In this document: piece by piece, positions 1 through 20,497 of the stretch
How the letters are laid out: every line of letters begins with the position of its first letter
How positions within the stretch are numbered: the first letter of the stretch is position 1
From: an uncultured Eubacteriales bacterium
Lineage (GTDB): Bacteria; Bacillota; Clostridia; TANB77; RGIG9151
Direction: 5' to 3'
NCBI GenBank assembly: GCA_964475435.1
Contig: CAYYWT010000015.1
Coordinates: forward strand, 1-20,497
DNA: 20,497 nucleotides
The notes under the pieces: model-generated
What the model was told of the DNA's origin: nothing
The model's database searches: none
Seen by the model: the letters and a program-made list of their open reading frames with translations, nothing else
Translations under genes and position numbers: made by a program

Positions 1-227
1 TCTTCCCATTCGAGGTTATAGACTTCTACTGTTCCACTACAATCATTACATACTCTGTCGTAGTAGGTTTTTACCTCATGAGAATTTTCGTTGTAATTTC
101 CGGTATACTCGCTGTGTGTATAATAGTCATTACAACTTAGATGTGAGCAATCTGCCAATACTTGAATTGTTCCAATGCGAGAAAAAAGTAGGGAAAAAGT
201 AAGTAGCATCGAGGTTGTACGTTTCAT
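1..227 (-). CDS. Small secreted Cys-rich protein, N-terminal part only (gene runs off the left window edge)
   Basis: Absent from the ORF track because it has no stop in the window. ATG at 227-225, with GAAAGGCAGG ending 7 nt upstream. My translation: MKRTTSMLLTFSLLFSRIGTIQVLADCSHLSCNDYYTHSEYTGNYNENSHEVKTYYDRVCNDCSGTVEVYNLEWE... The N-terminus looks like a signal peptide (VLA/D) and is followed by a Cys-rich region. The frame stays open to base 1. Confidence 0.5.
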   Translation of the reverse strand, partial: MKRTTSMLLTFSLLFSRIGTIQVLADCSHLSCNDYYTHSEYTGNYNENSHEVKTYYDRVCNDCSGTVEVYNLEWE

Positions 228-458
228 AATTGTACCTGCCTTTCAAAAATATGTTTGAAATACGTTTCTTCTGATAATTACCAGAAGATTTTTCAAAAAT
301 GTCAACCGTTTAAGTATACCACAACTATTTTTAAAATGGAAGGGGTTTCCTTAAAAAAGTAAATTTTTTTTACGCATTTACTTAAAAATAGCCAAACATC
401 ACGTTTTTTGAAATTTTAATCAGGTAAAATGGAATTTAATTACTTTTTGCACACGACG

Positions 459-491
459 AAAAAAGCTCGATACATTTTCTGTACCGAGCTT
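459..491 (-). terminator. Rho-independent terminator downstream of the PHP gene
   Basis: Minus-strand RNA forms AGCUCGGUAC / GUAUCGAGCU (10 bp, one G-U) with a 7-nt loop, followed by U6 (A-run 459-464 on the + strand). Confidence 0.7.
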
Positions 492-681
492 TTGAGTTAA
501 TTGCTAGATCATATTCTTATTCAAAATCTGATTCCCAGTCCGTGCTAATATATAGGTAAACCAGACTCTCTACAATCCATATGCTCATCTTGATACCATA
601 CTGGCCAAGTTCCATAATCAAAGAAAAACCATACTTTTTTCATTTTACAATACCATTGTTGCTGTTTTTCTTAATGAAGCA

Positions 682-1437
682 CTACGCCTTCCCACACAGA
701 ATTTTCTTTACAGCCCTTGCTCCTTTAACTTTAGTTCTAAATTCATTTGCAATTTCAAATTTTATATTCCCTTGCAATATTTGCTCCTTTATTTCAACTA
801 CTTTCGTATAATCCCCTAAAATATTTGAATAAACACTACCTATTTGTAAAGGATAATGAGCATCACTACCTTCTGTTACGTTTTTATTCAAATCCAAACT
901 TAATTTTTCTATTCTTTTTTTCATATCTTCTATGCCAAATTTAAACAAATCCGTAGCATTAATCTCTACTGCATCAAATTTATCAAAAACATTTTCATTA
1001 ATACTCGGAAATACATCAAACCTCCTATAAGGATGTGCTAATATTACAAGTGAAGATTTTGTATCTATAATATTTACAAGTTTTTCAATTGGTATAAAAG
1101 TGTAATTCCCATTTTTTAAAACACTATCAACATTGCTTTTTAATTTAAATATATTATCAATATTTGAAACAACAACCACATCAAACTTTTCTAAAGTTGT
1201 TATTTCTATTCCGGTAAAAACCTTCATACTATTTACTAAATAGTAATCATCTTCCTTGGTATAATTACTATTTATGTAATTATACGCTTCTTCAAAATTA
1301 TTCGCATGACAATGTTCAGAAATAACAAAAGCATCTATTGCTAATTCCTTACATTCTTCCGTATATTCATCCATATATTTTGAATCAAATTGAAAGGAAC
1401 TAGTTATTTTGGAATGTACGTGAAAATCAATTTTCAT
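682..1437 (-). CDS. PHP-domain metal-dependent phosphoesterase (histidinol-phosphatase-like fold)
   Basis: 251-aa ORF with ATG at 1437 and SD GGGGGAG 5 nt upstream. The PHP metal-ligand signature is present: N-terminal DFHVHS, then EHCH, ILAHPYR and GSDAHYP. Confidence 0.85.
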   Translation of the reverse strand: MKIDFHVHSKITSSFQFDSKYMDEYTEECKELAIDAFVISEHCHANNFEEAYNYINSNYTKEDDYYLVNSMKVFTGIEITTLEKFDVVVVSNIDNIFKLKSNVDSVLKNGNYTFIPIEKLVNIIDTKSSLVILAHPYRRFDVFPSINENVFDKFDAVEINATDLFKFGIEDMKKRIEKLSLDLNKNVTEGSDAHYPLQIGSVYSNILGDYTKVVEIKEQILQGNIKFEIANEFRTKVKGARAVKKILCGKA

Positions 1438-1461
1438 ATCTTCTCCCCCTTCATTATCATC

Positions 1462-1490
1462 ATTTTAGACTTTCTTTGCCAAGAAGTCAA
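1462..1490 (-). promoter_or_regulatory. Sigma-A type promoter for the PHP gene
   Basis: On the minus strand: TTGACT (1490-1485), a 17-nt spacer, then TAAAAT (1467-1462). It lies about 25 nt upstream of the SD. Confidence 0.55.
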
Positions 1491-1527
1491 TATTCCTAGC
1501 CTATTGTTTCTTTGAAATTTAGAGTGG

Positions 1528-1722
1528 TTAATATTTGTGAATAAACTCTAAAGGTAGTGTAATTACGAAGAATTCCCCGATAACATCAACTATTGCACTC
1601 GTTTCTCCACAGTCGTTACAAGCTCTGGTGCAAACAACATTTTTTATGTGAGTCGTTTCATACCAAGCGTAACTTGTTCTTACAAGTGTGTCTGTAGTTT
1701 GGCTACAACTGCATAAATATGT
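1528..1722 (-). pseudogene. Start-less, 5'-truncated remnant of a paralogue of the Cys-rich secreted protein at 1-227
   Basis: A 64-codon stop-to-stop frame with no ATG, GTG or TTG: TYLCSCSQTTDTLVRTSYAWYETTHIKNVVCTRACNDCGETSAIVDVIGEFFVITLPLEFIHKY*. It aligns with the 1-227 product over a T/S-H-x8-R-x-CNDC core. The signal-peptide region is missing. The nearby ATG (about 1736) is in another frame and stops after 20 codons. Confidence 0.4.
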
Positions 1723-1746
1723 TTACTTTTTCCAAAAAACATAATC

Positions 1747-3315
1747 TCATTGTTCATTTTTCAAAAATACAGCATCATTAATTTCATAATAAATATCATT
1801 TATTTTAGGACTAAGTTGACCTTCTAGATTTTTTACATAAAAAACAGTAGATGTTTCAAAATATAACCCCATTACAGGCAGTTTATCAACTAATATATTT
1901 TGCATTTTTTCAAAGTATTCAGCCTGCTTTCCTTCTAAAATTTCATGTTTAGCTAAATAAACATAATAATCATAATCTTCATCACTAAATCCAAATACAT
2001 TATTGGGCGAATTAGTTTCAAAATTATATAAAAATTCAGGATAATCAGAAATCGCCCAATCAGTTAACGCCATATCATAGTTATTATTATTCAAAATTTC
2101 ATTATATACACTAGCCGAATTACCTAGAATATTTATTTTTATACCAACTTTAGCCAAATCATTTTTTATATATTCCGCTTTATTGATTGCACCTTTTGAT
2201 TCTGTATTAATCAACAAACTAAACTCTAATTTTTCTCCTTCTTTACTGCGGATAGAGTTTTTTTCAATCCATCCGGAATTTGTAAGTAAATCTTGAGCTC
2301 TTTCAGGATTAAAAGCATATTTTTTTAACTCTTTCGAATAAAGATATGAATTAGGGTTAAACGGTATATCCGAATAAACGCCATATCCGTTTAATTCCTT
2401 TTCTATTATATAATCTCTATTTATTGCTAAAATCATAGCTTGGCGTAAAATACTATCTTTTAATGTTTCATTTTGCGGATTAAAAGTAATCCCCTCAAAA
2501 ACACCGGTAACATATTTGGAACTACTATATGCACTTCTTCCATACGCACCAACTTCTGTATTAGTATCAGCTATATCTATTTCTCCAAGCTTTAACAAAT
2601 CAAATCCCGGTCTTGTTTTAGCAACAATTTTCACATCAATGTCTTTAATATTTCCGCTCGAATTTAAATAATATTTTTCATTATATTTTAATGTAATAAG
2701 CTCCTCACTTTTAGAAATTACTTTATACGGTCCGGTTCCAACATAACGATTCTCAGTAGTAAAATCAGATTTTTGGTAATAATTTTTACACAAAATAGGG
2801 AAATCCATTTTCTCAGGTAAAAAATTATCATAATCATTTAATTCAATTTTTATTTCATATTCATTTATTTTTTGAATATTTTTTATATTTTGAACATTGT
2901 ACATATAATAAGATTGTTCGCCAAGTTCTTTAATCTTATCTACTGTAAATAAAACATCATTAGCAGTAAACCTATCTCCGTTGTGAAAATACACATCATC
3001 ACGTAATGTAATTTTCCAATTTAAATTATCATCAGTAACAATTAATTTTGCTAACCTCGGCTCAGCCTTTAATTCGTTATTTTTCTTGGTAAGTCCTTCA
3101 AAAATAAGATTACACACCTCGTGTACATATTTATTTTTAGAAACAAGCGATAAATAATAATCTGGCTCAATCATTAAAATACTAATTTTCTCATCCGCCT
3201 GTTCTATATTTTCCTTTATTTCAGGTTCGGTATCATTCTTGTTAATAAACCAAAAAGTCAATCCACTTATACTAATAAATATAATTAATGATAAAACTAT
3301 AAACCTAGCTTTCAT
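1747..3315 (-). CDS. ABC transporter substrate-binding protein, family 5 (peptide/nickel/opine type), membrane-anchored, orphan
   Basis: The ORF-track start at 3333 is TTG. The ATG at 3315 has AAAGGAAA 7 nt upstream and gives MKARFIVLSLIIFISISGLTFWF, a TM anchor with no lipobox Cys. Size is about 520 aa, and the block ...WKITLRDDVYFHNGDRFTANDVLFTVDKI... is typical of SBP_bac_5. No permease or ATPase genes are adjacent. Confidence 0.85.
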   Translation of the reverse strand: MKARFIVLSLIIFISISGLTFWFINKNDTEPEIKENIEQADEKISILMIEPDYYLSLVSKNKYVHEVCNLIFEGLTKKNNELKAEPRLAKLIVTDDNLNWKITLRDDVYFHNGDRFTANDVLFTVDKIKELGEQSYYMYNVQNIKNIQKINEYEIKIELNDYDNFLPEKMDFPILCKNYYQKSDFTTENRYVGTGPYKVISKSEELITLKYNEKYYLNSSGNIKDIDVKIVAKTRPGFDLLKLGEIDIADTNTEVGAYGRSAYSSSKYVTGVFEGITFNPQNETLKDSILRQAMILAINRDYIIEKELNGYGVYSDIPFNPNSYLYSKELKKYAFNPERAQDLLTNSGWIEKNSIRSKEGEKLEFSLLINTESKGAINKAEYIKNDLAKVGIKINILGNSASVYNEILNNNNYDMALTDWAISDYPEFLYNFETNSPNNVFGFSDEDYDYYVYLAKHEILEGKQAEYFEKMQNILVDKLPVMGLYFETSTVFYVKNLEGQLSPKINDIYYEINDAVFLKNEQ

Positions 3316-3349
3316 ACAAACATTTCCTTTCAATTTAAGTTACCATTAA

Positions 3350-3378
3350 ATAATATAATTTATACGCAAAAATTTCAA
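3350..3378 (-). promoter_or_regulatory. Candidate promoter for the solute-binding protein gene
   Basis: Minus strand: TTGAAA (3378-3373), a 17-nt spacer, then TATTAT (3355-3350). The background is AT-rich, so a chance match is possible. Confidence 0.4.
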
Positions 3379-3405
3379 CACTATTAATAATTTAAAACAA
3401 AAAAG

Positions 3406-3461
3406 GTTACTGGTCACTCTACTTGTTTTAAAAAGATAAATAATTAAGTCTGAATAGTAAC
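3406..3461. repeat. 56-bp internally deleted copy of the MITE-like element found at 12767-12938 (inverted relative to it)
   Basis: The reverse complement, gttactattcagacttaattatttatc|tttttaaaacaagtagagtgaccagtaac, matches the two ends of the 172-bp element (23/27 and 26/29 identities). Termini are GTTACnnnTCA. It is flanked by caaaaaag (3398-3405) and aaaaaaag (3462-3469). Confidence 0.55.
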
Positions 3462-3515
3462 AAAAAAAGAGCTGTAAAAAACTCATAAATTCCATAAACG
3501 AGTTTTTTACAGCTC
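3462..3515 (-). terminator. Rho-independent terminator ending the efflux operon / zinc-ribbon gene
   Basis: A perfect 16-bp stem, GAGCUGUAAAAAACUC / GAGUUUUUUACAGCUC (3469-3484 with 3500-3515), followed on the minus strand by U7 (A-run 3462-3468). Confidence 0.85.
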
Positions 3516-3525
3516 CATCTTTTCC

Positions 3526-3969
3526 CTATTTCAAAATCTTAAACTTCCCTACAACAGGTAAATCCTTCATTTCTCCCTTTGCCGCACTTACAATTCCGAG
3601 AATTTCATATACAAACGCTACAAGGCTAAGAATAGAAGAAAGTAACTCTCCAATCATTCCCATAAACGGTATTGTACTTATAACACCACAAATCAGTCCT
3701 AAAATAACAGTCGCTAAAAATATAACCAACCCTTGGTTAGCGTGATATCTAGCAAATTTAGATTTAGTCGACATAAGTATCGGAACAATAAATAAAATTC
3801 CTATATACGAAATTATTCCTAACGCTCTATTTTTTTCCGTATCAGCTTTGTCAGCTCCCAAGACTTCACCGGTAAAAACCCCCGAATTTACGTCAATAGC
3901 AGCACCACAAGATTGACAAAATTTAGCATTTTCTTCTAATTCTGCTCCACATTTTTCACAAAATTTCAT
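3526..3969 (-). CDS. Zinc-ribbon domain membrane protein (DUF4870-like C-terminus)
   Basis: 147 aa with ATG at 3969 and SD AAGGAGG. The N-terminus has CxxC-x12-CxxC (MKFCEKCGAELEENAKFCQSCGA). It is followed by three hydrophobic segments and a YHANQGL motif. Confidence 0.8.
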   Translation of the reverse strand: MKFCEKCGAELEENAKFCQSCGAAIDVNSGVFTGEVLGADKADTEKNRALGIISYIGILFIVPILMSTKSKFARYHANQGLVIFLATVILGLICGVISTIPFMGMIGELLSSILSLVAFVYEILGIVSAAKGEMKDLPVVGKFKILK

Positions 3970-4038
3970 AAAGAAACCTCCTTACCTCTTCATCCATCAC
4001 AAGATTAACATATCAGGTAAAAAAACGCAATATTTTTA

Positions 4039-5166
4039 CTATAAATTTCCTACTATATCCCCAACTTTAATTGCAATACTAAATCTATCATTTAATAAAA
4101 TACCCTCTTTAACTTTTCCTTTATATGTACTCTCAGCATTCATCAAAGCAAGTTCAGAGCCTAAGTAAGAATTTTTAGAAATTAGTCCGACATCATACAT
4201 AACTTTAGATTGTTCAAATTGAATTTTAGCTCTTTCCAATTCTTCTGATGCAATTTTTATTTCATTTTCCTTATCCTTAACTTGATTATACAAAATTCTT
4301 AAATTCTCTTTAACAGAATTTATCTCATTATTTAATCTAAATTCCGCATCACTAAAATTATCTTTTGCTTTTTTCTTATCGTCTTTTAACATAAAACTAG
4401 TTTTGGTAGCTAAAATGTATTGATTTTCTTTTTGTCTATATTGCATCTTTGAAGATAAAACCGAAGTGTTTGTTTCTAACGAATCTTCAATCGTTTTATC
4501 CAAATCTTCAACTGTAAGTTCAGTAGTTATATATTCCGGTCTTTCCAATATTAATTCACTCGAAACATCTAGCCCCATAACTTGTTTTAACGAAATCTTT
4601 AAGCTTTCCAAACTCTTTTTAACAGTTTCAAGTTGTAAACGTGAAGTTTCTAATGAAGATTTGGCACTTTCTAAATCAGTTTTAGTAATCATATTAAGAC
4701 TAAATTTAACTTCGGCAATCTTAACATCATTTTCTTGTTTTTCAATCGTTTTTGTAAGCAATTCAATAGTATCTTCCAATTCAAAAACACTATATATCAT
4801 ATTTTTTACAGAATATTCTACTCCTAACTTTGTACCCTCTTTACCAGATAGAAAGCTATTATATTGTAATTTGGAAAGTTCTAACATATATCCCCAACAA
4901 GTAAGATATTCATTTTCATCTTCATAAGAATATCCTCCACTTCTAACTTTATTTTGCCACTTCCTATAATCATCTTTAGCATCGTCGTACGCTTCTTTTT
5001 GATCCTTAGACGTTCTTTCTAAATCAATAATCGACGAGTTGTGACTCAATGCATAACTTATGGCATCATCTAAATTCATAGCTTTATTTTCAACAGTAAC
5101 TTCTTCAGCAATACAAACCGAACAAACTAAACTCACAGCTGTAACAAAACTCAAAAATCTTTTCAT
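4039..5166 (-). CDS. TolC-like outer-membrane-efflux-protein (OEP) family protein
   Basis: 375 aa with SD GGAGGAAAGG. It has a signal peptide (MKRFLSFVTAVSLVCSVCIA/EE) and long heptad-like, coiled-coil-rich sequence in two halves. It is the last component of the HlyD/MacB-type operon. The assignment rests on context plus composition and is less certain than for the other operon members. Confidence 0.65.
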   Translation of the reverse strand: MKRFLSFVTAVSLVCSVCIAEEVTVENKAMNLDDAISYALSHNSSIIDLERTSKDQKEAYDDAKDDYRKWQNKVRSGGYSYEDENEYLTCWGYMLELSKLQYNSFLSGKEGTKLGVEYSVKNMIYSVFELEDTIELLTKTIEKQENDVKIAEVKFSLNMITKTDLESAKSSLETSRLQLETVKKSLESLKISLKQVMGLDVSSELILERPEYITTELTVEDLDKTIEDSLETNTSVLSSKMQYRQKENQYILATKTSFMLKDDKKKAKDNFSDAEFRLNNEINSVKENLRILYNQVKDKENEIKIASEELERAKIQFEQSKVMYDVGLISKNSYLGSELALMNAESTYKGKVKEGILLNDRFSIAIKVGDIVGNL

Positions 5167-5184
5167 AAAACCTTTCCTCCTTTT

Positions 5185-6411
5185 CTATTCATATCTCAAA
5201 GACTCAATTGGATCCAAATCAGCAGCTTTCTTCGCAGGATAAACTCCGAAAAATACTCCACAAAGTATTGCAACACCAATTGAAACTAAAATTATCGACG
5301 GAGAAACAAGCTCAGACGGAGTACAATTTGCAATTGTAGCAAGCGGGAAACAAGGTATAATTCCGATAATAATTCCAACAATTCCACTCATCGCTGTAAG
5401 TAATACTGCCTCAACCAAAAACTGAATAATTATATCTTTCTTTTGTGCTCCTATAGCCTTTCTTATTCCTATTTCTCGCGTTCTCTCGGTAACAGCAACC
5501 AACATAATATTCATAATTCCAATTCCACCTACAATAAGCGAAATCGCACCAATCGCTAAAATTGCGATTTGGATAACATTTATAACATCATTTACTGTGT
5601 CTTGAATTTGTTGCGAACTGGTAAAAGTATACTTATCTTCGGTATTATGTAATAATTCCAAATATTTCTTTGCCTTATCAGCTACATCTTTAGAGTCAGC
5701 ATCTTTTGGAAAAACTATTTCCAATTGATCAATTGTATTCGTTTGATAAAAATTCTGGTAAGTAGTAAAAGGAATTACCAACATTCCCGGAATATTATCC
5801 GACATTTCATCAGTCGTCATATCCATTCCTATATCAAAATCAATAGTGCCAACAATAGTAAGCGTTTTACTACCATAATCTTCATCTTGTATAACTACTT
5901 TTTTACCTATCGGATTAAAATTTCCGAATAATCCTTTAACACACATATCAGGAATAACCGCAACATTAGCAGCACAATCAACATCGTTTTGTGTAATTAA
6001 TCTTCCACCGGTTAAATCCATCGGACGGTTTTCAAATATTTCCGGCAATACGCCCATAATTACTCCGTATCTCGATTCATCGCCGTAATTTACATATGTA
6101 CTACCGGTTTTATTAGAACCATAATACTGAACATCAGTCGCTTCAGGTATATTTTCCCTTAAATATTCAACATCTTTTTCCGTAAACTTATCTGAATCTT
6201 CAATGCTCTCAGTTGCTGAAGTCGAAATACTTATAATATTAGCACCCAATTTCCCGAACAAGCCGTTAATATAGGCTTTTCCCGCATTACCTGCTGAAAA
6301 AATTATAATAACAGATGAAACACCTATAACAACACCGAGCATCGTAAGAAAAGTACGCATTTTATTAGACTTTATACTATCTATTGCCTGAGAAAAAACT
6401 TCAAAGAACAA
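5185..6411 (-). CDS. ABC transporter permease, MacB/FtsX type (MacB periplasmic core domain plus FtsX TM bundle)
   Basis: 408 aa. The N-terminus ...AIDSIKSNKMRTFLTMLGVVIGV is the canonical MacB TM1, followed by a large extracytoplasmic domain and a C-terminal FtsX-like region ending in three TM segments (...GVYPAKKAADLDPIESLRYE). The start codon is TTG (6411-6409). Confidence 0.9.
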   Translation of the reverse strand: MFFEVFSQAIDSIKSNKMRTFLTMLGVVIGVSSVIIIFSAGNAGKAYINGLFGKLGANIISISTSATESIEDSDKFTEKDVEYLRENIPEATDVQYYGSNKTGSTYVNYGDESRYGVIMGVLPEIFENRPMDLTGGRLITQNDVDCAANVAVIPDMCVKGLFGNFNPIGKKVVIQDEDYGSKTLTIVGTIDFDIGMDMTTDEMSDNIPGMLVIPFTTYQNFYQTNTIDQLEIVFPKDADSKDVADKAKKYLELLHNTEDKYTFTSSQQIQDTVNDVINVIQIAILAIGAISLIVGGIGIMNIMLVAVTERTREIGIRKAIGAQKKDIIIQFLVEAVLLTAMSGIVGIIIGIIPCFPLATIANCTPSELVSPSIILVSIGVAILCGVFFGVYPAKKAADLDPIESLRYE

Positions 6412-6420
6412 CTATATCAT

Positions 6421-7635
6421 CTACCTTTCTTCTGTAACTTTTAAGCCATCAACATATGAAGATTTTATCGTTTTTACGATTTTATCTCCTTCATTAATAC
6501 CGGACTTAACTTCAAGATAATCATCAGAATGAATACCTGTTTCTATATTAATTTTCTTTAGTTGACCATTCTCAACCTTATATACAGAAATATTTCCTTC
6601 CTTATCTTCATTAAAACTCGAAACAGGAATAGTCATAACATCTTCGCTATTAGCTGAAACTACATCACAAGTAACATTTAATCCGCTCTTTAATAAAGTA
6701 TCTTCACTATCTACATCAACGATAACTTCAATCGTAGTTTGAGAACTCGTATAACTCGTTACAGTAGACGCAATTGGAGCAATACTCTTAATATGCCCTT
6801 CATAAGTATAACCATCAAAAGCATCACCGGTTATATATACCTTTTGACCTACCTCTAAATTCTTTACAGTAAACTCTTTAACTGCACATTTTATTTCTAA
6901 GTTATTATTATTAACAACCTTATAAATCGGCATAGTAGTAGCCGCATAAGCACCTTCAGACATATTTATGGAACTTACTATACCATCAGCCGGACTATAC
7001 ATAGCAGTATTCAATTTAGAAATTTGCTTTTCAAACTCTTTAATATTAATATTTGCAAGTTCAATATTCTTCTTCAAAGTATCAATGTCATATGTAATAC
7101 CTGTTTCAGACAAAGTAAGTCCTGCTTTAGCATTTTCATAAGCAGTCTTAGCATTATCGTACTCAACCTTAGATATAGCACCAACTTCATATAAAGCTTC
7201 AGCTCTCTCGTAAGCATCTTTTGCAGATTGAGTAGAGTTAGCAGTAGTAACTAAAGACAACATACCGTTTTCATCACTAATCGTAGCCTTTTTATAATTT
7301 AATTCTAAAATTTCTTTATTAAGCTTTAAAGTATCCAAATTAGAATACATAGAATCCATATCAAATTCTACAATTTTTTGGCCCTTTTTAACTTCATCAT
7401 TTTCATCGACTAAAATTTCTTTAACTTTAACATTAGTCTCTATGTAAACATTATTTTCATCTTTTTCTTTAACATTACCAGAAATAGAAACTAAAGATTC
7501 TACATTTCCTCTTGTAACTGCTACCGTTTCAACAGTAGGTAATACATTCCCTTTACTTCCGCCAATAAATAAACAAACTATAACCAATACAACCACTGCA
7601 ATAAAAATATATCTTTTCTTTAACTTAAACTTCAT
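6421..7635 (-). CDS. HlyD/MacA-family efflux periplasmic adaptor subunit
   Basis: 404 aa with an N-terminal TM anchor (YIFIAVVVLVIVCLFIGG), a coiled-coil hairpin region and a C-terminal beta-barrel-like region. Its ATG overlaps the stop of the upstream ATPase gene (TAATG at 7637-7633), which implies translational coupling. Confidence 0.9.
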   Translation of the reverse strand: MKFKLKKRYIFIAVVVLVIVCLFIGGSKGNVLPTVETVAVTRGNVESLVSISGNVKEKDENNVYIETNVKVKEILVDENDEVKKGQKIVEFDMDSMYSNLDTLKLNKEILELNYKKATISDENGMLSLVTTANSTQSAKDAYERAEALYEVGAISKVEYDNAKTAYENAKAGLTLSETGITYDIDTLKKNIELANINIKEFEKQISKLNTAMYSPADGIVSSINMSEGAYAATTMPIYKVVNNNNLEIKCAVKEFTVKNLEVGQKVYITGDAFDGYTYEGHIKSIAPIASTVTSYTSSQTTIEVIVDVDSEDTLLKSGLNVTCDVVSANSEDVMTIPVSSFNEDKEGNISVYKVENGQLKKINIETGIHSDDYLEVKSGINEGDKIVKTIKSSYVDGLKVTEER

Positions 7636-8336
7636 TATAAAGTCCTCCTATTCTTATTAATTTCATCTGAAATAATATTTCCATCTTTAAACACAACAAT
7701 CCTTTTAGCAAATGCTGCTATATCCGGTTCGTGAGTAACCAAAACTATTGTTACCCCTTCATTATTAAGTTGCGTAAAAAACGCCATTATTTCATCTCCA
7801 ACCTTACTATCTAAGTTTCCGGTAGGCTCATCCGCCAAAATCATTTTCGGTTCATTAACCAAAGACCTGGCAATGGCAACCCTTTGTCTTTGACCACCCG
7901 AAATTTCATTCGGTTTATGATCTAGCCTTTCTCCTAAACCAACACGCTCTAAAGCAATTTCAGCACGTCTTTTCCTCTCACTTCTACTAACACCTGCATA
8001 CATCATAGGTAATTCAACATTTTTTAAAATATCTATCTTAGGTAATAAATTAAACGACTGAAACACGAACCCTATTTTTTTATTTCTAATCGTCGCAAGT
8101 TCACTAGAGTTCATCTTAGAAACATCTATTCCGTCCAATTCATATTTACCATAAGATACAGTATCAAGGCATCCCAAAATATTCATAAATGTAGACTTAC
8201 CCGAACCGCTCGCACCCATAATAGCAACAAATTCATTTTCTTGGACATCAAAATTAATTCCTTTTAACGCCTCAACTTGAATTTTACCGGTATCATAAAT
8301 TTTTCGTAGATTTTCTACATGAATTATATTTTTCAT
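7635..8336 (-). CDS. ABC transporter ATP-binding protein, MacB/LolD-like
   Basis: 233 aa. Motifs present: Walker [11 protein letters not shown]-loop, signature [15 protein letters not shown], Walker [13 protein letters not shown] and H-loop VTHE. Confidence 0.95.
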
Positions 8337-8350
8337 TTCATCCCAGCTTT

Positions 8351-8914
8351 CTATATTAATTTACAAAGTTCACTCCATACTTCTTCAAACTCTACCTTAT
8401 CACAAGCCGACCACATAGCCGCTCCTAAAAAAATTCTAGCAACAATTGTACTTCTAAGTTGCATCTTTTCCTGCATATATCCTACTACCGCAGAGTGGAA
8501 ATCAACTATTTTTTCTTCCAAATGTTCCTTAACTTTTACAGGATAATCATTTAAAGTAGATATGATATTTTTTAATTGTTTATTATCAATATCGTGAAAA
8601 TCTTTTCTAAGTATTTCATAAATACCTCTAAGTTGTTCTTTTACTACGTCATTACTATCAATGGCAATCTTTATTCTTTCAAATTGTTCATTAGTTTTTA
8701 TATCCATAATTTCCTTAAGTAAAGCTTCCTTAGATGGGAAATAATTATACACTGTTCCAAGTCCGATTTTACTTTTAAATGCAATTTTACGCATACTTAT
8801 AGTATCCATATTTTCTTTGATTAACATATCAGACGCAACTTTTAAAATCGCTTCCCTCACATTATCAAGTTTTTTCGGCAAAATTCTCACCTCTTTTTTG
8901 TGAACTGTGTTCAT
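8351..8914 (-). CDS. TetR/AcrR-family transcriptional regulator (probable true start TTG at 8881)
   Basis: The HTH block [28 protein letters not shown] is present. The ATG at 8914 lies inside an operator palindrome and has no good SD. The in-frame TTG at 8881-8879 is preceded by AAGAGGTGA (GAGGTG = 8893-8888) with a 6-nt spacing. Confidence 0.9.
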
Positions 8915-8934
8915 TTCTTTATGAACTTTGTTCA
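8901..8934. promoter_or_regulatory. Tandem 13-bp palindromic operators TGAACnnnGTTCA (probable TetR autoregulatory sites)
   Basis: tgaactgtgttca (8901-8913) and tgaactttgttca (8922-8934) have perfect 5-bp arms, with centres 21 bp apart. The second abuts or overlaps the -10 hexamer. Confidence 0.55.
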
Positions 8935-8962
8935 GTATAGCAAAATTTTAAGCTTTTGTCAA
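8934..8962 (-). promoter_or_regulatory. Sigma-A promoter of the tetR-efflux operon
   Basis: Minus strand: TTGACA (8962-8957), a 17-nt spacer, then TATACT (8939-8934). Confidence 0.7.
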
Positions 8963-8964
8963 TA

Positions 8965-9004
8965 GAAAAAACACCCACAATGTAAAAAATACATCGCAGG
9001 TGTT
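8965..9004 (-). terminator. Rho-independent terminator after the multidomain secreted protein gene
   Basis: Minus RNA forms ACACCUGCGAUGUA / UACAUUGUGGGUGU (14 bp including 3 G-U pairs) with a U-rich loop, followed by U6 (A-run 8965-8970). Confidence 0.75.
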
Positions 9005-9019
9005 TTAATAATATTTAGT

Positions 9020-10474
9020 CTAATCATTATTTTTATTCGTAAAAGTTATCGTACCTTCATTAAGCTCTCTCTCATTTATAAAAGTAATCGTTTTATCTTC
9101 ATTTACATATAAATCATATGCAATCGTCTTTACTGACGGATTTTCAGTCTCCCAACCACGCATATAAGAACACTTTATAGTACAACTTCCTTTCTTTACG
9201 CCAGTCACAACAAATTTATATATTCCGCCTTTGCCAACAAATCCTTCTTCATTTTCAGCAGGAATATACTCACTGCTAACATCTACTAGCTCAGCATCTG
9301 ATTCAATAATTCCCCAAGAATAACCGGTAGTAGGATTTCCATCAAGTTCGAATTCAAAACTTTCTAGGTTTGCACCTGATAAATCAATTTTTACAATTCC
9401 ATCCGATCCTGTATACTTAATTTCAGCCGAAGGCGTTCCAATAGCATAAGGTCCAACTTGATAAGGATTAAAATACATAACAAGAGAGTCATCAGTTAAA
9501 TAAAATTTAACATTACGCACTTCTTCAGTCAAATTCTTTTTAAACTCATCTAAATCCATTTCATATGGCTCATTGGTTAGAACATCTTCAAAAGTATTTT
9601 TTACAATTTTATCTGCATCTTCCTGTTCACAGTCTAATATATCCGTCAAACTTAGTTCTTTTTCCATTACCATTTGGAAAGTTCTAGATTCTTCAGAAGT
9701 ATTAGGATGAGCTCCATTAGTCTCTTCATAATTATGAGTAGTAATAGATAACATATTATTTCTATTAAGAGTCACTTCGTAAGATAAGCTAAATACCAAA
9801 GGTCTAAAATTTTCGCCTAACCCATCATACATAGACTTTAAATCATCATTCCAAGCCTCATCAATAGACGCAACATAGTCTTCGGCATTTTTCTTGTATT
9901 CGCTATTTATATATGTATAAAAAGCATTTTCTTCTTCTGAAACAATTACCGGATAAGCACAGTCTATACTCATAAGCATCTTACCATTGTCGTTATTAAC
10001 AACTTTAACTATGTTTTCAGTTTTTATTTTATATTGTCCTTGCTTTGAAGCGATATCAACAGTTCTAGTATCTCCATTCCACTTTACATTACACTCAAGA
10101 GCTTCCGAAACAGCTCTTAAAGGAACTAAAGTACGGCTATCAATGATCTCCGGAGCAACTTCTAATTCTTTAGTTTCGCCATTTACAGTCATACTATACT
10201 CACCAATTCTAAGTCTTATTAAATCTGAACCATGCCAAGCAGATACAAGCATTCCATCTTCATCATTTAAATAAGATACAGAACAACCAAGTTCTTCAAA
10301 AATTTTTCTAAACGGAACCATAGTACGCCCATTTTCAATAATTGGGTTAACATCAAATGCCAATTCCTCTCCGTCCAAGTTTACAATTACATCATTTTCA
10401 GATGCGAAAGCAGAATTACAAGATAAAACCATCATAGCACTTAAAATCCCGCAACTTAACTTCTTTAATTTCAT
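9020..10474 (-). CDS. Secreted multidomain protein: Cu-amine-oxidase N-terminal-like stalk domain, DUF4163/DUF3298 (RsiV-like) region, and C-terminal chagasin-type cysteine-peptidase inhibitor (I42) domain
   Basis: 484 aa with a signal peptide (MKLKKLSCGILSAMMVLSCNSAFA/SE). Two halves of the stalk repeat are present (NGRTMVPFRKIFEELGCSV... and SRTLVPLRAVSEALECNVKW). The middle region contains ...NGAHPNT...LSLTDIL. The C-terminus carries the I42 hallmark GNPTTGYSW plus ...VGKGGIYKFVV...YMRGWE. Confidence 0.8.
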   Translation of the reverse strand: MKLKKLSCGILSAMMVLSCNSAFASENDVIVNLDGEELAFDVNPIIENGRTMVPFRKIFEELGCSVSYLNDEDGMLVSAWHGSDLIRLRIGEYSMTVNGETKELEVAPEIIDSRTLVPLRAVSEALECNVKWNGDTRTVDIASKQGQYKIKTENIVKVVNNDNGKMLMSIDCAYPVIVSEEENAFYTYINSEYKKNAEDYVASIDEAWNDDLKSMYDGLGENFRPLVFSLSYEVTLNRNNMLSITTHNYEETNGAHPNTSEESRTFQMVMEKELSLTDILDCEQEDADKIVKNTFEDVLTNEPYEMDLDEFKKNLTEEVRNVKFYLTDDSLVMYFNPYQVGPYAIGTPSAEIKYTGSDGIVKIDLSGANLESFEFELDGNPTTGYSWGIIESDAELVDVSSEYIPAENEEGFVGKGGIYKFVVTGVKKGSCTIKCSYMRGWETENPSVKTIAYDLYVNEDKTITFINERELNEGTITFTNKNND

Positions 10475-10515
10475 AAAATCTCCTCTCTTTCATTTATCAT
10501 TTGTCCAACGAGAAT

Positions 10516-10544
10516 ATTTTACAATTTCAAAATATAAAAGTCAA
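10516..10544 (-). promoter_or_regulatory. Candidate promoter for the 9020-10474 gene
   Basis: Minus strand: TTGACT (10544-10539), a 17-nt spacer, then TAAAAT (10521-10516). Confidence 0.55.
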
Positions 10545-10614
10545 TAACTTACTTAAAACGCCATTATATTCTAAAACCAAAGAATTTTTCAACAGGAAAT
10601 TTTAGTACATTTTG

Positions 10615-11946
10615 TCATACATATTCATACTTTTTCCTATTAGCAATAAAGCAAATCACGCTGACAATAATCGCACATGCTTCAGCAATAACAGTCGCAA
10701 GCCATATTCCATTTATTCCCCATAATCTTGGTAAAATTAAAATTGCCAAAACTTGGAACACTAAAGTTCTTAAAAAAGATATAAGAGCAGATATAAAACC
10801 GTCATTTAATGCCGTAAAGAAAGAAGAAGCAAATATGTTAAACCAACTTATGATATAAGATAATGAATATAATCTTAGAGCATTAACAGTCAATTCCAGC
10901 AATTCCTTATCATACCCTACAAATATACTTGCAAGTGGTTTTGCAAAAATTTCAGCAAGAGCAGTCATAACAATTGCCGTAATTCCGAGCAATTTCACAC
11001 TTTTATTAAGTAATCCTTTCAATTCTTCTTTATTTTTAGCACCATAATGATAACTAATTACCGGCGCACTTCCGATAGAATATCCTACATAAGTACCAAC
11101 AAATAAAAATCCAACATACATTATTACCCCATAAGCGGACACGCCATTAGCTCCAACCAAGTCCATAAGTTGCTTATTAAACAAAATACTAACTAAAGAT
11201 AACGAAAGATTAGTAACCATCTCAGACGAACCATTAATACAAGTTTTTACTATCGGAGACAACTCGAAATTAGTCTTTCCAAGTCTTAACATAGTATTAT
11301 TTTTTCTAACAAAAAACACCATCGGAATACAAGCGCCAACAACCTGACTTGCAACTGTAGCCCAAGCTGCTCCGGCAACTCCCCATTTAAATAAATATAT
11401 GAATACAAAGTCTAAAATCATATTTGTAAGTCCGGCAATTATTGATATTCCAAGTCCAAAATTAGGTTTTTCAGCGGTAACCATAAATGACTGAAAGCTA
11501 TTTTGCAATGTATAAGCAACTAATCCAAACAAAAGAATTCTCCCATAAATCAAACAATCAGGCATCATCGTCGCATCTGCTCCAAGTAACCTTGCAATCG
11601 GTTCTAAAAAAAACAAACCAACCACAGTAAGAATTACGCCCAATATTATTTCTAAATAAACCAGCATTGAAAAATATCTATTTGCCCGATTTCTATCCCC
11701 TTCTCCAAGAGTTTTTGATATAATCGCACTACCACCTGTTCCTACCATAAAGCCTACTGTTCCCAAAATCATAATCGCAGGCATTATCAAATTAATAGCC
11801 GCAAACGCATTACTACCAACTATATTAGAAACAAATAAACCGTCTACTACACCGTAAATAGAAGTAAAAATCATCATTATTATCGTAGGCAACGTAAATT
11901 TAATCAATTTTTTATATGTAAAATGTTCTGACAAATTAATTTCCAT
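10615..11946 (-). CDS. MATE-family efflux transporter
   Basis: A 12-TM-like hydrophobic profile with the typical MATE N-terminus after the re-called start: MEINLSEHFTYKKLIKFTLPTIIMMIFTSIYGVVDGLFVS. The ORF-track start at 11985 is TTG. The ATG at 11946 has GGAGG (11959-11955) 8 nt upstream. It overlaps the stop of the upstream gene by 11 nt. Confidence 0.9.
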   Translation of the reverse strand: MEINLSEHFTYKKLIKFTLPTIIMMIFTSIYGVVDGLFVSNIVGSNAFAAINLIMPAIMILGTVGFMVGTGGSAIISKTLGEGDRNRANRYFSMLVYLEIILGVILTVVGLFFLEPIARLLGADATMMPDCLIYGRILLFGLVAYTLQNSFQSFMVTAEKPNFGLGISIIAGLTNMILDFVFIYLFKWGVAGAAWATVASQVVGACIPMVFFVRKNNTMLRLGKTNFELSPIVKTCINGSSEMVTNLSLSLVSILFNKQLMDLVGANGVSAYGVIMYVGFLFVGTYVGYSIGSAPVISYHYGAKNKEELKGLLNKSVKLLGITAIVMTALAEIFAKPLASIFVGYDKELLELTVNALRLYSLSYIISWFNIFASSFFTALNDGFISALISFLRTLVFQVLAILILPRLWGINGIWLATVIAEACAIIVSVICFIANRKKYEYV

Positions 11947-12562
11947 TATTTTTTCCTCCAAACCATTCTTTCGCATAATCCGCAAGCGAATTTATTATTT
12001 TCTTAATCTCAACATTTGACGTGTTTATACACAAACTATAATTTCTCTTATCATCCCACTCCATATTAGAAATCAAGTTATTAAAAGATTTTCTGCTTTT
12101 ATCAATTGCTTTAATTTTTTGCTCCAATTCTTTATCCGTTAAATTTTCATCTTCTTTCGCTTTTTCTCTACAACGTCTTATTTTAGAATCAATATCTGCA
12201 TAAACAAAAATATTCATCGGATTATATTCTCTTAAAATAAAATTAGCTCCTCTTCCAACTATAATCGCATTTCCCTTTTGAGCAATTTCTTTAATAATAC
12301 TTGCTTGTTTTACTAAAATTTCTGTTTGCTGACTTTGAGTAGAAGAATACACAGCAAACGATTTCGCAAATTGAAACGGATACGGATATACTCCCTTTTC
12401 TGAAATATTCTCTATATACTCTTCAGACATACCGGTCTCTTTAGCTAGTAATGTAATTATTTCAGAATCATAATAAGAATACCCTAGCTTATCTGCCAAA
12501 CGTTTACCTATTTCCCTTCCTCCACTGCCAAATTCTCTACTAATTGTAATAATTTTGTTCAT
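11936..12562 (-). CDS. Cytidylate-kinase-like family protein (P-loop, PF13189-like)
   Basis: The N-terminus, ITISREFGSGGREIGKRLADKLGYSYYDSEII, is characteristic of this family. Two ATGs are available (12568 and 12562). The SD AAAGGGGA is correctly spaced (7 nt) only for 12562. Confidence 0.85.
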   Translation of the reverse strand: MNKIITISREFGSGGREIGKRLADKLGYSYYDSEIITLLAKETGMSEEYIENISEKGVYPYPFQFAKSFAVYSSTQSQQTEILVKQASIIKEIAQKGNAIIVGRGANFILREYNPMNIFVYADIDSKIRRCREKAKEDENLTDKELEQKIKAIDKSRKSFNNLISNMEWDDKRNYSLCINTSNVEIKKIINSLADYAKEWFGGKNNGN

Positions 12563-12581
12563 ATTCATTCCCCTTTCACAT

Positions 12582-12619
12582 AAAAAAGCCCGATTATTTA
12601 ATTAAAAATAACCGAGCTC
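12582..12619 (-). terminator. Intrinsic terminator (attenuator) inside the 5' leader of the cytidylate-kinase-like/MATE operon
   Basis: Minus RNA forms GAGCUCGGUUAUUU / AAAUAAUCGGGCUU (about 14 bp with G-U pairs) with loop UUAAUU, followed by U6 (A-run 12582-12587). It ends only about 20 nt before the start codon. Confidence 0.6.
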
Positions 12620-12702
12620 ACTCGACATCTTATCGACTCATGTTTCAAAAAATGAAACGATGCTACGGCATCGAGTCCTCCGATGATTATACCTTTCCTA
12701 AC
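12620..12702 (-). promoter_or_regulatory. Structured 5' leader (candidate riboswitch or attenuator sensor domain), ligand unknown
   Basis: A three-way junction can be drawn. P1 is GACUC/GAGUC (12677-12673 with 12639-12635). It encloses the hairpins GAUGC-CGUA-GCAUC (12672-12659) and GUUUC-AUUUUUU-GAAAC (12658-12642). An alternative pairing, ACUCGA/UCGAGU, and a CGAG-UGAG-CUCG hairpin compete with the terminator 5' arm. Confidence 0.4.
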
Positions 12703-12708
12703 TTTTTT

Positions 12709-12737
12709 AGTTTAGCAAACAAGTAAAAACTTGTCAA
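12709..12737 (-). promoter_or_regulatory. Candidate promoter for the leader and cytidylate-kinase-like/MATE operon
   Basis: Minus strand: TTGACA (12737-12732), a 17-nt spacer, then TAAACT (12714-12709). Confidence 0.5.
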
Positions 12738-12766
12738 TAACAGCTTTTGCCAATTCTTTACTACAT

Positions 12767-12938
12767 GTTACAGGTCAGACTTAATTACTTATCAAAAGAT
12801 AATATCATTAGTTTTCCCGCTCAAACACGTCCTCGGTGAAAAATTCGATTAAATTCTTATTTTGAATTTTTCACCTGTGGAACTCGCTCTTTAAACTAAT
12901 GATATTATCTTTTTAAAACAAGTAGACTGAATAGTAAC
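12767..12938. mobile_element. 172-bp MITE-like non-autonomous element with imperfect terminal inverted repeats and an 8-bp target-site duplication
   Basis: The termini are gttacaggtcag... and ...ctgaatagtaac. A perfect direct repeat TACTACAT sits immediately outside both ends (12759-12766 and 12939-12946). The interior holds a perfect 21-bp inverted repeat (12794-12814 / 12893-12913) enclosing a perfect 12-bp one (12835-12846 / 12864-12875). A shorter related copy lies at 3406-3461. The element has no coding capacity. Confidence 0.65.
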
Positions 12939-12940
12939 TA

Positions 12941-14086
12941 CTACATAGCTTTCCTATATAAATTAATGAAATCATCTTTAGTAACCTCTCTTGGATTACC
13001 TGGCTTACACGGATCCTCCAACGCCTTATCTGCTAACATTCCTAAATCATCTTCTTTTACTCCGTAAGCTGAAATAGTCATATCAATTCCAACAGATTTA
13101 GATAATTCTTTAATCATATCTACAAATTTAGAAATAACTTCTTCTTTAGAATAGTCTTTTGCATTAACTCCTAAGGCAATTAAAATTTCTCTAAAACGTT
13201 CATAGCAAACTTCTCCGTTAAATTCCATAACTACCGGAAGTAACAATGCATTAGCAATTCCGTGAGGTGTATCATAAACAGCCCCTAATTGATGAGCCAT
13301 AGAATGAACTATTCCAAGTCCAACATTAGAAAATCCCATACCGGCAATATATTGAGCAAGTCCCATATTATTGATCGCTTCTTTATCTTTATCAACAACC
13401 GCTTTAGTTAAATTTTCAAAAATCATTTGAATAGCTTTCATATGAAACATATCAGACATTTCATTATGACCTAAAGTAATATATCCTTCAACAGCATGAG
13501 TCAAAGCATCCATTCCGGTTGCAGCCGCTAAAGATTTAGGCATAGACTCCATTAATTCAGAATCTACAATGGCTAAAATCGGAATACTGTTCGCATCTAC
13601 ACATACCATTTTAACTTGACGTTCTTCGTCCGTAATAACATAATTAATGGTTACCTCAGCAGCAGTTCCTGCAGTAGTAGGTAAAGCAATTAAAGGTAAA
13701 CCTCTATTTTTAGTATTAGATGCACCGTTTAATGAACGAACATCAGCTCTATCCGGATTAGTCATAACAATAGAAATTCCCTTAGCCGTATCAATACTTG
13801 AACCGCCTCCAACAGCAACTATAACGTCCGCATTAGCATTTTTACAAGCCATAACTCCATCAGTTACATTTTTTATAGTAGGATTCGGCTTGATATCACA
13901 AAATAGTGAATAATCAATTCCCGCATTTTTTAATGTGTCTTCAACTTTAGCTGTAACCCCAGCATCTACCAAAACCTTATCACTTACTAAGAGAACCTTC
14001 TTAAACCCCCTGTTTTTTATTTCATTACTTAAATTCTCTCTGGAATTTGCACCAAAATACGATGTTTCGTTTAACACAAATTTCAT
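12941..14086 (-). CDS. fucO: Iron-containing alcohol dehydrogenase, lactaldehyde reductase (1,2-propanediol oxidoreductase) type
   Basis: 381 aa with SD AGGAGGG. As I recall E. coli FucO, the two are collinear and closely similar: ...LNETSYFG..., GGGSSIDTAKGI, PLIALPTTAGTAAEVTINYVITDEE, GMDALTHAVEGYIT, GFSNVGLGIVHSMAHQLGAVYDTPHGIANA, PGNPRE. Confidence 0.88.
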   Translation of the reverse strand: MKFVLNETSYFGANSRENLSNEIKNRGFKKVLLVSDKVLVDAGVTAKVEDTLKNAGIDYSLFCDIKPNPTIKNVTDGVMACKNANADVIVAVGGGSSIDTAKGISIVMTNPDRADVRSLNGASNTKNRGLPLIALPTTAGTAAEVTINYVITDEERQVKMVCVDANSIPILAIVDSELMESMPKSLAAATGMDALTHAVEGYITLGHNEMSDMFHMKAIQMIFENLTKAVVDKDKEAINNMGLAQYIAGMGFSNVGLGIVHSMAHQLGAVYDTPHGIANALLLPVVMEFNGEVCYERFREILIALGVNAKDYSKEEVISKFVDMIKELSKSVGIDMTISAYGVKEDDLGMLADKALEDPCKPGNPREVTKDDFINLYRKAM

Positions 14087-14161
14087 AAAAAATCCCTCCT
14101 CATTTGAATAAATATAACACTAGTATTTTATATCGTATAGTAAAATATTTCAAGGAAAAAA

Positions 14162-14190
14162 ATTATACCAAACAAGATTAGTTTGAACAA
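14162..14190 (-). promoter_or_regulatory. Candidate promoter for fucO
   Basis: Minus strand: TTGTTC (14190-14185), a 17-nt spacer, then TATAAT (14167-14162). The -35 lies within the palindrome gtttgaacaaac (14181-14192). Confidence 0.55.
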
Positions 14191-14211
14191 ACTCTTTATT
14201 TTATATACAAT

Positions 14212-14240
14212 AAAAGAGGTGACATAAAGCCACCTCTTTC
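14212..14240 (-). terminator. Rho-independent terminator after the 2H phosphoesterase gene
   Basis: Minus RNA forms AAAGAGGUG / CACCUCUUU (9 bp, 14239-14231 with 14221-14213) and runs into UUUAUUGU. Confidence 0.7.
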
Positions 14241-14245
14241 ACTTT

Positions 14246-14971
14246 TCACTTTACAAAGGGCATAATATCAAAAAAACTATTCATATCAGTAAATTTCTGA
14301 TAGTACAAATGCTGTGTTGAAAGAGAAATATCAAAGTGAAATTTATTTAAATAATTAATCATTTTTTCAATTCCATCTAACTTTTCTCTATTCACTTCAT
14401 CTCTCCTATAATACGCTAACGTAATATGTGGAGTAAATTGATATGGTAACGGCTTAATGCTATCAACAAGCATGTATAACTGCATAAGTTTGTCATAATC
14501 AGTTTTAGACTTAGGAATTAAACCAAGAACCAAACTTGTATTTACCATATTAAACACACATGTTGTTTCCATATCAATATTTTCAACATTATATTTATTT
14601 CCTTTAAGTTTTTCTGCCAAAACAATCTCTGTTTCAAACATTTTTTCCATTATTTCGTAACTGTTATAATTCATTGCATTCAAATCATGCAGAGTCATAT
14701 GAATGGTTTGCTTAGAAAACTTCCATGCAAAACAATCTCCGGCTATTCCGTACAAAGGATCAATATATTGGGATTTAATCAATTCTTTCTGCGAATCTTG
14801 TAAGTTAAATACTACAGTATCTCCGATAAAACGACAAAAAGTACCGTCAGTATTCACTTTTCCTTTAACAGATTCACTCGGGACAAGACTTTCCATTCCA
14901 AAACAAAATTCAGGCTTCTCAAACGAATAAATTCGATTTTTAAAAGTGGTATAATCCTCATAATAGCTCAT
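14246..14971 (-). CDS. 2H phosphoesterase superfamily protein (LigT / cyclic phosphodiesterase-like)
   Basis: Two H-x-T-L motifs are spaced about 90 aa apart: TIHMTLHD (H99/T101) and TPHITLAY (H190/T192), in ORF-track numbering. The ORF-track start at 14995 is TTG. The ATG at 14971 (MSYYEDY...) has AGGAGG 7 nt upstream. Confidence 0.8.
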   Translation of the reverse strand: MSYYEDYTTFKNRIYSFEKPEFCFGMESLVPSESVKGKVNTDGTFCRFIGDTVVFNLQDSQKELIKSQYIDPLYGIAGDCFAWKFSKQTIHMTLHDLNAMNYNSYEIMEKMFETEIVLAEKLKGNKYNVENIDMETTCVFNMVNTSLVLGLIPKSKTDYDKLMQLYMLVDSIKPLPYQFTPHITLAYYRRDEVNREKLDGIEKMINYLNKFHFDISLSTQHLYYQKFTDMNSFFDIMPFVK

Positions 14972-15072
14972 ACAAAATCCTCCTGCTGTATCCAAAGATA
15001 AAAATAATTATCTTCTCGAGTCAAAAAACAACCTTCATTCTTTGCTAGGGCAAAAAAAAGCGTTTGTTTCAT
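14968..15072 (-). CDS. 34-aa upstream micro-ORF translationally coupled to the 2H phosphoesterase gene
   Basis: Not in the ORF track because it is too short. AGGAGG lies 10 nt upstream of the ATG (15072-15070). Translation: MKQTLFFALAKNEGCFLTREDNYFYLWIQQEDFV*. Its stop overlaps the downstream start as ATGA (14971-14968). Confidence 0.35.
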   Translation of the reverse strand: MKQTLFFALAKNEGCFLTREDNYFYLWIQQEDFV

Positions 15073-15129
15073 AATAAAACGTCCTCCTAAGTAAAAAATT
15101 AAGAATTTTAGATAAAAAACTACTCATTC

Positions 15130-15158
15130 ATAATAGCACACAAATCTAATTATGTCAA
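15130..15158 (-). promoter_or_regulatory. Candidate promoter for the micro-ORF / 2H phosphoesterase unit
   Basis: Minus strand: TTGACA (15158-15153), a 17-nt spacer, then TATTAT (15135-15130). Confidence 0.6.
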
Positions 15159-15222
15159 TTCTTATCGTTCAATCTAAAATTTAATCTTCTCCTAATTAAT
15201 ATAATCTTTAACCTCAGGCATT

Positions 15223-15257
15223 AAAATAGAGACTACATTCATTGCAGTCTCTATTTT
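15223..15257 (-). terminator. Terminator hairpin downstream of the KAP NTPase gene (symmetrical, could act in both directions)
   Basis: A perfect 12-bp stem, aaaatagagact / agtctctatttt, with an 11-nt loop. The U-run forms the 3' end of the stem. Confidence 0.65.
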
Positions 15258-15361
15258 GGCTCGTTTAGCACTTCCGTGTGCGAAAAATATGAGCTCTAAA
15301 TTTATAATTGTATTTTATGTTTGATTCTATGGTTATAATTTAACATAAACTAAATATAAAA

Positions 15362-18300
15362 TCAATAGTTTTTATATTTTTTTCTATCTTCCTCATTTAA
15401 CTCTTCATTATTAAATAATCTACTCATTTTATTATTCTTAATAAATTTAAATATTTTATTATTTATCTCTTCACTTGCTGAGGAATTAACAATATCAATT
15501 AACTTTTTGCCATATTGTTCTTTATAATTTCTATTTATTTTATATTTATTAGGTAATATATTCAACCATTCATAAAACTCTATTTCATAAAATTGGTTAT
15601 GTGTTAAAGAAATAATATTTTGCCATATCCAATCATAATCTCCTCCAAATTCAACCATGATTTTTAATAAATTAAAAATCTCTAAATTTTCAAATTCACT
15701 TAATGCTATTTCTTGAATTTCTTCTTTTTTTATATCTAAATTAGTAATGGCTAATCTTAATTTTTCCACATCATAAATATTCTTAGCTATTACTTTTACT
15801 AAAATTTTTCTTGAAAAATTCATTTTTTTAATCAAGTCAATACCATTTAGAAACTTATCATTGAATTCAGTAATCTTTTCTATATATTTTTCTAAATTTA
15901 AATAACTTTCCAAATTCAATATAGTACCTTGTAATTCATTATAATTGTTTTCATCTAGTATATCTAAAATTTTATCCGCTAAATTCTCAATTTTTTCTTC
16001 TTCTACTTCATCATCTGCAGATATAATTTCTAATACATCATAACTATCCTTTATATTTTTAATATTGTCATTTATATTGTTAACAATATTAGATTTTTCA
16101 TCAATATTTAGATTTTCCCATACAATTTTAGTCGCTGATATTCCTAAATTACAATAAGTTGAATTTGCAATTAAATTTTTTATTCTAGTTAAATATGTTG
16201 TTTTATCAGAATTTGATAATATTCCGTATCCTTTTCCTACAAGTTCTATGATCATAGAGTTCCAATATGTCTTGCCAGCAGAATAATAGTTATTAAAATC
16301 AGAGACAGCTTTATTTAAAACTTTTTCTATAAAATTAGGTATTCCTTCTTTTTCAATGATTCTTAAATAAATGTTAATAGCATTTTTTACTTTACTATCT
16401 GAAATACTTGTACTATACACTATTGATGATGAAATTTCTTTATTTAACTCTTTTAATTGTTCCTCATTATATGAATCAATAATTTCATATCCATAATTGT
16501 TTATTGTTTCATCATCTAATATTTCTTCAGAAATTTGTTTTGTAAGTGCAGGTAACAACTGTAATTTATTTTTTTCTTTTAATTCTTTGACAATATTTGG
16601 AATATATGTAATATTTTCTAGTAACTTTAATAGCTTATCATATTCTTCTTTATTTTCATCATTAATATCATAATTCAGTAATTCAAATATTTTAATAATA
16701 CTATCTTTTTGTTTCTCTATTACGTTATCATCTATATTAAGAAGTAGGGTATCTCCATCATTTGTATCAACTAATATATTTTTATTGTTTACATACTCTA
16801 ATACTTTAATCAAACTTTTTATAAGTGTCTCATTATTTATCCAATTTTTCATGGAATTAATTACTAATGATATATTGCCAGAATCTATTAATTCAAAAGA
16901 CTTGTTCTCGATAATATTAACTATACTATAATTTTCTAGCCCATTATCATATACATCTTTTGTCAGTTTACAATAATTTTCACTAGTTATATAGAATTTG
17001 AAACTAAATTTTTCTACATCTTCTAATTCTTCTATTATATCCTCTATATTTATATCTTCAAAATTATTATTAATAATTTTATCTATTTTTTCTTTAACCT
17101 GTTTTCTTATTACATCATCCCATTTGTAATCAGTATTTAACATGTATACTACTTTTTCAAATACTTCACTATTTTCTTGCATTTTTTCTTTTACAATTTT
17201 ATCAAGAATTTCATTACCTTTATCATAGATTATATGAAAATTGCTTAAATCGTAAGCTGAAAAATCTACAATTTTTTTATTTTCCCATAGCTTATCGATG
17301 TTATTTATTAAATCTTTTTTTATTTTATTAATAAAGTCATTATTCATATCACTTAATAGTGAAAATACTGTTTCTATTTCTTTGGCTGAATTATTTACAT
17401 TACCCAATTCATCTTCAATAACTATTTTGACTTTATCATATTCTTCATCGTTAGCTAGAGCTTCTTTTAAGTATTTTTTATTACCACTTTTCAATGCTGT
17501 TTTTATTTCTGTATATTTTTTATCTCCTATCCTTTTTCCTATTTTGCTTTGAGTTAAATATATATATGTTTCAATATTATCCACTTTTATATTTGATGTA
17601 TAACTTAAAAAATTAGCTAATGAAAGCCATTTTTTATTTAAATTACCTGTAGCATCAAAAAATGATTTTAAATTTTCTTTTATATTCTGTGTTTTATCTA
17701 CTTCGTTATATATTTGAAGGAAATCCTCGATCAAATTAAAATCTTCTATTAGTAGTTTATAAAAATCATTAAAATCCGATTGTAATACTGATATTTTTGC
17801 AACCATCATTTTACATTCATAAGACTCCACTTGCATTTTATCTATTACTTTATCTTTTCTATTTTCTAATATTAAAATATTATTCATAAATGTATTAATT
17901 ATCTTTTTTACTTGTCTAGGAGTTTTCACATCTGGATAAATTAAAATATTCATAATATCTTTATAATTGTTTTTGCATATTTCTAGGATTCCTGGAGCCT
18001 CTTCTGCTATTATAACCTCTGAATATTGTTTTAAATCATATTCTGGCAATGGTGGCATATATATTTTAAATTGAAATAGTTTATCTAAGAAAAGTTCTCC
18101 TTCTACTACATAACTTTCATTTAATTTAATTTTATTATCTACTAATGCTTTTCTAAGAATATCATCATCAAAGGGTACAATAAAAATTATATTTTTTAGT
18201 TCTGTAAATGCTTTTATTGCATCTAATGCTTCTACAATTTTTTCTGGACTTAATCTATCCAAATCATCTATAACAACAATCTCTTTATATTTAATTTTCT

Positions 18301-18997
18301 TTAAATGTTCTTTTAATAAATCTTCATATTGATCAACATCTCTTATTGGATTGTTTATTGTAGTTATCTTATTGCCAGTCTTAAAGTTTATTTCAATATA
18401 TTTCTCGAATATTGCTATAAGTACTGAAACTACTGTTGTAACACTTAATAGTTTATTCATTACATATGTCCAAGTTGAAACATAACCTTCTTGTTTAAAA
18501 AATGAATAAATCCCTATTAATATTGATAAAACAAGTACTATAAATGCTAATATAATAAATGCTTTTGTCAGAATTCTTATTGTTTCTATAAACATATCTT
18601 TTAGTTGATTTAATAAGCTATTCTGTTCTTCTTTTTCTTTCATTGTTGTAGAAGATTTTTGTTTTAAATCCTCTACTGCCTTGGTCTGTTCATTTCTATC
18701 TAACGAAATAAATAATTGCTTAGTTAATGCTCTTCTTAATGCTTCTTTTTCGTATTTCCAAGCATTTATTTCATGAAATTTATATTTTTTAGGATCTTTT
18801 AATTTTCCTTTAACAATTTCAATTACACTTGATTTTCCAATTCCCCATTTTCCTATTATTGCTAAATTAAATGGAGTTTCTTCTGTTTCTATTACATTAA
18901 CTATATTTTCAGCAATATCTTTATGATTAAAAACATCTTTGTCAATACTATCTATTGCAACATCTTTAATGAAATATTTTTTCTGCATATCTTTCAT
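15362..18997 (-). CDS. KAP-family P-loop NTPase with an inserted transmembrane hairpin and a very long uncharacterised helical C-terminal region
   Basis: 1211 aa with ATG at 18997 and SD GGGAG. Motifs: Walker A IIGKWGIGKSS (aa 47-57), INAWKYE, hydrophobic helices at about aa 145-167 and 176-197 lying between the Walker motifs, and Walker B VVIDDLDRL (aa 241-249) followed by IFIVPFDD. From about aa 350 to 1211 I see no recognisable motif. The gene is extremely AT-rich. Confidence 0.88.
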   Translation of the reverse strand: MKDMQKKYFIKDVAIDSIDKDVFNHKDIAENIVNVIETEETPFNLAIIGKWGIGKSSVIEIVKGKLKDPKKYKFHEINAWKYEKEALRRALTKQLFISLDRNEQTKAVEDLKQKSSTTMKEKEEQNSLLNQLKDMFIETIRILTKAFIILAFIVLVLSILIGIYSFFKQEGYVSTWTYVMNKLLSVTTVVSVLIAIFEKYIEINFKTGNKITTINNPIRDVDQYEDLLKEHLKKIKYKEIVVIDDLDRLSPEKIVEALDAIKAFTELKNIIFIVPFDDDILRKALVDNKIKLNESYVVEGELFLDKLFQFKIYMPPLPEYDLKQYSEVIIAEEAPGILEICKNNYKDIMNILIYPDVKTPRQVKKIINTFMNNILILENRKDKVIDKMQVESYECKMMVAKISVLQSDFNDFYKLLIEDFNLIEDFLQIYNEVDKTQNIKENLKSFFDATGNLNKKWLSLANFLSYTSNIKVDNIETYIYLTQSKIGKRIGDKKYTEIKTALKSGNKKYLKEALANDEEYDKVKIVIEDELGNVNNSAKEIETVFSLLSDMNNDFINKIKKDLINNIDKLWENKKIVDFSAYDLSNFHIIYDKGNEILDKIVKEKMQENSEVFEKVVYMLNTDYKWDDVIRKQVKEKIDKIINNNFEDINIEDIIEELEDVEKFSFKFYITSENYCKLTKDVYDNGLENYSIVNIIENKSFELIDSGNISLVINSMKNWINNETLIKSLIKVLEYVNNKNILVDTNDGDTLLLNIDDNVIEKQKDSIIKIFELLNYDINDENKEEYDKLLKLLENITYIPNIVKELKEKNKLQLLPALTKQISEEILDDETINNYGYEIIDSYNEEQLKELNKEISSSIVYSTSISDSKVKNAINIYLRIIEKEGIPNFIEKVLNKAVSDFNNYYSAGKTYWNSMIIELVGKGYGILSNSDKTTYLTRIKNLIANSTYCNLGISATKIVWENLNIDEKSNIVNNINDNIKNIKDSYDVLEIISADDEVEEEKIENLADKILDILDENNYNELQGTILNLESYLNLEKYIEKITEFNDKFLNGIDLIKKMNFSRKILVKVIAKNIYDVEKLRLAITNLDIKKEEIQEIALSEFENLEIFNLLKIMVEFGGDYDWIWQNIISLTHNQFYEIEFYEWLNILPNKYKINRNYKEQYGKKLIDIVNSSASEEINNKIFKFIKNNKMSRLFNNEELNEEDRKKYKNY

Positions 18998-19019
18998 CTT
19001 TACTCCCTTCCAAAATGCA

Positions 19020-19052
19020 ACAAAAGTAGAACCTTTTTAATTCTACTTTTGT
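19020..19052 (-). terminator. Hairpin between the R gene and the KAP gene (weak or partial terminator, or processing site)
   Basis: A perfect 12-bp stem, acaaaagtagaa / ttctacttttgt, with a 9-nt loop. On the minus strand it is followed by UGCAUUUUGG, an interrupted U tract, so read-through is plausible. Confidence 0.4.
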
Positions 19053-19068
19053 CTTTTGTAATAAAATA

Positions 19069-19812
19069 TTAATTTACATTAAATAATTCAGTTGGATCTA
19101 CCTTGAATTGTAACATTTTTGCAGTATCTCTTCCAGCATCTCCACCTTTTCTTTGCATTGTAATTCTTCCTATTTTCATGCTACCTCTATTAGTTATTTC
19201 CACATTTCCTTCACTATAATGATTTATAGCTACGTTTATAGGCTTTAATGTCCATATTGATTCAGTTGCTGTTTTCTTAGCAACTAGTATCCATTCTGCT
19301 GCTAAAATCCCTCTACCTTTTACAATGTCTAGTATTATGAGTGCTTTATTATCTTCAAAAAATTTTACTAATTGATTTTGTTCATCTTCTGTAAATTCAT
19401 TCATAAACATTCTTCTTGAATCTTTAGTATCTTTCCTATATGGTAGAATTTCTCCTGTGAAATATTGTAATAGTTTTACAATATTTTCTGGGATATCCCA
19501 CATTTCCTTATAATTTCTAATCCATCTTTTATCTATTTGATTAAATCCCTTATCATTACTTACTAACTTAATTTGGAGATTTTGAGCTTCAATTATTTTT
19601 TTCAATTTTATAGTTACTTGAACTTGTACATCTGTTTTATATCCATGTATTACTTCTGCATATACATATTCAATTTCTTTTAAATCATATCCCATCGTTT
19701 TAAGCCAAGATTTAGCCTCATCGTCATTTTCCCAATTGATAAATTTGTTAGCTATATCTTTTTCATTATTAAAACCATCCTTTGCTATTTTTGAACCGCC
19801 TGAACTATCCAT
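19069..19812 (-). CDS. Type II restriction endonuclease, HinP1I/MspI-like fold (predicted GCGC specificity)
   Basis: 247 aa. The N-terminus GSKIAKDGFNNEKDIANKF... and the blocks GFNQIDKRW, FTGE, RRMFMNEF, AAEW and RKGGDAGRDTAKMLQFKVDPTELF match my memory of R.HinP1I. The candidate catalytic set E17, D61-x18-Q80-x-K82 has the same spacing as the HinP1I D-x18-Q-x-K. The start overlaps the MTase stop by 8 nt (ATGGATAG). Confidence 0.8.
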   Translation of the reverse strand: MDSSGGSKIAKDGFNNEKDIANKFINWENDDEAKSWLKTMGYDLKEIEYVYAEVIHGYKTDVQVQVTIKLKKIIEAQNLQIKLVSNDKGFNQIDKRWIRNYKEMWDIPENIVKLLQYFTGEILPYRKDTKDSRRMFMNEFTEDEQNQLVKFFEDNKALIILDIVKGRGILAAEWILVAKKTATESIWTLKPINVAINHYSEGNVEITNRGSMKIGRITMQRKGGDAGRDTAKMLQFKVDPTELFNVN

Positions 19813-20497
19813 TATTTACACTCCCTTCATCAATTATGCTTTTAACTATATATTGTAAAACATTAACCACTACACTATTTCCAAATTGCTTTTGAGCTTG
19901 ATTAACAGATTCGTCTATTTGATAATATTCTGGAAATCCCATTAATCTTGCACATTCTCTTGGATGTAGCTTTCTAACCTCATTGTTTATATAGTATAAA
20001 CCAGTTTTGGCTCCTGTTCCTCCACCTTCTGCTGACAAAGTAATTGCTTGTCCAAATGGATCGTATATTCTGTCTCCTTGTCCTCCTTTATTAACAGTTC
20101 CAACTCTTACTGGTTTATTATATACCTTAAACATTTTTATCTGATTATTATCTTCATTCATTTTATATTGTTTATTTATAATATATTTTCTTTCTTCTCC
20201 ATTAGTTAGCAATATATCATTAACACAAACTTCTTGATTCGTAGATTTTGGGAATATGTAATTATGATTATCTAAATCTTTTCTTATACATACCATATAA
20301 ATTCTCTCTCTTGCTTGTGGAACACCATAATTTGAAGCATTTAGGACCTTCCAATACATGTTATATCCTATATTTTCAATATTTTCTCTTATAACTCTAA
20401 AAGTATTTCCATTATCATGTTTTTCTAAATTCTTTACATTTTCCAATATTAATAATTCTGGTTGATGAAACTTAGCAATTCTAACCACTTCTCTAAA
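19805..20497 (-). CDS. DNA (cytosine-5)-methyltransferase, M.HhaI-like, C-terminal 230 aa (5' end off-window)
   Basis: The frame is open to the window edge; the GTG start in the track is an artefact. Present: motif VI ENVKNL, motif VIII QARERIYMV, an HhaI-type target-recognition domain (NKGGQGDRIY...AITLSAEGGGTGAKTG), motif IX RKLHPRECARLMGFP and motif X QFGNSVVVNV. Motifs I-IV lie beyond the window. Confidence 0.93.
   Translation of the reverse strand, partial: FREVVRIAKFHQPELLILENVKNLEKHDNGNTFRVIRENIENIGYNMYWKVLNASNYGVPQARERIYMVCIRKDLDNHNYIFPKSTNQEVCVNDILLTNGEERKYIINKQYKMNEDNNQIKMFKVYNKPVRVGTVNKGGQGDRIYDPFGQAITLSAEGGGTGAKTGLYYINNEVRKLHPRECARLMGFPEYYQIDESVNQAQKQFGNSVVVNVLQYIVKSIIDEGSVNNG

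Follow-up and report, generated by a model that had tools for sequence, protein, structure and literature searches.

The RNA leader in front of a cytidylate-kinase-like gene and a MATE efflux gene is, with a probability of about 0.7, a riboswitch of the transcriptional "ON" type that belongs to no catalogued class. It is encoded on the minus strand of the window, that is, the whole stretch of 20,497 nucleotides that was analysed. The leader consists of a folded aptamer-like body, a small hairpin (P4) and an intrinsic terminator that uses part of the same bases as P4. The same structure is conserved and covaries in genomes of Clostridia and Bacilli, where it precedes several kinds of export and modification genes. 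The observation made in a sequence-only reading of this DNA was thus confirmed, and its riboswitch interpretation, in which the RNA would sense a ligand, was supported.

Leader structure and locus

The genes in the part of the window around the leader share the minus-strand orientation, and the features of the locus are summarized in Table 1. Transcription is predicted to start at about position 12702, and the promoter is also kept in a genome of the same genus (G007). The ATG of the PF13189 (cytidylate-kinase-like) gene was picked from an alignment with its orthologues, and the MATE gene begins inside the kinase-like gene, sharing its last 11 nt. The sequence-only reading had described a TTGACA-17-TAAACT promoter upstream of the gene, a three-way junction made of P1 and two hairpins, and a 14-bp terminator hairpin with U6 about 20 nt before the start codon. 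The promoter and every named helix were found where that reading had placed them, and the distance between U6 and the ATG at 12562 was 19 nt. Its description of the junction had, however, missed an outer helix (P0) and the loop-loop covariation described below. A 26-nt inverted repeat (12789-12814 / 12893-12918, 92% complementary, within 12759-12946), inside which there is a perfect 12-bp hairpin (12835-12846 / 12864-12875), was also observed between the stop codon of the Fe-alcohol dehydrogenase gene and the leader promoter.

Table 1 Features of the leader and the neighbouring genes in the window.
Feature	Position	Strand	Remarks
Fe-alcohol dehydrogenase gene	end at 12941	minus	
Whole leader region, promoter to gene start	12737..12563	minus	promoter, three-way junction, terminator, then gene
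Promoter, sigma-70-type, TTGACA-17-TAAACT	12709..12737; TTGACA 12737-12732, TAAACT 12714-12709	minus	10/12 matches, TG before -10
Aptamer body	12626..12685	minus	P0, internal loop, P1, P2, P3
P0 outer helix CAUC/GAUG	12685-12682 / 12629-12626	minus	
Internal loop GGAG / GAUAA	12681-12678 / 12634-12630	minus	
P1 GACUC/GAGUC	12677-12673 / 12639-12635	minus	
P2 hairpin GAUGC-CGUA-GCAUC	12672-12659; strands 12672-12668 / 12663-12659	minus	
P2 tetraloop CGUA	12664..12667	minus	proposed partner of the P4 loop
P3 hairpin GUUUC-AUUUUUU-GAAAC	12658-12642; strands 12658-12654 / 12646-12642	minus	
P4 anti-terminator hairpin U-CGAG-UGAG-CUCG	12613..12625; CGAG-UGAG-CUCG 12624-12613, loop 12620-12617	minus	
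Intrinsic terminator	12582..12619; stem 12619-12586, loop 12605-12600, U6 12587-12582	minus	14-bp stem
Shine-Dalgarno sequence (SD)	12577-12571	minus	
PF13189 cytidylate-kinase-like gene	ATG 12562, stop 11938-11936 (with SD 11936..12577)	minus	Pfam E = 7e-48
MATE efflux gene	10615..11946, ATG 11946	minus	Pfam MatE, E = 1e-44

The predicted folding of the leader was better than that of shuffled sequences (z = -3.6), and none of 200 shuffles equalled it. P4 overlaps the 5' arm of the terminator, whose stem begins with seven bases of the P4 loop and 3' strand. When the transcript was cut just before the 3' arm of the terminator, the minimum free energy structure consisted exactly of P0, the junction, and the P4 hairpin. 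The computed stability was -3.9 kcal/mol for P4 versus -16.3 kcal/mol for the terminator, which suggests that termination is the default outcome. Since only an additional stabilisation of the P2-P4 state could then give read-through, the element would be an ON switch.

The sequence-only reading had proposed that both a CGAG-UGAG-CUCG hairpin and an ACUCGA segment of the junction pair alternatively with the 5' arm of the terminator. The hairpin, which corresponds to P4, held up as a conserved and covarying element. The pairing of ACUCGA was rejected because this strand covaries as part of P1 and reads ACAG.., ACUU.. or ACCG.. elsewhere.

Conservation and spread of the RNA family

The closest orthologous operon, with 75% protein identity, is that of G024, a genome from a different family of this order; it carries the same leader with long identical blocks, except that the third hairpin has UUUUG/CAAAA in place of GUUUC/GAAAC. 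A BLAST search of 401 genomes of the order gave 11 copies in 11 genomes, and a covariance model constructed from these 11 copies identified 96 full-length copies in genomes of Clostridia and Bacilli. A pattern scan (GAGGAC-N(24-54)-AGAUGUYGAGUGNGCUC, one genome per species) matched at least 115 stretches, labelled Oscillospiraceae, Lachnospiraceae, Christensenellaceae, Ruminococcus, Erysipelotrichaceae, Acholeplasmatales, and other Bacilli and Clostridia; at 78 of the 80 fetched loci, the covariance model gave a full-length match. The two loci without a model match (L068 and L122), labelled Gemmatimonas and Solirubrobacteraceae, are probably chance hits, a few of which are expected by a rough estimate. 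Full model matches were also observed in two metagenome-assembled genomes labelled as an actinobacterium and Bacteroidales (L074 and L081), and these copies may be due to binning contamination or transfer.

Using the model alone without the pattern, 13 copies were found in 10 of 141 genomes of the Sellimonas caecigallum family, with one or two copies per genome; each of six genomes searched whole contained one. When 150 genomes sampled evenly from the GTDB phylum of the window were searched under strict filters, the model found no copy, and a plasmid search gave one partial match, on an unannotated Subdoligranulum replicon. The distribution of the motif, which occurs in more than a hundred species of gut Firmicutes, is patchy yet spans Clostridia and Bacilli. 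Cultured carriers include Thomasclavelia saccharogumia DSM 17460, Pseudoflavonifractor capillosus An827, and Sellimonas caecigallum JCM 35759, as well as Massiliimalia massiliensis, Pseudoruminococcus massiliensis, and Huintestinicola butyrica, which makes the riboswitch reading directly testable.

In the family, the 5' strand reads U-CAUC-GGAG-GAC and continues into a stem ending in a tetraloop C-(G/C)-(C/U)-A (C-S-Y-A), and the 3' strand reads GUC-G(N1-6)A-AGAUG-U-CGAG-UGNG-CUCGG and runs into the terminator. The internal loop of the family is GGAG / G..AA; a kink-turn, a loop E, and a tetraloop-receptor were each considered for it and rejected by inspection because of a misfit in strand order or sequence. 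Among 84 distinct copies, the distance from the G of GAC to the start of the P2 loop was 10 nt in 74, and the remaining 10 had 11 nt. The 3' side of the P1+P2 stem accepts 0-26 extra nucleotides, which form the third hairpin P3 in about half of the copies, including that in the window. Because these 3'-side inserts vary, the three-way junction is regarded as an optional addition to a P1+P2 stack whose length is fixed.

Most loci were obtained by the exact-pattern scan, and the samples free of the pattern requirement were smaller; hence, GAGGAC and AGAUGUYGAGUGNGCUC are invariant in part because the pattern demanded them. Of the positions that the pattern left free, UCAUCG, the A preceding AGAUG, and the GG following GCUC were also 95-100% conserved, and P0 (CAUC/GAUG) was invariant except for three U-G pairs. 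The most conserved bases, GGAG and AAGAUGU, are located at single-stranded or junction positions. In 85 distinct sequences, 93% of the cells in the modelled pairs were standard pairs, versus 79% in column shuffles and 23-51% with slid partners; over all covariation analyses, the controls ranged over 79-81% and 21-51%, respectively. The alignments A2 and A4 were fitted to the structure of the model itself. Changes on both sides were observed at all five P2 pairs (three to six pair types each), at two distal P1 pairs, and at seven of the nine modelled terminator pairs.

P4 was conserved in all copies, usually as CGAG/CUCG, and its variants in the pattern-free sample were CGGG/CCCG (8 copies), CAGG/CCUG (1), and G.U (1). 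A pairing of the internal-loop GGAG with CUC of P4 was excluded because GGAG was unchanged where P4 was CGGG/CCCG. The 5' arm of the terminator (GNGCUCGGUUAU) was much more conserved than the 3' arm with which it pairs, and opposite one G of the 5' arm, C, U, G, and A all occurred. This suggests that the 5' arm is constrained by something besides the terminator. In A2 and A4, the terminator loops varied freely (AAUUAA, AAAA, CUUA, GAAA, or long inserts). In 83 of 84 copies, the 24 nt around the 3' end of the match contained an 8-nt window with at least five U residues.

Promoters matching at least 10 of 12 positions were found within 110 nt upstream of 45 of 81 copies versus 4% of control windows, indicating that the motif lies at the 5' end of its own transcript. 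Upstream of the leader of G024 (L019), a tRNA-like sequence ends about 45 nt before P0, where the window has its TTGACA promoter. No good promoter was found upstream of this leader (best 7/12); hence, it may be co-transcribed with the tRNA-like sequence.

Next to the stems, the two tetraloops also varied together. The P2 and P4 loops were CGCA and UGCG in 41 copies, CGUA and UGAG in 25, CCCA or CCUA and UGGG in 4 (from two or more lineages whose stems differ), CUUA and UGAG in 1, and CGUA and UACG in 1; in 11 copies, CGUA, CGGA, or CGAA was combined with UGCG. Position 2 of the P2 loop was C only where N of UGNG was G, and N was A only where position 3 of the P2 loop was U. In an antiparallel reading, position 2 and N would form G-C, C-G, U-A, or G.A, and position 3 and the base before N would form C-G, U.G, or U-A; the commonest AT-rich loop pair, CGUA and UGAG, corresponds to G.A and U.G, which are not Watson-Crick pairs. 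This covariation points to a contact between the P2 and P4 loops. Since two closed tetraloops cannot form four pairs, a kiss of two bases between the central dinucleotides is the likely geometry, and a contact of only about two bases would be weak on its own. The fixed length of P1+P2 equals the combined length of P0 plus P4, and this would fit a fold in which a bend at the internal loop places the two stacks next to each other.

Genes behind the leader

The first downstream ORFs (78 distinct, classified by Pfam) included MatE (37), ABC exporters with membrane plus ATPase domains (12), PF13189 (10), GNAT (about 6), and MFS (2), and the flanking genes differed between loci. NCBIfam gave only generic multidrug names to these pumps (FepA-like MATE, Bcr/CflA MFS, and SmdAB/Tet(46)-like ABC). 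That one RNA precedes export and modification genes of several unrelated kinds is what is classically seen with riboswitches that sense a toxic compound. If the leader is a riboswitch, its ligand would be a compound that many gut Clostridia and Bacilli export by three unrelated pump families and modify by two enzyme families. The identity of the ligand would then assign substrates to the MATE, ABC, and MFS pumps and would give a function to the uncharacterised PF13189 kinase-like proteins.

For the GNAT proteins, no NCBIfam model matched, the comparison with structures of spermidine acetyltransferase (SpeG) was non-significant (E 0.4-0.6), and a profile built from six of them found nothing meaningful. 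The PF13189 protein of the window has the P-loop GSGGREIGKR (residues 8-18, window 12510-12540), in which Arg occupies the Ser/Thr position of Walker A. Its only structure matches were 3hdt and 3fdi, structural-genomics entries without an assigned function.

Within the order, the same MATE orthologue followed the leader in all 11 copies, and the kinase-like gene lay between the leader and the MATE gene in G000 and G024. In G001 (L021:1604-1743) and G158 (L024), the 135-139-nt spacer between the leader and the MATE gene is what is left of the PF13189 gene's 3' end, as indicated by tblastx against positions 12600-11850 of the window (E = 8e-16 and 9e-13). The kinase-like gene therefore once lay between the leader and the MATE gene in these lineages and was lost by deletion. 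Kinase-like orthologues with 63-64% identity were also observed directly behind another gene in G035 and G018 (L003:2130-2216 and L004). Their spacer contains only a terminator-like hairpin (GAGUUCGGUUAU...GAGCUC and a T-run) resembling the leader terminator, and the junction is absent from it (model score 17.8 bits). In other genomes of the order, the PF13189 domain was found in open frames of about 660-690 aa, with MATE-like N-termini in the five that were read; the MATE-kinase fusion genes of five genomes of the order carry no copy of the leader motif.

Proposed mechanism, known systems, and alternatives

In the proposed mechanism, RNA polymerase would start about 15-20 nt before P0, and the nascent RNA would fold into P0, the internal loop, and P1 stacked coaxially on P2, a stack that has a constant length and carries the C-S-Y-A tetraloop at its end. 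Right after P0, the 4-5-bp hairpin P4 with its UGNG loop would form, and the central bases of both tetraloops would touch each other and keep P4 closed. When the signal is absent, the terminator would displace the weak P4 and transcription would stop at U6, whereas binding of the signal would make the folded state persist and let the polymerase read through. Read-through at this locus would result in expression of the kinase-like gene and, by translational coupling, of the MATE gene. The signal would be a small molecule or an ion that is exported by the downstream pumps and modified by the associated enzymes. A more specific form of this reading, for which we see about even odds, is a class that senses a toxic small cation or xenobiotic and induces an exporter (MATE, ABC, or MFS) or an enzyme (GNAT or PF13189) through a guanidine-II-like tetraloop contact in a single domain holding the anti-terminator. 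As generic features of riboswitches, PMC7736828 describes nucleotides that are highly conserved between distantly related taxa, stems that covary, a tertiary contact or pseudoknot, placement before non-homologous genes of several kinds, and an expression platform in the form of a terminator. These sequence and structure features were all found in the leader family, the contact being the one proposed between the P2 and P4 loops.

The folded RNA might instead be the site of a protein or another trans-acting antiterminator, which would stabilise P4 and the loop contact. A protein site and a ligand pocket are indistinguishable by sequence analysis, and the highly conserved GGAG and AAGAUGU, being single-stranded or at the junction, could be read by a protein. 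However, no conserved regulator gene was located beside the motif, the five effector families downstream are unrelated to each other, and their flanks differ; one or two copies per genome, spread over Clostridia and Bacilli, are also the typical pattern of a riboswitch. We consider such a protein site unlikely. Among the protein-dependent systems, the ANTAR-type target has two tandem hairpins with hexanucleotide loops, the second of which overlaps the terminator. This candidate was rejected, as both conserved loops of the leader are tetraloops.

The leader RNA matches no catalogued family, in agreement with the sequence-only reading, which had assigned it to no known riboswitch class. Rfam 15 gave no match at the gathering threshold in the whole window, only chance matches far below the threshold in 12450-13000 with E up to 10, and nothing at the leader coordinates in eight diverse copies with E up to 0.5. 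The literature that we searched on MATE-linked riboswitch candidates, kissing loops, and the core strings contained no description of the motif as far as we found; many subscription papers and unpublished motif collections were outside this scope. Likewise, MATE, efflux, and multidrug were not mentioned in the main text of the motif catalogues PMC5737381, PMC8632094, and PMC11109978.

The guanidine-IV riboswitch (mepA motif) turns transcription on by means of a contact between two loops, which is in competition with an intrinsic terminator, and guanidine-IV and Gd4v RNAs precede MATE (mepA-like) and GNAT genes, Gd4v being enriched in gut bacteria (bioRxiv 10.1101/2020.10.21.349134; PMC9788692). 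The leader resembles them in its proposed ON logic, its proposed loop-loop contact against the terminator, and its MATE and GNAT genes, and could accordingly be thought of as a divergent member that senses guanidine or a relative. In guanidine-IV, however, the conserved bases are in the P1 loop and the terminator loop, and the contact involves the terminator's own loop (bioRxiv 10.1101/2020.10.21.349134), whereas the leader has a variable terminator loop, and its contact partner would be a separate 4-5-bp hairpin at the 5' shoulder of the terminator. The loops are of the ACCG/GGU type in guanidine-IV/Gd4v and CGYA/UGNG in the leader, which has in addition an outer helix and a conserved GGAG internal loop. 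In the part of the Gd4v supplementary alignment used for comparison, the sequences look different, the core strings of the motif (GAUGUCGAG and GUCGAGUG) were absent, and GGAGGAC occurred in flanks only. Judged by the published descriptions and this part of the alignment, the leader is set apart from guanidine-IV/Gd4v, and its membership there is very improbable.

Guanidine-II (mini-ykkC) shares the idea of kissing tetraloops, whose ACG trimers make a contact like that suggested for the P2 and P4 loops (PMC7736828). Its loops are ACGR, whereas those of the leader are CGCA, CGUA, or CCYA with UGCG, UGAG, or UGGG. Moreover, the hairpins of guanidine-II are connected by a free linker and control translation, whereas the leader forms one domain (P0-P1-P2 + P4) and controls a terminator. 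For the HMP-PP riboswitch (thiS motif), PMC6478431 describes a terminator-embedded aptamer with conserved aptamer nucleotides within the terminator stem, so that, similarly to what is proposed for the leader, the ligand-bound fold and the terminator are mutually exclusive through common nucleotides. The leader differs from it in sequence, structure, and gene context, and only the 5' shoulder of its terminator is common to both folds. Taken together, the leader is most likely a new riboswitch class, in which a device of known kind has an architecture of its own.

A non-sensing element, in which a leaky terminator and a stable 5' structure set a low basal level or protect the mRNA, would be in line with the two related genomes where a terminator-like hairpin alone, and no junction, precedes the orthologous gene. 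A passive terminator, however, needs no invariant 5' arm facing a freely varying 3' arm, no stack of fixed length, and no covarying loops, and we give this explanation very little credence.

Leader-peptide attenuators are known for efflux genes of Bacillus subtilis, as in bmrB-bmrCD, where such an attenuator acts at the leader terminator of multidrug efflux genes and is induced by toxic compounds. In the window, GGAGG is located 5 nt before AUG-CCG-UAG (12671-12663), and a ribosome stalled on this Met-Pro-stop mini-ORF could open the junction and shift the balance between terminator and anti-terminator; however, a start codon was found 4-10 nt after GGAGG in only 25 of 94 copies (AUG in 3, a two-codon frame in 10), and the bases that would serve as codons form the covarying stem of P2 and its loop, which makes this explanation barely credible. 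In contrast to the attenuators of the bmrB-bmrCD type, which depend on a leader peptide, the RNA structure is conserved here and the leader ORF is not. Hence, where the sequence-only reading had left a choice between a riboswitch and an attenuator platform, the attenuator was not supported, and the riboswitch of no known class was supported by the blank Rfam scans, the conservation with covariation in orthologous and non-orthologous loci, P4, and the downstream genes.

As a riboswitch, the leader would enrich the riboswitch repertoire and sensor engineering with a compact aptamer, whose minimal form has about 60 nt and which is locked in an unusual way by its two loops. In some genomes, two copies of the leader were observed 0.5-3.5 kb apart before different genes (L071:2193-2308 and 2655-2766; L097:140-231 and 3660-3750; G648:C17:21834-21925 and 24425-24537). 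In the L071 pair, one copy precedes an 80-aa ORF and the other an ABC exporter.

Follow-up and report, generated by a model that had tools for sequence, protein, structure and literature searches.

The window analysed here is a stretch of 20,497 nucleotides from an uncultured Eubacteriales bacterium, and it carries, on the minus strand, a restriction-modification (R-M) pair followed by a large gene for a KAP NTPase. The first of the three genes encodes a C5 cytosine DNA methyltransferase (19805..20497; PF00145, E=5e-50), of which only the 3' part is present because the gene is cut by the window end. The match is confined to profile positions 95-323, and in the relatives L001-L011 the methyltransferase is whole, with 333 aa. 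The second gene encodes a type II restriction endonuclease of the R.HinP1I family (19069..19812; PF11463, E=6e-87; PADLOC REase_II, E=3e-109). The KAP gene (15362..18997) lies 71 nt downstream on the same strand, as the original prediction had stated, and its open reading frame starts with ATG and translates into 1,211 aa. This frame is not a product of chance, because it runs for 3.6 kb in DNA of 22% GC, its full-length homologues number in the hundreds, and dN/dS against its orthologues is about 0.2. Among the candidates scored, 361 homologues of the protein were found at E<=1e-3, and one of them (P0001) is 100% identical. The gene had also been described as more AT-rich than its flanks, and its GC content is indeed 0.215-0.24, whereas the R-M genes reach 0.265-0.283 and the rest of the window is mostly at about 0.28-0.35, which places the gene 6-10 points under the host flank.

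The intergenic region between the endonuclease and KAP genes (18998..19068, minus strand, 71 nt) contains a conserved hairpin at 19019-19053, with a 15-bp stem (dG -20.8 kcal/mol, z=-6.4), which is kept in lineages of 82-86% identity. The stem is followed merely by UUGCAUUUUGG, and the Shine-Dalgarno sequence of the KAP gene, GGAAGGGAG, is found at 19003-19011; both a ribosome-binding site of its own and a hairpin lacking a clean U tract had been predicted. No sigma-70-like promoter was found on the minus strand within these 71 nt, so that a reading in which the KAP gene stands alone behind a promoter of its own is unsupported. Avoidance of the HinP1I site (GCGC) in the island is uninformative, because less than one site is expected and zero were observed.

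The N-terminal part of the protein is a KAP_NTPase domain (aa 27-371; 17885..18919, minus strand). Pfam PF07693 matches with E=3.2e-34 and 119 bits, the cut-off being 20 bits, and profile positions 3-287 of 293 are aligned, which bears out the KAP signature first read from the motifs. In the translation, Walker A (GKWGIGKS, aa 49-56; 18830..18853, minus strand), INAWKYE (aa 77-83) and Walker B (VVIDDLDR, aa 241-248; 18254..18277, minus strand) lie at exactly the residues that had been predicted. Across 113 family members, G49, W51, G52, G54, K55 and S57 are invariant in the Walker A region and D244, D245, D247 and R248 in Walker B. The P-loop engine is intact in both motifs, including the arginine of the family's DDLDR. 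Matches to AAA_16 and AAA_22 are sub-threshold in Pfam and overlap Walker A only. The KAP family of P-loop NTPases was reportedly described by Aravind and colleagues in 2004; the protein shows a profile score above threshold, Walker A together with a Walker B of the form hhhhDDLDR, and transmembrane (TM) segments within the NTPase domain, as expected of a family member.

Between the two Walker motifs, this engine is split by a hairpin of two helices (about aa 143-167 and 178-199; 18407..18571, minus strand), in agreement with the two hydrophobic helices predicted there. Kyte-Doolittle hydropathy in 19-residue windows exceeds 1.6 solely around aa 144-161 and 187-192, and the AF2 model places long helices at 128-168 and 172-204, with low-confidence loops on either side. 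Since the loop between the helices is short, the two engine halves would lie in the cytoplasm together with the entire tail.

The C-terminal tail comprises about 840 aa and falls into two parts that evolve at different rates. A helical region behind the NTPase core, identified by conservation and dN/dS (aa 372-520; 17438..17884, minus strand), is conserved, with invariant or near-invariant residues extending to about aa 506 of the family alignment and dN/dS of 0.08-0.11 over aa 401-520. The remaining ~690 aa (aa 521-1211; 15365..17437, minus strand) are confidently predicted to form a HEAT/ARM-like alpha-solenoid without an enzyme fold, a putative trigger-binding sensor, on the basis of AF2, Foldseek and dN/dS. 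The tail had been thought to look helical, and AF2 predicts it to be all-helical with pLDDT mostly 80-92 (mean for the model 79.9). Foldseek returned 73 PDB matches at E<=1e-3, and all 50 of those listed were HEAT/ARM solenoids. Since the AF2 pTM is 0.45 and the Foldseek TM-scores are 0.04-0.31, this support reaches the fold class only. The family profile gave marginal matches (about 1e-3) to PDB sequences, namely the HEAT region of EF3 and designed helical repeats, and a search of PDB sequences with the single KAP sequence gave no match at E<=1. Pairwise hhalign of six segments revealed no internal sequence repeats in the tail (probabilities <=13%). No model in Pfam, PADLOC, NCBIfam or PHROG matched aa 372-1211, consistent with the earlier view that the tail holds no recognisable effector motif. 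The engine is under strong purifying selection (dN/dS 0.06-0.16 in the NTPase core), whereas the rate in the solenoid is 2-4 times higher (0.22-0.46).

The KAP gene sits last among the cargo of a mobilisable element, and in its lineage it is inherited together with the HinP1I-type R-M pair. The M.HinP1I-like, R.HinP1I-like and KAP genes form a 5.65-kb module with sharp ends, one ~95 nt upstream of M and the other ~105 nt past KAP. It occurs in three different genomic contexts, so the KAP gene does travel with the R-M pair. Values of dS are 0.66-0.98 for M, 0.27 in the closest pair and otherwise 0.72-1.02 for R, and 0.12 in the closest pair and otherwise 0.52-0.73 for KAP; because they are similar, the three genes have co-diverged. 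A larger unit of 8.47 kb, which also carries TnpV and a Mob_Pre relaxase, likewise has the KAP gene as its terminal cargo, and genes for large serine recombinases lie just to the left of this unit. The right end of the mobile DNA is the 3' untranslated tail of the module (15257..15361, minus strand), where similarity to 13 other contigs ends. This tail includes a hairpin at 15257-15294 (GCTCAT...ACGAGCCA), and past it the flanks of the 13 contigs differ, with at least five unrelated flank sequences and one related group. On the host side, a terminator-like A-tract/hairpin/T-tract (15223..15256, minus strand; fold dG -17.7) abuts the element end. The same kind of structure is found in 8 of the 9 other listed flank variants (9 of 10 with the window), four of which carry versions of one related hairpin.

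The wider family is compact and uniform in architecture and comes mostly from Firmicutes and gut metagenomes. A profile of the C-terminal region recovered 170 clusters (50% identity) among 1.84 billion representatives. Sixty-three relatives were sampled, 36 from a full-length search and 27 distant ones from the C-terminal profile search, and KAP_NTPase (PF07693) was strong in every one of them. When the neighbourhoods of 12 lineages were inspected, R-M genes adjoined four, Mrr-nSTAND3 adjoined one and Schlafen-helicase/UvrD/NUDIX genes adjoined one, and integrase, Tn7 or Mob markers lay near roughly 9 of the 12. The more distant relatives occur without the HinP1I-like R-M genes, near integrases and Tn7-like, type I R-M, Avs-like and Schlafen-like genes. 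At 22 further dereplicated loci, 74 immediate neighbours match models for type I and type II R-M, AriA, AbiL, HEC-01, NsnB and PDC. Recurrence in defence islands, which had been claimed for the family, is thus seen as mobile- or defence-type neighbourhoods of the relatives in a census run without a background control. A majority of the relatives have no adjacent R-M genes, and a Cohnella lineage has no obvious mobile or defence context. Searches of phage genomes with tblastn gave no match. At the DNA level, plasmids matched the M and R genes alone (Spiroplasma, Clostridium); on Spiroplasma plasmids the HinP1I-like M-R pair occurs without KAP, and the gene downstream is unrelated to it. With the N-terminal domain, tblastn against plasmids returned PifA-like proteins of 741 aa and no Tmn, and the weak metagenome matches were generic KAP proteins of short length (185-1,080 aa).

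Several known systems share the NTPase domain. PifA of the F plasmid, which excludes phage T7, has a homologous KAP NTPase domain (PADLOC PifA, E=1e-27) and likewise resides on a mobile element. However, the match is confined to aa 12-371, PifA is ~740 aa long with an unrelated C-terminus, and it is reported to have no TM helices. The PifA profile did not match over its full length, the best stretch being positions 147-312 of 720, and hhalign against a 741-aa plasmid PifA-like protein gave 97.7% probability and 19% identity for the NTPase domain only. QatA of QatABCD also has a KAP-type NTPase domain (PADLOC, E=1e-17; NCBIfam NF041923, E=9.5e-20), but the score of 70.8 bits compares with an equivalog cut-off of 600. 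No QatB, QatC or QatD was found near the KAP gene, whose neighbours are the R-M pair and unrelated genes. Orthology to QatA or PifA is ruled out, as both matches are domain-only and that to QatA is far under its equivalog cut-off. The protein has neither the NACHT, NB-ARC or STAND module nor the N-terminal effector domain of STAND/Avs proteins. The PADLOC candidate PDC-S20 matches 41 of the 63 sampled relatives (best E=5e-17 and 1.6e-19), although the query itself has no match at E<=0.1. The model has 464 positions and aligns to the N-terminal domain only, and no paper in the literature searched mentions it. Given these 41 matches, the wider family is already flagged as a candidate single-gene defence.

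Closer in overall design are the KAP NTPases fused to uncharacterised C-terminal regions that protect E. faecalis from phage, namely EF_KAP and three gut-metagenome proteins (PLoS Biol 2026, PMC13552941). Shared features are a KAP_NTPase domain with one or more membrane helices, a Firmicute or gut origin and an association with recombinase-marked islands. Their C-terminal region, uncharacterised as in the KAP protein, is required for defence, and the essential Walker B aspartates of EF_KAP, D246/D247, have their counterparts in D244/D245 (PMC13552941). EF_KAP is reported to be non-abortive and to work as a single gene (PMC13552941). By the published description it differs in its tail, 322 aa against ~840 aa (of which ~690 aa solenoid), and in its TM layout of one N-terminal and one internal helix.

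The closest architectural counterpart is Tmn, the 'transmembrane NTPase' of Gao et al. (2020), whose mechanism has since been described (Wu et al., 2026, bioRxiv 10.64898/2026.03.01.708804). The earlier view that this architecture lacked a known mechanism is therefore outdated. Tmn (~1,270 aa) carries its two TM helices between the Walker motifs, and its tail is a helical solenoid of ARM/HEAT-like type. It forms a decameric membrane complex in which a trigger activates ATP turnover and Mg2+ export, and its protection against phage involves Mg2+ export, ATP collapse and plasmolysis (Wu et al., 2026). Tmn acts as a single gene, its effect can be reversible, and it synergises with PrrC, Gabija and Septu. 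The KAP protein matches the published architecture in its motifs, AF2 model and Foldseek matches: both are single large polypeptides with a TM pair at the same place, a conserved NTPase core, a variable all-helical tail predicted to be an ARM/HEAT-like solenoid and no sequence-level internal repeats. The Walker B context D..R is D276/R279 in Tmn and D245/R248 here, and both occur without a conserved operon and often on mobile elements. A difference from Tmn is the tight linkage of the KAP gene, in its lineage, to a type II R-M pair.

An already named system of exactly this design was to count against novelty, and this holds for the architecture but not for membership of the sequence family. 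Wu et al. (2026), who also name plasmid CP083423.1, define Tmn by the PADLOC Tmn HMM at >=50% coverage and E<1e-10. This model matched neither the query at E<=0.1 nor the 63 relatives at E<=1e-3. Pfam YobI-ATPase (PF20693) did not match the query at E<=0.1 and matched 14 of the 63 relatives weakly (7 of 36, best 5.7e-13; 7 of 27, best 8.5e-10), far under their own KAP_NTPase scores. Because of these results, the KAP family can be placed as a putative sister family of Tmn, on the basis of the profile models. None of the 27 distant relatives sampled from the 170 clusters of the C-terminal profile search was a Tmn, so that any transfer of the Tmn mechanism is by architecture and not by demonstrated homology of the tails.

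We put at about 60% the probability that the KAP gene encodes a single-polypeptide, membrane-anchored anti-phage or anti-mobile-element NTPase of the kind of Tmn and the KAP-NTPase defence proteins. Most likely it is an anti-phage sensor-effector on the plan of Tmn, which makes it a further family member of known layout and not a novel type of system. If it works like Tmn and EF_KAP, its solenoid would bind a phage-encoded protein, and productive binding would start the hydrolysis of NTP by an oligomer embedded in the membrane. The output may be a perturbation of the membrane or of energy supply that arrests phage development. In the lineage with the M-R-KAP module, the protein could form a second barrier beside the R-M pair. 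The proposal of a helical sensor on a membrane-anchored NTPase engine fits the faster evolution of the tail and the Tmn experiments. Abortive infection is not implied, as Tmn can be reversible and EF_KAP is non-abortive.

A closer tie to restriction is conceivable but improbable. M, R and KAP would then be one three-gene system in which KAP monitors the R-M pair, for instance by responding to anti-restriction proteins of phages in the way of PrrC with EcoprrI. It would fire when restriction is disabled, its depletion of ATP would potentiate restriction, or it would link a failure of restriction to a collapse of ATP or ions. The sharp-ended 5.65-kb trio in three contexts, the co-divergence of its genes and the R-KAP gap with its conserved hairpin and no promoter-like site all point in this direction, as do the two other family lineages that adjoin type I R-M genes and the synergy of Tmn with PrrC, Gabija and Septu. 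However, most relatives have no R-M genes beside them, the Spiroplasma pair lacks KAP, Tmn and EF_KAP function as single genes, and hitch-hiking as cargo on a mobile element can alone yield co-inheritance. If such a system existed, it would amount to a 'restriction guard' in the manner of PrrC, with a Tmn-like membrane protein in the guarding role and a portable cassette of 5.65 kb as its package.

Somewhat less probable still is a role in the self-interest of the element and not in host immunity as such, whereby KAP would exclude competing elements and phages, like PifA, or stabilise its own element. Its place as terminal cargo beside Mob_Pre, TnpV and the large serine recombinases would suit such a role, as would the homology of its N-terminal domain to PifA (hhalign 97.7%) and the integrases and Tn7-like genes that adjoin its relatives. 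Yet there is no toxin-antitoxin-like partner and the likeness to PifA is limited to the NTPase domain. Moreover, this explanation largely overlaps with a defence NTPase, because defence cargo also benefits its element. A membrane scaffold or transport ATPase with a housekeeping or niche-specific role outside genetic conflict is very unlikely: alpha-solenoids are generic protein-protein scaffolds and the Cohnella lineage lacks mobile or defence neighbours, but the patchy distribution and mobile-element location, the GC content 6-10 points under the host flank, the fast-evolving tail, the common defence-type neighbours and the closest profile matches, all to defence proteins, argue against it.

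In conclusion, membrane-integrated single-protein defences are just being worked out, both the preprint on Tmn and the paper on KAP defence having come out in 2026. The KAP gene represents what would be a second, sequence-distinct family with a TM-split P-loop and a fast-evolving solenoid, one that scores with KAP_NTPase and not with YobI. The family escapes the present Tmn models and is therefore under-counted in defence annotation, where the candidate PDC-S20 is the sole entry for parts of it. Compact and carried on a mobilisable element, the M-R-KAP cassette would be a ready construct for work on possible cooperation between a Tmn-like protein and a classical R-M system.

The minus-strand ORF at 15362-18997 is real and encodes a protein of 1,211 aa, which is a member of the KAP family by every test run. 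The original prediction described this gene correctly, and all of its motif positions proved exact when checked against the protein. The Walker A motif GKWGIGKS lies at aa 49-56, INAWKYE at aa 77-83, and the Walker B motif VVIDDLDR at aa 241-248. Hydropathy rises above the transmembrane (TM) threshold only at about aa 144-161 and 187-192, both between the Walker motifs. The Pfam KAP_NTPase model covers aa 27-371 (E=3.2e-34, 119 bits versus a cut-off of 20), and aa 372-1211 have no matches in Pfam, PADLOC, NCBIfam, or PHROGs. Upstream of KAP are genes for an endonuclease of the R.HinP1I family (R; 19069-19812, E=6e-87) and a C5 methylase (M), the latter truncated by the end of the window. The GC content of KAP is 0.215-0.24, as compared to 0.265-0.283 for the R-M genes and about 0.28-0.35 across most of the other DNA in the window.

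The C-terminus of about 850 aa had been described as unassigned. While this region indeed lacks a recognizable enzyme, it is now predicted to consist of a conserved helical segment, extending to about aa 520, followed by an alpha-solenoid. An AlphaFold2 model of aa 1-1200, made from a 113-sequence family alignment, has a mean pLDDT of 79.9 and a pTM of 0.45, with the tail mostly at 80-92. In this model the protein is all-helical from about aa 390, with dozens of helices of 8-20 residues each. A Foldseek search with the model returned 73 PDB matches at E<=1e-3, and all 50 of those listed were HEAT/ARM-type solenoids, including Utp10/Utp20, condensin Ycg1, CAND1, transportins, SF3B1, Pds5, and AP2. 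The TM-scores were low (0.04-0.31), as expected because solenoids are flexible. The HEAT region of EF3 and designed helical repeats were marginal matches to the family profile, and internal repeats in the tail were undetectable at the sequence level. Invariant residues of the family reach to about aa 506.

A search of 1.84 billion representative proteins with a profile of the C-terminal 810 aa found only 170 clusters at E<=1e-3, of which 116 reached E<=1e-10. In nearly all full-length matches (1,197-1,358 aa), the profile match begins near residue 390-460. Judged by these matches, the relatives of KAP form a compact family that shares a single architecture. Members with a genus name belong to Bacillus, Priestia, Fictibacillus, Cohnella, and Enterococcus, and others are from gut MAGs of Clostridia and Bacilli. 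Among relatives at <=37% identity, the neighbors are a tyrosine integrase, a divergent ResIII/DEAD protein, an Mrr-nSTAND3 protein with a Tn7-like transposon beside smpB, Schlafen-type helicase, UvrD and NUDIX genes, and type I R-M systems, as well as integrase remnants and YolD; for one relative, the neighbors are not suggestive of anything. A raw tally of 74 immediate neighbors in another 22 dereplicated metagenomic loci included matches to type I/II R-M, AriA, AbiL, HEC-01, and NsnB, as well as to several models of PADLOC phage-defence candidates (PDC), and no single recurring partner was found across these loci. This pattern, raw as the tally is, fits a self-contained defence gene in variable islands.

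Some lineages have arrangements of their own. In the lineage of P0013, a homolog 33% identical to the query, the gene for a 602-aa ResIII/DEAD-like protein divergently adjoins the KAP gene in 3/3 contigs (L013:1043-2851, L014:515-2323, L015:1-1689), and this protein may be a lineage-specific partner. In the lineage of the homolog P0028 (L020:6750-13771, L021:2654-9675), the genes for a Zn-ribbon UvrD-like helicase (941 aa), a NUDIX protein (135 aa), and KAP point in one direction, are separated by 12 and 5 nt, and look like an operon, with a Schlafen-group-3 helicase gene just upstream. The relative in Bacillus toyonensis (L019:8661-23153) comes directly after smpB; beyond it are the gene for an Mrr_cat-nSTAND3 protein (Avs-like) and Tn7-like TnsA/TniB/TniQ genes. 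This arrangement suggests that a Tn7-like element at the smpB/tmRNA hotspot carries the relative as cargo.

Contigs encoding P0003, a protein 93% identical to KAP, always contain M-R-KAP, preceded on the 5' side by a Mob_Pre relaxase, a TnpV-family gene, and small ORFs. Comparison of contigs delimits an 8.47-kb unit comprising Mob_Pre, orf102, TnpV, orf93, M, R, and KAP. Nested within it, M-R-KAP forms a sharply bounded module of 5.65 kb that starts about 95 nt before M and stops about 105 nt past KAP. Two other contexts contain this module at an identity of 82-86%. Moreover, the synonymous divergence of M, R, and KAP between lineages is similar, and the trio has therefore travelled together. 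Thirteen other contigs lose similarity at window 15254-15257, directly after ...AAACGAGCCA, about 105 nt past the KAP stop codon. The flanks past this junction vary between contigs, with at least five being unrelated, and the genes called downstream are different in most contigs. This makes KAP the terminal cargo of a mobile element in an otherwise ordinary chromosomal region, which contains an alcohol dehydrogenase, a MATE transporter, a MacAB-type efflux system, and a TetR regulator.

Just left of the 8.47-kb unit is a large serine recombinase gene that occurs in two versions, encoding 553 aa (L001:3564-5225) and 647 aa (L003:497-2440). Both adjoin the identical unit, which has a sharp left boundary at L001:5277. 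Either recombinase modules can be swapped, or insertion of the unit takes place next to such genes. A second Mob_Pre gene lies upstream in L001, which may therefore contain several elements in tandem. At the right end (junction region at window 15223-15294), an A-tract/hairpin/T-tract resembling an intrinsic terminator (dG -14 to -21 kcal/mol) abuts the element. A terminator-like structure is present at the junction in 9 of the 10 listed flank variants, and four share one related hairpin; equivalent junctions lie at L001:13700-13800 and in L002-L010, L016, and L017. The element seems to lie just before host terminators, suggesting that its insertion is guided by structure or by terminators. 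A hairpin is also formed by the element end itself (GCTCGT...ACGAGC). Immediately outside this end, a 249-aa ORF (14246-14995, minus strand) has a strong promoter-like site of its own (TTGACA-17-TATTAT, 15158-15130). Its only matches are weak, sub-threshold ones to LigT/2H phosphoesterases (E ~0.006-0.09), and they include the second HxT-type motif region. In L002, a host gene for a TIR_2-NB-ARC-TPR protein of the defence-type STAND class (801 aa; L002:11245-13650) lies about 3 kb past the insertion site, and a PhdYeFM/ParE toxin-antitoxin pair lies near the insertion in L004. Some insertion sites therefore lie in defence or variable regions.

Selection was compared among four module lineages, namely the window and relatives with module DNA about 95%, 85%, and 82% identical. 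The overall dN/dS of KAP is about 0.2, and it is therefore a functional gene. The ratio is 0.06-0.16 in the NTPase core (aa 1-130 and 206-520), 0.13-0.40 in the TM region, and 0.22-0.46 in the solenoid (aa 521-1211). A conserved engine combined with a tail that evolves fast is what would be expected of a sensor that binds a trigger.

The statement in the original prediction that this architecture had no characterized mechanism is outdated by two papers of 2026, and the architecture is no longer uncharacterized. Tmn, the "transmembrane NTPase" of Gao et al. (2020), has about 1,270 aa, two TM helices within the P-loop domain, and a variable, helical tail modeled as an ARM/HEAT-like solenoid (Wu et al., 2026, bioRxiv 10.64898/2026.03.01.708804). 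It assembles as a membrane decamer whose arms bind RIIB of phage T2, with ATP turnover increased and Mg2+ exported (Wu et al., 2026). An earlier paper of the same group called Tmn a KAP NTPase. In addition, KAP NTPases fused to unknown C-terminal regions protect E. faecalis from phages, and this protection needed Walker B and the C-terminal region (PLoS Biol 2026, PMC13552941). The Tmn paper defines Tmn operationally by a match to the PADLOC Tmn HMM with >=50% coverage and E<1e-10. That model, which was run without a genuine Tmn sequence as a positive control, matched neither the query at E<=0.1 nor the 63 relatives at E<=1e-3, and KAP falls outside Tmn by this definition. Pfam YobI-ATPase did not match the query and matched just 14 of the 63 relatives weakly; the PADLOC candidate PDC-S20 was matched by 41. 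The likeness of KAP to PifA and QatA is confined to the NTPase domain. KAP is a new, sequence-distinct TM-split P-loop NTPase with a solenoid, of the kind known from single-gene defence.

Computation places a predicted membrane-anchored KAP engine and a fast-evolving, predicted cytoplasmic solenoid in one protein, encoded on a mobile element and in neighborhoods of the defence-island type. KAP is probably a single-protein defence sensor-effector of the Tmn/KAP type (probability about 0.6). By analogy, its solenoid would recognize a phage protein, recognition would cause a membrane oligomer to start hydrolyzing NTP, and the resulting ion or energy perturbation would arrest the infection. A specific Mg2+/plasmolysis output would be considerably less probable.

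The main rival explanation, that M, R, and KAP function as a unit, with KAP guarding the R-M pair, appears unlikely. The modular structure and the co-divergence of the three genes agree with it, as does the 71-nt gap between R and KAP, where no sigma-70-like site was found on the coding strand. This gap contains the Shine-Dalgarno sequence GGAAGGGAG (19003-19011) and a hairpin at 19019-19053 with a 15-bp stem (dG -20.8 kcal/mol, z=-6.4) and a poor U tract after it; the hairpin is also conserved between lineages of the module. However, most KAP relatives lack an adjacent R-M system, and the HinP1I module is missing from those at <=37% identity. The HinP1I-like M-R pair also exists elsewhere without KAP. 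On Spiroplasma plasmids, as in pSciBLHMB-2 of Spiroplasma citri (L111:4638-8252; DNA about 66% identical), the pair adjoins a type IV secretion coupling protein gene and is then followed by the gene for an unrelated 460-aa protein (code 4 translation), with no KAP gene. The most testable new angle is the portable M-R-KAP cassette.
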